The notes under the pieces: generated by a model
Seen by the model: only the letters and a program-made list of their open reading frames with translations
The model's database searches: none
What the model was told of the DNA's origin: nothing
Source: Mustelus asterias
Taxonomy: Eukaryota
Assembly: GCF_964213995.1 (NCBI RefSeq)
Contig: NW_027590189.1
Span: forward strand, 496,001-560,000
Length of the DNA stretch: 64,000 nt
Direction: 5' to 3'
Made by a program: the position numbers and the translations under genes
Shown here: positions 1 through 64,000 of the stretch, piece after piece
Layout: every line of letters begins with the position of its first letter
Position numbering within the stretch: position 1 is the stretch's first letter

Positions 1-599
1 AGGATCAAATGAGATGAAACCCACAACAGAGATATTAACTGTGAAACAGCGGGATACTTAGGAAGATTCTAATAGTTCGATTGTAGCTCGACTTCAGGCA
101 CCGTTCAAAGTCTGTGGGAAATTCAATTTTGAGGGAACAGAAATGTGAAAGAATTTATGGGCTCCCGTTTTCATTCTTGTTCTGAAGCTAGGTGAGTTCT
201 TTAGCTTTCATTCGAACGAAGTTTTGTCACATAACTATTGAAGGAGGGACGGATGTGTGAACAAGGGGTGAACTATGGGGCCTTTAAGGGGATAATAGAG
301 GATGGATGGATGAACAGACGGACAGTAGGATGGATGGAGGAATGGACGGATGCGAGTTTTGAGTGACCATTCACTTTGATTGGAGTGAAGTTTACAATAG
401 TTTGCTGCAGTTAAAACTTAGGTAATTGGAGGGAAAGAATATTGGATGAATGTATGGAAAATGCTGAAGGTGTTGGTTCAAATTGCACTTTAAAAACCAA
501 ATAGAATTCTTGCCTCTATTGATAATGTGCAAATACAAAACAAAAGATTTATTCACAGATAATCAGGCTTCGGTTGAAGTATGACAACCACGAGAGAAA

Positions 600-735
600 G
601 AGAGTTAATGTTTCGAGTCCATATGATTCTTCCACAGAATCTGAACAAAAGTCATATGGACTCCAGATGTTAACTCTGCATTTGTCTTCACAGATGCTGC
701 CAGACCTGCTGAGTTTATGCAGCAGATTCTGTTTC
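600..735. mobile_element. Penelope-derived palindromic non-autonomous repeat with two decayed hammerhead-like arms
   Basis: Inverted arms gagttaatgtttcgagtccatatga / tcatatggactccagatgttaactc followed by the cagatgctgccagacctgctgag tail seen in other copies (11060, 48358, 56711); cores decayed (CUGUGGA, CUGAACA). Confidence 0.6.
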
Positions 736-1011
736 TATATGCTGATTGAAATGTTAGTTAAAGTAAACTTCCTCTTAACAGTTAAGAAACTGCATGAATT
801 TTTGAAGGTAGGAGATTTTCAGTGCAATGCGGAAAGAACAGACTGCAGGGTAAAATAGTAACTCCATCGTCTGCCAATGCGGGTAATATATACTGAATAT
901 TCTCGTTATTTGCTTTAATACTTAATGATTCTATGTCGAGGAGAATGAATGAATGTTGACTGAGGTTCCCCATATTTAAACGTATATCTATTTTCTGGTT
1001 ACCATTTGAAG

Positions 1012-1319
1012 GACTGTGTTATTCTGATACTGTAAAGCAAACTGCACCGTCAGTATCATGTTTAGAACAAGAACGCATGGTGTTGCCCTGTTCATTCTCC
1101 ACAGACAGCCGCCGCGATGATCTGCTCTGGTACCGACAAAATCCGAGGGAGGAGTCGGTATTTTTAATCAAAAGGAATTCGGAGGGAAATACAAAGAAAG
1201 CTGAGCGTGTGGGAGGCCGATTCTGGTCAATACTCTGAGTATCAGATCGTTTCTTCAGTTTCACCCTGGCAGATGTACAGCTGAGTGACAGTGAGGTGTA
1301 TTACTGTGCGCTGATCATT
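1012..1319 (+). pseudogene. TCR alpha/delta-type V gene segment pseudogene (V1)
   Basis: After acceptor ag at 1010-1011 it reads GLCYSDTVKQTAP...LPCSF...LLWYRQNP...RFWSIL*VSDRFFSFTLADVQLSDSEVYYCALI; in-frame TGA at 1236-1238; leader upstream (~893-950) degraded; 23-RSS follows. Confidence 0.9.
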
Positions 1320-1358
1320 CACAGTGATACAAACTGATACAAGACCCTTACGGAAACT
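1320..1358 (+). other. Recombination signal sequence (23-RSS) of V1
   Basis: CACAGTG + 23-nt spacer + ACGGAAACT. Confidence 0.9.
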
Positions 1359-2030
1359 ACCACTGGACTGCAACATCAGCCGAGTGATAGGAGTTCACTT
1401 TGTGAACTCTGAACCTTCACCTCTGGCAGCTGCAGAATCAGACCGAGACCGTTTATTGCTGTGTGAATGTAGTCGGAAGTAGAGATGATCGATGTGAAAA
1501 GGCATTCTGAATGACTGAGTTCCTGACAAAATAGGGTGAGAGAAAAGCAAGGAAAAATAAACAGGAAGATAGAACGGCAGCGAAAAAAGGGAGCAAAAGG
1601 CCGTGAGACACAAAGAGGTAGCGCGCTGGACGTCAAGGTGGACGCAGAGAGTTAAAGAAAGACTCTCTGAGAGTTAGAATCAGAAAAATAGAAAAGAAGA
1701 AAGTAAGAGAAGAATATAGAGAAGGGGGAGAGGGAAAATAGGGAGATAATAAGAGAGAGAACGAGACAGGGCCTGAGACAAAGGCAGAGAAACAAAATTG
1801 CACTTTAACCTCATCTTATTCGATTTCTAATGTGTGATTATATTTTATCAGTGGCCCCACTAAATATAATCACACATGAGTGGAATAAGATCAGTGGCCC
1901 CAGGAAATGAATCACATCCCTCAGTAAAGATAGTTAGCTTGCTGGTTTGAGTGTACTCACTGAATGACTGATCCCACCAGGAAATATTTAATCCTGTCGG
2001 TGAAAGAACATCAGCTCACCCAAGATTAAC

Positions 2031-3546
2031 AAGGCGAGGGAAGAGATTGCAGAGCCTCTGGCGATGATCTTTGCGTCGTCGATAGGGACGAGAGATGTGC
2101 CGGAGGATTGGAGGATTGTGGATATGGTTCCTATTTTCAAGAAGGGGAATAGGGATAGCCCAGGAAATTACCGACCGGTGAGTCTAACCTCAGTGGTTGG
2201 TAAACTGATTGAGAAGATCCTGAGGGACAAGATTTATGAGCATTTAGAGAGGTTTAGTATGCTCAAGAATACTCAGCATGGCTTTGTCAAAGGCAGATCG
2301 TGCCTTACGAGCCTGGTGGAGTTCTTCGAAAATGTGACCAAACACATTGACGAAGGGAAAGCAGTAGATGTGGTTTGCATGCATTTTAGCAAGGCGTTCG
2401 ATAAGGTCCCCCATTCAAGGCTTCTAGAAAAAGTGAGAGGGCATGGGATCCAAGGGGCTGCTGCCCGGTGGATCCAGAACTGGCTTGCCCAAAGGAGGCA
2501 GAGAGTGGGTATAGATGGGTCTTTTTCTAAATGGAGGTCGGTCACCAGTGGTGTGCCCCAGGGATCTGTTCTGGGACTCTTGCTGTTTGTCATTTTCATA
2601 AATGGCCTGGATGAGGAAGCGGAGGGATGGGTTGGTAAGTTTGCCGACGACACGAAGGTTGGTGGGTTGTGGATAGTCTGGAGGGATGTCAGAAGTTACA
2701 GAGGGACATAGATAGGATGCAAGACTGGGCGGAGAAGTGGCAGATGGACTTCAACCCAGATAAATGCGGAGTGGTCCATTTTGGCAGGTCAAATGGGATG
2801 AAGGAGTACAATATAAAGGGAAAGACTCTTAGTACTGTAGGGGATCAGAAGGACCTTGGGGTCCGGGTCCATAGGAATCTAAAATCCGCCCCGCAGGTGG
2901 AGGAGGTGGCTAAGAAGGCGTATGGTGTGCTGGCCTTTATCAATCGAGGGATTGAGTTTAGGAGTCCGGGGATAATGATGCAGCTATATAAGACCCTCGT
3001 CAGACCTCGCTTGGAGTACTGTGCTCAGTTCTGGTCGCCTCATTACAGGAAGGATGTGGAAAAGATTGAAAGGGTGCCGAGGAGATTTACGAGGATGTTG
3101 CCTGGATTGAGAGGCATGCCTCATGAAGATAGGCTGAGAGAGCTCGGTCTTTTCTCTTTGGAGAGACGTAGGATGAGAGGAGACTTAATCGAGGTATATA
3201 AGATGTTGAGAGGCATAGATCGGGTGGACTCTCAGAGGCTTTTTCCCAGGGTGGAAATGACTGCTACGAGAGGACACAGATTTAAGGTGCTGGGGGGTAG
3301 GTATAGGGGAAATGTTCGGGGGAAGTTTTTCACACAGAGGGTGGTGGGAGAGTGGAATCGGCTGCCGTCAGTGGTGGTGGAGGCAAACTCAATAGGGTCT
3401 TTTAAGAGACTCCTGCATGAGTACATGGGACTTAATAGGATGGAGGGTTATAGGTAGGCCTAAAAGGTAGGGATATGTTCGGCACAACTTGTGGGGCCGA
3501 AGGGCCTGTTTTGTGCTGTAGATTTTCTATGTTTCTATGTTTCTGT
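2031..3546 (+). mobile_element. CR1/HER1-type LINE, 5'-truncated (RT and 3' UTR)
   Basis: ORFs 2064-2711 and 2669-3457 with YRPVSLTS, GVPQGSVLG and KFADD motifs, one frameshift; 3' hairpin gggccgaagggcc and (TTTCTATG)n tail. Confidence 0.95.
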
Positions 3547-5494
3547 AGCTGTGATCTAACTGCCACCAGGTGGATGCAGAATGCTATGACACGAGTTTCT
3601 CGACCACAGCTGGATTTCTCCAGTCCCGCTGCAGTAAACGTAGATTTCGCTGAGCACCAATTTCTCCGCTGTCGTTCGCAGCGGAATTCCGACCAAAATC
3701 TTTCACCCAGTCTGGAAGAATGTGGCGTACAGATGTCAGGACTCCCCTGAACAAGGTGTTGGCCTGCATCTCCAATTCAGAATGGAGGCCACCCCCAACT
3801 TTCGTCCCCAGAACATTATAAGATTTATAAATATAAAGATTTAAATTCAACTTTGGATAAAATAAATTGAAGGATTGGATTTTTAAAAGTACACCTGTCT
3901 GAAGGGGTTTTTTATCTGCGAATTAGTAAAGCAGCAGGCAAACAAATGATTACGTGAGTCACTATGGATTGAAATGAAGAGGTGTAATTAAGATAGCACA
4001 ACATCAGAAGGAATGGAAACTATAGCCATGGGAGCTGAGTACAGGAGGAGCGGAAGGGCGACTACCAAAAGCAGCAGCCAGCTGGAAAAAGCAGGCTCTG
4101 CAAAAAGGCAATGCACTGCTGTTTAAAAAGAAACTTTAACAGAGAAGAACTGCTACGCTGGACTGAAGAAAGTTTTCCCAAATTGGAAAATAATCCGTGG
4201 GTGGTCACTATAATCTGCATTATATAATTTCGAATGATGTTCGGGAGAGGGGCAGTTCTCAGAGGTCAGGAACCTGGACAGCTAGGAAAAGGGGTCAACC
4301 TCATGAGATACTTTGTGTGTGTAGCCATTATTGAAGTTAAGGGCCCTGCTGAAATGCCTTTCTTGCTGTGCCTTAAATTTAATAACTATCCATTATTAAT
4401 TATTTGCAACAAGGCTGGGCCATGTCTCACTCATTTCCTTTTTGATATACATTATGTCAAATTGAAAATTTCCACAATTGAAAATTGGTGTTCCAATTAA
4501 TCCTTCTGTACTTTGGGATACCCTCACATTTAACATCAGCGAGGTTCTTAACGAACACCACAACAGTGGGTGCCTTTACAGGTTAAATTGAATCGAGGAG
4601 TTCCATTTCGCTGCCCCATAATGTTCCCAGAGATCCATTTTCTTTCTCAAGAGGCCATCATTCCGGCCTCAGAATTTCTATTTATCTAAAAGAACCCCAT
4701 CCACCACTCTCAGAGGCAAAGTGTTCTGGATGCTTGGTACTCACTGTGGAAAAATGTTCCTCCTCCATCACCCTCACCCCCTCCGTCCATTGCCCATAAT
4801 CTTAAAAAAATGACCCCTTCCATACCCCAGCCTATCTTCCGTTAGGACCACCAGCTAATGGGAACATCTTTCCTTTATATACCTGAGAAAAACCTGTCCT
4901 ACTCTCATCCACTTCGATTACATTTCTCCTCAATCTCCTCCGCTCCATTGGAGAAGAACTACAGCATCTCGACCTTCTGGCTAATTTGTGAACGTTTCAA
5001 AACGCGACTTATTCACAGATATTTCTCCATGGGGTTTAACTAGATTTGGTCAACTTTTGAAAAACTGCTATCGAGCTGAATATATCTTGTGAACTTCTTA
5101 ACACTAAACATACTTGAAACAAATTCTTCCCTAGAATTTGACAAGTGTTGGTCAACTTTTTGGAAACTAGTTTCAGCATTTTCCAAAATAACTTTTCCAT
5201 ACCATCATCTAGACGGCTCCAACTTTTTAAAATATAGCTTAAACTTATCAAAATGTTTTCCAAACAATATAGCAAACGTTCGTGAAAAGAAACTCGTTTA
5301 AATATGTTTAAGGCTAATCTTTCAGTAGAATTTAACTTTAAATAGTCGGTTTCTGTTGAAAAACAATTACCTAAGATAAATCTCTCGAGAGAAGCAAACT
5401 GAAGTTCGTCAGCATTTACCTGAGTGAAACTAATGTTATTAAAGGCAGTCATCGAAAGTAACATGGAACTTGTAAACTTTTTTTAAAGTTGCAT

Positions 5495-5567
5495 CGAGCA
5501 AGCCAGAAGTCGAACCTGGAACCATTTGACCCATAGTCAGACGCATTATCCAATGCGCCACTAGCCC
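5495..5567 (-). pseudogene. tRNA-Arg(ACG)-derived pseudogene (anticodon mutated to ATG)
   Basis: GGGCTAGTGGCGCATTGGATAATGCGTCTGACTATGGGTCAAATGGTTCCAGGTTCGACTTCTGGCTTGCTCG aligns to vertebrate tRNA-Arg-ACG with several stem-breaking changes. Confidence 0.85.
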
Positions 5568-5818
5568 ATGTGCAAACTTGCGGCAGATGTTCCATATTGG
5601 GTCGACGCTTCAGAATAGGGCAGAAGCTTTGTCAAAATTATTTGTTTACTTGTGACGATCGGCTCCACCATTGTGATTTTCTTTGTTCATTTACAGTCAT
5701 TCCTAATTGCCCTTGAATTGAGTTGCTGAGTTAATCTGCCGTGTTGCAATTAAAGAAAATAACACTGCCCAACCACTCACCACTCCCCTCACTGGACCAA
5801 TTGTCGAATATCACTTGA

Positions 5819-5991
5819 GGTGGAGATGCCTCGCATTGGACTGGGGTGGGCAAAGTAAGAAGTCTCACATCAGGTTAAAGTCCATCACGTTTATTTGGAA
5901 TTTCGAGCTTTCGGAGCGCTGTACCTTCATCAGGTGAGTGATTCCAACTAAATCTGTTGGACATTAAGCTGGTGTTGTGAGACCTCTTACT
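5819..5991. mobile_element. Penelope-derived non-autonomous element with a hammerhead motif and 13-bp target-site duplication
   Basis: Inverted arms; minus strand CAC CUGAUGA AGGUACAGCGCUCC GAAA GCUC at ~5905-5936; flanked by gaatatcacttga (5806-5818) and gaatattacttga (5992-6004); empty site in paralogue near 13583-13597. Confidence 0.8.
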
Positions 5992-7389
5992 GAATATTAC
6001 TTGAAAAGAATATTTTACAAGCGTATGACATTGGCTGTTACATATGCCTCAAGATGCATTCAGAAAAAAAAAAGAATAGAAGTGCTGAAAATCCACTACA
6101 CACTGAGCACAAAAAGAAATGCTCATATTGTGGCTCAGCACACATTTTATCAGTTCGTGCAGTGGCTACAAGAGCAGGTCAGAGGCTGGGAATCCTGCGG
6201 TGAGGAATTCACCTCCTGAGTCTCTAAAACCTGTCCACCATTTACAAGGCACAAGTCAAGAGTGCGATGAAATATTCTCCATTTGTCTGGATAATGCATG
6301 AACTCACCAAATGCATCTTAGAGAGCAGCTTTCAAACCCAGGACCGCTACCATCTGGAAGTTCCCCTCCAAGCTAACCACCACACTGACTTGGAAATATA
6401 TCGCTGTTCCTTCACTGTCACTGGGACAAGGTCCTGGAATAACGAACCCCTTCCCCCCCCCGAACCCGTCCCCCCCCCCCCCCCAACCCCCACCTCCTAC
6501 AGCTCTTTGGATGTGCCGAAACCAATCGACTGCAGCAGTTCAAGAAGGCAGCTCACCACCACCTTCTCAAGAACCAATTAGTGATGCGTAATATTGCTGT
6601 CACAACCAGCTACACCCACATCGCGTTGTTGAATAAAAAGAAACATCCAGTTACTGACCGCGGTTGTGATTATGCAATTCATGTGTCTTTCAGAGTCCAT
6701 GTACCTCAATACAAGAAGACAACCGTTACTTTCAATGTGCTGCCTCAACTTATCTAGAATTTCAAAATATAAAAGCGTTCATCTAGAAAACGTCTGAGGG
6801 AGCAATGATTTCTGCTGTAAATCATAGAATCATAGAATCATAGAATATGCACAATCATTAATACATCATTCTCCTCTTCCGTTGAATAATTTCAAACAGC
6901 TCTTTCCAGTATTTGTTCTTTATTCAACATTTACTTTCTATACATTTAATTAACGCTATGTCCTCATTCTGAATTGAATATCTCTGAAATATACAACATC
7001 GAAATGCAAACATGACTGACTGACAAATGAATTCGAGTCACTGAGTAATACACCTCCCATGATGTTTATTTGAGATTGACCAAAGTCAGTTTTTAAATGA
7101 AATCAAATATCTTAAAAGGGAAGAGATTTCAGAATGATCTGTTAGTTATACTCGATCGCTCTTTATTTGTGTGTGAAGCATTCTGGATCGTTCATCTGTA
7201 GGAAGTCCAGTAGGTCCGCACTGATTCTCGATTTCCTCATCTGTCTGAGTGTTTTTTCCCATTTCTTTATTATGAAGAACAATTTTAAAAGATGCTTCTG
7301 GGAAGTTTGTGCCATTCCTCTAGTTCAGTTACAGTTTCACTTGTGACTGTCTTTGTGAGGACGCAATACAATTAGACATGTTTCAGATG

Positions 7390-8265
7390 ATCTTGATCAT
7401 GTTTCAGCTTGATCTTGATCAATTGGGCCAATGGGCTGATGAATGGCAGATGAAGTTTAATTCAGATATTTGCCAGCTGATGCATTTTAGTTGATCGAAC
7501 CAGGGCACGACTTACTCAGTTAATGGTAGGGCGTTGGGGAGAGTTATAGAACAAAGAGATCAAGGGGTACATGTTCATAGCTCCATGAAAGTGGAGTCAG
7601 AGGTGGACAGAGTGGTGAAGAAGGCATTTGGCATGCTTGGTTTCTTTGGTCAGAACGTTGAATGCAGGAGTTTGGACGTCTTGTTGAATTTGTACAAGAC
7701 ATTGGTAAGGCCACACTTGGAATACTGTGCACAGTTCTGGTTACCCTATTATAGAACGGATATTATTAAACTAGAAATAGTGCTGATAAGATTTACTAGG
7801 ATGCAACCGGAACTTGATGGTTTGAGTTATAAGGAGAGGCTGGATAGACTGGGATTTTTTTCTCTGGAACGTAGGAGGCTTAGGGGTGACCTTATAGCAG
7901 TCTACAAAATACTGAGGGGCATAGATCATTTCCCCAAAGGTAGGGGAGTCCAAAACTAGACGGCATAGGTTTAAAGTGAGAGGGGATAAATACAAAAGGG
8001 TCGAGAGGGGTATTTCTTTCACACAGAGGGTGGTGAGTGTCTGGAACAAGCTGGCCGAGGTAGTAGAAGAGGAGAGAACAATTTTGTCTTTCAAAAAGCA
8101 TTCAGACAGTTACATGGGTAAGATGGGTATTGGGGGATATGGGCCAAACGTGGGCAATTGGGACTAGCTTAGGAGTTAAAAAAAGGGGTGCCATGGACAA
8201 GTTGGGCCGAAGTGCCTGTTTTCATGCTGTAAACCTCTACGACTCTCTGTGACTCTTTGATTCTA
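7390..8265 (+). mobile_element. Decayed CR1 LINE 3' fragment
   Basis: ORFs 7534-7959 (LYKTLVRPHLEYCAQFW) and 7976-8167; CR1 3' UTR hairpin. Confidence 0.9.
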
Positions 8266-8637
8266 TGGCGATTAACATGTTATTCTGCATCTATAAACCC
8301 ATTAATTTCTGTTGTAGACTGAACGAGTTGAGAATGTGTACAAACAATACAAACAATTCTTTCCTGCCACTGCGTTCTAAAATACAGCATTTCTGATTTT
8401 CCTAAAGCACTTGAGGCTGAGGTGACACCAGTATAATATGGATGCCACATCACGATTCGGATAATCTTTCGCAACGAAATGAAAACATGCAGACGTTGCT
8501 CAAGCTTAGCAAAAAATTTCGAATAGTGTTAGAACATAGAACATAGAACATAGAACATTACAGCGCAGAACAGGCCCTTCGGCCCACGATGTTGCACCGA
8601 CCAGTTAAAAAAAAACTGTGACCCTCCAACCTAAACC

Positions 8638-8693
8638 TGCCTAGTTTCAAACCGCGTGGGAGGCGAACGTGACAACCACTATACTCCAGATAC
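8638..8693 (-). pseudogene. tRNA-Val pseudogene (internal deletion)
   Basis: TCTGGAGTATAGTGGTTGTCACGTTCGCCTCCCACGCGGTTTGAAACTAG resembles tRNA-Val lacking the variable loop and part of the T arm; same flank as the other Val copies. Confidence 0.7.
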
Positions 8694-10009
8694 TTGGCGA
8701 CTGATAATCAATAAATGTCTTTCTATTTGCCTCATTCAGTGAATTCATAATGATTAGAGAGTATGAGGATGCAGTAGTAAATAGGAAACGGATAAATGAA
8801 GTCAGCAGCACCCATTGAAGGTCACTTGTGCTCTCTGCTGTTGCATTGGTTGGAAATAGATATTGCTCACCTGATGTAAGGAGAGATGGACTTAGGGGCG
8901 TAGGATTCACAGAATAATAGGGGGTGAAATGGACAGGAAAAAAAATGACAATAACAAGTCAGTGAGAGAGTCAGGGGGAGATACAATGAGAGAAGCAGGT
9001 AGACAAAGGGAGAAGCAAGGATTGAGACGGCAGAAGAAATTCAAGGAAGGTATAAAATCAACAATATAAAGTACAATTTGATATGGGAAAGGTTTATCCT
9101 GAAATATCATTTAAATTGAATTGTGATTGTGGAGCATAAGACCACTGGTTCATTTAAATAAATTTAAATTTGGGGCACAGATCAGTGAAGTTGACTAATG
9201 TTACAGAGTCCAAAACAAATATAGTGGTCTCCTAACAAGTAGTGCAGATTACAAGGATGTTTGCGGGTTTCTGAATTGGTGACTTATGATGAGAATAATG
9301 AAAGTCCTCATTCCCCAGTGCCATGCGATTTATTGATTGATTAGCTGCAGTGGTCATGAAAACGTGATGAATGAGCTCCCTCTGTTGGCGGTGAGTATTA
9401 AATGGCCTTCTTTCAGGCGATTCAATGTATTCATTATATTTTCAAAATATGTTTCTGCCAAATCTTTCCTGATTTGTATTATTGTTATTGTGATGTAACC
9501 TGTAGATTGTAGGACTAGTGTGAAGTTGAATGCGAATTGTATTCGACACAGATAGCTTTGAAATGTGCTGGTGTGTACAATGACGGTGGGTTCAATGTCT
9601 CTAATGTTTTGGGAACTCTCCCCAATTAACAAATAAAGCTTTTATTCCCAACCGCGGTCGCAGACAATGGAAACATTCCCACTACCAGGACATTGAATGT
9701 GTCGCAGCTTGAGGTATTTCCATTCACTGTCTCCCAGCTCACCACCGACTGGTGCAGCAAGACCACAAAAGTGGCATGATTGTCTTTTGGAAGAATGAGT
9801 CGAGTATGGTTCTGTGCTGGATCTGCCTGACAGACTGGATTCTGCAGTTTGTTTTCTCCATTGCTGCTGGAAACAGTTAGGTGCCAGTTTCATCTGAGGT
9901 TAACTTGGTTTCCTCTGTGTGTGTTTGAGCGGCTGAAAACTCACTTAACATCTGGCCATGAGCCTAAGCAATCCACAATCGTCACGGGCTCATCTATCCA
10001 GTGTAAGCA

Positions 10010-10048
10010 GGTTTTTGCTTGAAGGTGGGCCTTCTTTCTATCATTGTG
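10010..10048 (-). other. Recombination signal sequence (23-RSS) of V2
   Basis: CACAATG + 23-nt spacer + GCAAAAACC on the minus strand. Confidence 0.9.
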
Positions 10049-10508
10049 CGTCTGAACGTGCAGCAATAAGCGGCAGCATCAGTTAGGCTCAGATCGAATA
10101 TATTTAAACTGATTAATTTGTTCGAGGCCTGGAGATCCACATAGAACCGACTTTTATAAACATCTTCATATTCATAACCACCAGGATCTTTCCGCACTAT
10201 AAACATGGGACGCGTGTCTGGATATTGTTGGGACCAGGACAGCCTATAGTCGCTCTCAGTGGTTTGATAGCTACAGGTTAAATTCACGATTTCGCCTTCT
10301 CTCTTAACATCTGATGAGAGCGGCTGGGTGACAGAATCTCCATGTCTCAGATCTGGAAATAACAAAACAGAAAATGGTCAGACGTGCGTATGATAAAAGT
10401 TTGGTCTGGAGCCATGCTTGGGAAATGTAAGAAACGGTGGAATGTATTTTGCACATAATTACCTGTTAGGAATGGTCCCCACATTACCCACACACCGAGC
10501 AGCCACAT
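10049..10508 (-). CDS. TCR delta/alpha-type V gene segment (V2), open and potentially functional; leader exon 10508-10463, V exon 10352-10049
   Basis: 46-nt leader MWLLGVWVMWGPFLT + gtaatt donor, polypyrimidine-ag acceptor, V exon DLRHGDSVTQPLSS...VNLTCSY...LSWSQQYP...SRFYVDL...LSLTDAAAYCCTFR with no stops; good 23-RSS. Confidence 0.88.
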
Positions 10509-10984
10509 TGTCGCTGTCCGCTCTGTGTGTTTGAATTTATTGGGTCCAATCCCCGTCTTCAATAATCAGCTTCCTGTTTCCGGATGTTCTCAGCTCCTTC
10601 CCTTCTGTCCCCCGTGGTGCTGTGTGACACCCAGGTGGTGAGATAACAGACAGTAAACAGACTGTGAGCTGGATTACAATCACTATTCTGACAGAGAACC
10701 TCTGGATTTAAAGATTGATTTGGGGAATAATATAGAAAAATGGACTATTGGAACATGGGGAGGGCAGTAGGCCATTCTGTCCTTCGATTCTGTTTCGTCA
10801 TTCAGTTAGATCAGGGCTGTTCAGCCTGAACGCCACATCTCAGCGCTATCTGCATAGCCCTTAATTCCAAAGGGCTCCATAAAGCTATTCATTTTTTTGA
10901 ACATGCTCAATTAATGACATTCCACAAAAAACGCTTATTTTCTTACTGTGACCCGGAAGGCAAGGAAGGCAAAATAGTTCTGTG

Positions 10985-11150
10985 GTTTCGAGTCCAGACG
11001 ACGCTTTATCAAAGCTTTGACAAAGGGTCATCTGGACTCGAAACGTCATCTCTTTTCTCTCCTTACAGATGCTGCCATAACGGCTGAGATTTTCCAGCAT
11101 TTTCTCTTTTGGTTTCAGATTCCAGCATCCGCAGTAATTTGCTTTTATTT
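10985..11150. mobile_element. Penelope-derived palindromic element with two back-to-back hammerhead ribozyme arms (U3-A8 variant)
   Basis: Centre palindrome tcaaagctttga (11009-11020); + arm AGCU UUGACAA AGGGUCAUCUGGACUC GAAACGUC AUCU; - arm AGCU UUGAUAA AGCGUCGUCUGGACUC GAAAC. Confidence 0.8.
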
Positions 11151-11244
11151 AAATATCTCTGTCCTTGTTTTTCCTCAATCCGTGCATGAGCCTTATTATC
11201 AGGACAGTTTCAGCCGCGATTCCACTGATTCTCTTTTTCTGTAT

Positions 11245-11535
11245 GTGAGACATGGGTGCCACTGGTTGGCCAGCATTTATTGCCCATCATTAGCTGAGAG
11301 TCAACTACATTGCTGTGGCTCTGGAGTCACATGTCAGCCAGACCGGGTAAAGACGGCAGATTTCCTTCTCTAAAGCAAAGTGAACCAGTTGGTTTTTTCC
11401 GACAACCGACAGTGGCACCATGGTTATCAATAGATTCTTAATTGCAGATATTGCTTACATTGAACCAGGTCCGCACAACATCAGCTTAGTTTCTGGATTA
11501 ATAGCCGAGAGATAATACCAATAGGCCATCGCCTC
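11245..11535 (-). mobile_element. tRNA-derived SINE (second family, also at 49225-49575)
   Basis: Reverse complement of the 49225-49575 element (ggaaatctgccgtctttaccc, atgtgactccagagccacagcaa, ataaatgctggcc tail). Confidence 0.7.
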
Positions 11536-11663
11536 CTCTGTTGTGAATATCAGCAATACCGAATATGTATAGAAGCACCACAGATTGAATCATGCTCTAT
11601 TTAGAGCCCAATATTATTACCATTCTCTGCTCCGTTCACCCTGTCACTCTGCGGCAGTGTTTT

Positions 11664-12214
11664 ATTTTAAATACCAGGCTCCCTCTGGTTTCTGTCACAA
11701 TGTGTGTCACTCCGCAGTGATACGCCGCGCTGTCCGAATTTCACACATGGTAAAATTCCCCTCGCTTTTCGACCTCTCGATATATGAAGAAAGTCGAGTG
11801 CCCACTCCCTCTGCACTGGAAATATCTCCCTGATTAGAGACTTTCTCCGTTCTTTTTGGTGAGAGCCTTCTCTCGGTGCTGGCGGTACAATTGAATGTAA
11901 TATGCACCAGCTGCTGAGAAGTTGAACCTTTTGGTCACCGAGTCCCATTCAAACTTCATCGCTGTAGCTGGCTTCTCTGATACGGAGTCTGCTGCAGTGA
12001 CACCGGCAGATATTTAGAAATATTGAAAGTTAAGATGTTATTGTCATTTTACTGTAACTCATAACATCAGAACACGAATCACATTATCATCAGCATCAAA
12101 GCGGAATTAAATTACTGTCGACATCGCTTGTAAGAAGAAGCTTATGTCCCTTGCAGACTTACCAGGCAAGAGAGCTGAAACTGTGAAAAATGAATACAAA
12201 ATGAGACCCGACAT
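11664..12214 (-). pseudogene. TCR alpha/delta-type V gene segment pseudogene (V3) with degenerate 23-RSS
   Basis: 52-nt leader MSGLILYSFFTVSALLP + gtaagt; acceptor mutated (tgccg); V exon GVTAADSVSEKP...YYIQLYRQH... with frameshifts, ending DSAAYHCGVT; RSS CATTGTG-23-ATTTAAAAT at 11702-11664. Confidence 0.82.
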
Positions 12215-12649
12215 GTTTGCAGCGAGTTTATTGCGGAATTAAACAGAATGGGTTCAATCTGTAATTGTTTGTGTGAAGATATTTACATATATATCCGGTC
12301 TCTCCAGCCATTGGTTAATTACCAAAAAAGTCAACTGGTGACGACCAGTCATCTCCCTGGTTCTCCAATTCATCCGATCAGCTCACAGACCCTTTGTTCT
12401 CCAGTTTATTACGTCAGAGCAGGGCAAGCGAATCAATTAAGTTGTTTTCCCCACAGCGGGACCGAAACGAGAATTCACCGCAATGTTGGCTTTTTAGCCG
12501 AGACAGCTTCTGAGGTGGTGGCAATGAGGGGCAATGGTTAATGTTGTCCTTGTAACAATGACTGTAACAGTCTGAATATTTTGCATATTCTTTTTTCACG
12601 TTATATGAAATTGATAATATACACAACTAAGTACCAATGTTCCAAAATA

Positions 12650-14220
12650 CCCTCTTTGATTTTGGTATGCCTCGCATTGAACATCAGCGGGGTTCTTATC
12701 AAACATCAGAGCAGTGTGTGGGGGCGGGGACCGGGGAAGGGATGTGCTTCCACAGGTTGATCTTCCAGATTCAATGTCATCCACCTGCCTCAGAATGTTC
12801 CTGGAGACCCATCCTCTTTCTCAGGAGGTCCATGTCCAGCCGCAGAATTACTATTACCTAAATTGACAGCATCCAACACTCTCGTAGGCAATGAGTTCCA
12901 GGTCCTGAGCACTCGCTGTGGAAAAATGTTGCTTCCAAATCTTCTTCGCCCCCGTCTTGCCCAATATCTTAAAATTTGCCCCTCCCCCTCGAAATTGCCC
13001 TAATCTAGTCCACCTCGATTACATCTCCCCTCAATCTCCTTCGTTTCAATGGACAACAATCCGAGCATCATAAACCAGTAAAACTTTTCTGAAAATAATT
13101 AGCGAAGATAAATCTCTTCATAGAAGCAGGCTGGATTTGGTCAATATTTCTCTGAATTGGTCTAAAATTAGTGGAAATACATTTTGCATCGGAACTAACA
13201 TGGAGTTGGTGAACTGTTGTTAATATATCACAACGAGCTATGAGGCGAACGTGGAACCTTCGGATCTGTAGCCAGAAGCGTTATCCATTGCGCCACTGGC
13301 CCATAGTAACACAAGATGCAGCATTGTTTACATATCGGTGCGAGGCTTCAAAATCGGGGAGACACATGGTCAAAACATATTCGTTTTAGTGAGGAAATGT
13401 TGCATAATTAATGTTTTCTATACTCACTTACAGTCATTCTACTTTGCCTTGAAGTGAGTTAACCTGCTGTGTTGGAATTCGAAACCTGAGTGCCCAAAGC
13501 TTCAGCCTGCTTCTCTGCGTTATCAGTCCAGCGCCAACAACAGGACTCGAAACCGTAACCCTCCCCTCAGTGAATCTACTATTGAACATTACCTGAACAT
13601 AGTACCTTACAATCATATGACATCGGCTCTTATTTGAGCCTCAAAATACATTCAGGAAAACACAGAAGTGCTAAAAATTCACGACAAGCTGAGCAGGAAA
13701 GAAGGCACACCTATTTTGACTCAGCACACATTTTATCAGTTTGTTCCGTGGCTGAAAGAGCAGGTCAGAGGCTGGGAATCGTGCGGGAGTATCTCACCTC
13801 CTTACCCCCAAAAACCAGTCCACGATCTACGTGGCGTAAATCAGGAGTGCGATAGAATATTCCTCACTTGTCTGCATGATGCAGGAATTCACCAAAGGCA
13901 CCTGAGACAGCATCTTCCAAACCCAAGACCGCTTCCACCTGGCAGCAGCCCCCCCCCCCCCACCCCCCTCCCCCCATCCAACGCCACATCGGCAACACCA
14001 CCTCAAGTCCCTCAGCATTCTGATTTGGAAATATATAGCCGTTCCTTCACTGTTATTGGGACAAACTCCTGGAATTCCCTCCCTAACAGCACTGTGGGTG
14101 TACCTGTACATGGACTGCAATGTTTCAAGAAGGGAGCTCACCACCACATTCTCAAGCCTAAATACTGATGGGCAGTACATGTTGATCTAGCCTGCGACAC
14201 CCACATGAACAAAAAGAAAC
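12650..14220 (+). repeat. Segmental duplication copy B (paralogous to ~4500-6640)
   Basis: Co-linear with copy A, including tRNA-Arg and the LINE 3' fragment (ORF 13668-14168 vs 5977-6581). Confidence 0.8.
13234..13302 (-). pseudogene. tRNA-Arg(ACG)-derived pseudogene (anticodon ACA, 3' deletion)
   Basis: GGGCCAGTGGCGCAATGGATAACGCTTCTGGCTACAGATCCGAAGGTTCCACGTTCGCCTCATAGCTCG. Confidence 0.85.
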
Positions 14221-14589
14221 AACCAGCCAGCTCCCTGAACCCGCAATCATGGGGTCAGCTGAAGAGGTGAATGGGGATAAAATGAATGTTACATTGCCAA
14301 TCCTGTTGAACATATCTTTATTTTCGAGCGAGTGTGTTGTGCTGATAGATTCCCCACAGTTTGTGCTCAGGTTCTCAAACCAAACCCCATGTGAACCAAT
14401 CCCTCAATCTGCAATGCCAAGAAATAAACAAAATCAGCAGCTCATAGAATCTCTGTGGGAGAGGGCGGCACAGTGGTTAATTCTGCTGGGTCACAATGCC
14501 AGGGACCTGGTTCTGATTTCTGGATTTGTCACTGTCTATGTGGATGGAGATATGCAGCTTTTTAAAGCTGCAGCAGTAGCTCACCTATC

Positions 14590-14653
14590 GTCCCAGTGAT
14601 CTTTTGGGAAAAGCAGCGGCCTTCTGAACCAGTGAGTGTTCGAGTCCCAGCTT
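14590..14653 (+). pseudogene. Probable heavily decayed tRNA-Arg(CCT) pseudogene
   Basis: GTCCCAGTGATCTTTTGGGAAAAGCAGCGGCCTTCTGAACCAGTGAGTGTTCGAGTCCCAGCT partly aligns with vertebrate tRNA-Arg-CCT (GCCCCAGTGGCCTAATGGATAAGGCACTGGCCTCCTAAGCCAG...TTCGAGTCCCAC). Confidence 0.45.
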
Positions 14654-14741
14654 ATTTTAACACTTAGGCGTCCAACACTGACAAATGCATTTCCTGCCAA
14701 CTAATCAACTAATCCTGGCTATTTCTGGGCAGATATGTTTT

Positions 14742-15061
14742 GGGTGGCACAGTGGTTAGCACTGCTGCCTCAAAATGCCAGGGTCCGAGGTTCAATTCTG
14801 GCTTCGGGACACTGTCTGTGTGGAGTTTGCACATTGTCCCCGCATCTGCATGGGTTTCCTACGGGTGTTCCGGTTTCCTCCCATTGTCCAAAGATGTGCG
14901 GCTAAGGTTGATTGGCCGTGTTAAATTGGCCCTAGTGTCAGGGGGATTAGCAGGGTAAATGCATGGGGTTACAGGAGTTGGGCCTGGATGGGATTGTGGT
15001 CAGTACAGACTTGATGGGCCGAATTGGCCTCCTTCTGTACTGTACGGATTCTATGATTCTA
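14742..15061 (+). mobile_element. HE1-type V-SINE
   Basis: tRNA-like head ggcacagtggttagc...ggttcaattc, V-domain tgtgtggagtttgcacatt...ggtttcctccc, CR1-like tail gatgggccgaa...ttctatga. Confidence 0.88.
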
Positions 15062-15408
15062 ATGGAACCTTATAACATTCTGACCAGATGAAACAGGGTG
15101 GATTCGGAAGAATGTTCTCGTTAGTGGGGAGTCCAGAACTAGGGATTATAGTTTGAGGATAACGGCTGAGGTGATGAGAATTCCTTCAGCCAGAGAGTGG
15201 TGAATCTGCAGAGTTCACTCCCACAGAAAGTAGTTGAGGCCAAACCCTGTGATAGCAAGAGAAATTTAATATAGCTTTTGTGGCTAAATGGCGAATCCGG
15301 ATATTGAATTTGATTATCAGGCATGACAACAATAAATGGTAGTTGATGTTCCAATGACCTATTTCTGTTTTCGATGTTTTGATGTAAATGGGACAGGACG
15401 AAACAGTA

Positions 15409-15490
15409 GGGCTCTGTCTCGGATTTCAACTCGGGATCTCGGTGGTTAAGGCATACCAAAATGCGATTCATACCCCTACACCAAGGAGCC
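15409..15490 (-). pseudogene. tRNA-Pro pseudogene with extra sequence after the anticodon (probable intron relic)
   Basis: GGCTCCTTGGTGTAGGGGTATGAATCGCATTTTGG-TATGCCTTAACCAC-CGAGATCCCGAGTTGAAATCCGAGACAGAGCCC; 82 nt versus 72 nt for mature tRNA-Pro. Confidence 0.7.
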
Positions 15491-15694
15491 TATAAGCAGC
15501 CACTGATTGAAAGAAAAGATGCTCTCATGGCCATTCAAAGCCGATCAGATAACTGCAGCGAAGGTGGAAGATGATGCAGAAATTTAGGAATTCAGGCAGA
15601 ATTTATGGACAGGGAAACAAAGCTAATCTTTTACGTCCATAGCCTTACATTACAACAGGGAAAGGTGAAAAATGTGGGAATTTGAAACGATTGA

Positions 15695-15890
15695 AACATA
15701 GAAACATAGAAAGCCTACAGTGCAGAAAGAGGCCATTTGGCCCATCGAGTCTGCACCGACCACAATCCGACCCAGGCCCTACCCCCATATCCCCACATAT
15801 TTACCCGCTAATCCTCCTAACCTACCCATCTCAGGACACTAAGGGGCAATTTTAGCATGGCCAATCAACCTAACCCGCACATCTTTGGAC
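15695..15890 (-). mobile_element. HE1-type SINE 3' half
   Basis: (catagaaa)n tail, cccatcgagtctgcaccgacc, caacctaacccgcacatctttggac. Confidence 0.8.
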
Positions 15891-15944
15891 CCAGGAGGGA
15901 GGAAATATAACAACAGGAATAGTCTGGAAGTCAGGAGAAATGAA

Positions 15945-16700
15945 ATGATTTGATTTGGTTTTATTTATTATTGTCACATGTATTAGTATACAGTGAAAAA
16001 CATTTTTTCTTGCGCGCTATACAGACAAAGCGTAGCGTTCATAGAGAAGGAAACGGGAGAGTGCAGAATGTGGTGTTGCAGTCATTGTCAGGGTGTAGAG
16101 AAAGATCAACATAATGCAAGGTAGGTCCATTCAAAAGTCTGATGGCAGCAGGGAAGAAGCTGTTCTTGAGTCAGTTGGTACGTGACCTCAGACTTCTGTA
16201 TCTTTCTCCCGAAGGAAGGAGGTGGAAGAGAGAATGTCCGCGGTGCGTGGGGTCCTTAATTATGCTGGCTGCGTTGCCGAGGCAGCAGGAGGCGTAGACA
16301 GAGTCAATGAATGGGAGGCTGGTTTGAGTGATGGATTGGGCTACATTCACGACCTTTTGTAGTTTCTTGCGGTCTTGGGCAGAGCAGGAGCCAAACCACG
16401 CTGTGATACAACGAGAAAGATTATTTTCTAAGGTGCACCTGTAAAACCTGGTGACCGTCGTAGCTGACATGTCAAATTTCCTAAGTCTTCTGAGAAAGTA
16501 GAGGCGTCGGTGGGCTTTCTTCCCCCCATAGTGTCGGCATGGGGGGCAAGGACAGGTTGTTGGTGATCTGGACACCGAAAAACCTGAAGCTCTCGATCCT
16601 TTCTACTTCGTCCCCTTTGATGGAGACAGGGGCACATTCTCCTCTACGCTTTCTGAAGTCAATGACAATCTCCTTCGTTTTGTTGACATTGAGGGAGGGA
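15945..16700 (-). mobile_element. Rex1/Babar-type LINE 3' fragment
   Basis: ORF 16171-16575 KKAHRRLYFLRRLRKF...LPSGERYRSLRSRTN; (tcaaa)n-type tail; reverse complement of the 21540-22275 region. Confidence 0.88.
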
Positions 16701-16814
16701 TGAGAGAAATGATCAATGAGAAAATACTTTGCGGTTCACAGGCCTCAGAGTGAGGTACGCATTAAATCAGAAAATGATTTGACCACAGAATGAGGCCATG
16801 CGAAGGAATGGCAA

Positions 16815-17415
16815 TATAATTCCAAGTCTGGATGGTGAGTGGCTTGGAGGAGAACTTGCAGGTGGTGGTGTTCCCATGTGTCTGCTACCCTTGTCCTTCT
16901 GGAAGGAAGTGGTTGTGGGTTCCGAAGGTGCTGTCTAAGGATCTTTGGTGAATTGCTGCTGTGTATCTTTTAGATAAACATCGCTGCTCCTGAGCGTTGG
17001 TGGTGGTGGGATTGAATGCTTGTGGATGTGGTGCCAATCAAGCGGGCTGATTTGTCCTGGATGATGTCAAGCTTCTTGAGTGTTGTTGGAGCAGCACCCA
17101 TCCAGGCAACTCGAGAATATTCCATCTCACTCCTGACTTGTGCCTTGTAGATGGTGGACAGGCACTGGGGAGGCAAGAGGTGAGTTATCCGCCGCAGTAT
17201 TCCTGGCTTCTGACCTGCTCTTGTGACCACTGTTTATGTGGCGAGTCCAATTGAGTTTCTGGTCAATGGTAACCGCAAGGATGTTGACAGTGGGGAATTC
17301 AGTGATGGAAAAACTATTGACTGTCAAGAGGCGGTGGTTAGATTTTCTCTTATTGGTGATAGACATTGTCTGGCATTTGTGTGGAGCGAATGCTACTTGC
17401 CACTTGTCAGCCCAA
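16815..17415 (-). mobile_element. CR1/L2-group LINE 3' fragment (family distinct from HER1)
   Basis: WADKWQVAFAPHKCQ and STIYKAQVRSEMEYS...LDIIQDKSARLIG; related decayed pieces at 6120-6640 and 13720-14210. Confidence 0.8.
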
Positions 17416-17744
17416 AACATAAAGTCTAATATAGTGCAGCATACTGCGGACTTTCGAAATCTGAAATAAAAACAGAAAATACTGGGTTTTGTCAGTATTT
17501 CTGGCACTGTCTGTAGAGTGAGAATCTGAACTAGTGTTTCCCGTCCAGATGTCACATGGAAGGCGCGGACATGATGGCTGTCCGCGCCTGCCATGTGGGT
17601 GTCTGAGTGGGCTCTTTCCGTGCTGTAAATCTCTGTGCCTCTTTGACTCTTTTTCGGAGCCAGTCAGCAGAAAGCCATCCCGCCTTTTGCACCTGAAACA
17701 AATCACAATATCTGACTTGGTCAAAAAGAAACAGATACCCTCAT

Positions 17745-17834
17745 GGGCTCATCCGGGATTTGAACCCGGGACCTCTCGCACGTTAATGGACTGCGGTACC
17801 CTAAGCGAGAATCATACCCCTAGACCAACGAGCC
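17745..17834 (-). tRNA. tRNA-Pro(AGG) with an 18-nt intron at position 37/38 (intron 17798-17781)
   Basis: GGCTCGTTGGTCTAGGGGTATGATTCTCGCTTAGGG[TACCGCAGTCCATTAACG]TGCGAGAGGTCCCGGGTTCAAATCCCGGATGAGCCC; exons match vertebrate tRNA-Pro-AGG except a G6-U67 wobble; T5 terminator at 17727-17723. Confidence 0.92.
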
Positions 17835-18383
17835 TGCACGTCAGCCGTGGGCAAAATAAAAATTGTTTAGCTTTCTACAAAGCAGTTCTGACACCTCGAG
17901 TGAAAGACGAAATTGTTTCAATAACTCACCGCATCAGCATTTGTGGACTTTAAGCTCCAGCAAAATATCCGCCCAATATTGTTACCTCGACTGTTTGCAA
18001 CTGGGGGCTTTTGTTTATGAAGTACACATGTTGCAGTCAATAATTTTAACCCAGCGACTTCAACATGTGACAACTCTGAGCCTGCCTTTGATATTTGATC
18101 ACTTTTGAAAGGTGTGGTCTGTCACACAGTTAACTGCTCTGGAACATTTAAAGTACAGATTTATGACCTTGTTCTCCTGGGTGATCTGCAGGTTTGTGTG
18201 AATGGGGTCGGGGAACGATTGGACTTGATCTGATATTAATATGAGTAAAAATATGTCATGAACCTCAGTGAGGGAAAACACTCAGACGGGGCTGTATTGT
18301 CACGCTCACTATGCGTAGATTTTCTGTGAGTTTTAACCCCATGTGTTGTCCTGACAATGAATCATTGATTTTCGACCTGTGCC

Positions 18384-18422
18384 AGATTCTGTATGAGGCC
18401 CGCGGGAGCCTCATTCACTGTG
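18384..18422 (-). other. Recombination signal sequence (23-RSS) of V4
   Basis: CACAGTG + 23-nt spacer AATGAGGCTCCCGCGGGCCTCAT + ACAGAATCT. Confidence 0.88.
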
Positions 18423-18926
18423 ACTCTCAGTGCACAGTAATACTCGGTGCTGTCTGTCACCTTCTCATCTTTCATGGAAATGTGCTTTGTTTCAGGTTGA
18501 GATTCCCGCTGAAGTGTTCAAAACCTGGAGCCGTATCGGTAAATTAGCGGCTCTGAGCAGTTCATGAGGAGCTCGATGTGTATACTGGCGATACCAGAAC
18601 AGGGAATGTTGTATAGCTGTACTCGGTACCGAGTAACTGCAGGGTATTGCTGAATCTTCACCCTCTGCTGCTTCAACTCCTGGTTCTGACTGGGACACTG
18701 AGTCACCGTCACTCATGTCTGAAAATCGACAACAGACGCGCAGTGGGTTAGAAGGAGTAACAACAACGGAATAATCACCTCGAGATGGAAATGGGGAATG
18801 AATATGGTGACTGGCGGATTTCACGCAGAAGTTCAAAATGACAGACCTGTAATCAGAGTAAGAAAGAGTTTCGCCCCCATGGTTCGAGTCTGAACACCAG
18901 AAACAGAGAGTCATCACTGCCTGCAT
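18423..18926 (-). pseudogene. TCR alpha/delta-type V gene segment pseudogene (V4)
   Basis: 52-nt leader from ATG 18926 with a GC donor; V exon from 18718 DMSDGDSVSQSEP...AIPCSYS...LFWYRQY...; frameshifts and a stop, then DEKVTDSTEYYCALR. Confidence 0.88.
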
Positions 18927-19154
18927 CAGGTCTGCAATTAGAGAAGTTGAAACAGTCAGGAGGATGTTATGAGGTCGAAGGTGACTCCCTCTCTCCGCCC
19001 ATTTTTACATCTTCAAACAGGCACTGACTTCCATTAGAAGGGGATCGTGATATTTCATAAGTGATCAGAGAGCGCCCTCCGTGGACAGCGCGGCCGCATC
19101 TTGGAAACAGATACACACACGGCCACCTGCAAAGATTTACACATATAGAGATCA

Positions 19155-19385
19155 GAGAATCATAGAATCGTAGAACCCCTACAGTACAGAAGGAGGCCAT
19201 TCGGCCCACAGAGTCTGTACCGATCACAAGCCCTCGCAGGCCCTATTCCTGTGACCTCATACATTTACCCCGCTAATCCCCCTGACACTAGGGTCAATTT
19301 AACATGGCCAATCAAACTAACTTGCACATCTTTGGACTGTGGAGGAAACCGGAACATCCGAGGAAACCCCCGCAGACACGGGGGG
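19155..19385 (-). mobile_element. HE1-type SINE, partial
   Basis: agaatcatagaatc tail, gaaggaggccattcggccc, gcacatctttggactgtgg. Confidence 0.8.
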
Positions 19386-20009
19386 AGCAGATACACGCAC
19401 GGCTACGTGCAAAGACCAACACGTGTAAGGATATATAACCATATAGATATATGCCCAGACAGTGACATCAATTCTAACGTCCCTCGTTATCAATCCAGAA
19501 TTATTGTGTGGATTTCTGACACATTAGTCTGAATTGCTAACTATGAAAATACATGAATAACTCCAACTCCGTGTTCACTAGAAGCCTCGTATACCGCACA
19601 GAATCAACAAAAGCATCGACACAGGGACAAGTAAACACAGTGATCGATTCTCAAACTGATCGATTCAAACATAGACACACAGACATTCACTAAGGAAGAT
19701 AAACAAACAGATTAACACAGCCACTGACACACTGAATGGAAGTGCACCCATTGACAATGTCAAAAATGTACGAGCTCCAGAGTAAACTTCCTGAACTGGA
19801 ATTCCCTGGGGTCGTGTCAGTGCGGCAATATCCCGTTAGATATTCATTGCGATGGAACTGTCCATTTTAGCAACAAGAACAGCCAGAAATCTATTGCTCA
19901 TCAATGGTGATCATTAATTGATGACTCGACAGTGGACACTTTTGGAGAATAAGCAATAATGGATGTATTTATTTTTACAGTCAAACATATCTGGATGTGT
20001 CCATATCAT

Positions 20010-20303
20010 GTTTAAAGTTAATTTATTAGTGTCACAAGTCGGATTACATTCATACTGCAATGAAGTTACTGTGAAAATCCCCTAATCGCCATACTCCGCC
20101 ACCTGTTCGGGTACACCGAGGGAGAAATTTAGCATGGCAATGCACCTAACCAGCACGTCTTTCGGACGTGGGAGGAAACTGCAACAAATCCACACAGACA
20201 CAGGAAGAACGTACAAACTCCACACAGACCCAAGCCCGGAATCGAACCCGAGTGCCTGGCGCTGTGAGACAGCAGTGTGCCACTGAGCCACTGTGCCGCC
20301 CCA
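20010..20303 (-). mobile_element. V-SINE with alternative tail (same type as 41978-42262)
   Basis: HE1-like head and V-domain, but tail ggattttcacagtaacttcattgcag...cttgtgacactaataaat. Confidence 0.8.
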
Positions 20304-20887
20304 TGTGAGGTCGGTGTAGGTAAGACAGATTCCCCACCCATTCTCGAGGTTGCCAGATCGGATGTTCGGGACACAGGAGGACAACACAAGGAGACTGCTT
20401 CGGGTGCAGGTGATTCATTCTCCTCTGTTATATTCCACACTCTGTGGAAAGTTGTGGAGTTAATATTATATATAATTCAGAAATAATGAGGAGATGCTTC
20501 ATCCGATTAAACTCGTTTGGCAAATTCGATATGAAATCAATTGCATAAATAAATATGTTTACATTGAAAACTATATTGGGAAGCTATATCCAATACTTCA
20601 TGCAATTGGGTCAGTGAAACGTTGTTATTTAAAGCAAACTGTACATGGATTCCACAGAAACTCCTTCTTCAAATGGGGATTGGACAATGACTTGAAAGGG
20701 AGAAAAATCAGGCTCATGGAATGAGAGAAGGAAATTGAACTGAGAACAAAAAACAGTGCAGAACAGGAACAGGCCCTTCGGCCCACCAAGCCCACACCGA
20801 CACGTCAGCTTGGTAGCTCGTCATAAAATAACTGGCAGAGGCATGGTGGGTCGAAGGGCCTCTTATTGTTCTTTGCCATTGCCAACC

Positions 20888-22275
20888 ATTTTCAATCATT
20901 ACAACAATCTGAGGTCCCTCTCTGCTTCAAGAAGACGACCATCATCCCGGTACCTAAGAAAAACCAAGCAGCGAGACTTAATAACTATCGGCCGGTGGCT
21001 CTGACATCCATCATTATGAAGTGCTTCGAAAGGTTTGTTATGGCACAAATCAATTCCAGCCTCCCGGACTATCTGGATCCACTACAGTTGCCTACCGCCG
21101 CAACAGGTCCACAGCAGACGGCATTTCCCTGGCCTTGCACTCAACCCTGGATCACCTAGAATACAAGGACACACTCCTATTTATTGACTACAGCTCAGAC
21201 TCCAACACTATTATTCCCATGAAACCCATCTCCAAACTCCTGGCCTGGGCCTCAGCACCTCCTCTGTGACCGGATCCTGAACTTCCTAACTCACAGACGA
21301 CAATCTGTAAGGATAGGCAACAACACCTCCTCCACGATCATCCTCAACACCGGTGCCCCACAAGGCTGTGTTCTCAGTCCCCTTCTATACTCCTAATATA
21401 CCTATGACTGTGTGGCCAAATTCCCCTCCAATTCGATTTTCAAGTTTGCTGACGACACCACTATAGTGGGTCGGATCTCAAACAATGATGAGACAGAGTA
21501 CAGGAATGAGGTAAAGAATCTGGTGAACTGGCAACAATAATCTCTCCCTCAATGTCAACAAAACGAAGGAGATTGTCATCGACTTCAGGAAGCGCAAAGG
21601 AGAACATGCCCCTGTCTACATCAACGGGACGAAGTAGAAAAGGTCGAGAGCTTCACGTTTTGTGGTGTCCAGATCACCAATTATCTGTCCTGGTCCCCCC
21701 ATGCCGACACTATAGTTAAGAAAGCCCACCAACGCCTCTACTTCCTCAGAAGACTAAGGAAATTTGGCATGTCAGCAACGACTCTCACCAACGTTTACAG
21801 ATGCATCATAGAAAGCATTCTTTCTGGTTGTATCATAGCTTGGTATGGCTCCTGTTCTACCCAAGACTGCAAAGAACTGCAAAAGGTCGTGAATGTGCCC
21901 AATCTATCACACAAACCAGCCTCCCATCCATTGACTCTGTCTACATTTCCCGCTGCCTCGGCAAAGCAGCCAGCATAATTAAGGACCCCACACACCCCGG
22001 ACATTCTCTCCTTCACCGTCTTCCTTCGGGAAAAAGATACAAAAGTCTGAGGTCACGTACCAACCGACTCAAGAACAGCTTCAGACTTTTGAATAGATTT
22101 ACCTTGCATTAAGTTGATCTTTCTCTACACCCCAGCTATGACTGTAACGCTGAATTCTGCACACTCTCAATTCCTTCTCTATGAATGGTATGTTTTGTCT
22201 GTATAGCGTGCAAGAAACAATACTTTTCACTGTATCTTAATACAAATGACATTAATAAATCAAATCAAATCAAAA
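20888..22275 (+). mobile_element. Rex1/Babar-type LINE, 5'-truncated and decayed
   Basis: [33 protein letters not shown] motifs; aataaatcaaatcaaatcaaa tail. Confidence 0.92.
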
Positions 22276-22362
22276 TCATTCTTGGATCAATATGTCTACA
22301 GCAGTCCCAATGAGTGTTGCAACATTTCAAGAGAGTCCCATTGGGTCCTATGGACACCAACA

Positions 22363-22434
22363 ATTTCTGTAGTGTAATGGTGGTTCTTTCACCTCAAACA
22401 TGAAAGGTCCCGAGTTCAAAACCATGCCGAAATA
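22363..22434 (+). pseudogene. tRNA-Val pseudogene
   Basis: atttctgtagtgtaatggtggttctttcacctcaaacatgaaaggtcccgagttcaaaaccatgccgaaata; same downstream flank as the intact copy at 24793. Confidence 0.7.
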
Positions 22435-22502
22435 TTATTAAAATTTGTTCATTAAGGGTGAGGGAAGTTTACATGATTTAAATTTGTTGTTAAACATTAT
22501 CC

Positions 22503-22790
22503 TGGGACCTGGGTTCGATTCCCGGCTTGGGTCACTGTCTGTGTGGAGTTTGCACATTCTCCTCGTGTCTGCGTGGGTTTCCTCCGGGTGCTCCGGTTTC
22601 CTCTCACAGTCCAAAGATGTGCGGGTTAGGTTGATTGGCTATGCTAAAACAATTGCCTCTTAGTGTCCTGAGGTGTGTAGGTTAGAGGGATTCGTGGATA
22701 AATATGTAGGGATATGGGGGTAGGGCCTGGGGTGGGATTGTGCTCGGTGCAGACTCGATGGGCCGAATGGCCTCTTTCTGTACTGTAGGA
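22503..22790 (+). mobile_element. HE1-type SINE whose tail is interrupted by an antisense CR1 fragment
   Basis: V-domain and tail; tail resumes at ~23497 (tatgatttctatga); attatcc flanks both ends. Confidence 0.85.
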
Positions 22791-23496
22791 GAAAGAACAA
22801 TACAGCACAGGAACAGGCCCTTCGGCCCCCCAAGCCCGCGCCGCTCCCCGGTCCAGGATTGAATCCTGAATCCAGGATCCCCGCCCAATTTTCCAGCCTA
22901 TCTACATACCAATATCCTATCCACCGAGCTGTCCCTCACAGCTACGATGCTTTGTTCATTACAACCTATTAACCTACCCCCACCCCCCCCATTCCTGACC
23001 ATGTGATCTCCAGGGAGAGGCGAAAACCCAGAGTGAAAAACCCCAGGGCCAATATGGGGAAAAAAAAATCTGGGAAATTCCTCTCCGACCCCCTGAGGCG
23101 ATCGAAACGAGTCCAGGAGATCACAATGGCCCCGATCGGAAAATGCTTCCCAACCCTAGTCATTTCCACTTCCACGAACACCATATGAATCCCCTGCCCC
23201 CGAGACAGGTTCCCAACTATCCGCAGTCTCACTCTGTACTGGCACCAGCAAGATGATCATAGAATGAAGCCTTGAAACGAGAAACCAGGAACAATTAGCC
23301 CGCGCCGCTCCCTGGTCCAAACTAGACCACTCTTTTGTATCCCTCCATTCCCACTCCGTTCATATAGCTGTCTAGATAAGTCTTAAACGTTCCCAGTGTG
23401 TCCGCCTCCACCACCTTGCCCGGCAACACATTCCAGGCCCCCACGACCCTCTGTGTGAAATATGTCCTTCTGATATCTGTGTTAAACCTCCCCCCT
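22791..23496 (-). mobile_element. CR1 3' end containing a 441-bp insert between 23-bp direct repeats
   Basis: 23428-23496 is the reverse complement of the CR1 at 63935-64000; direct repeats agcccgcgccgctccc(c/t)ggtcca at 22833-22855 and 23297-23319. Confidence 0.88.
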
Positions 23497-23767
23497 ATGA
23501 TTTCTATGATTATCCGAAACTCGATATTAAAGACATGTTATCTATCATTGCTCTGACCTCGGCCTCAAAATCTTTCAGTAAAATCAGAAATCTTGTATTT
23601 TTATGACGCAATGAGAGGAAATAGATGTTCCTGTTTTGACACCGTGGACATATCAGCAACTCATTCAGTCCACAACAGAATTTAATGGCTTTGTTGATGC
23701 AGACCAACAAAGTGAATCATCATCTGAACCATGTCTAATAGTATTGTGTGCTCAAAAAGTGACCAGT

Positions 23768-24066
23768 TGGGGCAGCATGGTAGCACAGTGGTTACCACTG
23801 CTGCTTTACAGCTCCAGGGTCCTGGGTTCGATTCCCAGCTCCTGGGTCACTGGCTGTGTGGGGTTTGCACGTTCTCCCCGTGTCTGTGTGGATTTTCTCC
23901 CACTGTCCAAAGATTGGTTGGCTGCGAAATTTGCCCCTTAGTGTCCTGAGATGCGTGGATTAGCGGGTAAATATGCATGGATATGGAGGCAGGGCCTGGA
24001 TGGGATCATGGTCGGTACAGACTCAATGGGCCGAATGGCCTCTTTCTGCACAGTAGGGTTTCTGTG
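23768..24066 (+). mobile_element. HE1-type SINE
   Basis: ggcagcatggtagcacagtggtt head, V-domain, gggccgaatggcct tail. Confidence 0.85.
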
Positions 24067-24792
24067 ACATAGTTCAAAGTGAAACTGTAACTAAACTCGA
24101 GGAAATTGCGCAGAACCATTATTTTAACATCGTTCTTCAGAGTAACGAAATAAGGAAAACCACTCAGACAGTTGGCGAAATCGAGAATCAGTGCGGATCT
24201 ACTGGACTTTCCTACAGCTGAATGAGATTTAGACGCCTGAGTGTTTCACACACAGAATAAAGAGGGATCAAGGATAACTAACAAATCGTTCTTAAATCTC
24301 TTCCCCTGAAAGATATTTGATTTTGTTGAATAGCTGATTGTGGTCAATCTCAATGAAGCACCCTAACATGTGTATTACCCAGTGACTCGATTCCTTTTGT
24401 TGGTCAGCAATTTCTTTTGTTGGTTTGCAATTCAATGCTGTCTATTTCGGAGATATTTCATTCAGAATGAGGAGATATGTAATGAATAAAAATATATTAA
24501 TATTAAACATTGAACAGCAAACAAATATTGGGCAGAACTGGTTGAAATTATTTGAAGGAAGATGAGAATGATGCATTAATGTTTGAGCAGAAATCATTGC
24601 TCCCTTAGATATTTGCCGGACGACCGCTTATAAATGTTGAAGTTCAAGATGAGTTGAGAATTCAGGTTGGAAGAAACGGTTTTTGTCTTGTATTAAGTGA
24701 CATGGGTTCTCAGGATAACCATGAGAACCTGCAGCAACACAGTCGAGTTGAACATTGTGATCAGGCCAATTGGCGGCGCTATGCTGTCAGCT

Positions 24793-24865
24793 GTTTCTGT
24801 AGTGTAGTGGTTATCGCGTTCGCCTCACACGCGAAAGGTCCCCGGTTCGAAACCGGGCAGAAACA
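24793..24865 (+). tRNA. tRNA-Val(CAC), intact
   Basis: GTTTCTGTAGTGTAGTGGTTATCGCGTTCGCCTCACACGCGAAAGGTCCCCGGTTCGAAACCGGGCAGAAACA; full cloverleaf, single A24G change. Confidence 0.93.
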
Positions 24866-25631
24866 TTTATTGAAATTATTCATTGAGTATGAGGGAAGTT
24901 TTGCATGGTTTCAGTTGTTGCTGAACATGATCTGAATCTCGATGTTCCAGCCATGTTATCTTTGGTCTGACCTCGGCCTCAAATGCTCTCAGTAAAATCA
25001 GAAATGCTGTATTTTAAGACGCAATGAGGAAATAAATGTTTGTACTTTGACACCGTGCGCATATTCGCAATTTGTTCGGTCCATACCAGAATTTAATGGA
25101 TTTATAAGTGCAGACTAACATAGTTAATCACCATCTGAAACATGTGTAATAGTACTGTGTGTTCATAAACACAGACAGAAGTGAAAGTGTAACTGAACTA
25201 GAGGAAATGGCGCACATTTCCCGGAAGCATATTTTTAAAATTGTTCTTCATAATAAAGAAATGGGAAAAAAATCACTCAGGCAGATGAGTAAATCGAAAC
25301 TCAGTGTAGTTCTGCTGGACTTTTCTATAGATGAACGGGATTTAGGCGCCAGAATGTTGCACACGCAGAATAATGAGGGATTAAGTATAACCAGCAGATC
25401 ATTATTAAATCTTTTCCCTTTAAAGATATTTGATATTGTTTAAAAGCTGACTGTCTCAAATAAGCACCATGGGATGTGTATTACCCAGTGACTCGATTTC
25501 TTTTATTGGTCAGTCATGTTTGCAATGCAATGTTGCATATTCCCGAGATATTCAATTCAGAATGAAGATGTATGTATTAAATACATGGATTCATGTTTAA
25601 TATTGAATAACGAAACAAATATTGAGTAACC

Positions 25632-25670
25632 AGCCAACGTTTCGAGTTTGGATGACCCTTCATCAGAGCT
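25632..25670 (-). ncRNA. Minimal type I hammerhead ribozyme of a Penelope-like element
   Basis: AGCU CUGAUGA AGGGUCAUCCAAACUC GAAA CGUU GGCU: stem I AGCU/GGCU, intact core, palindromic AACGUU stem III. Confidence 0.85.
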
Positions 25671-26957
25671 AAGGGCAAAGAAAATCAGACAAGTTTTATA
25701 TTATGAGGGTGGAAGGGGGGTGCTGTAATTGGACAAAGGGAATGAAAAGGAGAATGCAGAAGGCTGAGAGAGGTGTGAAAAGTGTTAATCAGAATGGTAG
25801 AGCAGAGGTACAGATGGTTTGCCCTGAATGGAGGGGGGTTGGTGGGGGGGAGGAGGGGGGGGGGGGGGGGGCGGTTGGTCGGGGGGGGGGGGGGGGAGGG
25901 GGCGGGTGCGGGCGAGAAGAAGAGCAGGAATGAAGAAGTTGAAAAATGGAAGTGAGAAAGAAGTATGATAAAATGGATGAATGAGATGAAAAGAAGAAAC
26001 AAAATGAAATAAAATAAATGGAAATGGGGTGAAGGTGGAGGGGAGAGTCATGCTCTGAAGTTGTTGAACTCAATGTTCAGTCTGGAAGGCTGTAAAGTGC
26101 CCAATCGGAAGATGAGGTTCTGTTCCTCCAATTTGCATTGGGGTTCACTAGAACATTGGAAAAGGCCAAGGACGGACACGTGGACAGGAGAGCAGGGTGG
26201 TGTGTTGAAGTGGCAAGTGACAGGAAGCTCTGGATCCTGCTTGCGGACGGACTGAAGGTGTTCAACAAAGCGGTCACCCAATTTGTGTTTGGTCTCTCCG
26301 ATGTAGAGTAGACTGGATTGGGAGCAGCGAATTGAATAGACCAGGTTGAAGCAGGTGCATGTGAAGCACTGCCTCACCTGAAAGGGTGTTCAGGACCCGG
26401 GAGGTGAACAGGGAGGAGGTAAAGTGGCAGGTGTTGCACCTTCTACTATTGCATGGGAAGGTGCCATGGGTAGGGGATAGGAGTTTGGGTGGGATGGAGG
26501 AGTGGACCAGGGTATCCCAGAGAGGACGATCCTTGTGGAATGCTGGTGGTGGAGTGGGGGGGTGGGGGGGGGGTTAAAGGGAAGATGTGTTGGGTATGGC
26601 ATCATGCTGGAATTGGCAGCAATGGCAGAGGATGATCCTTTGAATGTGGAGGCTGGTCAGGTGAAAAGTGAAGACAAGGGGAACCCTGTCCTGGTTCTGG
26701 GAGGGGAGGGAGTGAGAGCAGTGGCTGGGGGATGGGTCGGACATGGTCAAGAGCCCTGTCAACAACAGTGGGTGGAAAACCTCAACTGTTGAAGAAGAAA
26801 GACATATCTGCAACGTGGCATCATCAGAACAGATGCACCGGAGGTGAAAGAATGAAGAGAATGGGATGGAGTCCTTTCAGGATGTGGGGTGCGAAGAACT
26901 GCAGTCAAGATAGTTGTGGGAGTTGGTGGGCTTGTAATAGATACTGGTGGATAGTCT
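25632..26957 (-). mobile_element. Penelope-like retroelement 3' part (GIY-YIG endonuclease, 3' UTR, hammerhead)
   Basis: ORF 26048-26377 NLVYSIRCSQSSLLYIGETKHKLGDRFVEH...EQNLIFRLGTLQPSRLN; upstream RVPLVFTFH motif; decayed. Confidence 0.9.
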
Positions 26958-27032
26958 AACATGAGAACCTGCAGCAACACAGCAGAGTTGAACCTTGCAG
27001 ACAAGTCGATTGGCTACACCGAACTGCTGGTG

Positions 27033-27105
27033 GTTTCTGTAGTGTAGTGGTTATCATGTTTGCCTAATGCGTGAGAAGTCCCTGGTTCAAAACCAGCTAG
27101 AAACT
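27033..27105 (+). pseudogene. tRNA-Val pseudogene (AAC-type, anticodon arm mutated)
   Basis: gtttctgtagtgtagtggttatcatgtttgcctaatgcgtgagaagtccctggttcaaaaccagctagaaact. Confidence 0.8.
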
Positions 27106-27555
27106 TTAGCATTTCAGGAAGTATGCATGATTTTGGTTATTTGCTGAACATTATCCAATTCTCGATGTTGCCATATTATGTTTGTTTTGACCTCGGTCTC
27201 AAATGCTTTCAGGAAAATCAGAAATGCTGCATTTTTAGATTTAGTTGCAGGAAAGAGATGTTGGTATTTTGACACCGTGCATATATTAGCAACTTGTTCG
27301 ATGCATGGGTTTATAGATGTAGACCAACATAGTTAATCACCATCTGAAACATGTCTAATAGTAGTGTGTGCTCATAAAGACAGACACAAGTGATACTGTA
27401 ACTGAACTAGAGGAATTGGTGCACATTGCACAGAAACACCTTTTTAAAATCGGTTTTCAGAATAAAGATATACAGAAAACCATTCATGCTGATGAGGAAA
27501 TCGAGGCTCACTGCAGATCTACTGGACATTCCTATAGATGAATGGGATTTAGGCA

Positions 27556-29120
27556 CCAGAATAAGTCCCCTGGGCCTGATGAAATGTATCCTAGGATTCT
27601 GTGGGAGGCAAGGGATGAGATTGCAGAGCCTTTGGCGTTGATCTTTGGGTCCTCGCTGTCCACGGGGATGGTGCCAGAGGACTGGAGAATGGCGAATGTT
27701 GTTCCTCTGTTTAAGAAAGGGAATAGAAATGACCCTGGTAATTATAGACCGGTTAGTCTTACTTCGGTGGTTGGTAAATTGATGGAAAGGGTCCTTAGGG
27801 ATGGGATTTACGACCATTTAGAAAGATGCGGATTAATCCGAGATAGTCAGCACGGATTCGTGAAGGGCAAGTCGTGCCTCACAAATTTGATAGAATTTTT
27901 TGAGGAGGTAACTAAGTGTGTTGATGAAGGTAGGGCAGTTGATGTCATATACATGGATTTTAGTAAGGCGTTTGATAAGGTCCCCCATGGTCGGCTTATG
28001 ATGAAAGTGAGGAGGTGTGGGATAGAGGGAAAGTTGGCCGATTGGATAGGTAACTGGCTGTCTGACCGAAGACAGAGGGTGGTGGTCGATGGAAAATTTT
28101 CGGATTGGAGGCAGGTTGCTAGCGGTGTGCCGCAGGGATCAGTGCTTGGTCCTCTGCTCTTTGTGATTTTTATTAATGACTTAGAGGAGGGGGCTGAAGG
28201 GTGGATCAGTAAATTTGCTGATGACACCAAGATTGGTGGAGTAGTGGATGAGGTGGAGGGCTGTTGTAGGCTGCAAAGAGACATAGATAGGATGCAAAGC
28301 TGGGCTGAAAAATGGCAAATGGAGTTTAACCCTGATAAATGTGAGGTGATTCATTTTGGTAGGACTAATTTAAATGTGGATTACAGGGTCAAAGGTAGGG
28401 TTCTGAAGACTGTGGAGGAACAGAGAGATCTTGGGGTCCATATCCACAGATCTCTAAAGGTTGCCAGTCAAGTGGATAGCGCTGTGAAGAAGGCCTATAG
28501 TGTGTTAGCTTTTATTAACAGGGGGTTGGAGTTTAAGAGCCGTGGGGTTATGCTGCAACTGTACAGGACCTTGGTGAGACCACATTTGGAATATTGTGTG
28601 CAGTTCTGGTCACCTCACTATAAGAAGAATGTGGAAGCGCTGGAAAGAGTGCAGAGGAGATTTACCAGGATGCTGCCTGGTTTGGAGGGTAGGTCATATG
28701 AGGAAAGGTTGAGGGAGCTAGGGCTGTTCTCTCTGGAGCGGAGGAGGCTGAGGGGAGACTTAATAGAGGTGTATAAAATGATGAAGGGGATAGATAGAGT
28801 GAACGTTCAAAGACTATTTCCTCGGGTGGATGGAGCTATTACAAGGGGGCATAACTATAGGGTTCGTGGTGGGAGATACAGGACGGATATCAGAGGTAGG
28901 TTCTTTACGCAGAGAGTGGTTGGGGTGTGGAATGGACTGCCTGCAGTGATAGTGGAGTCAGACACTTTAGAAACATTTAAGCGGTTATTGGATAGGCACA
29001 TGGAGCACACCAGGATGATAGGGAGTGGGAAAGCTTGATCTTGGTTTCAGATAAAGCTCGGCACAACATCGTGGGCCGAAGGGCCTGTTCTGTGCTGTAC
29101 TGTTCTATGTTCTATGTTCT
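27556..29120 (+). mobile_element. Young CR1/HER1 LINE, 5'-truncated, uninterrupted RT frame
   Basis: ORF 27542-29038 (498 aa) with all RT motifs; (TTCTATG)n tail; splits a tRNA-Val repeat unit. Confidence 0.96.
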
Positions 29121-29644
29121 AATATTTCACACCCAGAATAAACTAACTGGTCATTCTTAAATCTCTTCCCATTAAAGATATTTGATTTTGTTTATAAACT
29201 GATTGTGGTCAATCTCAAATAAGCATCATGGGGTGTGCATTAACCAGTGACTCGATCTGTTTCGTTGGTCAGTCATATTTGCAATTCAATGCTGCAAATG
29301 TCAGAGATATTCAATTCAGAATCAGGAGATGCATAATAAATAAATGTATCGATATTAAATGTTGAATAATGAAACAAATACCTAGTAAAATAGATTGAGA
29401 ATGATGCATTTGCCACAGTGGTTCATTTTCAGTTTTTGTTTCAGATTCCAGCATCCACAGATTTTTGCTTTTATTTATTCGCTCTGACCTGAACCTCAAA
29501 ATTCATTCAGGGCGATCGGAAATACTGGATTTTCATGAGAAGAAAAAGATGATGTGTGGGAGGAAACAGGAACACCTGGAGAACGTGCGGACTCCGCACA
29601 GTCACTCAAGCCGAGAAACGAACCTGAGTCCCTGGTGCTGTAAT

Positions 29645-29795
29645 GGCTGTCCAAAGAGAGAATGCGACAGCCATTCGCAGTATTTTCCCCTGGTTTCTGT
29701 GGCTATAGCTCATCTTTCATTCCCTCACCCTGCAGTATAAATATCTCCCACTTTCTATGTCTTTTTGCTTTGACAAAAGGTCATCTGGACTCAAT
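29645..29795 (+). mobile_element. Penelope 3' UTR fragment with a decayed U3-A8 hammerhead
   Basis: cagtataaatatctcccactttctatgtctttttGCTTTGACAAAAGGTCATCTGGACTC; GAAA lost. Confidence 0.6.
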
Positions 29796-29859
29796 ATTGC
29801 AAATATCTCTGACATTAAGTGATGTCCATCTTTGTGCGGGGCAAATGTTCTCCATTTGG

Positions 29860-30400
29860 ACAGAAGGTGGAGAGTCGGAACAGATGCGCCCCTGACAAAG
29901 ATGGCGTTGATGTGGGGCGGGACTTCAGGCGGTGCCCGCAGAACGCTCAGGCGGTTGGGCTCGCACATGCGCATTGCAGCGGGAGTGTTTTGTTGACGGA
30001 AGCGCGCGGCTTCTTCTCTTGATCTGAATCAGATTTGAAAGGGGGGACGGTTAACGATCGGCGGCGTTACCATGGCTGCAGGGGTGGGACTTGTCAACCG
30101 CGCGCGCTGGCACAAGCGGACCCTGAGCGGCACCAGCAGGTGCGGAGGCCGCCCGGGGGAGCCGGGGTCTCGAGTAAGCGGCAAGCCGGGCCGGCCCGCC
30201 TCTCCTGAGGGGAGGCCACCGCACACTGACCCGGGGACGTGGCACCAACCCAAAACTTCCCAACCCCGGGTTTTTCACGCCTCTTTTACCCCTCACCGAG
30301 CTCCTCAGCACAAAGCAGCCCCTAAAATCCTCCAGAAACCACTCAGACCCCACTTGGCATCTTTTCCCCAGGTCATGACCCTGAGATGCCCTTTTGGTTT
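29860..30400. promoter_or_regulatory. CpG-island promoter-like region
   Basis: YY1-type aagatggcg (29898), GC box ggggcggg, NRF1-like cgcacatgcgca, ETS-like cggaag, high CpG. Confidence 0.6.
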
Positions 30401-31789
30401 CAGCCCCCTCACCTGATCAGGTGCCAACTGCGGTGGTGGTTGGAGGAACGATTGCTCGTTTCCAGGGCCGGGTGCTGAACTGGATCTCTCTCAATGTCCC
30501 ACAGTGTTTGTTTTCGAGATACAATTTGGTACATGTGGTGATTTGTCACTTTGTCCCTAAATGGAGGGCAAGTGGATTGGCACCCTGATTATCAATTGAC
30601 ACTCATCCACTTCTGCAGCCTTCCATTCCCGTGGCAGTTCAGTGGACACAACGACAGTGTGTGTCCGAGGTTTGCCCAAGCTTTAGTTCATGCTGGCACT
30701 ATTGTCACCACGTTGGGGTCCTCAACAGAGAGACTCCCTCTTTAAAGAAGGTCCTGAAAGGGTGACCAATTTGTGTTTTCTGTTTCTCATAGGAGCCGTG
30801 GTCAACAGTATAGCCAGAGAGACTCCATGTACCCAGTCGCATATTCAGACAAACAGCTACTGGACATCTGCGTCCAAGAAACAGACCGGATCCTGGTTGA
30901 GAAAGTAAGTTGGATTTGAATGTGCCTTTAGTGTATGACTGACAACGCCCCTGGTTTGTCCATGGTGATAAAGCACCTTGGTGAACCACAGCAGCCTGTG
31001 TGATAAAGGGTTAATCGTCATCCTTACTTCCAGGCCTGGGTATAAGATCAGCATATGGCCTCCCCTAACCGGCCCCCTTTACTGATACCCTGCTCACTTT
31101 CTGTTTTCATCGCCTTGGGCCCATTGAAACAGCTGCCCATGAATCTGTTCATCGTGTACATGGCTGGCAACAACAGCTCCATCCTCCTTATCATGATGGT
31201 GTGCATGATGGCCTGGAGACCCATACAGGCCTTGATGTCCATGTCAGCAAGTGAGTATTGTATTGAATCTACAGCTCAGAAACAGCTCTGAACCGGCATC
31301 ACTTGAGCAGCTTAAAATAGAGTGCTGAGAGTTGGGTAATTAAGGGAGTCAGGGAAGGAAGGGAAAGAGGTGCTGTTGTGCTTTCTAACTTTCTCAGCCT
31401 TTAGGAAGTGATCTTACTCTTCCACAGGAGAAGAAGCTAGATTTTTGGTGAGTATCTGCTAAGTGACTAAGATTTATTCTGTTCCTAAGGATCAAAATAG
31501 TATAGCAACAGGTGGTAAGGTTAATAAACTACTTAAAAACAAAAATAAATTATCATTGGATAAAAGAAATAGTTTATTAGTACACATTCAAGCTGCAACA
31601 TTTGAGAGTTCCTGGGTGTCAGTTTGATCCAGGGCAAACAGGCATAGAGGTTTACAGCATGGAAACAGACAGAAAAAAAACAGACCAATGAAATTTTTTT
31701 AAAATTTAAAATTGACAAACAGAAATCATCATCATCTAACTCATTCTGAGTAAATATTCTCACCAGGTCCTCTGTTGGGACCCTGCTAA

Positions 31790-34100
31790 GCAGCTTTAAT
31801 GGTCCGTGATTGCAGAAACTGAGCAGTCACAGGAATGTGGTCAAGATAGTCCAGTCCCACAATGCCTCACATTCAATCTGCAGTCCTTCAATTATAACAG
31901 AATATGTGGCTGTATGTAGCTGCCTCGGCCACGATCAGCGCCAACACTGCCTTCTTAAACTGCTACAATGCCTGAGATGTAAGTACACTCACAGTGCTGT
32001 TAGGGAGGGATTTCCAGCTACACATTCCAGACTTTCACGAGACTGTAGGTGGATACCAGATTGATATATTCCATTCAACTACTCCAAAGGTGAGTTATTC
32101 TAATTCCTTTATTGTCCAGGACAATATATTCACAATATCTTTAAAACAGAAATTAAACATTCCCATTTGATTTCAGGTGTTAACATATTCTGTTAGTTTG
32201 TTCTTTATTGTCGATGTCAGGCTGGGGTTGTTCCTCTTGGAGCAAAGGAGGTTGAGGGGAGATTTGATCGAGGTGGACAAGATTCTGACAGGTTTAGATA
32301 AGGTGGACAAAGAAAAGCTGTTCCCCATTAGCTGATGGGACAAGGACGAGGGGATTTATGGTTTTGGGCCAGAGATGCAGGGGGGATGTGAGGAAGAATA
32401 TTCTGATGCAGCGAATGGTAATGACCTGGAACTCGCTGCCTACGAGGGTGGAGGAAGTGGAGTCAATAAGCAATTACAAAGGAAATTGGATGGGCATCTG
32501 GGGGAGTTTCAAACAGAAATAGCGACTCTTAACTTCCTAACACCCTGTCGCTCTGTGATCCGTGTGAAATTTGAAACTAGGTATTCGCAACAAGACTCAA
32601 ATACCATCAGTCCACTGGAAGTAAAGTCATGAGACCGGCCAGTCCAGCAGAAAGAAACCCTCCGACCCTCCCCATTGACCAACTGTGAGAATGAACAAAA
32701 TGTCCTGGATGTAACTGAGAGCAGAAACAATAACAGGAATGTGGTCAAGAAAGTCCAGTCCCATAATTCCTAGAATCACTCGTGAACTCGTTGGTGTCTC
32801 AGCAGGGCGGATGAAAGACTGAATCTCTTCTCACACACAGAGCAGGTGAACGGCTTCTCCCCAGTGTGAACTCGCTGGTGTGTCCGCAGGTTGGATAATC
32901 GTGTGAATCCCTTCTCACACTGAGAGCAGGTGAATGGCCTCTCCCCAGTGTGAACTCGCTGGTGTCTCAGCAGGCTGGATGAATCACAGAATCCCTTCCC
33001 ACACTGAGAACAGATGAACTGCCTCTCCCCAGTGTGAACGCGCCGGTGTCTCTGCAGGTGGGATGACCGAGTGAATCCCTTCCCACACTGAGAGCAGGTG
33101 AACGGCCTCTCCCCAGTATGAACGCATGCATGTGCCCGCAGGTCAGATGACCAAGTGAATCCCTCCCCACACTGAGAGCAGGTGAACGGCCTCTCCCCAG
33201 TGTGAACTCGCTGGTGTGCCCGCAGGTCGGATGACCGAGTGAATCCCTTCCCACACACAGTGCAGGTGAACGGCCTCTCCCCAGTGTGAAATCGCCGGTG
33301 TGTGCGCAAGGTGGATAAATGACTGAATCCCTCCCCACACTGAGAGCAGGTGAACGGCCTCTCTCCAGTATGAACTCGCTCGTGTGACCGCAGGTCGGAT
33401 GACCGAGTGAATCCCTTCCCACACTGAGAACACATGAATGGTCTCTCCCCAGTGTGAACTCGCTGGTGTGACTGCAGGCTGGATGACTGAGTGAATCCCT
33501 CCCCACACTGAGAGCAGGTGAATGGTCTCTCCCCAGTGTGGTTGCGCCGATGAGCTTCCAGCTCTGATGGGGATCTGTATCTCTTCCCACAGTCCACACA
33601 TTTCCATGGTTTCTCCATGGTGCAGGTGTCCTTGCCACTCTCTTGGGTGGACAATCAGTTGAAGCCTCACACAGAACACGGGTACAGTCTCTCCCCGCTG
33701 TGAATGGTGTGATATTTATTCAGGCTGTGTGACTGGTTAAAACTCTTTAGTCCGTGCACTGGAACACTCTCACTCGAGTGTGGCGGTGTGTTGGTGCTTT
33801 TCCAGTCACACTGACATTTCAAATCTTTTCAAATCAACAGACCGGACAATCATTTCTCCTTCCAGATTCAAAGTCCGATGATATTCAGCTCCCAAGGAAT
33901 ATGACTCTGTCAGATCTGACGTGACGTTTGAGATTTCGGCCTGTGATTCCTCTTTCAATATCCTGTAAAACAAGTTTACAAAAGTCATCAGTGTCAGTAC
34001 AGGATAGAAATTCAGAACAGACAATTCTAGTTTCTATGGAACATTCTTTCCTCTCTCATTCCCCAAAAAGCTGTAAATCTCCATCCCACACACTCTCCCT
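31790..34100 (-). repeat. Inverted duplication arm (partner ~56735-60000)
   Basis: ZNF exon and downstream flank are reverse-complement paralogues (compare ORFs 31810-32064 and 59759-59986; 32375-32632 and 59226-59453). Confidence 0.88.
32776..33618 (-). CDS. C2H2 zinc-finger protein, 10 fingers, no KRAB/SCAN domain visible (ZNF-A)
   Basis: ATG 33618 MEKPWKC...; tandem CxxC-x12-HxxxH with TGERPF linkers; exon acceptor at 33963-33964. Confidence 0.92.
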
Positions 34101-35534
34101 CCATTCTCACTCTGCTGTATCTAATATTCACCCTCCCAATTCTCCTGAAGAGGCTGATTGACAGATCCATGCTCACTGCTTCATGTCCTGGACACAGAGA
34201 CCATAACAAATAGGAGCTGCAGTCGGCCACTTGGCCCATCGAGCCTTTTAAACTATTCAATGAGATAATTCGTTCATCTACCTCAGCATCATTCTCCCCG
34301 CACTAAACCCATATCTCTTGATATCTTCAATATCTAGAAACCAATCAATCTCTCTCTTGAAAATAGTTGATGACTGAGGCTTCACTGTCCTCAGGGGTTG
34401 AGAATTCCAAAGCTTTACCACATCCTTGAGTGAAGAAATCCCCTCACATATTAGCTTTTGCTCCATCTTCTTGTCTGTTCCCCATAACCCTTGACACCCT
34501 TGTCGGTCAAAGATCTGTCTAACTGGAATATATTCAATGATCCTCAGCCTCCAATGGTCCTTGGGGAAGAGAAATCCAAAAGACCAACAACCCTCTGAGG
34601 GCAGAGACGTCTGGAAATATATAACGTAGCTACCGTTCCATATTACAAGATATTCAGAACGGTTGAGATTTTTGCCTGTGATTCCTCGTTCAAAATCCTG
34701 TGAAATGAGTTTGCAAAAGTCATCACAGTCAGTATAGGATAGAAATTCAGAGCAGACAATTCTAGTTTCTCTGGAACATTCTTTCCTACTTCATTCCCAA
34801 AAAGTTGTAAATCTCCATCCATATCTATGGATTCTATTTAAAAATGAAAGTGGATGGGCACTTGAAGGAAATAAACTTTCAGGAGAATGGGGATATAGAG
34901 TGGGAATGGGACTGGAATGTTATACAGAGAGTCAGCATGGACTCGAGTTACCGAATGGATTCCTTCTGTGCTGTAATGACTTTATGACTGGAAATGTATA
35001 ACATTGCTACAGGATTATATTACAATGCAAGAAATAATAATAAATGTATTTTATTACAGAAACATAAATAATATATCTAATCTGGGTACCATATAATAAC
35101 ACTGGACATATCTCTGTCCTATATTAATTTACTGTCCCCTTAAATGTCAGCCATCTCCTGCCCTTTAATTGTGAACATTTGGAAAGAGACCATCCTTTTA
35201 GACAGAAAGAAGATTAACGTTTCAGGGTGGGCAGAATGAATTACAGGGAATAAAAATGTATCAGATTTTGTTGGTCAATATAAGCTCAGAAGTGGAAGGG
35301 AAATGATCTCCAGTGGAAGAGAAACAATTCCTGAACATTGTAAGACTAAGCTGGTAAATCAGCAGTGAATAGAGTTGTGAAGTGGTAAAAACCTCATCAA
35401 GACATAGCTTGCAGAAATAATAGTTAAAATACACCCATTATTAGAGGCAGAGGAAGGTCGACAATGGCAGAGAGCTGATCAGGGAGGGCAGAGGTGAAAC
35501 AGAGAAATGGATCGCCGTTTAAAAATTCATAAAA

Positions 35535-36780
35535 AGCATGGTTAGCAAGTTTGCAGACGATACTAAATTAGGAGGTATCGCTGATAGTGAAGACGGTTAT
35601 CAAAAATTACAGGGGGATCTTGATCAGTTGATCAGTTGGGGAAGTGGGCCGCTGATTGGCAAATGGATTTCAGTACAGATAATACAGAGTGCAGAGGCAC
35701 AACCTCAGGCTAAAGGGACAATCCTTTAAAACAGAGATAAGGAGGAATTTCTTCAGCCAGAGAGTGGTGAATTTGTGGAACTCTTTGCAGCAGAAGGCTG
35801 TGAAGGCCAGGTCATTGACTGTCTTTAAGACAGAGGTAGATAGGTTCTTGATTAATAAGGGGATCTGGGGTTATGGGAAAAAGGCAGGAGAATGGGGATG
35901 AGAAAAACATCAACCATGATTGAATGGCGGAGCAGACTTGATGGGACAAGTGGCCTAATTCAACTCCTATGTCTTATGGTCTTGAGTGTGACTGTTGCAT
36001 TTTGGAAAGTCAAACCAGGGTAGGACTTATACAATGAATGGTAAGGCCCTGGGGAGTGTTGAGGAACAGAGGAACCTCGGAGAAGTACATAGTTTGTTGA
36101 AAGTGATGTCACAGGTAGACAGAGTGGTGAAGAAGGCGTTTAGCACACTGGCCTTCATCAGTCAGGGCACTGAGTATTGGAGTTGGGACATTATGTTATA
36201 GTTGTATAAGTCATTGGGAGGCTGCACTTGGAGTATTGTGTACAGTTTTTGTCACCCTGTTATCGGAAAAACATTGATAAACTGGAAAGCGTGTAAAGAA
36301 GATTTATGAGGATGTTGCCGGGACTAATGGGCCTGAGTGATTGCGTGAGGTTGGACAGGCTAGGGCTTTATTCCTTCAAACGTAGGAGAATGTGGGGTGA
36401 CTATATTGAGGTGTATTAAATAATGAGGGGCATAGATAGGATGAACCTACATTGCCTTTTTGCCAGGGTAGGGGAATTGAAAACTAGAGGGCATAGGTTT
36501 AAGGTGAGAGGGGAAAGATTAAAAGGGACCTGAGGGGCAACTTCTTCATGCAAAGAGTGGTGGGTACATGGAATGAGCTGCCAGAGAAAGTGGTTGAGGC
36601 AGGTTCAAACAGCAGGTTTAAACATTTAAAAAGCATTTGGAGAAGTACATGAATTGGAAAGGATTAGAGGGATATGAGCCAAACACGGGCAATTGGGACT
36701 AGCTGGGAGGGCACCATGGGTGGCATGGATCAGTTGGGCCCAAGGGCCTGTTTCCGTGCTATATTGTTCTATGACTCTAT
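35535..36780 (+). mobile_element. Two nested, decayed CR1 fragments
   Basis: MVSKFADDTKLGG, RRNFFSQRVVNLWNSL, HFGKSNQGR...; two CR1 tails (~35980 and ~36780). Confidence 0.85.
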
Positions 36781-37598
36781 GTGCTGGCAGTGTCAGCATC
36801 TATTCCCATAACTCATTGTCCTTGAACTGAGTGGCTTGCATTGCTGGGGGATGTGGTCATTTCCTTCTTTAAAGGACATTATTAAATCGGATGGATTTTT
36901 ACGACAATTATCATCAATGGACTTCTAATTCTAGATTTTTACTGAATTCAAATTTCAACATTTGCCGTTGTGGGATTCGAACCCAGGGTCTACAATGCAT
37001 TGCCCTGGATCCCTGTATTACTAATACAATAACACTATCACTGCACCATTGCCTCCCCATCCATGGTAAAGGAGACATAATAGCCCGAGATCCATGGAAT
37101 CAGAGCATGCTCTAAATTTAAATTAATGCTCACTCACACTCACCTCAAAACCATTTCACTGTTTTCACATTTTAAAATCTGCTGCAGCTGAAAAGATCTC
37201 AGAGAGATTGGTGTCCGGGAAAAATGTTGCAATCTTCAAATCTTGTCCCTGTAAATGAGGAAAGTTATAGGTGTAATTCAAGGTTAGAAATTCAAGACAG
37301 ACAAACATTTCTTTTGGTCTGAGTTTGCTGTGAGTAAATCCTCCCCTTCCAACCTCCTATAAAAGGAGTTTCCAAAATCCATCAGCATCTGTCCAGAACA
37401 GAAATTCAAAACATTCTCTCCTCCTACCTGGCACAGAATTACTTTAGCTGGGACAAAATTGCAGTGGAGGCAGTTCAGGGAAGATCCAGTTGGTTGATTC
37501 CTGAAATGAGGAGTTTTGTCTTTGAGGATGAGCAGCTTGGGCCTGTACTCTTTGGAGTTTAAAAGACTGAGAAGTTATTGAAACATCTGGGAATTTAA

Positions 37599-37897
37599 GG
37601 GCGGCACGGTGGTTGGCCCTGCTGCCTCACAGTGCCAGGGTCCCAGGTTCAATTCCAGCCTTGGGTCACTGCCTGTGTGGAGTTTGCACATTTTCTCTCC
37701 ATGTCTGTGTGGGTTTCGTCCAGGTGCTCCGGTTTCCTCCCACAGTCCAAAGATGTGCGGGTTACGTGGATTGGCTATGCTAAATTGACCCTAGTGTCAA
37801 ATGCATGGGGTTGTGGGGATGGGGCCTGGGTGGGATTGTGGTCAGTATGCTCAATGGGCCAAATGGACTCTTTCTGCACTGTAGGGTTTCTATGATT
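37599..37897 (+). mobile_element. HE1-type SINE
   Basis: gggcggcacggtgg head, V-domain, tail tttctatga. Confidence 0.85.
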
Positions 37898-38224
37898 CAT
37901 ATGATATAAAGTGCTTGACAAGGTAGATGCTGAGAGGATGTTTCCTCTGGTGTGGAAATCAAGTAAAAATAAAGGATCCCAAATTTAAGATGAAGAGAGA
38001 ACTTTTCTCTCAGCGGGTTGTTGATCTTTGGAACTCTGTCTTCATCAGTGAGGATTGGAGGCAGGTCATTGAATATATTCAAAGCTGAGGTTTTGATCCA
38101 CAAGAAAGTCAAGGGTATGGACGGGGCGGGGGAGCAAAGTAGACATGATCTTATTGAATGATGCAGCAGGCTCGATGGGCCGAATGACGGGCTCCTGTTC
38201 CGAATTCTTATTCCGATGTTCTTG

Positions 38225-38620
38225 GATAGCTGCGCATGCGCCCTGCTCCCTATTGTCCCGCTGAAGATCGAGGTTCTGAACCAGCCCCTGAAACCACGCC
38301 CATTGTGACCCGTTAGACAGCAGCGCATGCGCTCTCCGGCTCCACTGAAACAAGGTGGCGGCCGATAACCGGGGCCTATTTCCGGGATAAAAGCCTGGGA
38401 GCTGCAAACCCGGGACCTCCACGGTCTTATTCGGGCCGTGCGACCTACAGCGGATGTTTGTGAAGCCATAGCTCCCTCCCTACCCCGACTCCCGGCTCCA
38501 TTTCTCCCGCAGCCCGACCGACTCACCCGTTGAAAAAAGACGCTCCCGCACTCGCAGGACTCCGAGCAAAGTGACACTGCTCACGCTCCAGATATAACAC
38601 TGCGCCTGCGCAATAGGCTC
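38225..38620 (-). promoter_or_regulatory. CpG promoter and probable non-coding first exon of ZNF-A
   Basis: NRF1-type gcgcatgcgc motifs (38232, 38323), CpG-rich, minus-strand donor gtgagtcgg at 38526-38518. Confidence 0.6.
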
Positions 38621-39534
38621 CTGTGGAATGAATAGGACACTTTCCCACCCGCAGGGGCACCTGGGAATTAATGGCGTCATTATCAAAGACAATAATAGAA
38701 AATTATCTTGTGCAATTAAGATCAATTAATTTTTTTAAATGCATTTCTCGGAATTTGCGCGCTGCCATTCTCTATTTCTAAAATTGATTTCAACCAGTGG
38801 TCTCCTGTGGGAATACCCCTACTTTTTAAAACTTTTCTCTCTGCTCTCCTGAAGATACTCATACTCGTTGGGTAAATCCCAGAGAGACTGGTTTCTTTCA
38901 CTTTCTTTCTCCTGATGCTGAATATTCTGTTTTATGGAATGATACATCACAGATGGGAACAATTTGGCCCATCCTGCCCAACCTCTTTAAGATCTATCCA
39001 ATTAATTCCACAGCTCTGCTGGCAGAGTCAGAACAATATATATTTTCTGCAGCACTGCAGCAGGTGAATGGAAAAGGTTTTCCAGTTGTATATTTCTCAG
39101 ACACACTCACCTCTGGAAAGATCAATTGGCCTGTGTACTAGGCATATATTAACGTTCCACTTAAAATTAAAACAGAAAATTTAAAAAGCAGTTACCAGGG
39201 CCGGATTTATTGTCAAACTGATGATGCCGTTAGAAAAGAGCCAGCTATCCAAGAAGTCACTCAAAGTATTGAATCAAACAAAATTGATCACCTGTTTTCT
39301 AACATGGTGCTGTGATTTTATGTGATGGTTTCAATGTTCTCACAATTACCTGGTGTGGTCTGGGTTTATTTTATACTCATTCCCATCACTGTCCATGAAA
39401 CACATTACATGCACTCTGATTCTCCATCCCATCAGAGACAATTCAATCACTGACCGGAAATTAGGGTTTTTAACAACAGCTCTGACAACCGAGAATGCAC
39501 CGTGAGGCAAAATTAACCCTAGCTGACAAATTCC

Positions 39535-40080
39535 ACACGGGCTCCGAAGACTGCCCTTTCTGCGGCCTTGTGGAGTCCGTGGACCATGTCTATGTTGTGT
39601 GTCTTAGGCTGCACTCCCTTTATGTTTTCCTAAAGAACCTTTTGTTGATGTTTTGTTTGCACTTCAGTCCCACGCTCCTGATCTACGGACACCCGGTGCG
39701 GAGAGGGGAGGGTCGGGATGGCGACCTCCTCGTGAACCTGCTCCTGGGCCTGGCGAAACGCACCATTTACCGGTCCAGGCTGCGGGCGCTCGAGGGGGCC
39801 GTCCATCCTGACTGTCTTCCCCTCTACCGCGGCTACGTTCGCGGCCAGGTGTCCCTGGAGAGGGAGCATGCGGTGTCCACGGGCGAGCCCGCTGGGCACC
39901 GCAGGGGTTGGGGTGCATTATTGACCCTAATAATCACATTTTAATTTGATGTTTTTAAGTTTCCTTTGTACTTTGATTTCTGTTCGGGCTGTTCCCCCTC
40001 CTTTTTGGGGAGCTGCCCCTTTTACTTTGTCCTGATTTAATCGGAGTTTGTTTGCTTGGTTTGGTTTGACCTAAAAAGAG
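39535..40080 (+). mobile_element. Tx1/L1-clade LINE 3' end
   Basis: CPFCGLVESVDHVYVVC zinc knuckle and LVNLLLGLAK...IY motif typical of Tx1 ORF2 C-terminus; T-rich 3' UTR. Confidence 0.8.
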
Positions 40081-40092
40081 GACAAATTCCAG

Positions 40093-40472
40093 ACAGTGAA
40101 CATTATCTCCCAGACCCAAGTATAAAACAGTAAACATTATCCCCCCAAGATCCGAATATAAAACAGTGAACATTATTCCCCCAGACCCGAATATAAAAGA
40201 GTGAACATTATCCCCCCCAGACCCGAATATAAAACAGTGAACATTATCCCCCAGACCTGAATATAAAACAGTGAATATTATCCCCCCCAGACTCGAATAT
40301 AAAACAGTGAATATTATCCCCCAGACCTGAATATAAAAGTGAACATTATCCCCCAGACCTGAATATAAAACAGTGAACATTATCCCCAGACCCGAATATA
40401 AAATAGTGAACATTATCCCCCAGATCCGAATATCAAATCGTGAGCATTATCCCCCCTACACTTGAATACAAA
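40093..40472. repeat. Minisatellite, ~34-nt unit x11
   Basis: Unit ACAGTGAACATTATCCCCCAGACCCGAATATAAA with variable C-run. Confidence 0.95.
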
Positions 40473-41029
40473 ATTGTCCTGATGGATTCAGACAGCATTA
40501 TCACAATATTCCAAATGTGTTTTTTCCAGGAAAAGATTCAGCGGCTGCATCACTGGAGGCCAGAGATACTCTCCTCAAACTCGGCTCATGTGAGGAATCC
40601 CTCCAATGAGGCTCAGGAATGCTACAACCAGAGTCACGTGACCACCAAGTGTGTAACTGAACAAACTACCGCAACGTTGAAGATGTGTTTCAGTGTGAAA
40701 TGATTTGCTTCACCTGTTGCTTCAGATTTGAGAGGAAATGTCCCTTTCTGGGGTAATTTGACCTTGACCCAGGCACTTTTCAGATCTGAAAGTGATGGCC
40801 TTTAGCACAATCTCAAGGCTGCACAGTACAGAATGAACACTAATCTGTTTCATTCTGCGACTATGCAGTGGTTACATGAGTGATACCTTCCACTAATTAG
40901 CTGCTAGCATCAGTCCAAAAAGGCATTCAGCCTCCCACACTAGTAAGCAAGGCTGGGTATGAATATCTTTCACAACACCAGGTTAAAGTCCAACAGGTTT
41001 ATTTGACAGCAAAAGCCACTAGCTTTTGA

Positions 41030-41732
41030 CGAAAGCTCGGACCAATAGGAAGAGGGGGCGGGGCTGGAGGACCGAGCAACTGGTCCTCCGACCAATCAGA
41101 GTAAATGACGGGCACCCCTCAGCCTGGAGCTCCCTCTGTCTGCGCGTGCGCTCGGCCGCACACTGTCAAGATGGCGATCGTTCACCCCGGCCTGAATCAG
41201 GGAAAAAGCCCGAGCAGCTGTCAACGGTTCAAATACCGAATCCGAGCTTCCCATTGGGGACTTGCGGCCAAACGGGACTTTTATGAAGCCTCCAAGTCCG
41301 CCCACCCACCGGCTCCATCACTCATTCCTGATTTACCCGGTGTTATCGCCCGGAATGAATATTTCCACAACCGCCTCAACCGCGCATGCTCCAGATCACC
41401 ACAGTGCAACTCGCCCTCAGCCCCGCCCCTCATTCACTCCGATTGGTTGGACGACCAGCTGCTCTCGCTCGGTCCTCCAGCCCCGCCCCTCATTCACTCT
41501 GATTGGTTGGCGGACCAGCCACTCTCGCTCGGTCCTCCAGCCCTGCCCCTCATTCACTCAAGTTGGAGGACGAGCCGCTCTCCCTGGTCCTCCAGCCCCG
41601 CCCCCTCATTCACTCCGGTTGGAGGACGAGCTGCTCTCGCTTGGTCCTCCAGCCCCGCCCCTTATTCACTCCGATTGGTTGGAGGACTAGCCGCTCTCCC
41701 TGGTCCTCCGGCCCCTCCCCCTCATTCACTCT
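41030..41732. promoter_or_regulatory. CpG promoter-like region with a tandem CCAAT/GC-box repeat (41414-41732, ~58 nt x5.5)
   Basis: Units cctccagccccgcccctcattcactccgattggttggaggac...; YY1-type aagatggcg at 41168; cgcatgctc. Confidence 0.7.
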
Positions 41733-41769
41733 GAATGTTTTGTCATCTCCCAAAACCATCTTTCCCAGA

Positions 41770-41975
41770 ACTCCATCTTTGAATTCTCCAATCAGGTTTC
41801 TGCCTTGCCACATTACTGAAACAGCCCTTGTCAAATCTCCACTGACATCCTATGAGACTGCGACCTATCTCATCCTCGACCTATTGGCAGCCTTTGACAT
41901 GGTCGCCCACATCATCCTGCTCCATCCCTCTCCACTGTCGTCCAGCTGGATGGGGCTGCTCTCTCCTGGTTCTAT
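41770..41975 (+). mobile_element. Decayed L2-type LINE RT fragment
   Basis: HITETALVK...LILDLLAAFDMVAHIILL resembles L2 RT HSTETAL...LDLSAAFDTVDH. Confidence 0.65.
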
Positions 41976-41977
41976 AT

Positions 41978-42262
41978 GGGTGGCACGGTGGCGAGCACTG
42001 CTGCCACAAGCGCCAGGGTACGATTCTCAGCTTGGGTCACTGTCTGTGCAGAGTCTGCACATTCTCCCCTTGTCAGCATGGGTTTCCTCCGGATGTTCCG
42101 GTTTCCTCCACAGTCCAAAAGATGTGCTGGTTAGCATTGAGAATGCGAAATTCCTCCTCAGTGTACCCGAACAGGCGCAGGAATGTGTCGACGAGGGGAT
42201 TTTCATAGTAACTTCATTGCAGGGCCGCAAGTCACTAATAAATAAACATTAAACTTTAAAAC
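41978..42262 (+). mobile_element. V-SINE with alternative tail
   Basis: Same architecture as 20010-20303. Confidence 0.8.
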
Positions 42263-42786
42263 TATTCTTCTGTTTTTAATCAGAGTCAGAGAATCACTTG
42301 TAATATCTTCCCTTCCCATTCCCACACTTACCTCTGGTGTCTCCAGAGCTCCAGCCTTAGCCTCTTATTTCTCATCAACATATTCCCATCAGTGACATCA
42401 TCTGAAAACAGTGTCAGTTCTCACATTTACTCTGTTAAAGAGACAATATAAATGTAGAGTGTTGTTATTGTCTGATAATGATAGATCAGGAATATCACAA
42501 ACATTTTAAATGTTCATTCCACATTTCCATTTATTCTCAAAGTCTCAGTCAGGAACAGATCCCAATTTAACACCAATCTCTGACTTCACATCACATTTCC
42601 AATATTCACCATTGTTCTTCCTGACTCTAAACCCAGTTGTAAAGGAGTTTCTGTTCTCCCTCCAGGACCACTGAATCATGGAAGAGCATGGCTGGGACAC
42701 ATTCCTTACACACCTCAGGTTACACAGCCACATGTTCAGTCCTGGATGTCTCTAAAAGCAGCAATGACAAACTCCAAATTCTACAA

Positions 42787-43458
42787 TCATTTGTGAACTC
42801 GCTGGTGTCTCAGAAGGTCGGATAACTGAATGAATCCCTTCCCACACTCAGAGCAGGTGAATGGCCTCTCTCCAGTATGAACTCGTTGGTGTCTCTGAAG
42901 AGTAGATGACTGAGCAAAGCTGTTCCGACACACAGAACAGGTGAATGGCCTCTCCCCAGTGTGAACTCGTTGGTGTACCAGAAGGTCGGACAACTGACTG
43001 AATCCCTTCCCACACTCAGAGCAGGTAAATGGCCTCTCCCCAGTGTGAACTCGCTGATGTCTCAGAAGTTGGGATGACTGAATGAATCCTTTACCACACA
43101 CAGAGCAGAGGAATGGTCTCTCCCCAGTGTGAACTTGCTGATGTGTCAGAAGGTGGGATGACCGATTGAATCTCTTCCCACACACAGAGCAGAGGAACGG
43201 CCTCTTCCCAGTGTGAACAAGCTGATGTGCTACCAGATGCTTCTTGCTTTTAAACGTCTTCTCACAATCAGAGCATTTAAAAGGTCTATGATCACTGTGT
43301 ACAAGTTGATGGTCAGTGAGGTGGGATGAATGAGTGAATCGCTTCCCACAGACAGAGCAGGTGAATGGTGGCTCATCAGTGTGACAATGATAACGTTTTC
43401 TCAGCTTTGGGTAATTGAAGCCCTTCCCACAGTCCCCACATTTCCACAGTTTCTCCAT
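42787..43458 (-). CDS. C2H2 zinc-finger protein, 7 intact fingers plus 1 degenerate (ZNF-B)
   Basis: ATG 43458 MEKLWKC...; TGERPF-linked fingers. Confidence 0.88.
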   Translation of the reverse strand: MEKLWKCGDCGKGFNYPKLRKRYHCHTDEPPFTCSVCGKRFTHSSHLTDHQLVHSDHRPFKCSDCEKTFKSKKHLVAHQLVHTGKRPFLCSVCGKRFNRSSHLLTHQQVHTGERPFLCSVCGKGFIQSSQLLRHQRVHTGERPFTCSECGKGFSQLSDLLVHQRVHTGERPFTCSVCRNSFAQSSTLQRHQRVHTGERPFTCSECGKGFIQLSDLLRHQRVHK

Positions 43459-43999
43459 GATGCCAGTGTCCTTGTGACTCTCCAGATTGGACAATCAGTT
43501 GAAACCTTGTCCAAACTGTATAGTTTCTCCTTGCTGTGAATGCTGTGATGTTTTATCAGGCTGTATAACTGGTTAAAGCTCTTTCCACAGTCAGTTCACT
43601 GGAACACTCTCACTCAGTGCTTTTCCAGTCAATTGTTTCAAAACTTCCAGTTTGAAATCCTCAGACAGAACAAAGAAACATTTCTCATTCCACATTCAAA
43701 GGTCCACAATATTCAAGCGCTGATGAATCAAGTGAGTAGATGTTGGATGTCATGTTTGGTTTGATGTTCTTGTTTGGAATTCCTCCCTTTCTCATAGCCT
43801 GTAAAAGGAGTTTATAAAATTAATCCTCGGAAGTACAGGACAGAAATTCTGAATAGACAATTCTGATTCTGTGGAACATCTTTTCCTCACTTGTTCACTT
43901 ATGGGCTGAAGGATCTCTTTCTGTGCTGTGTGACTCTATAACAGCAAGTCCAGTTAGCCCCAAGACCTCAGTGCCTGCTCACCCACATTGATTCCCAGT

Positions 44000-44125
44000 C
44001 ACAACAAAAGCAGAAAATGCTGGAAACTCTCAGCAGGTCTAACAGCATCTGTGGACAGAGAATAGAGCCAACTTTTCGAGTCAGGATGACCCTTCGTCAG
44101 ATTTCAGCATCTGCAGTACTTTGCC
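44000..44125 (-). mobile_element. Penelope-derived short element with hammerhead core
   Basis: CUGACGA AGGGUCAUCCUGACUC GAAA AGUU GGCU at 44100-44066 with a 6-bp stem II; adjoining cagatgctgttagacctgctgag tail. Confidence 0.75.
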
Positions 44126-44439
44126 ATGATTTCCAGTCAAGCGGAATCTTGATTTTGAAATTATCATTCTTATTTTCAAATACCAGACGCATTGATAGCT
44201 GAAATCATTTCCCACAGACAGAACAGCTTCTTTACACATTCAAAGGTCAATGATCTTGATGAATCGACTGAATCTAGATGCAATGTTTTGAATTGTGAAT
44301 TCTCTCTTTTGCGTATCCTGTAAATGCATTACTGTCAGCCCAGGGTAGCAATCCACCATTTTCGGTTTTTATTTCAGATTTCTAGCACCCTCAGTATTTT
44401 GCTTTTAACATAGAAATGCATAAAGTTCTCTCCTGCGAC

Positions 44440-44780
44440 TGGTATTGCCCCCTATAAAGATGGCAGCGTCCTTACCGGAACATTGCCCCTTATAAAGATG
44501 GCGATCGGCGAGCCAGGCCCCACACCGAGAGAACTACCGAACAATCCTCTCGGTCCAAATGGGGGACCGTTAGATTTTTACTCGAACTTTGCGAGCTGAG
44601 TCCGGTGTTAATGAAATCTCTCCACCCACCGGCTCCGTTCCCCATCCACACTGGGTGTTTTATTTCACCCGTTGCAAAAGCCACACGAGCTCCTCACGCT
44701 TCCGTCAAGCTGCAGCACCTGCATTGCGCATGCTCCAATCACAGCCTGACAGTGCGCATGCGCAGCAGCTCCCGCAGTGA
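44440..44780 (-). promoter_or_regulatory. CpG promoter, probably of ZNF-B
   Basis: Two gcccc(c/t)tataaagatggc YY1-type motifs and NRF1-type tgcgcatgctc / tgcgcatgcgca. Confidence 0.6.
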
Positions 44781-44907
44781 ATGCTGGGCAATGGCTCTGC
44801 CATTGGATTGTCCCTTTGTGGACACAGATTGGAACAACAGGGACAAGACCATTCATCAGCAATTCACACACTGGTCATGTCTGCCATGTCCTTGGTTATT
44901 GGTTGCA

Positions 44908-45178
44908 TGTGGTCAGCACTGCTGCCTCACAGCGCCAGGGACCTGGGTTCAATTCCAGCCTCAGGTTACTGTGTGGAGTTTGCACATTCTCCCTGTGTCT
45001 GCGTGGGTTTCTTCCCACAGTTGAGAGATGTGCAGGTTAGGTGGATTGGCCATGGTAAATTGCCCCTTTTGTGTCAGGGCATGAGGTTATTGGGATAGGG
45101 CCTGGGTGGGATTGTTGTCGGTGCAGGCTTGATGGGCCGAATGGCCTCCTTCTGCACTGTCAGGATTCTATGATTCTG
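44908..45178 (+). mobile_element. HE1-type SINE
   Basis: Head, V-domain and ttctatga tail. Confidence 0.85.
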
Positions 45179-45444
45179 TGTGTCAAATTTAGTGCTCTGA
45201 ACATTGCATAATTAAAAAGTAAGCATGCAACCTATTTTGCCAACAGAAATCGAGTACAATGTTGGTAAATGTGAGGTCATCCATTTTGGTAGGAATAACA
45301 GCAAAATGGACTATTATTGAAATGGTAAAGAATTGCAGCATGCTGCTGTGCAGAGGAACCTGGATGTCCTTGTGCATGAATCACAAAAAGTTGCTTTGTC
45401 AGAGCCACAGGATGATAGTCATTAAGGCACGCTGCCTGGCTTTT

Positions 45445-47130
45445 CTTTGGCTACATTCACAACCTTTTGTAGTTCCTTGCGGTCTTGGGCAGAGCAGGAG
45501 TCATACCAAGCCGTGATACAACCAGAAAGAATGCTTTCTATGGTGCATCTGTAAAAGTTGGTGAGAGTCGTAGCTGACATGCCAAATTTCTTTAGTCTTC
45601 TGAGAAAGTAGAGGCATTGGTGGGCTTTCTTAACTATAATGTCAGCATGGGGGGACCAGGACAGGTTGTTGGTGATCTGGACACCTAAAAGCTTGAAGCT
45701 CTTGACCCTTTCTATTTCGTCCCCATTGATGTAGACAGGGCATGTTCTCCTTTACACTTCCTGAAGTCAACGACAATCTCTTTTGTTTTGTTGACATTGA
45801 GGTAGAGATTATTGTTGCCACACCAGTTCACCAGATTCTCTATCTCATTCCTGTACAGGTAGCAGGTAGGGACATTAGATTGTTGGAAAGAGAGGTTGAA
45901 GATGTCTGTGAATACCCTTGCCAGCTGGTCTGCGCAGGACCTGAGTGCTCATCCGGGTACCCTGTCTGGGCCAGTTGCTTTCCATGGGTTGACTTTTGAG
46001 AAGGCTGCTCTGATGTCTGCACTGGTGACCTTGGATACATGTTCATCGGAAGCTTCTGGGATGGGGGGCGTGCTCTCGCTGACCTCTTGCTCATAACGGG
46101 CATGGAATGTGTTGACTTCAGTGGGGAGGGGTGCATTGGAGCTGGTAATTTTGCCTGCGTTCAACTTGTAGCCTTTTATGTCTTGCAGACCATGCCATAG
46201 TCGGCAGGAGTCCATGTGGATAGCCTGGGACTCCAGCTTGGTCCGGTACTGTCTTTTGGCATCTTTGATGGATCATATCTGGTTATCTTATATAGATGAT
46301 GTGGAGATGCAGGCGTTGGACTGGAGTAGGCACGGTAAGGAGTCTCACAACACCAAGTTAAAGTGCAACAGGTTTATTTGGTAGCACAAGCTTTCGGAGT
46401 GTCACTCTTTCTTCATCTGAAGGAGTGACACTCCAAAAGCTTGTGCTACCAAATAAACCTGTTGCAATTTAACCTGCTGTTGTGAGACTTCTTACTGTCT
46501 TGTATAGGTCAGAGTCGCCTGACATGAACGCCTCAGATCTGGACTTCAGCAGACAGTGGCTCTCCCTGTTCATCCATGGTTTCCAGTTGGGAAACACGTG
46601 GATTTGCTTCTTTGGCACACAGTCTTCTACACGCTTACGAATGAGTCAGTTACTGTAGTGGTGCACTCATTCAGGCTGCTCGCAGTTTTAAATACTGTTC
46701 AGTCTATTGACTCTAAGCAGTCCAGTAGGAGATCATCCGATTCCTCAGACCAGCATTGCACCACTTTCTTTGACAGATTCTTCTATTTCAGTTTTTGCTT
46801 TTAAGCTGGGTGCAGGAGCACAGCCGTGATTTGCCAAGGTGTGGGCTGGCGATAGAGCGGTAGGTATGTTTGATATTTGTATAGCAGTGGTCTAGGATGT
46901 TTGGGCCTCTGATGGAACAGGAGATGTGTTGCTGGTATCTTAGTAGAACGCCCTTGAGCTTGGTCTGATTGAAGTTTCAGCTAAGATGAACAAGGCCTCA
47001 GGAGGTTTCGTCTCAAGACTATTTGTGGTCTTCACGTCTGCGTGGGGTGGGAAGTAAACTGCTGTCGGGCTAAGAGGTGAACTCCCATGGAAGGTAATAG
47101 GGGTGGCATTTTAGAATCAGGAATTCTAGG
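45445..47130 (-). mobile_element. Rex1/Babar-type LINE, decayed with internal deletion
   Basis: RLWHGLQDIKGYK, KVNPWKATGPDRVPG, KAHQCLYFLRRL; endonuclease-region remnants to ~47130. Confidence 0.85.
46296..46497. mobile_element. Penelope-derived fold-back element (161-bp palindrome 46335-46495) with 10-bp TSD
   Basis: Arms gtaaggagtctcacaac...ggagtgtcactc / gagtgacactcc...gttgtgagacttcttac; TSD tcttatatag (46286-46295) / tcttgtatag (46498-46507); same family as 5819-5991. Confidence 0.85.
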
Positions 47131-48067
47131 TCCCGGGGTCCAATGTAATGATAATACAGTCAGTCTCTAGTGCACCATAACCAAAGTTTGGGTCTCATTT
47201 GATAGCGAGTGATTCATGGTCTATTGATACAATAGATTCCAATTCTGTTATGTGCCACTCTGCCACTTACTATTTGACAATAACCTGCCTGTTATTTCAA
47301 TTTTGCTGTATTTTACAACTGCAGCTCCTGGGACTGATTGGAATCTGGTGTAACAATAATAATCACAAAGATCGGTTCCAGTGTCTCTGAGGTCATTTTG
47401 CCTGCAGGTAATCTGACATTAAGAGAGACAAGAGGCCCAACAAACATTTGATTGTAATAGGAGGACAAGGTGTAAGTGGGCAATGATATTTTGAGGTTTC
47501 TGTGTTATGCCGAGTGTCACTGGGAGGTAAGTGGTAAAATAGGAATGCAAACATCATGGCAGAAACATGTGTTACTGACTCTGCCTGACTGAGAGCTGTT
47601 ATACTCAAGGGGAGAATAATGAGGACATGGGGAACTCCAGAGATTTCTGATATCTGTGCTTTATCTGTTCGAGGAACTGAAAATAATCAGTTCCTTCTCA
47701 TGGTTATCTGCAATTCTTAAGTTACACAGACACATGGGAAACAGACCTGACAGCTCATCAAACCCAATGTTTTGATCTTCTGTTTGAGACACATTGTGAC
47801 TGAAAAGATCAAATGTTAACACCTCAGGAGAGAAACATTCAGAATGTCACAAAGATGAATGAGTTGTCCAATTAATCCCATTCACCATAACTCTGTCAAT
47901 TTACCCTCTGCAAGTATTTATCCAATCCCCTTTGAAATTTACTATCAAACCTGATTCTAGCACCTGTCAGTTTGCATTCCAGATTAAATCAAATTGTGTA
48001 AAAACTTATCCTCATCACCCCCTCCAGTAATGTTGTCAATTATGTTAAATCTCTGTGTCCTCTGCTT

Positions 48068-48230
48068 ACCGACCCTCCTGCACCTGGGAAACAGTTTCTT
48101 CCTATCGACAGATCCTCCAATATCTGGGAAATAGATTCTCCCCATCGACAGACCTTCCTGCACCTGAGAAATAGATTCTCTCCATCGACAGACCCTCCTG
48201 CTTCTGGGAAACAGTTCCTCTCCATTGACA
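48068..48230. repeat. Minisatellite, ~40-nt unit x4
   Basis: gaccctcctgcacctgggaaacagtttcttcctatcgaca and variants. Confidence 0.8.
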
Positions 48231-49224
48231 CTATCATAAATCGTGTCATTTTAAACGTCTCTATTAAACCTCCCCATCCTGATCTAAGACAGAAAACCCA
48301 TGTTTTTCCTGCCCTGAAGAATCATATGGACTCAAAATGTTCACTGTTTCTCTCAAACAGATGCTGCCAGACCTGCTGAGTTTTTCTGCTTTTATCCCTG
48401 TTTTTCCTTTTATACTCAATCAGAAACCCTTAAATCGGGTCGCACAGAGACTGAGAGAGATACAGAGGAGAGACAGAAAGACAGAGAAAAATTGAGAGAG
48501 ATTTTAAAAAACAGAAAGTTGAGGTAGTCAAAGATAAAAGCTGAGAAACAGAGGAAACAAGCAATTCAGAGAGAATGATATAAAATCTAAGGGAGCAGGC
48601 TATCAGTTCCTGGCTATGGGGAGCAGAGGGAACTCAGTGACTGATCCACAAATACAGCTCATTATATCCGGAATGGAGACTCTGAACAGGAATAACAGGC
48701 TCATTTGTAAATATCACCGCAATGTGATCCTGTGTGACTCTGATCCTGTGAGACTCTGCCCTGTCTCTGTGGATAGATATAAGCCGCACTGACAGATGTT
48801 CTCACCAGATTGTGGCCCCTGGATTTATTTTCTGCCCAGAAGTGAGATGCGCGGTTTGCAACCGGCAGCAGAGAAACAGGAAGTTGTATTTCCTGAAAAT
48901 GAAACAGGCGACATCCGTTTGATGTTATCACAGTGAACGGTCTTCCTGTCTGTGAGGGTGAACTCACTCTGACAGCATCAAGAACAACCACACAGATTGC
49001 TGCCGCTCTCAGCATTACATTCACCTCCATTCCCATGTGAAACAATAAACAAAGATTATTTGGGTTTTTAACAGTCAATGAATTGGGAGCTGGACTGAGG
49101 GTCATCACTGGGAGAGATGAGGGGGAAATTATAGAAAGGAATGAGTTTTCCCCAAAGAGGGATATCAGAAAATGAGAGTGAGTCAGGGCCTGTCAGAGGA
49201 AGTGGGAGAGAGAAGTGGGGCGAC

Positions 49225-49575
49225 AATGGCCTCGTGGTATTATCGCTAGGTGTTCATGCAGAAACTCAGCAATTTTTCTGGGGACCCAGATTCGAATACC
49301 GCCATGGCAGATGGTGGAATTTGAATTCAATTTTAAAAATCTGGAATTAAGAATCGAGTGATGACCATGAAAATATTGTCAGAAAAACCCACCTGGTTCA
49401 CTAATGTCTTTTAGGGAAGGAAATCTGCCGTCTTTACCCAGTCTGGTCTACATGTGATTCCAGAGCCACAGCAACGTGGTTGCCTCTCAACTGCCCTCTG
49501 AACAAGGGCGACTAGGGATGGGTAATAAATGCTGGCCAGTCAGCGACACCTATTTCCCACGTATGAATAAAAAAA
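49225..49575 (+). mobile_element. tRNA-derived SINE (second family)
   Basis: tRNA-like head tggcctcgtggta...gattcgaatacc; tail gggatgggtaataaatgctggcc resembles the LINE 3' end at ~6577-6635. Confidence 0.7.
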
Positions 49576-49844
49576 ACAGAGATTGAGTCTCTGTAAATTC
49601 GATGTTGTCTCAGACAGAGAAGAGAGATTGAAGGTGTTTGGTGCTTTTTTAGAGAGAGATAACCGGAGAATGAAAAAATTGAGTGAGTTTCAGCACTATC
49701 TGACATAGAAAAGTTAAATGAATGAGTGTCTGAGAGAAAGATAGAGGTTAAGTGACTTAGACAGTATTTGAGAGAGAGGTTAAGTGAGTGAGAGAAAGGA
49801 GCGTGTTTAATTGAGTGTAGGAGTGGAAGGTAAGTGAAATGAGT

Positions 49845-50032
49845 GTCTGAGAGAGAGGAGAGCGATGTTAAGTGAGTCAGTATCTGACAGAGGAGAGATA
49901 TTAACTGAGTACCTGACAGAGAGGAGAGATATTGAGTATCTGACAGAGAGGAGAGATATTAAGTGAGTACCTGACAGAGGGGAGAGATATTAAGTGAGTA
50001 TCTGACAGAGAGGAGAGATATTAAGTGAGTGA
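49845..50032. repeat. Minisatellite, ~30-nt unit x5-6
   Basis: tatctgacagagaggagagatattaagtgag and variants. Confidence 0.8.
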
Positions 50033-50964
50033 GCAGAGGTTCACACAACTGAGAATCACTGAGAATAATCCAAAATAAGGAGATCATCCAGAAAACTACC
50101 AATAGGAATCTTCAGCTGAGCACATCACCCATTCTTAAAGGGACAGTTGGGGCTTGATGCTGCTCAGCTTCCAGTTAAAGGGACAGGCACAGCTTCACTC
50201 TTCTCTCTATTCTGTTTATAATGGTTAAAGGTTGATAGGAGTGAGGTTTATTTAAAAGGACAGTGTGTGGGAAGCCACATCAATAAAACTGGGAATTCTT
50301 GGACACGCTGTAGCTCCTTTTTATCTGGGAATCAAATTGTTGTCTAATTGTCCCAGCAGATAACAGGTTCCTTTGAACTCTCCAGCTGCTACTTTAATGC
50401 AGACTTTAACCAATTTATTTTAAACTGGTTTCTGTTCAATAAACTGGCACTGACACACAAACACATTAAAATATTTTAGACTTTTCTGCTTTTTCAGTCT
50501 GGAAATCTAATCCTGCCGTTTCACTCTCAGTCAGGAACAGATCCCAGTTTTGCACCAATCTCTGATTTAGCAGCATGCTTCCAGCATTCACTGTTGTTCT
50601 TCCTGACTCTAAACACAGTTGTAAAGGAACTTCTGTTCCTGGTCTAGGAGCGCTGAAACATGGAAGGGAGCGACTGATGTTCTTGCACATCTCAGGATTA
50701 AACCACACGGGTACTTTGCTGTCGTGAAGAGAGAAGAGGAAGAGCAAAGTGCTGTTTGTCCCTCTCTGTGACCCTGAAGGACCGCGTCCTGTTTGCCATA
50801 TGATCCACCCCCGATTGTCTTTTCTGAGCTCCAGCCTGGTGATGTTAAACAGTCAGGTGGGAAAGACAAAAATCTACAACAATTTTAAAAACAAAGCTGG
50901 TCTATTTCATATTTATTCAGAATATTAAACCTCAACGGATGAAGACTGTCAGAGTGAACACGAT

Positions 50965-52113
50965 TCAGTCCTGGATATGATTAACAGCATCAAGAAGAGT
51001 AGAATCCAAACCTTGCAGTCGTTTGTGAACTCGCCGGTGTGTTAGCAGGTGGGATGACTGAATAAATCCCTTTCCACAGACATTACAGGTGAACGGCCTC
51101 TCCCCAGTGTGAACTCGCTGGTGTTTCAGAAGATAAGATAAATGAGAAAATCCCTTCCCACAGACAGAGCAGGTAAATGGCCTCTCCGCACTGTGAACTC
51201 TCTGATGTGTCAGCAGGCTGGATGACTGACTGATTCCCTTCCCACACACAGAGCAGGTGAACGGCCTCTCTCCAGTGTGAACTCGCTGGTGATTCAATAG
51301 ATTGGATGAACGAGTGAATCCCTTCCCACACACGGAGCAAGTGAATGGCCTCTCCTCACTGTGAACCTGCTGGTGTGTCAGAAGGTTGTATGAACGGGTG
51401 AATCCCTTCCCACATTCAGAGCAGGTGAACGGTCGATCCCCTGTGTGGAGTTGCTGGTGTATCAGAAGGTTGGATGAATTAATGAATCCCTTCCCACAGT
51501 CTGAGCAGATGAAGGGCCTCTCCCCAGTGTGAATTCTCTGGTGGTTCAATAGGGCAGATGGACGGCTGAATCCCTTCCCACACACACAGCAGGTGAATGG
51601 CCTCTCCCCAGTGTGAGTATATTGGTGCGTTAGCAGATCATTTTTATTTTTAAAGCTCTTCTCACAGTGAGAACAATTAAAAAGTTTGTTATCAGAGTGA
51701 ACAAGTTGATGTGTCTGCAAGTGGGATGACTGAATGAATCCTTTCCCACACACACAGCAGGTGAACGGTCTCTCCCCAGTGTGAATACGTTGGTGTGTCA
51801 GCAGATCCTTTTTGCATTTAAAACTCTTCTCACAGTCAGAACATGTAAACAGTCTCTCATCAGTGTGAACAAGTTGGTGTGTCACAATGTGGGATGAGCG
51901 AGTGAATCCCTTCCCACACACAGGGCAGGTGAACGGCCTCTCCCCAGTGTGAACCCGTTGGTGAGTCAGAAGATTGTATGAATGGGTGAATCCCTTCCCA
52001 CAGACGGAGCAGGTGAACGGTCTCTCCCCAGTGTGACTGCGCCGATGAACTTCCAATTGTGATGGGAAACCGAATCCCTTCCCACAATCCACACATTTCC
52101 ACGGTTTCTCCAT
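50965..52113 (-). CDS. C2H2 zinc-finger protein, 13 fingers (ZNF-C)
   Basis: 382-aa ORF MEKPWKC... with 13 CxxC/HxxxH repeats; acceptor ctacag near 52473. Confidence 0.93.
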
Positions 52114-53039
52114 GGTGCAGGTGTCCTTGTGTTTCTCCAGGTTGGATGATCAGTTCAAGCCTCATCCACACACACAACATACACGTAGTTTCACCCTGCT
52201 GTGAACTGTGATGTTTTTTCAGGCTGTGTAACTGGTTAAAGCTCTTTCCACATTCAGTTCACTGGAACACTCTCACTCGGGTGTGTGTTTGTCCCGATGC
52301 TTTTCCGGTCATACTGATGTTTAATTTCTTTGCCCACAGGCAGAACAGACAAATATTTCTCTTTCTATATTCAAAGACCAATGATATTCAGCTCCGAAGG
52401 AACTGAATGACTTTGTCAGATGTGATGTCCGGTTTGAATTTTCTGTCTGCCAATCTTTCACTTCCAATATCCTGTAGAAACAGTTTCGAAAAGTCATCAC
52501 TGTCAGAACACGATACAAACTCTGAACAGACAATTCTAGTTTGTCTGGAACATTTTTTCCTCTCTTGTTCCCCCAAATCTGTAAATCTCCGCCCCACACA
52601 CTCTCCCTCCTCCCTGGGCTGAAATCCAAACCCATCTCACCATTTCTTTCCTCCACTCCCAGTTTTCTCCCTCCCTCTCCTCTGTCTGGGTTCAGTTCTC
52701 CAGCTCCTGTCTGCAGACTGACAATAAAACCAATGGGTCTTATTGGGGGTGTTGGGACCTCCAGCGGGCGTTTGTGAATCCTCCCCGCCCACCTCCCAGG
52801 GTTTCCTTCCTTCCCAGAGATCAGAGTCCTCATTGATTTGAGGCCAAAGTGTAACCTCTTATTTATTGTCCCCCTCCCCCATCCTCTGATGTGAACCATC
52901 CTCCAGTGGCTGAGCCAGGATGGGGCCGGTAACCTGGGCCTGTTCCCGGGAGGGAGGGAGGGAGAAGCCCCGCAGCTGCAAACCAGGGAGCTGACAATGA
53001 TTCTGAAGGGTTTGCGGATCCACAAAGTGTTTCCAAATC

Positions 53040-53365
53040 CTCCCAGCCACCGCCTGACGCTGACTCCGCTTCTCCGGGACAAACAAGCGCCAAGGACAGC
53101 AATGACACTGCGCATGCTCCACATCACAATGCCCGGGCACTGATTGACGGCAGCTCCGGACCAATAGGACGAGGGGGCGGAGCAGCGGCTGGTCCTCCAA
53201 CCAATCGGAGTGAATGGGGGGCGGGGCTGGAGGACAGTGCGGGAGCGGCTGGTCCTCCAACCAATTGGAGTGAATGAGGGGCGGGATCTGAAGCATGCGC
53301 AGAGCGGGTAATGGTGACGGACGGCCGGGTTTAACTTGGAAGCGAGATCAATACGAGGTAGAGGG
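53040..53365. promoter_or_regulatory. Probable bidirectional CpG promoter between divergent ZNF-C and ZNF-D
   Basis: NRF1-like gcgcatgctc and gcatgcgca at the two ends, three CCAAT + GC-box modules, plus-strand donor gag|gtagag at ~53358. Confidence 0.65.
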
Positions 53366-53494
53366 CGGCGTGAGGGGAATGATAAATGTGGCGGGTGGGT
53401 GGAGAGATTTTGTAAACATGTTGTTCAATCCCAAACCCCGGAAATGAACTTCCCGGTCCCCCCCTTTGTACCAAATGGAGCGGCAGCTTGTAGT

Positions 53495-53843
53495 CATAGA
53501 AATCATAGAAATCATAGAAACCCTACAGTGCAGAAGGAGGCCATTCGGCCCATCGAGTCTGCACCGACCACAATCCCACCCAGGCCCTATCCCCACATAT
53601 TTTGCCCGCTAATCCCTCTAACCTACACATCCCAGGACTCTAAGGGGCAATTTTTTAACCTGGCCAATCAACCTAACCCGCACATCTTTGGACTGTGGGA
53701 GGAAACCGGAGCACCCGGAGGAAACCCACGCAGACACGAGGAGAATGTGCAAACTCCACACAGACAGTGACCCGAGCCGGGAATCGAACCCGGGACCCTG
53801 GAGCTGTGAAGCAGCAATGCTAACCACTGTGCTACTGTGCCGT
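53495..53843 (-). mobile_element. Young HE1-type SINE, full length
   Basis: (tcatagaaa)3 tail, V-domain, tRNA-like head. Confidence 0.92.
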
Positions 53844-53926
53844 CCTAGTGTTAGACCCGGGCTGACTGCCGCCATTGAGGCTGCATGTGGGAGGCCGGCA
53901 GGGATTGTGATCGGAGAGTGAAGCCC

Positions 53927-54093
53927 TGACGTCACAATGGAATGGGTGAGAGTGTGACGTCACAATGGAATGGGTGAGGGTGTGACGTCACAATGGAATG
54001 GGTGAGAGTGTGACGTCACAATGGAATGGGTGAGGGTGTGACATCACAATGGAATGGGTGAGGGTGTGAGGTCACAATGGAATGGGTGAGGGT
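53927..54093. repeat. Minisatellite, 28-nt unit x6, each starting with a CRE-type palindrome
   Basis: TGACGTCAcaatggaatgggtgag(a/g)gtg x4, then TGACATCA and TGAGGTCA variants. Confidence 0.95.
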
Positions 54094-54137
54094 TCCAGAT
54101 GAGCTGAGACTGGGCTGGAGTCGGGCGATGACACTGA

Positions 54138-55358
54138 CATAAGAACATAAGAACATAAGAAATAGGAGCAGGAGTAGGCCATCTAGCCCCTCGAGCCTGC
54201 CCCGCCATTCAATAAGATCATGGCTGATCTGACGTGGATCAGTACCACTTACCCGCCTGATCCCCATAACCCTTAATTCCCTTACCGATCAGGAATCCAT
54301 CCATCCGCGCTTTAAACATATTCAGCGAGGTAGCCTCCACCACTTCAGTGGGCAGAGAATTCCAGAGATTCACCACCCTCTGGGAGAAGAAGTTCCTCCT
54401 CAACTCTGTCTTAAACCGACCCCCCTTTATTTTGAGGCTGTGTCCTCTAGTTTTAACTTCCTTACTAAGTGGAAAGAATCTCTCCGCCTCCACCCTATCC
54501 AGCCCCCGCATTATCTTATAAGTCTCCATAAGATCCCCCCTCATCCTTCTAAACTCCAACGAGTACAAACCCAATCTCCTCAGCCTCTCCTCATAATCCA
54601 AACCCCTCATCTCCGGTATCAACCTGGTGAACCTTCTCTGCACTCCCTCCAATGCCAATATATCCTTCCTCATATAAGGGGACCAATACTGCACACAGTA
54701 TTCCAGCTGCGGCCTCACCAATGCCCTGTACAGGTGCATCAAGACATCCCTGCTTTTATATTCTATCCCCTTCGCAATATAGGCCAACATCCCATTTGCC
54801 TTCTTGATCACCTGTTGTACCTGCAGACTGGGCTTTTGCGTCTCATGCACAAGGACCCCCAGGTCCCTTTGCACGGTAGCATGTTTTAATTTGTTTCCAT
54901 TGAGATAGTAATCCCATTTGTTATTATTTCCTCCAAAGTGTATAACCTCGCATTTCTCAACGTTATACTCCATTTGCCATATCCTCGCCCACTCACTCAG
55001 CCTGTCCAAATCTCTCTGCAGATCTTCTCCGTCCTCCACACGATTCACTTTTCCACTTATCTTTGTGTCGTCTGCAAACTTCGTTACCCTACACTCCGTC
55101 CCCTCCTCCAGATCATCTATATAAATGGTAAATAGTTGCGGCCCGAGTACCGATCCCTGCGGCACGCCACTAGTTACCTTCCTCCAACCGGAAAAACACC
55201 CATTTATTCCGACTCTTTGCTTCCTGTCGGATAGCCAGTCCCCAATCCACTTTAACACACTACCCCCAACTCCGTGTGCCCTAATCTTCTTCAGTAGCCT
55301 TTTATGGGGCACCTTATCAAACGCCTTTTGGAAATCCAAAAACACCGCATCCACCGGT
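54138..55358 (-). mobile_element. Young CR1 LINE, 5'-truncated
   Basis: ORF 54239-55354 (371 aa) uninterrupted RT C-terminal part; (TTCTTATG)3 tail. Confidence 0.95.
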
Positions 55359-55364
55359 TCTCAT

Positions 55365-55662
55365 GTGGCCCGGTGGCACAGTGGTTAGTGCAGCTGCCTA
55401 ACAGCGCCAGGGACCCGGGTTCAATTCCAGCCTCGGGTCGCTGTCTGTGCAGAGTTTCTACATTCCCCCCGTGTCTGTGTGGGTTTCCTCCGGGTGTTCC
55501 GGTTTCCTTCCACAGTCCAAAGATGTGCCGGTTAGACGGATTGGCCATGATAAATTGCCACTTGGTATCAGGGGGATTAACAGGTAAATATGCGGATAGG
55601 GCCTGGATGGGATTGTTGTCGGTGCAGGCTCGATGGGCTGAATGGCCTCCTCCTACACTGTA
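55365..55662 (+). mobile_element. HE1-type SINE
   Basis: ggtggcacagtggttag head, V-domain, tail. Confidence 0.85.
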
Positions 55663-55829
55663 TTTTATTGTTCATTATTATTAATTCATTACTATTCTGA
55701 TTTACAGCTGTTTCTGAGTTTTAACTGTATCCTCGATTGTGAACACCGAGGCAAAATACTTGTTCAATTCATCTCCCAGCTCCTTATTTTTCATTATCAA
55801 TTCCTGGACTCACTTTCTATTAGACAGTC

Positions 55830-56545
55830 AAGAAATGAGGTGGAGCAAGTGACTGAAGTGTCAGTCAGGGAGCACTATTGGGAGCACCAATAGTTTCAAA
55901 TAGTTTTGGAAAAAGATAGGATAGGTCCACAGGTCCAGGCCCTAAACTGGAGCAGGGCCACTTTTGTGGGCATTAGGCAGGATCTAGCAGATGTCGATTA
56001 GGTGAGTTTTGTTTGAAGGGAAAGGAATGACTGGCAAATGGGAGGTTTTAAAAGTGTGATATCAAGAATCCAGGGGCAGTATATTCCTGTTAAGATGCAG
56101 GGAAAGAATGGTAAATTTAGGGATCTCTGGCAGACAAGGGACATTGAGGCTCTGGTCAGGTAAAAGAAGGAAGCATACATTGGGTTTAGGCAATCGGGGA
56201 CAAGTGAATCACTCTGACTATAAAAAGTGTAAGAAAATACTGAAGAGGGAAATCAGGAGGACAAAAAGAGGGTCTGATATGGATCTGGCAGGTAAGATTA
56301 AAGAAAATTCCAAGAGGTTCTATAGCTATATTAAGAGTAAAAGGGTGGCTAGAGAGAGAATAGATCCCCTTAAAAATCAGTATGGCCATCTGTGTGTGGA
56401 GCCACAGGAGATGGGTGAGATTTTTAATGAATACTTCTCCTCTGTGTTTACTGTGGAGAGCACCATGGGTGCGAAAGAAATAAGGGAAACAAGTGGTGAT
56501 GTCTTGGGCACACGCATGTTACTTGGGAGGAGGTATCTGCAGCCT
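55830..56545 (+). mobile_element. Decayed CR1 ORF2 linker fragment
   Basis: KIKENSKRFYSYIKSKRV...EMGEIFNEYFSSVFT. Confidence 0.8.
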
Positions 56546-56547
56546 TA

Positions 56548-56733
56548 TAAAAGCAAATTACTGCGGATGCTGGAATCTGAAACCAAGAGAGAAAATGCTG
56601 GAAAATCTCAGCAGGTCTGGCAGCATCTGTAAGGAGAGAAAAGAGCTGATGTTTCTTGTCGAGATGACCCTTTGTCAAAGCTCTGAAACATCAGTTCTTT
56701 TCTCTCCATACAGATGCTGCCAGACCTGCTGAG
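56548..56733. mobile_element. Penelope-derived fold-back element with a U3-A8 hammerhead (56682-56644, minus strand)
   Basis: AGCU UUGACAA AGGGUCAUCUCGACAA GAAA CAUC AGCU; inverted cagatgctgccagacctgctgag arms. Confidence 0.8.
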
Positions 56734-57220
56734 AATGGGGAGAGAGTGTGTGGGATGGAGATTTCCAGCTTTTGGGGAATGAGAGAGGTAAGAATGTTCC
56801 GTAGAAATTGTCTGTTCTGAATTTCTAACCTGTTCTGACACTGATGACTTTTGGAAACTCATTTTACAGGATATTGAAAAAGGAATCACAGGCCAAAATC
56901 TCAAACGTCACGTCTAGACGTGACAGAGTCATATTCCTTGGGACCTCAATATCATCGGACTTTGAATCCAGAAGGAGAAATGATTGTCCAGTCTGTCAAT
57001 TTGAAAAGATTTGAAAGGTCAGTGTGAGTGAAAAAGTATCAACACACTGCCACACTTGAGTGAGAGTGTTCCAATGCACTGACTAAAGAGCTTTAACCAG
57101 TTACACAGTCTGAATAAATATCGCACCATTCACAGCGGGGAGAGACTGTAATCTTGTTCTGTGTGTGGACGAAGTTTCAACTGATTGTCCACCTAAGAGA
57201 GAGGTAAGGACACCTGCACC

Positions 57221-57977
57221 ATGGAGAGACCATGGAAATGTGTGGACTGTGGGAAGGGATACAGAGCCCCATCAGAGCTGGAAGCTCATCGGCGCAGCCA
57301 CACTGGGGAGAGACCATTCATTTGCTCTCACTGTAGGGAGGGATTCACTCGGTTATCCCAGCTGCAGTCACACCAGCGAGTTCACACTGGGGAGAGACCA
57401 TTCACCTGCTCTCAATGTGCGAAGGGATTCATTCAGTTATCCAACCTGCAGACACACCAGCAAGTTCACACTGGAGAAAGGCCGTTCACCTGCTCTCAGT
57501 GTGGGAAGGGATTCACTCAGTTATCCGACCTGCAGAGACACCAGCGAGTTCACACTGGGGAGAGACCATTCACCTGCTCTCAGTGTGGGAAGGGATTCAC
57601 TCAGTTATCCAACCTGCAGACACACCAGCAAGTTCACACTGGAGAAAGGCCGTTCACCTGCTCTGTGTGGGAAGGGATTCACTCAGTTATCCGACCTGCA
57701 GAGACACCAGCGAGTTCACACTGGAGAGAGGCCATTCACCTGCTCTCAGTGTGGGAAGGGATTCACTCGGGTATCCAACCTGCGGGCACACCAGCGAATT
57801 CACACTGGGGAGAGGCCGTTCACCTGCTCTCAGTGTGGGAAGGGATTCACTCGATCATCCGACCTGCGGGCACACCAGCGAGTTCACACTGGGGAGAAAC
57901 CATTCACCTGCTCTCAGTGTGGGAAGGGATTCAGAGTTTCATCCCACCTGCTGAGACACCAGCAAGTTCACGAGTGA
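57221..57977 (+). pseudogene. C2H2 zinc-finger gene ZNF-D, 9 fingers, 2-nt frameshift in finger 6 (pseudogene, truncated allele or assembly error)
   Basis: ORF 57221 gives 5 fingers; frame shifts at tgctctgtgtggg (~57659-57671); ORF 57165-57977 frame completes 4 more; paralogue of ZNF-A; acceptor ttttacag at ~56868. Confidence 0.85.
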
Positions 57978-58214
57978 TGACAGGGGTTGGATTCTGCTGT
58001 TATTGTTTCTGCTCTCAGTTGCATCCAGGACTGCATTTTGTTCATTCTCACAGTTGGTCAATGGGAAGGGGCAGAGGGTTTCTTTGTGCTGGACTGGCTG
58101 GTCTCAGCCTCCAGTGGGCTGATGCTCTTTGAGTCTTTTTGCGAATACCTGGTTTCAAATGTCACGAGGATCACAGAGTGACAGGGTGTTAGGAAGTTTC
58201 GAGATATTTAGTCA

Positions 58215-59290
58215 GAAGAAAACAGAGGTTGGCAGTGCAAAGGTACATTTCTGAATGGAGGGCTGTGACAAGTGACATTCCTCAGGGTTCAGTTCTGGGA
58301 CTTTAGCTGTTTGTAATATATATAAATGATTTGGAGGAAAATGTAACTGGTTTGATTGGTAAGTTTGTGGACGACACAAAGTTTGGTGGAATTGCGGACA
58401 GCGATGGGAACCGGCAGAGGATACAGCAGGATTTAGATCAGTTGGAGACTTGGGCGGAGAGATGGCAGATGAAGTTTAATCCGGACAAATGTGAGGTAAT
58501 GCATTTTGGAAGGTCTAATACAGATGGGAAATATACAGTAAATGGCAGAACCCTTTAGAGTATTCATAGGCAGAGGGATCTGGGTGTACAGGTACACAGG
58601 TCATTGAAAGTGGCAATGCAGGTGGAGAAGATAATCAAGAAGGCATACGGCATGCTTGCCTTCATCAGCCGGGGCATTGAGTTTAAAAATTGGCAAGTCA
58701 TGTTGCAGCTTTATAGAACCTTAGTTAGACAGCACTTGGAATCTAATGTTCAATTCTGGTCACCACACTACCCGAAGGATGTGGAGGCTTTGGAGAGGGT
58801 ACGGAAAATATTTATCAGGATGTTGCCTGGTGTGGAGGGCATTAGCTATGAGGAGAGGTTGGAAAAACTTGGTTTGTTCTCACTGGAACGACGGAGGTTG
58901 AGGGGGGCGACCTGATAGAAGTCTACAAGATTATGAGGTGCATGGACAGAGTGGATAGTCAGAAGCTTTTTCCCAGGGTGGAAGAGTCAATTACTGGGGG
59001 CATAGGTTTAAGGTGCGAGGGGCAAGGTTTAAAGGAGATGTACAAGGCAGATTTTTTACACAGAGGGTGGTGGGTGCCTGGAACTCGTTGCCAGGGAAGG
59101 TAGTGGAAGCAGATACGATAGTGACTTTTAAGATGTGTCTTGACAAAAATATGAATAGCATCGGAATAGAGAGATATGGTCCCCGGAAGGGTAGGGGGTT
59201 TTAGTTCAGACGGGCAGCATGGTTGCTACAGGCTTGGAGGGCCAAAGGGCTTGTTTCTGTGCTGTAATTTTCTTTGTTCTTTGTACTGTT
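58215..59290 (+). mobile_element. Decayed CR1 LINE, absent from the paralogous arm
   Basis: ORFs 58331-58558, 58604-58915, 59013-59204; the paralogous flank at ~32500-32540 is uninterrupted. Confidence 0.9.
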
Positions 59291-60315
59291 TGGAACATCC
59301 CAAATGCCCATCCAATTTCCTTTTTAATTGTTTATTGTCTCCACTTCCTCCACCCGCGTAGGCAGCGAGTTCCAGGTCATTACCATTCGCTGCATCAGAA
59401 TATTCTTCCTCCCATCTCCCCCCCCCCCCCCCCACCCCACATCTCTGACCCAAAACAAGAAATCTGTGTCCCCCTCATCCTTGGCCCATCAGCTAATGGA
59501 AACAGCTTTTCTTTGTCCACCTTATCTAAACCTGTCAGAATCTTGTCCACCTCTATCAAATCTCCCTTCAACCTCCTTTGCTCCAAGGGGAACAACCCCA
59601 GCCTGACATTGACAATAAAGAACAAACTAACAGAATACGTTACTGTCTGAAATCAAATGGGAATGTTTAATTTCTGTTTTAAAGACATTGTGAATATATT
59701 GTCCTGGACAATAAAAGAATTGGAATAACTCACCTTGGGTGTGGTTGAATGGAATATATCAATCTGATATCCACCTACAGTCCAGTGAAAGTCTGGAATA
59801 TGTAGCTGGAAGTCCCTTCCTAACAGTACTGTGGGTGTACTTACACCTCAGGTATTGCAGCAGTTCATGAAGGCACCCTTGGGGTTGACCATGGCCAAGG
59901 CAGCTACATACAGCCACATATTCTGTTATAATTGAAGGACTGCAGATTGAATGTGAGGCATTGTGGGACTGGACTATCTTGACCATATTCCTGCGACTGC
60001 CCGGAAACTCGTGTCTATTTTAGTTTATAATTGAGGATTTCTGGGAATAAGTTTAATGCGGAAATATTAAGCATCGCCTGGAGGAATTTGGAATAACTGA
60101 GAATTTTATCCCCAGATAAAGAACAAAGATTTTGCCGGTGGTAACATGTTTGGGATTTTAAATCAACAAAGACAAGATGTTGCCTCTAAAATCAGTCCTT
60201 GTAAGTTGGCTTAAAAAAGGTTAAGTTATAATGAAGGATCTTGTATCTTATTTTAATCAAGGAGTTGTGAGCTTGTTGCTCTGTCACGCTCCGGAAGCTT
60301 GTGGCTTGAGCTAAC

Positions 60316-61152
60316 AAAGAGACATAGGATGCAAAGCTGGGCTGAAAAATGGCAAATGGAGTTTAACCCTGATAAGTGTGAGGTGATTCATTTTGGTAGG
60401 ACTAATTTAAATGTGGATTACAGGGTCAAAGGTAGGGTTCTGAAGACTGTGGAGGAACAGAGAGATCTTGGGGTCCATATCCACAGATCTCTAAAGGTTG
60501 CCACTCAAGTGGATAGAGCTGTGAAGAAGGCTTACAGTGTGTTAGCTTTTATTAACAGGGGGTTGGAGTTTAAGAGCCGTGGGGTTATGCTGCAACTGAA
60601 CAGGACCTTGGTGAGACCACATTTGGAATATTGTGTGCAGTTCTGGTCACCTCACTATAAGAAGGACGTGGAAGTGCTGGAAAGAGTGCAGAGGAGATTT
60701 ACCAGGATGCTGCCTGGTTTGGAGGGTAGATCTTATGAGGAAAGGTTGAGGGAGCTAGGGCTGTTCTCTCTGGAGCGGAGGAGGCTGAGGGGAGACTTAA
60801 GAGAGGTTTATAAAATGATGAAGGGGATAGATAGAGTGAACGTTCAAAGACTCTTTCCTCGGGTGGATGGAGCTATTACAAGGGGGCATAACTATAGGGT
60901 TCATGGTGGGAGATATAGGAAGGATATCAGAGGTAGGTTCTTTACGCAGAGAGTGGTTGGGGTGTGGAATGGACTGCCTGCAGTGATAGTGGAGTCAAGA
61001 CACTTTAGGAACATTTAAGCGGTTGTTGGATAGGCACATGGAGCACACCAGGATGATAGGGAGTGGGGTAGCTTGATCTTGGTTTCAGATAAAGCTCGGC
61101 ACAACATCGTGGGCCGAAGGGCCTGTTCTGTGCTGTACTGTTCTATGTTCTA
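60316..61152 (+). mobile_element. Young CR1 3' fragment, near-identical to 28275-29120
   Basis: ORF 60299-61018 nearly matches the C-terminus of ORF 27542-29038; same 3' UTR. Confidence 0.95.
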
Positions 61153-61477
61153 AATAAACCTGTTGAACTTTGACGAGGTGTTGTCAGACTTCTTACTGTC
61201 CATGACAGGAAGCAGTGAGCATAGATCTGTCAATCAGCTTCAATCAGCACCTTCAAGACAATTTGGAGGGTGAATATTAGATACAGCAGAGTGAGAATGG
61301 AGGGAGAGTGTGTGGGATGAAGATTCACAGCTTTTGGAGAATGACAGAGGAAAGAATGTTCCATAGGAGCTAGAATTCTCTGTTCTGAATTTCTGTCCTT
61401 TGTTTTTACAAAAGTGTTTCACAGGATATCAGAAGAGGAGGAATCTCAGAGAGAACTTTTGGCCCCTCCTCTGTCTC

Positions 61478-64000
61478 AGGCGAGACAGAGGAGGGGCCAA
61501 AAGAGGTGTGGGAGTAGCAGTATTAGTTGGAGAGCATATTACAGCGGTGCAGAGGGAGGACAATTCAGAGGGGTCGTGTAACGAGTCACTCTGGGTGGAG
61601 CTTAGAAACAGGAAGGGCGCAGTCACTATGTTGGAGGTATACTACAGGCCCCCCAACAGCCCAAGGGAAGTGGAAGTTCGGATATGTCAGGAGATACTGG
61701 ATAGCTGCAGGAAAAATAGGGTTGTTGTAGTGGGAGACTTCAATTTCCCTGGTATAGACTGGAAATCGCTGAGGGCTGGGATTCTGAATGGGGAGGAATT
61801 TGTAAAATGCGTACAGGAGGGTTCTTTGGAACAATATGTAGATAGCCCGACTAGAGAGGGGGCTATCCTGGACCTCGTACTGGGGAATGAGCCCGGTCAG
61901 GTCTTCAAAGTTTTGGTTGGGGAACATGTGGCAAATAGTGACCACAATTCTGTTAGCTTTAAGATAGTGATGGAAAAGGATGAGTGGTGTCCCAAGGGTA
62001 AGGTGTTGGATTGGGGGAAGGCTAACTTTATTGGGATCAGGCAGAAATTGGCAGCTCTTGATTGGGAGAGGCTGTTTGAGGGTAAATCCACATCTGGTAT
62101 GTGGCAGTCTTTTAAGGAACGGTTGTTAGGGCTACAGGACAAGCATGTGCCTGTAAAAAAGAAGGATAGGAAGGGTAGGATTAGGGAACCGTGGATAACC
62201 AGGGAAATTGAGGGACTGGTCAAAAGGAAAAGAGAGGCGTATGTTAGGTCCAATCAGCTAAAAACGGAGGGAGCTCTGGAGGAGTACAATGAAAGTAGGA
62301 AAATACTCAAACGGGGAATTAGAAGAGCAAAAAGGGGTCACGAAATGTTCTTGGCAGACAGGATTAAGGAGAATCCCAAGGCATTTTATTCATACGTTAG
62401 GAACAAAAGGGTTGTTAGAGAAAAAATCGGACCTCTCAGGGACAAAAGTGGGGACTTATGCTTGGAGCCCAAAGAGGTAGGGGAGATCCTAAATGAATAC
62501 TTTGCGTCGGGATTCACAAAGGAGAGGGATGTGTTGACTGGGAGTGTCTCGGAGGGGAGTGTTGAACCGTTGGAGAAAATCTCCATTACAAAGGAGGAAG
62601 TGTTAGGTTTGTTAGAGAATATAAAGACTGACAAATCCCCAGGGCCTGATGGAATCTATCCAAGGCTGCTCAGGGAGACGAGAGGTGAAATCGTTGGGCC
62701 TCTGACGCAAATCTTTGTCTCGTCACTGGACACAGGTGAGGTCCCAGAGGATTGGAGGATAGCCAATGTGGTCCCGTTATTTAAGAAGGGTAGGAAGGAT
62801 AACCCGGGTAATTATAGGCCGGTGAGCTTGACGTCCGTGGTGGGGAAGTTGTTGGAGAAGATTCTTAAAGATAGGATGTATGCGCATTTAGAAAGGAATA
62901 AACTCATTAACGATAGTCAACATGGTTTTGTGAGAGGGAGGTCATGCCTCACTAACCTGGTGGTGTTTTTTGAAGAAGTGACCAAAATGGTTGACGAAGG
63001 GCCGTGGATGTTGTCTATATGGACTTTAGTAAAGCGTTTGACAAAGTCCCTCATGGTAGGCTAGTGAAAAAGGTTGGATCCCATGGGATAAAGGGGGAGG
63101 TGGCTAGATGGGTGGAGAACTGGCTTGGTCATAGAAGACAGAGGGTGGTAGTGGAAGGGTCTTTTTCCGGCTGGAGGCCTGTGACTAGTGGTGTACCGCA
63201 GGGCTCTGTATTGGGACCTCTGCTGTTTGTGATTTATATAAATGATCTGGAAGAAGGAGTAACTGGGGTGATCAGTAAGTTTGCGGACGACACAAAACTG
63301 GCAGGACTTGCAGATAGTGAGGAACATTGTCAGAGGCTACAGAAGGATAGAGATAGGCTGGAAATTTGGGCAAGGAAATGGCAGATGGAGTTCAATCCTG
63401 ATAAATGCGAAGTGATGCATTTTGGTGGGAATAATGTAAGGAGGAGCTACACGATAAATGGAAGAACCATAAAGGGTGTAGAGACGCAGAGGGACCTGGG
63501 TGTGCAAGTCCACAGATCTTTGAAGGTGACGTCACAGGTGGAGAAGGTGGTGAAGAAGGCATATGGCATGCTTGCCTTTATAGGAAGGGGCATAGAGTAT
63601 AAAAGTTGGGGTCTGATGTTGCAGATGTATAGAACGTTGGTTCGGCCGCATTTGGAATACTGCGTCCAGTTCTGGTCGCCACACTACCAGAAGGACGTGG
63701 AGGCTTTGGAGAGAGTACAGAGGAGGTTTACCAGGATGTTGCCGGGTATGGAGGGGCTTGGTTATGAGGAGAGATTGGGGAAACTGGGGTTGTTCTCCTT
63801 GGAAAGACGGAGGATGAGGGGAGACTTAATAGAGGTGTATAAAATTATGAAAGGCATAGATAGGGTGAACGGTGGGAAGCTTTTCCCCGGGTCGGTGGTG
63901 ACGTTCACGAGGGGTCATAGGTTCAAGGTGAAGGGGGGGAGGTTTAACACAGATATCAGAAGGACATATTTCACACAGAGGGTCGTGGGGGCCTGGAATG
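61478..64000 (+). mobile_element. CR1 LINE ORF2 (AP endonuclease + RT), running off the window; one frameshift near 63000
   Basis: ORF 61400-63064: GGVAV-like, YRPP, GDFNFP, ILDLVL, SDH endonuclease motifs then RT; continues in another frame to the window end. Confidence 0.96.

Follow-up and report, generated by a model that had tools for sequence, protein, structure and literature searches.

The hammerhead-like motif at 10985-11051 is a degraded version of the pseudo-LTR hammerhead ribozyme of an abundant Penelope-like retrotransposon, an element whose ORF combines a reverse transcriptase (RT) with a GIY-YIG endonuclease. The motif lies in a 64,000-nt stretch of DNA (the window) and belongs to a subfamily, here called A, in which core positions 3 and 8 are occupied by U and A instead of C and G, the bases that form a pair in the hammerhead (PMC3884650). 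The explanation that we favour, and hold to be probable, is that the motif is the decayed pseudo-LTR hammerhead of this one subfamily, in which a single compensatory U3-A8 swap kept a predicted dimer-dependent, slow ribozyme working, and that the element's RNA starts there. The relevant copies in the window, including those of a C3-G8 sister subfamily, B, are as follows.

11013..11051 (+): minimal type I hammerhead of subfamily A (U3-A8); whole ribozyme with one mismatch in the stem I 3' strand
11013-11016, 11017-11023 and 11024 (+): its stem I 5' strand, core and extra A
11025-11039, 11040-11043 and 11043-11046 (+): its stem II, GAAA and palindromic ACGU
11047 and 11048-11051 (+): the C after which the cut is predicted, and the stem I 3' strand
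11052..11148 (+): remaining pseudo-LTR (the tail) to the usual 3' end of the family; likely zone where reverse transcription starts
10985..11016 (-): truncated inverted second arm of the same insertion as the 11013 (+) arm; stem II mutated, no cut site, AGCT centre in common
29666..29792 (+): subfamily A copy with native upstream pseudo-LTR; TATAAAT at 29736-29742; ribozyme ends early in stem II
56547..56686 (-): subfamily A copy with decayed ribozyme (U3 = 56678) and tail
56685-56734 (+): inverted partial copy adjoining 56547-56686
25632..25670 (-): sister subfamily B ribozyme, C3-G8, cut triplet GUU, stem II decayed
44005..44101 (-): sister subfamily B ribozyme, C3-G8, with tail; 5' stem I gone
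5905..5933 (-): CUGANGA hammerhead of an unrelated, far commoner repeat family, C

The first-pass annotation had described four separate arms reading UUGA(C/U)AA in the window. Their cores are present at 11017-11023 (+), 11012-11006 (-), 29770-29776 (+) and 56678-56672 (-), and a 16-nt pattern matched exactly those four arms (mean 0.00 in 100 shuffles), but none of the four is intact. Furthermore, the 11013 (+) and 11016 (-) arms, which share the AGCT at 11013-11016, form one palindromic insertion, and the window therefore holds three insertions, not four. Comparing the window with itself, we found an inverted self-match of 90% identity at 10985-11044 and 92.9% identity between 56547-56686 and the 140 nt that include the tail at 11052-11148. 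Relative to the family majority, the 11013 (+) arm has the mismatch in the stem I 3' strand, the 11016 (-) arm has a broken stem II and ends before the GUC site, the 29767 (+) arm has lost G10.1 and everything from GAAAC onward, and in the 56682 (-) arm stem II is broken and the ACGU has decayed. The CUGANGA motifs that had been listed as relatives are present at 25666 (-), 44100 (-) and 5933 (-); the arms at 25670 and 44100 do belong to the C3-G8 sister subfamily, but the one at 5933 comes from a different repeat family. With respect to target-site duplications, one case was clear by eye, in an insertion common to the loci L241-L253, and none of 6 nt or longer was found at the three window insertions.

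Rfam covariance models, applied to the window with its decayed arms, returned no hammerhead among 16 hits at E values up to 1. Two microRNA-like Rfam hits, at 46366 and 56625, were rejected because they are palindromic insertions of these hammerhead repeats. Several further features of the window were recorded on their own account. More distant relatives of the repeat to which the 10985-11148 insertion belongs, at 592-734 and 48316-48386, have the tail in common but a different or decayed core; polypyrimidine-AG stretches resembling splice acceptors occur within the tail at 11052-11070 and 11102-11119, as well as in the 5' region of the long copy L256, where they lie farther downstream; a tRNA gene at 24793-24865 (+) (63 bits in Rfam, anticodon CAC by eye) is accompanied by a decayed copy at 27033-27105 (+) (37.6 bits); and a GC-rich unit of ~55-60 nt forms tandem and inverted repeats at 41026-41723 and 53144-53265. 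Family C occupies 5816-5992, 46297-46499, 40970-41016 and 61148-61200, has 138,901 exact matches to one 35-mer genome-wide, and comprises subfamilies whose stem II sequences differ yet still pair.

The subfamily A motif has the core of a Penelope-type minimal hammerhead, as first proposed: N3-UGAN-N8-A with a Watson-Crick 3-8 pair, together with GAAA. In the predicted fold, stem II is closed by G10.1-C11.1, follows one unpaired base after A9, and consists of 5 bp with a 5-nt loop. The AGCU/AGCU stem I, the palindromic ACGU (the 15.1-16.1 stretch) and the GUC triplet attributed to the arms hold for the family majority and are broken in all four window arms. The 39-nt consensus given in the first-pass annotation is itself the majority of 22 long copies that were chosen on their endonuclease, not on the ribozyme, and it occurs exactly in 17 of 27 core-anchored U3-A8 loci and in 13 of 93 tail-anchored arms. 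Minimal hammerheads of Penelope-like elements cleave weakly, as dimers (PMC4209133; PMC6765202). The predicted lowest-energy monomer pairs core bases with the cut site and forms no hammerhead; this buried-core fold would fit an inactive monomer and is no proof of an active dimer.

To determine how the 3-8 pair is distributed, we tabulated Y3 and R8 across the 3.68-Gb genome searched, using exact matches to one fixed anchor (n = 3322). U3-A8 accounted for 3020 of the 3322 matches, with C3-A8 in 97, C3-G8 in 47, U3-G8 in 47, and other bases at position 3 or 8 in 111. U3 and A8 thus travel together and are not independent (odds ratio 31, p = 5e-41 from the 2x2 counts), C3-G8 being observed 47 times where 4 would be expected if the positions were independent. 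The loci examined in each class carried the sister (B) tail in 28 of 30 cases for C3-G8 and the A tail in 30 of 30 for U3-G8 and 23 of 30 for C3-A8. Since tail types split in this manner, the 3-8 association reflects two subfamilies and not repeated changes.

Samples drawn by other parts of the element gave similar proportions. A tail-anchored sample, chosen without regard to the ribozyme, yielded 93 arms among the first 100 matches listed of 8939, all within the initial 13 Mb of a single contig; both sites were readable in 79 of these arms, and 72 of the 79 were U3-A8. In a protein-anchored sample, the ribozyme was readable in 25 of 30 loci and was U3-A8 in all 25. Two capture-recapture estimates put the number of subfamily A arms at ~13,600 and ~16,300, both likely lower bounds, so that the suggestion of a high-copy variant is borne out at ~14,000-16,000 arms genome-wide, and a CUGANGA-only search would indeed miss this ribozyme. 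The family is also present in four large public runs, each labelled as a different organism, whose contigs contain it; one of the public runs may be the source of the searched genome itself. In two of these four runs no other letter reached 4% for U3 or A8, and in each of the other two at least one of U3 and A8 was unchanged, as deduced from per-kind tallies. In four further runs, whose RNA nature is a guess, C3 made up 0.4-9% of depth and A8 had no listed variant at 2%.

One pattern ending stem II in CCGAAAC was used to look for another U3-A8 family of independent origin (117 matches versus 12 for the reversed control); the 100 matches listed were nearly all subfamily A variants, so that this single pattern revealed no such family. 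Separately, a cluster of a shorter variant (L241-L253; contigs C71, C88, C91, C108, C109 and C112) proved to be one subfamily A insertion within segmental duplications: its 13 loci have common flanks, and the segment spans at least 6 kb in at least 13 places at 91-99.9% identity.

The U3-A8 state could have arisen by decay of C3-G8 copies after their insertion, and we used subfamily B as a control for such decay, counting by eye the 100 matches listed of 1424 anchored subfamily B matches. G8 lies within a CpG in subfamily B and has become A in 21 of the 100 listed copies, as decay would require. The resulting states were C-G 70, C-A 21, U-G 4, U-A 1 and other 4, and a scripted count of the first 30 gave C-G 20, C-A 6, U-G 3, G-G 1 and U-A 0. 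Decay through the C7-G8 CpG therefore produces C-A mismatches, while U-A arises in only ~1% of copies, compared with 3020 of 3322 anchored and 25 of 25 protein-anchored copies in subfamily A. These counts refute post-insertion decay, to which we give virtually no chance. Because decay in subfamily B yields C-A in 21 of 100 copies but U-A in only 1, U3-A8 came from the source element, as had been proposed. The accompanying claim of covariation in several separate copies did not survive, since all U3-A8 copies stem from one source lineage and hence represent one compensatory event in this genome.

Subfamily A is less diverged than subfamily B at both non-CpG sites (4.8% versus 6.4%) and CpG sites (14% versus 28%), all values being biased low by the exact anchors; by this sequence measure, subfamily A is the younger of the two. 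The two subfamilies differ at 5 of 39 ribozyme positions, namely 3, 8, one loop II base, N17 (GUC in A versus GUU in B) and N1.1 (a U-A pair in stem I of A versus U-G in B), and the other core bases of subfamily A are identical to those of its C3-G8 sister. All five differences are compatible with the hammerhead fold. The chance that 5 random differences in 39 sites would hit both 3 and 8 is 0.013, and higher given the CpG at G8. Because the swap is one event with a chance of 0.013 or more, part of the case for selection on function comes from the fold being unharmed by the other changes. U3-G8 copies were more diverged (4.3%) than U3-A8 copies (2.5%, p = 0.0007) and C3-A8 copies (2.8%, p = 0.007; rank test p = 0.057), with no clear difference from another single-mutant control (3.7%, p = 0.29). 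In addition, the CpG at position 7 has decayed in 9 of 47 U3-G8 copies, which together with their somewhat greater divergence hints weakly that a wobble intermediate came earlier.

The same comparison bears on whether the U3-A8 ribozyme is inactive or almost so, with G8A (due to CpG decay) and C3U (due to chance) fixed in a source element that went on spreading because cleavage is dispensable, and with the sequence kept for promoter function or protein binding. Because the A and B tails differ at 8 of 96 sites, the whole region is conserved and not the ribozyme alone, and only 1 of 83 insertions starts near the cut site. Ribozyme mutants leave insertion unaffected in vitro (PMC11167929), and Naiad elements thrive without canonical hammerheads (PMC8557442). 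Nevertheless, none of the five A-B differences alters an invariant core base, two of the five improve the fold on paper, and the U3-A8 swap also occurs in unrelated natural hammerheads, which leads us to regard a dead ribozyme as quite improbable.

The ribozyme is part of a coding element. Of the endonuclease-anchored loci, 26 of 30 have it in a pseudo-LTR that follows the ORF, as do 25 of 30 protein-anchored loci, and long copies carry, upstream of the ribozyme, a pyrimidine-rich 3' UTR preceded by the endonuclease. In one long copy (L256), a partial pseudo-LTR upstream of the ORF and a full one downstream form a partial tandem, so that the ribozyme precedes the ORF there as well; a second clean pseudo-LTR-to-ORF junction was not found in ten long loci. 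A 518-aa stop-free frame matched the Pfam models RVT_1 (E = 1.7e-4) and GIY-YIG (E = 1.4e-3), with both matches below the curated cut-offs, and reading by eye identified a DKG motif, a CX4CxxC linker and then CCHH (CxxC..H..H) in the endonuclease. On motifs, a Neptune-like placement of the element would fit. Among 83 scored of 80,735 candidates, the best ORF matches besides the query (30 matches at 29 loci) were 75-85% identical and most contained stops, the best of these other copies having 85% identity and a 732-aa open frame. Since the best copies were this divergent and mostly interrupted by stops, no young active source element was found among the 83 candidates scored of 80,735, and the subfamily A element family looks old from its sequences. 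Inverted partners were present for 51 of 93 arms in the tail-anchored sample. We rejected a non-LTR retrozyme, which forms non-coding tandem arrays, because the copies lie scattered, singly or inverted, and run on into the ORF, and no array occurred in 83 insertions.

The 5' ends of the copies cluster at the first base of the ribozyme. Measured relative to U3, 45 of 83 insertions begin at -5 to 0, 20 more than 10 nt further upstream, 12 at +1 to +26 and 4 at -10 to -6, while a single insertion begins no more than 4 nt from the cut site (+31) and a single one beyond it. The break rate is accordingly 0.109 per base at -5 to 0, compared with 0.004 downstream and 0.005 upstream, and the first A of stem I is the exact 5' end of 31 of 93 arms. 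Of 30 tail-anchored arms of subfamily B, 12 begin at -4 to 0, and 8 of these begin at -4. The ribozyme start is among the leading loose ends in contigs of all eight public runs, labelled as eight organisms. At the other end of the copies, 3' ends in four public runs fall into two zones ~40 nt apart, which correspond to the known tail.

Both A and B have a TATAAAT 30 nt upstream of the first A of stem I, though the spacer has diverged, and the window copy at 29666-29792 has this spacing between its TATAAAT and the first base of its ribozyme. Family C supports the pattern in part: of 25 parsed loci, 10 have a TATA 35 nt upstream of C3, whereas other subfamilies lack it, and most copies extend further upstream. 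The first base of the ribozyme is likely also that of the subfamily A transcript, a start site that is deduced from DNA junctions and mapped to within 2-3 nt, and the uncut RNA is likely the template for insertion. In assembled contigs of the four runs guessed to be RNA, neither a transcript start nor a cut was visible.

The pile-up of 5' ends could have another origin even if the ribozyme reading holds, either RT stalling or strand switching at the self-complementary AGCT, or a splice acceptor, in place of a transcription start. For stalling or switching, the AGCT is palindromic and is repeated after the cut site, and 10 of 93 arms are perfect AGCT-centred palindromes. However, the second AGCT, at the cut site, has no pile-up, and because 16 of the 42 arms without an inverted partner also end at -5 to 0, the pile-up is not solely a palindrome effect. 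For a splice acceptor, the core is preceded by a polypyrimidine tract and an AG, directly after which, at -2, 10 of 93 arms break, and in D. virilis an intron ends where helix I begins on its 5' side (PMC4209133); against this, no common upstream exon was seen by eye at the junctions. The 30-nt TATA spacing kept in A and B despite the diverged spacer further argues against these other origins. We therefore consider these other origins of the pile-up unlikely, though clearly less so than a dead ribozyme.

Under the explanation that we favour, a transcript starting at a ribozyme that the swap kept working, the following sequence of events may be proposed. G8, sitting in a mutable CpG, would have changed to A, and G8A together with C3U would have restored a Watson-Crick 3-8 pair; the same lineage would have gained a Watson-Crick stem I pair and GUC in place of GUU. 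The promoter of the pseudo-LTR would start the RNA at the ribozyme. In Drosophila, the Penelope promoter likewise lies within the pseudo-LTR, where it is TATA-less, and a 5' UTR intron is known (PMC2377424). Two such RNAs could pair through the palindromic ACGU, form stem III and be cut after GUC. The element's protein would begin reverse transcription ~90-135 nt downstream on uncut RNA and run off the 5' end, which would give copies of ~140 nt. Two short copies joined at AGCT would produce palindromes such as 10985-11148, palindromes at inverted junctions being known (PMC3846280), whereas long copies would arise from read-through or tandem RNA. Cutting, if any, would trim the first 35 nt of promoter-initiated RNA or separate read-through tandem units, and would not be required for the insertion template. 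In an anole element, reverse transcription has two internal start sites on the RNA, the ribozyme depends on the protein, and the template is chiefly uncut RNA (PMC11167929).

The U3-A8 variant itself is already published, including in Penelope-like elements. Natural U3-A8 hammerheads exist, with in vitro activity cited (Perreault et al. 2011, PMC3088659), and the Cercyon Penelope-like elements of Schistosoma mansoni were described as having "U3-A8 instead of C3-G8" in ~1,300 hits, with low cleavage of dimers (Cervera and de la Pena 2014, PMC4209133). As described there, Cercyon resembles subfamily A in its U3-A8 pair, minimal type I fold, 4-bp stem I, extra base between positions 9 and 10.1, G10.1-C11.1 pair, palindromic 15.2-16.2 and location in pseudo-LTRs, as well as in its mostly dispersed, single, truncated copies and its opposite-strand pairs near each other. 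Subfamily A differs from this description in having a stem II of 5 bp instead of 7-8 bp, in forming one homogeneous set of ~14,000-16,000 arms in contrast with ~1,300 heterogeneous hits, and in having a direct C3-G8 sister for comparison and a vertebrate host, likely a cartilaginous fish. Its U3-A8 pair probably originated independently of that of Schistosoma Cercyon. The hammerheads of Perreault et al. show the same compensatory swap of the 3-8 tertiary pair. Since the subfamily A motif differs in lacking its own stem III and an evident loop-loop contact, the rates of full-length ribozymes may not carry over to it.

The green anole Poseidon element PAc (Frangieh et al. 2024, PMC11167929), as portrayed in its report, is similar in its pseudo-LTR hammerhead, its two 3' end points ~40 nt apart downstream, and its insertions that include the uncut ribozyme. 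PAc has C3-G8 and an ORF that starts in stem II, whereas the subfamily A element has U3-A8 and the Neptune-like CX4CxxC linker. The Neptune clade (Craig et al. 2021, PMC8557442), in the published description, has an RT followed by a C-terminal GIY-YIG domain, DKG, a CX2-5CxxC linker and CCHH, along with tandem and inverted pseudo-LTRs and an optional tail; the likeness is one of motifs, and Nematis may be an alternative placement. A partial literature search found no report of the subfamily A family or of a start site at the ribozyme, and Lunse et al. and the supplements of PMC4209133 may list the family.

The role of the hammerhead in Penelope-like elements has been stated as an open question (PMC8557442). 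We tentatively put forward, as a possibility about which we have considerable doubt, that the genomic copies preserve, like fossils, the form of the element's RNA, whose transcription would begin at the hammerhead's first base 30 nt below the TATA box and which would be copied into the genome only when uncut, and that the hammerhead acts as a 5'-terminal switch, which would remove the capped first 35 nt when two of the element's RNAs pair, would limit the element's own translation or insertion, and would have been rescued by the U3-A8 swap before ~15,000 copies accumulated. Subfamily A adds a vertebrate example of the U3-A8 pair and is a reminder that CUGANGA-only searches undercount hammerheads. 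The sister subfamilies A and B, with 5 of 39 positions different, are a natural matched pair with respect to the effect of the swap and its companion changes on cleavage. The less ordinary part of the finding, and the one worth following up, is the pattern of 5' ends: their pile-up at the ribozyme start and near absence at the cut site support, on genomic grounds, the finding made in vitro that the template is uncut RNA.

Follow-up and report, generated by a model that had tools for sequence, protein, structure and literature searches.

One gene in the window, by which we mean the whole stretch of 64,000 nucleotides of Mustelus asterias DNA that was analysed, belongs to a large proline tRNA gene family that has an intron between positions 37 and 38 (Table 1). 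Judged from its sequence features, this family is probably transcribed by RNA polymerase III (Pol III) and spliced by TSEN and RTCB to standard tRNA-Pro. The genome holds well over a hundred predicted intron-bearing tRNA-Pro genes of this kind, and predicted tRNA-Arg(TCG) genes form a second intron-bearing family of the same sort.

The sequence-only reading of the window had proposed that 18 nt are inserted at position 37/38 of an otherwise canonical tRNA-Pro(AGG). This was borne out by the 36-nt exons on either side and by ARAGORN, which called a tRNA-Pro(AGG) with an 18-nt intron when run with its intron search; the gene was missed by Rfam and by ARAGORN in its default mode, i.e. without intron search. 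In this copy alone, the register of the insert is ambiguous by one base in either direction, and it was set to 37/38 because the introns of the paralogs L058, L082 and L272 have other first and last letters. The tRNA body is canonical in that 71 of its 72 exon bases match an intronless Pro-AGG gene, which itself scores 53.9 bits in Rfam, but not in the remaining base: C67U turns the G6-C67 pair into a G6-U67 wobble, and the three closest paralogs retain C67. The A and B boxes, which had been described as intact, indeed have the same letters as those of intact intronless genes. The T5 run that had been taken for the terminator is also real, but it starts only 17 nt beyond the gene. We are less sure of this individual copy, with its wobble, than of the family, and consider its activity somewhat more probable than its silence.

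Table 1. Coordinates of the tRNA-Pro(AGG) gene in the window, its parts and setting, and of related loci discussed in the text
Feature	Position	Strand	Remarks
tRNA-Pro(AGG) gene with intron	17745..17834	minus	member of the 18-nt-intron AGG subfamily
5' exon, tRNA positions 1-37	17799..17834	minus	36 nt; same as in intronless Pro-AGG genes
Intron between G37 and U38	17781..17798	minus	18 nt; ARAGORN with intron search, and folding
Intron bases -3 to -6	17783-17786	minus	opposite U32-G35 (17804-17801), pairing
3' exon, tRNA positions 38-73	17745..17780	minus	36 nt; single change, C67U, relative to intronless genes
A box	17816..17827	minus	internal Pol III promoter
B box	17755..17766	minus	internal Pol III promoter
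T5 run	17723..17727	minus	likely Pol III terminator
Duplicated DNA unit with the gene, part	16245..19310	no strand	at least 3 kb, ends unmapped
Pro-AGG pair on contig C19	L272:1000-1091 and 2761-2852		T runs immediately downstream
Pro-CGG family of 16 copies	L290-L301		contigs C85, C102, C103, C130, C155
Arg-TCG genes with intron	L159-L184		contigs C72, C75, C85
Arg-TCG gene without intron	L157		contig C24

Other tRNA-like calls in the window lie at 5494-5568 (-), 27032-27106 (+) and 24792-24866 (+), the last being a good Val(CAC). For the other two, the identities given by ARAGORN were rejected, as the supposed His(ATG) is a tRNA-Arg(ACG) body in decay and the supposed Ile(AAT) a Val body in the same state. 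The window also contains four C2H2 zinc-finger repeat arrays with an 84-bp period, among which tRNA genes and pieces of LINE reverse transcriptase are scattered, at 32776-33654, 42787-43494, 50965-52149 and 57197-58132.

To what extent the insert is a family trait can be judged from its genomic relatives. A DNA search returned 577 candidates, and the 40 that were scored are full length without exception. Since these 40 matches all cover the full 90 nt, chance is excluded on sequence grounds as the source of the insert, and the 18-nt insert was present in each of the 30 matches that were fetched. The 5'-exon 21-mer has 242 exact matches and 478 with one mismatch, compared with 10 exact intronless junctions, and the perfect 3' exon occurs 110 times. 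There are 142 perfect 5' exons, of which 100 were among the matches listed and 99 were analysed: 89 of these belong to genes with an intron, 8 are intronless and 2 are without a 3' exon, while the hundredth listed (L229) is intron-bearing too. Both exons are perfect in 44 of the 89 intron genes and the 3' exon is changed in the other 45. The introns, about 10 to 20 nt long across the Pro family, are present in AGG, TGG and CGG genes. These counts (89 of 99) speak against a single untranscribed copy, the case named beforehand as fatal to the idea of a spliced gene. They also overturn the proposal of a single intron-bearing isodecoder, since, besides Arg-TCG, most Pro genes have introns whichever of the three anticodons they carry.

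The intron-bearing genes are mostly located on contigs C71, C85, C89 and C91 and on many small contigs, among other tRNA genes. AGG paralogs have mostly spread as duplications of at least 3 kb with 85-96% identity, as in the paralogs that align over most of the duplicated unit in Table 1; seven AGG paralogs have only 115 nt in common with the window. At least seven intact intronless Pro genes (3 TGG, 3 AGG and 1 CGG) were found on the large contigs C3, C4, C10 and C17, with T runs 2-3 nt downstream for all three anticodons. An eighth intronless gene, a Pro-TGG at L037:569-640 on the minus strand, has a compensated swap in the anticodon stem (G31:C39), escapes the search patterns and sits about 0.8 kb from a standard Pro-AGG. 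Because there are intact intronless AGG, TGG and CGG genes, proline decoding need not depend on splicing, and these genes could be the source of most tRNA-Pro. The large contig C19 carries two intact, divergent intron-bearing AGG genes back to back, with unrelated 18-nt introns and the pair kept, which are candidates for old, single-copy intron loci. In one TGG subfamily, no T4 was found within 54 nt.

Two kinds of repeated elements were seen besides these genes. At L079, L081, L105, L107, L121 and L122 (contigs C85 and C102), there are repeated decayed Pro genes whose anticodon is GGG and whose inserts are 11 nt long; they are probably pseudogenes. A GC-rich 93-nt element is present four times in L315:804-8783 (contig C120) at spacings of 3.2, 2.3 and 2.3 kb; the Ser call that ARAGORN made on it is spurious.

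The anticodon-intron helix that had been read from the sequence was recovered by folding. The four bases from U32 to G35 are able to pair with intron bases -3 to -6, as U32:A(-3), U33:A(-4), A34:U(-5) and G35:U(-6), leaving a 3-nt bulge of two intron bases and U38, and the isolated anticodon arm with its intron folds with this helix and bulge. When the whole precursor is folded as a single sequence, the minimum-energy structure is other than the cloverleaf (-30.3 versus -26.1 kcal/mol), and the pair probabilities of the helix are 0.06-0.10. Over 29 distinct 90-nt precursors, the 4-bp helix is paired at 98.3%, versus 86.5% in shuffled sequences (0 of 500) and 19-57% in slid registers, a test that overstates the difference because the copies are related. 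RNAalifold found the helix and bulge unprompted and placed the 5' splice site in a 14-nt loop; it misfolded the D and T arms. The proposed extension of the helix by G36 and G37 with CC is possible only if intron base A(-7) is bulged, and a pair between N36 and -7 exists in only 2 of 51 perfect-exon genes. As there is also no outer helix at the 5' site, a strict archaeal bulge-helix-bulge intron was rejected; the modelled structure is the bulge-helix-loop form of eukaryotes. Those marks of a canonical eukaryotic tRNA intron that can be read from sequence and predicted structure are present, namely the 37/38 position, the N32 pair, the helix with its 3-nt bulge, and an intact tRNA body with A and B boxes.

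Among the 76 intron genes whose exons have no more than one mismatch, the intron base at -3 is always a purine; at -1 and -2 all four bases occur. When genes were instead chosen by a perfect 3' exon, 37 of 41 distinct introns had a purine at -3, and pairing was possible at N32 in 37, N33 in 40, N34 in 36 and N35 in 41 of them. The wobble base faces intron base -5 as A:U in 17 of these introns, as U:A or U:G in 15 and as C:G in 4, and is unpaired in 5; across ten hand-assigned families the 34/-5 pairing (7 of 10, p=0.10) was not significant. The four introns that lack the N32 pair all come from a Pro-CGG family of 16 copies with G16U, in which U32 faces a U at -3 in 12 of 12 copies examined. 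In this family, pairing of U33-G37 is good and 8 of the 12 examined copies have a perfect 3' exon. Reviews have called the N32 anticodon-intron pair critical (PMC10485636).

Constraint was estimated from 74 genes of four subfamilies, chosen only by their perfect 5' exon; genes with at least 10 mismatches in the 3' exon, contigs below C68 and genes with 14-nt TGG introns were left out. By parsimony, the number of changes per site was 0.20 for the 3' exon and 0.52 for flanks of 120 nt; intron positions outside the helix had 0.86 and the four columns of the helix 0.62. The 3' exon, which was not selected for, thus changes at about 40% of the flank rate, a figure that is lowered by the exclusion of badly broken copies; an earlier pairwise count in one subfamily that included broken copies gave no exon constraint (0.135 versus 0.116 in the flanks). 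The helix columns do not change more slowly than the flanks, and their changes are mostly between bases that are still able to pair. This pattern fits birth-and-death turnover of the sequences with a working core, and with such turnover many copies are dead. Part of the exon constraint could come from gene conversion or from selection on the B box alone.

Indirect traces of transcription and splicing were sought among 65 Pro-like sites on large contigs. Of these, 43 have an intron, 16 are intronless (7 intact genes and 9 decayed copies), 5 are cut short and 1 has a 4-nt remnant. The 43 decayed, intron-bearing copies have a SINE-like motif within 90 nt in 28 cases and a purine at -3 in 39 cases, against a background of 0.49. 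Their homology to cluster genes ends no more than 19 nt upstream, except in L228 (142 nt). Downstream it extends for 14-51 nt where the source subfamily is recognisable; elsewhere a short homology proves less, as the source is missing from the set. By these boundaries, the dispersed copies resemble precursors that were retroposed together with their leader and trailer. Most of them end at the terminator and not at a cut site, and in a check of 28 dispersed copies target-site duplications did not exceed the control. A tRNA-derived SINE was rejected as the nature of the family, since the cluster paralogs have about 3 kb of flank in common and the dispersed copies are dissimilar and joined to other elements.

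A few copies are informative about splicing itself. Eight of the nine decayed intronless copies have, as judged by eye, the short trailers of intact intronless genes and serve as an internal control. In the ninth, L031, which is likewise intronless, the trailer agrees at 38 of 43 bases with that of a TGG subfamily that bears introns. Because the 10 exact intronless junctions are all located outside the clusters, L031 is best read as the copy of a spliced but untrimmed precursor; a possible alternative source is an intronless paralog that has since been lost. L056 and L064 are made up of the 5' exon and a 13-nt intron, end right at the 3' splice site and switch there to a LINE (93.8% identity over 257 nt, from +14) or a SINE (from +14/+15). 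At this end point, a cyclic phosphate would remain after the 3' cut by TSEN. In L235, L239 and the Arg copy L156, the end lies at G37 or close to it; L235 and L239 are weak cases, as their junction letters are common to the SINE start. The end of L155 is ambiguous. The first half-copy at L065 was rejected as a third intermediate of the 3' splice site, as its junction may be DNA microhomology with the upstream flank of the next gene. Truncations that precede the end of the 5' exon are invisible here because the search patterns need the 5' exon. The retrocopy ends of L056, L064 and L031 are thus suggestive, and lend indirect support to transcription and splicing. In addition, the dispersed copies L058, L052 and L270 are close to identical with cluster subfamilies that exist today, implying that they were transcribed in the germ line not long ago.

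Decayed intronless copies fused to SINE or LINE pieces were also observed, on contigs C3 (L032, L033, L048, L049, L233), C4 (L234, L248) and C17 (L069). In each case, the apparent source gene is found on that same contig at a distance of 0.2-14 Mb, a hint that retroposition was local.

The tRNA-Arg(TCG) genes form the second intron-bearing family. Its 5' exon has 78 exact matches, compared with a single exact intronless junction. Among 30 loci, 21 were parsed with introns, 6 have inserts recognised by eye, 1 is intronless and 2 are truncated. All 21 parsed introns are 16-20 nt long and have a C32:G(-3) pair, and none pairs at U33. In a survey of other isotypes covering about 1.2 Mb of sampled DNA, credible introns were found only in Pro, Arg-TCG and the known Arg-TCT genes. 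The Asn, Lys-CTT, Thr-CGT, Arg-ACG, Arg-CCT, Val, Gly-TCC, Ser, Leu-CAG/TAG/TAA, Trp, Gln, Glu and Met bodies in this sample were intronless, and no true Tyr, Ile, Leu-CAA, Ala, Cys, His, Phe or Arg-CCG genes were met in it. Since the other sampled isotypes, apart from Arg-TCT, are intronless, the introns appear to be specific to certain isotypes and not a general trait of the clusters. A scan of metagenomes gave four matches (L151-L154), all to one Pro-TGG whose intron is 24 nt long and whose acceptor stem differs; this gene is probably from a microbial eukaryote and has no bearing on vertebrates.

Taken with the family-wide structure and the exon constraint, the retrocopy ends support the initial proposal of a TSEN-type intron in a spliced Pro gene, the geometry of the family being one that matches human TSEN substrates (PMC10539383, PMC10275265). 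Pol III would transcribe the intron-bearing precursor, and TSEN, by analogy with the human TSEN structures (PMC10539383), would grip the tRNA body and cut after G37 and in the bulge. RTCB would then join the halves to give a standard tRNA-Pro. Germ-line precursors and cleavage products may have been captured by SINE/LINE retroposition to give the dispersed copies, either by template switching or possibly with a role for RtcB in ligating TSEN-cut ends to retroelement RNA, as for U6 and L1.

The strongest alternative accepts that the introns are real in origin and holds that the cluster copies are mostly silent passengers that multiplied along with heterochromatic repeats of zinc-finger and tRNA genes, nearly all tRNA-Pro being made by the few intronless genes. 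The many decayed copies, the changed 3' exons in about half of the intron genes with a perfect 5' exon, the weak terminators of one subfamily and the finding that zebrafish chromosome 4 tRNA genes mostly lack accessible embryonic chromatin (PMC11574265) would all agree with this. However, silent copies would leave unexplained the slow change of the 3' exon relative to the flanks, the recent germ-line transcription implied by L058, L052 and L270, and the two intact intron genes on C19. We therefore regard this alternative as unlikely, and note that it concerns the level of activity and overlaps with the explanation that we prefer. That the insert is no intron at all, but an inherited and never-spliced insertion in a tRNA-derived repeat, is highly improbable, as the inserts of 10-20 nt have very different sequences and yet all lie at 37/38, mostly with a purine at -3, recur in a second isotype with the matching C32:G, have spread by multi-kilobase duplications in a manner that is not SINE-like, and are found in truncated copies that stop at or near splice sites.

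Beyond a transcribed and spliced family, a bolder scenario can be outlined, which we consider possible but rather doubtful. In sharks, introns may have arisen afresh in two isotypes, namely Pro with all of its anticodons and Arg-UCG, with a splicing-dependent germ-line or maternal pool beside intronless housekeeping genes, and with retroposed TSEN intermediates, ligated to SINEs or LINEs, as fossils. The germ-line pool is put forward as a hypothesis only, because clustered zebrafish tRNA genes have been linked to maternally deposited tRNAs (PMC11417395), whereas most predicted zebrafish tRNA genes are on the heterochromatic chromosome 4 and are in closed chromatin in embryos (PMC11574265). These zebrafish clusters resemble the shark ones in that many clustered genes lie in repeat-rich DNA and few are isolated, but tRNA introns are not mentioned in the available text of either report (PMC11417395, PMC11574265).

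The mechanism proposed here is a known one; what is added is two newly named intron families of vertebrates, together with genomic fossils that are suggestive of splicing. In yeast, an intron is a normal feature of Pro-UGG genes, and a single doubtful human Pro-AGG with an intron was at one time listed in GtRNAdb. Four families of intron-containing tRNAs are described in humans, i.e. Tyr-GUA, Ile-UAU, Leu-CAA and Arg-UCU (PMC10275265). As in the shark, their introns are short, lie at 37/38, vary in sequence within a family and pair N32 with the third-last intron base, and intron-bearing and intronless genes are mixed in Arg-UCU and Leu-CAA (PMC10275265). In contrast, Pro (AGG, TGG, CGG) and Arg-TCG are absent from the human list given there, the shark genes are about ten times as numerous, and only a small minority of them is intronless. 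In the literature as far as it was accessible, we found no description of vertebrate Pro or Arg-UCG introns, and the supplement of tRNAscan-SE 2.0 gave no match to shark, lamprey or coelacanth. The main text of the Squalomix preprint on sharks does not contain 'proline', 'Pro' or 'arginine' as whole words and, in the parts available, gives no evidence on structure, selection or splicing; its Figure 3A or supplements may split counts by isotype. Lachancea thermotolerans tRNA-Ala(UGC) offers a parallel of lineage-specific canonical introns in one isotype, but all isodecoder genes bear introns there, whereas both forms occur here, and in a vertebrate (PMC4090602). Circular tRNA introns (tricRNAs) have been described for metazoans (PMC4536317). 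For the dispersed copies, the closest parallel is the chimeric U6/LINE-1 retrocopies, in which a Pol III RNA with a cyclic-phosphate end is ligated by RtcB to retroelement RNA and retroposed (PMC6789731); TSEN cleavage leaves a 2',3'-cyclic phosphate like that on U6 (PMC10539383). Here, a shark SINE or LINE would instead be joined with a pre-tRNA or with a product of its cleavage, and most copies end at the terminator.

With these families, the set of spliced vertebrate tRNAs, usually given as four, gains two. The Pro and Arg families probably explain part of the excess of intron-containing tRNA loci that has been reported in sharks, and counts in further cartilaginous fishes would allow the gain or loss of the introns to be dated. 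With dozens of introns that have diverged while the tRNA body stayed unchanged, the families form a natural series on the requirements of TSEN, within which the Pro-CGG family with U32:U, apparently without a canonical anticodon-intron pair, is a natural test. Lastly, as the same mature tRNA is encoded by both intron-bearing and intronless genes, the purpose of the intron, be it tissue-specific supply or modification, is open to a direct test.
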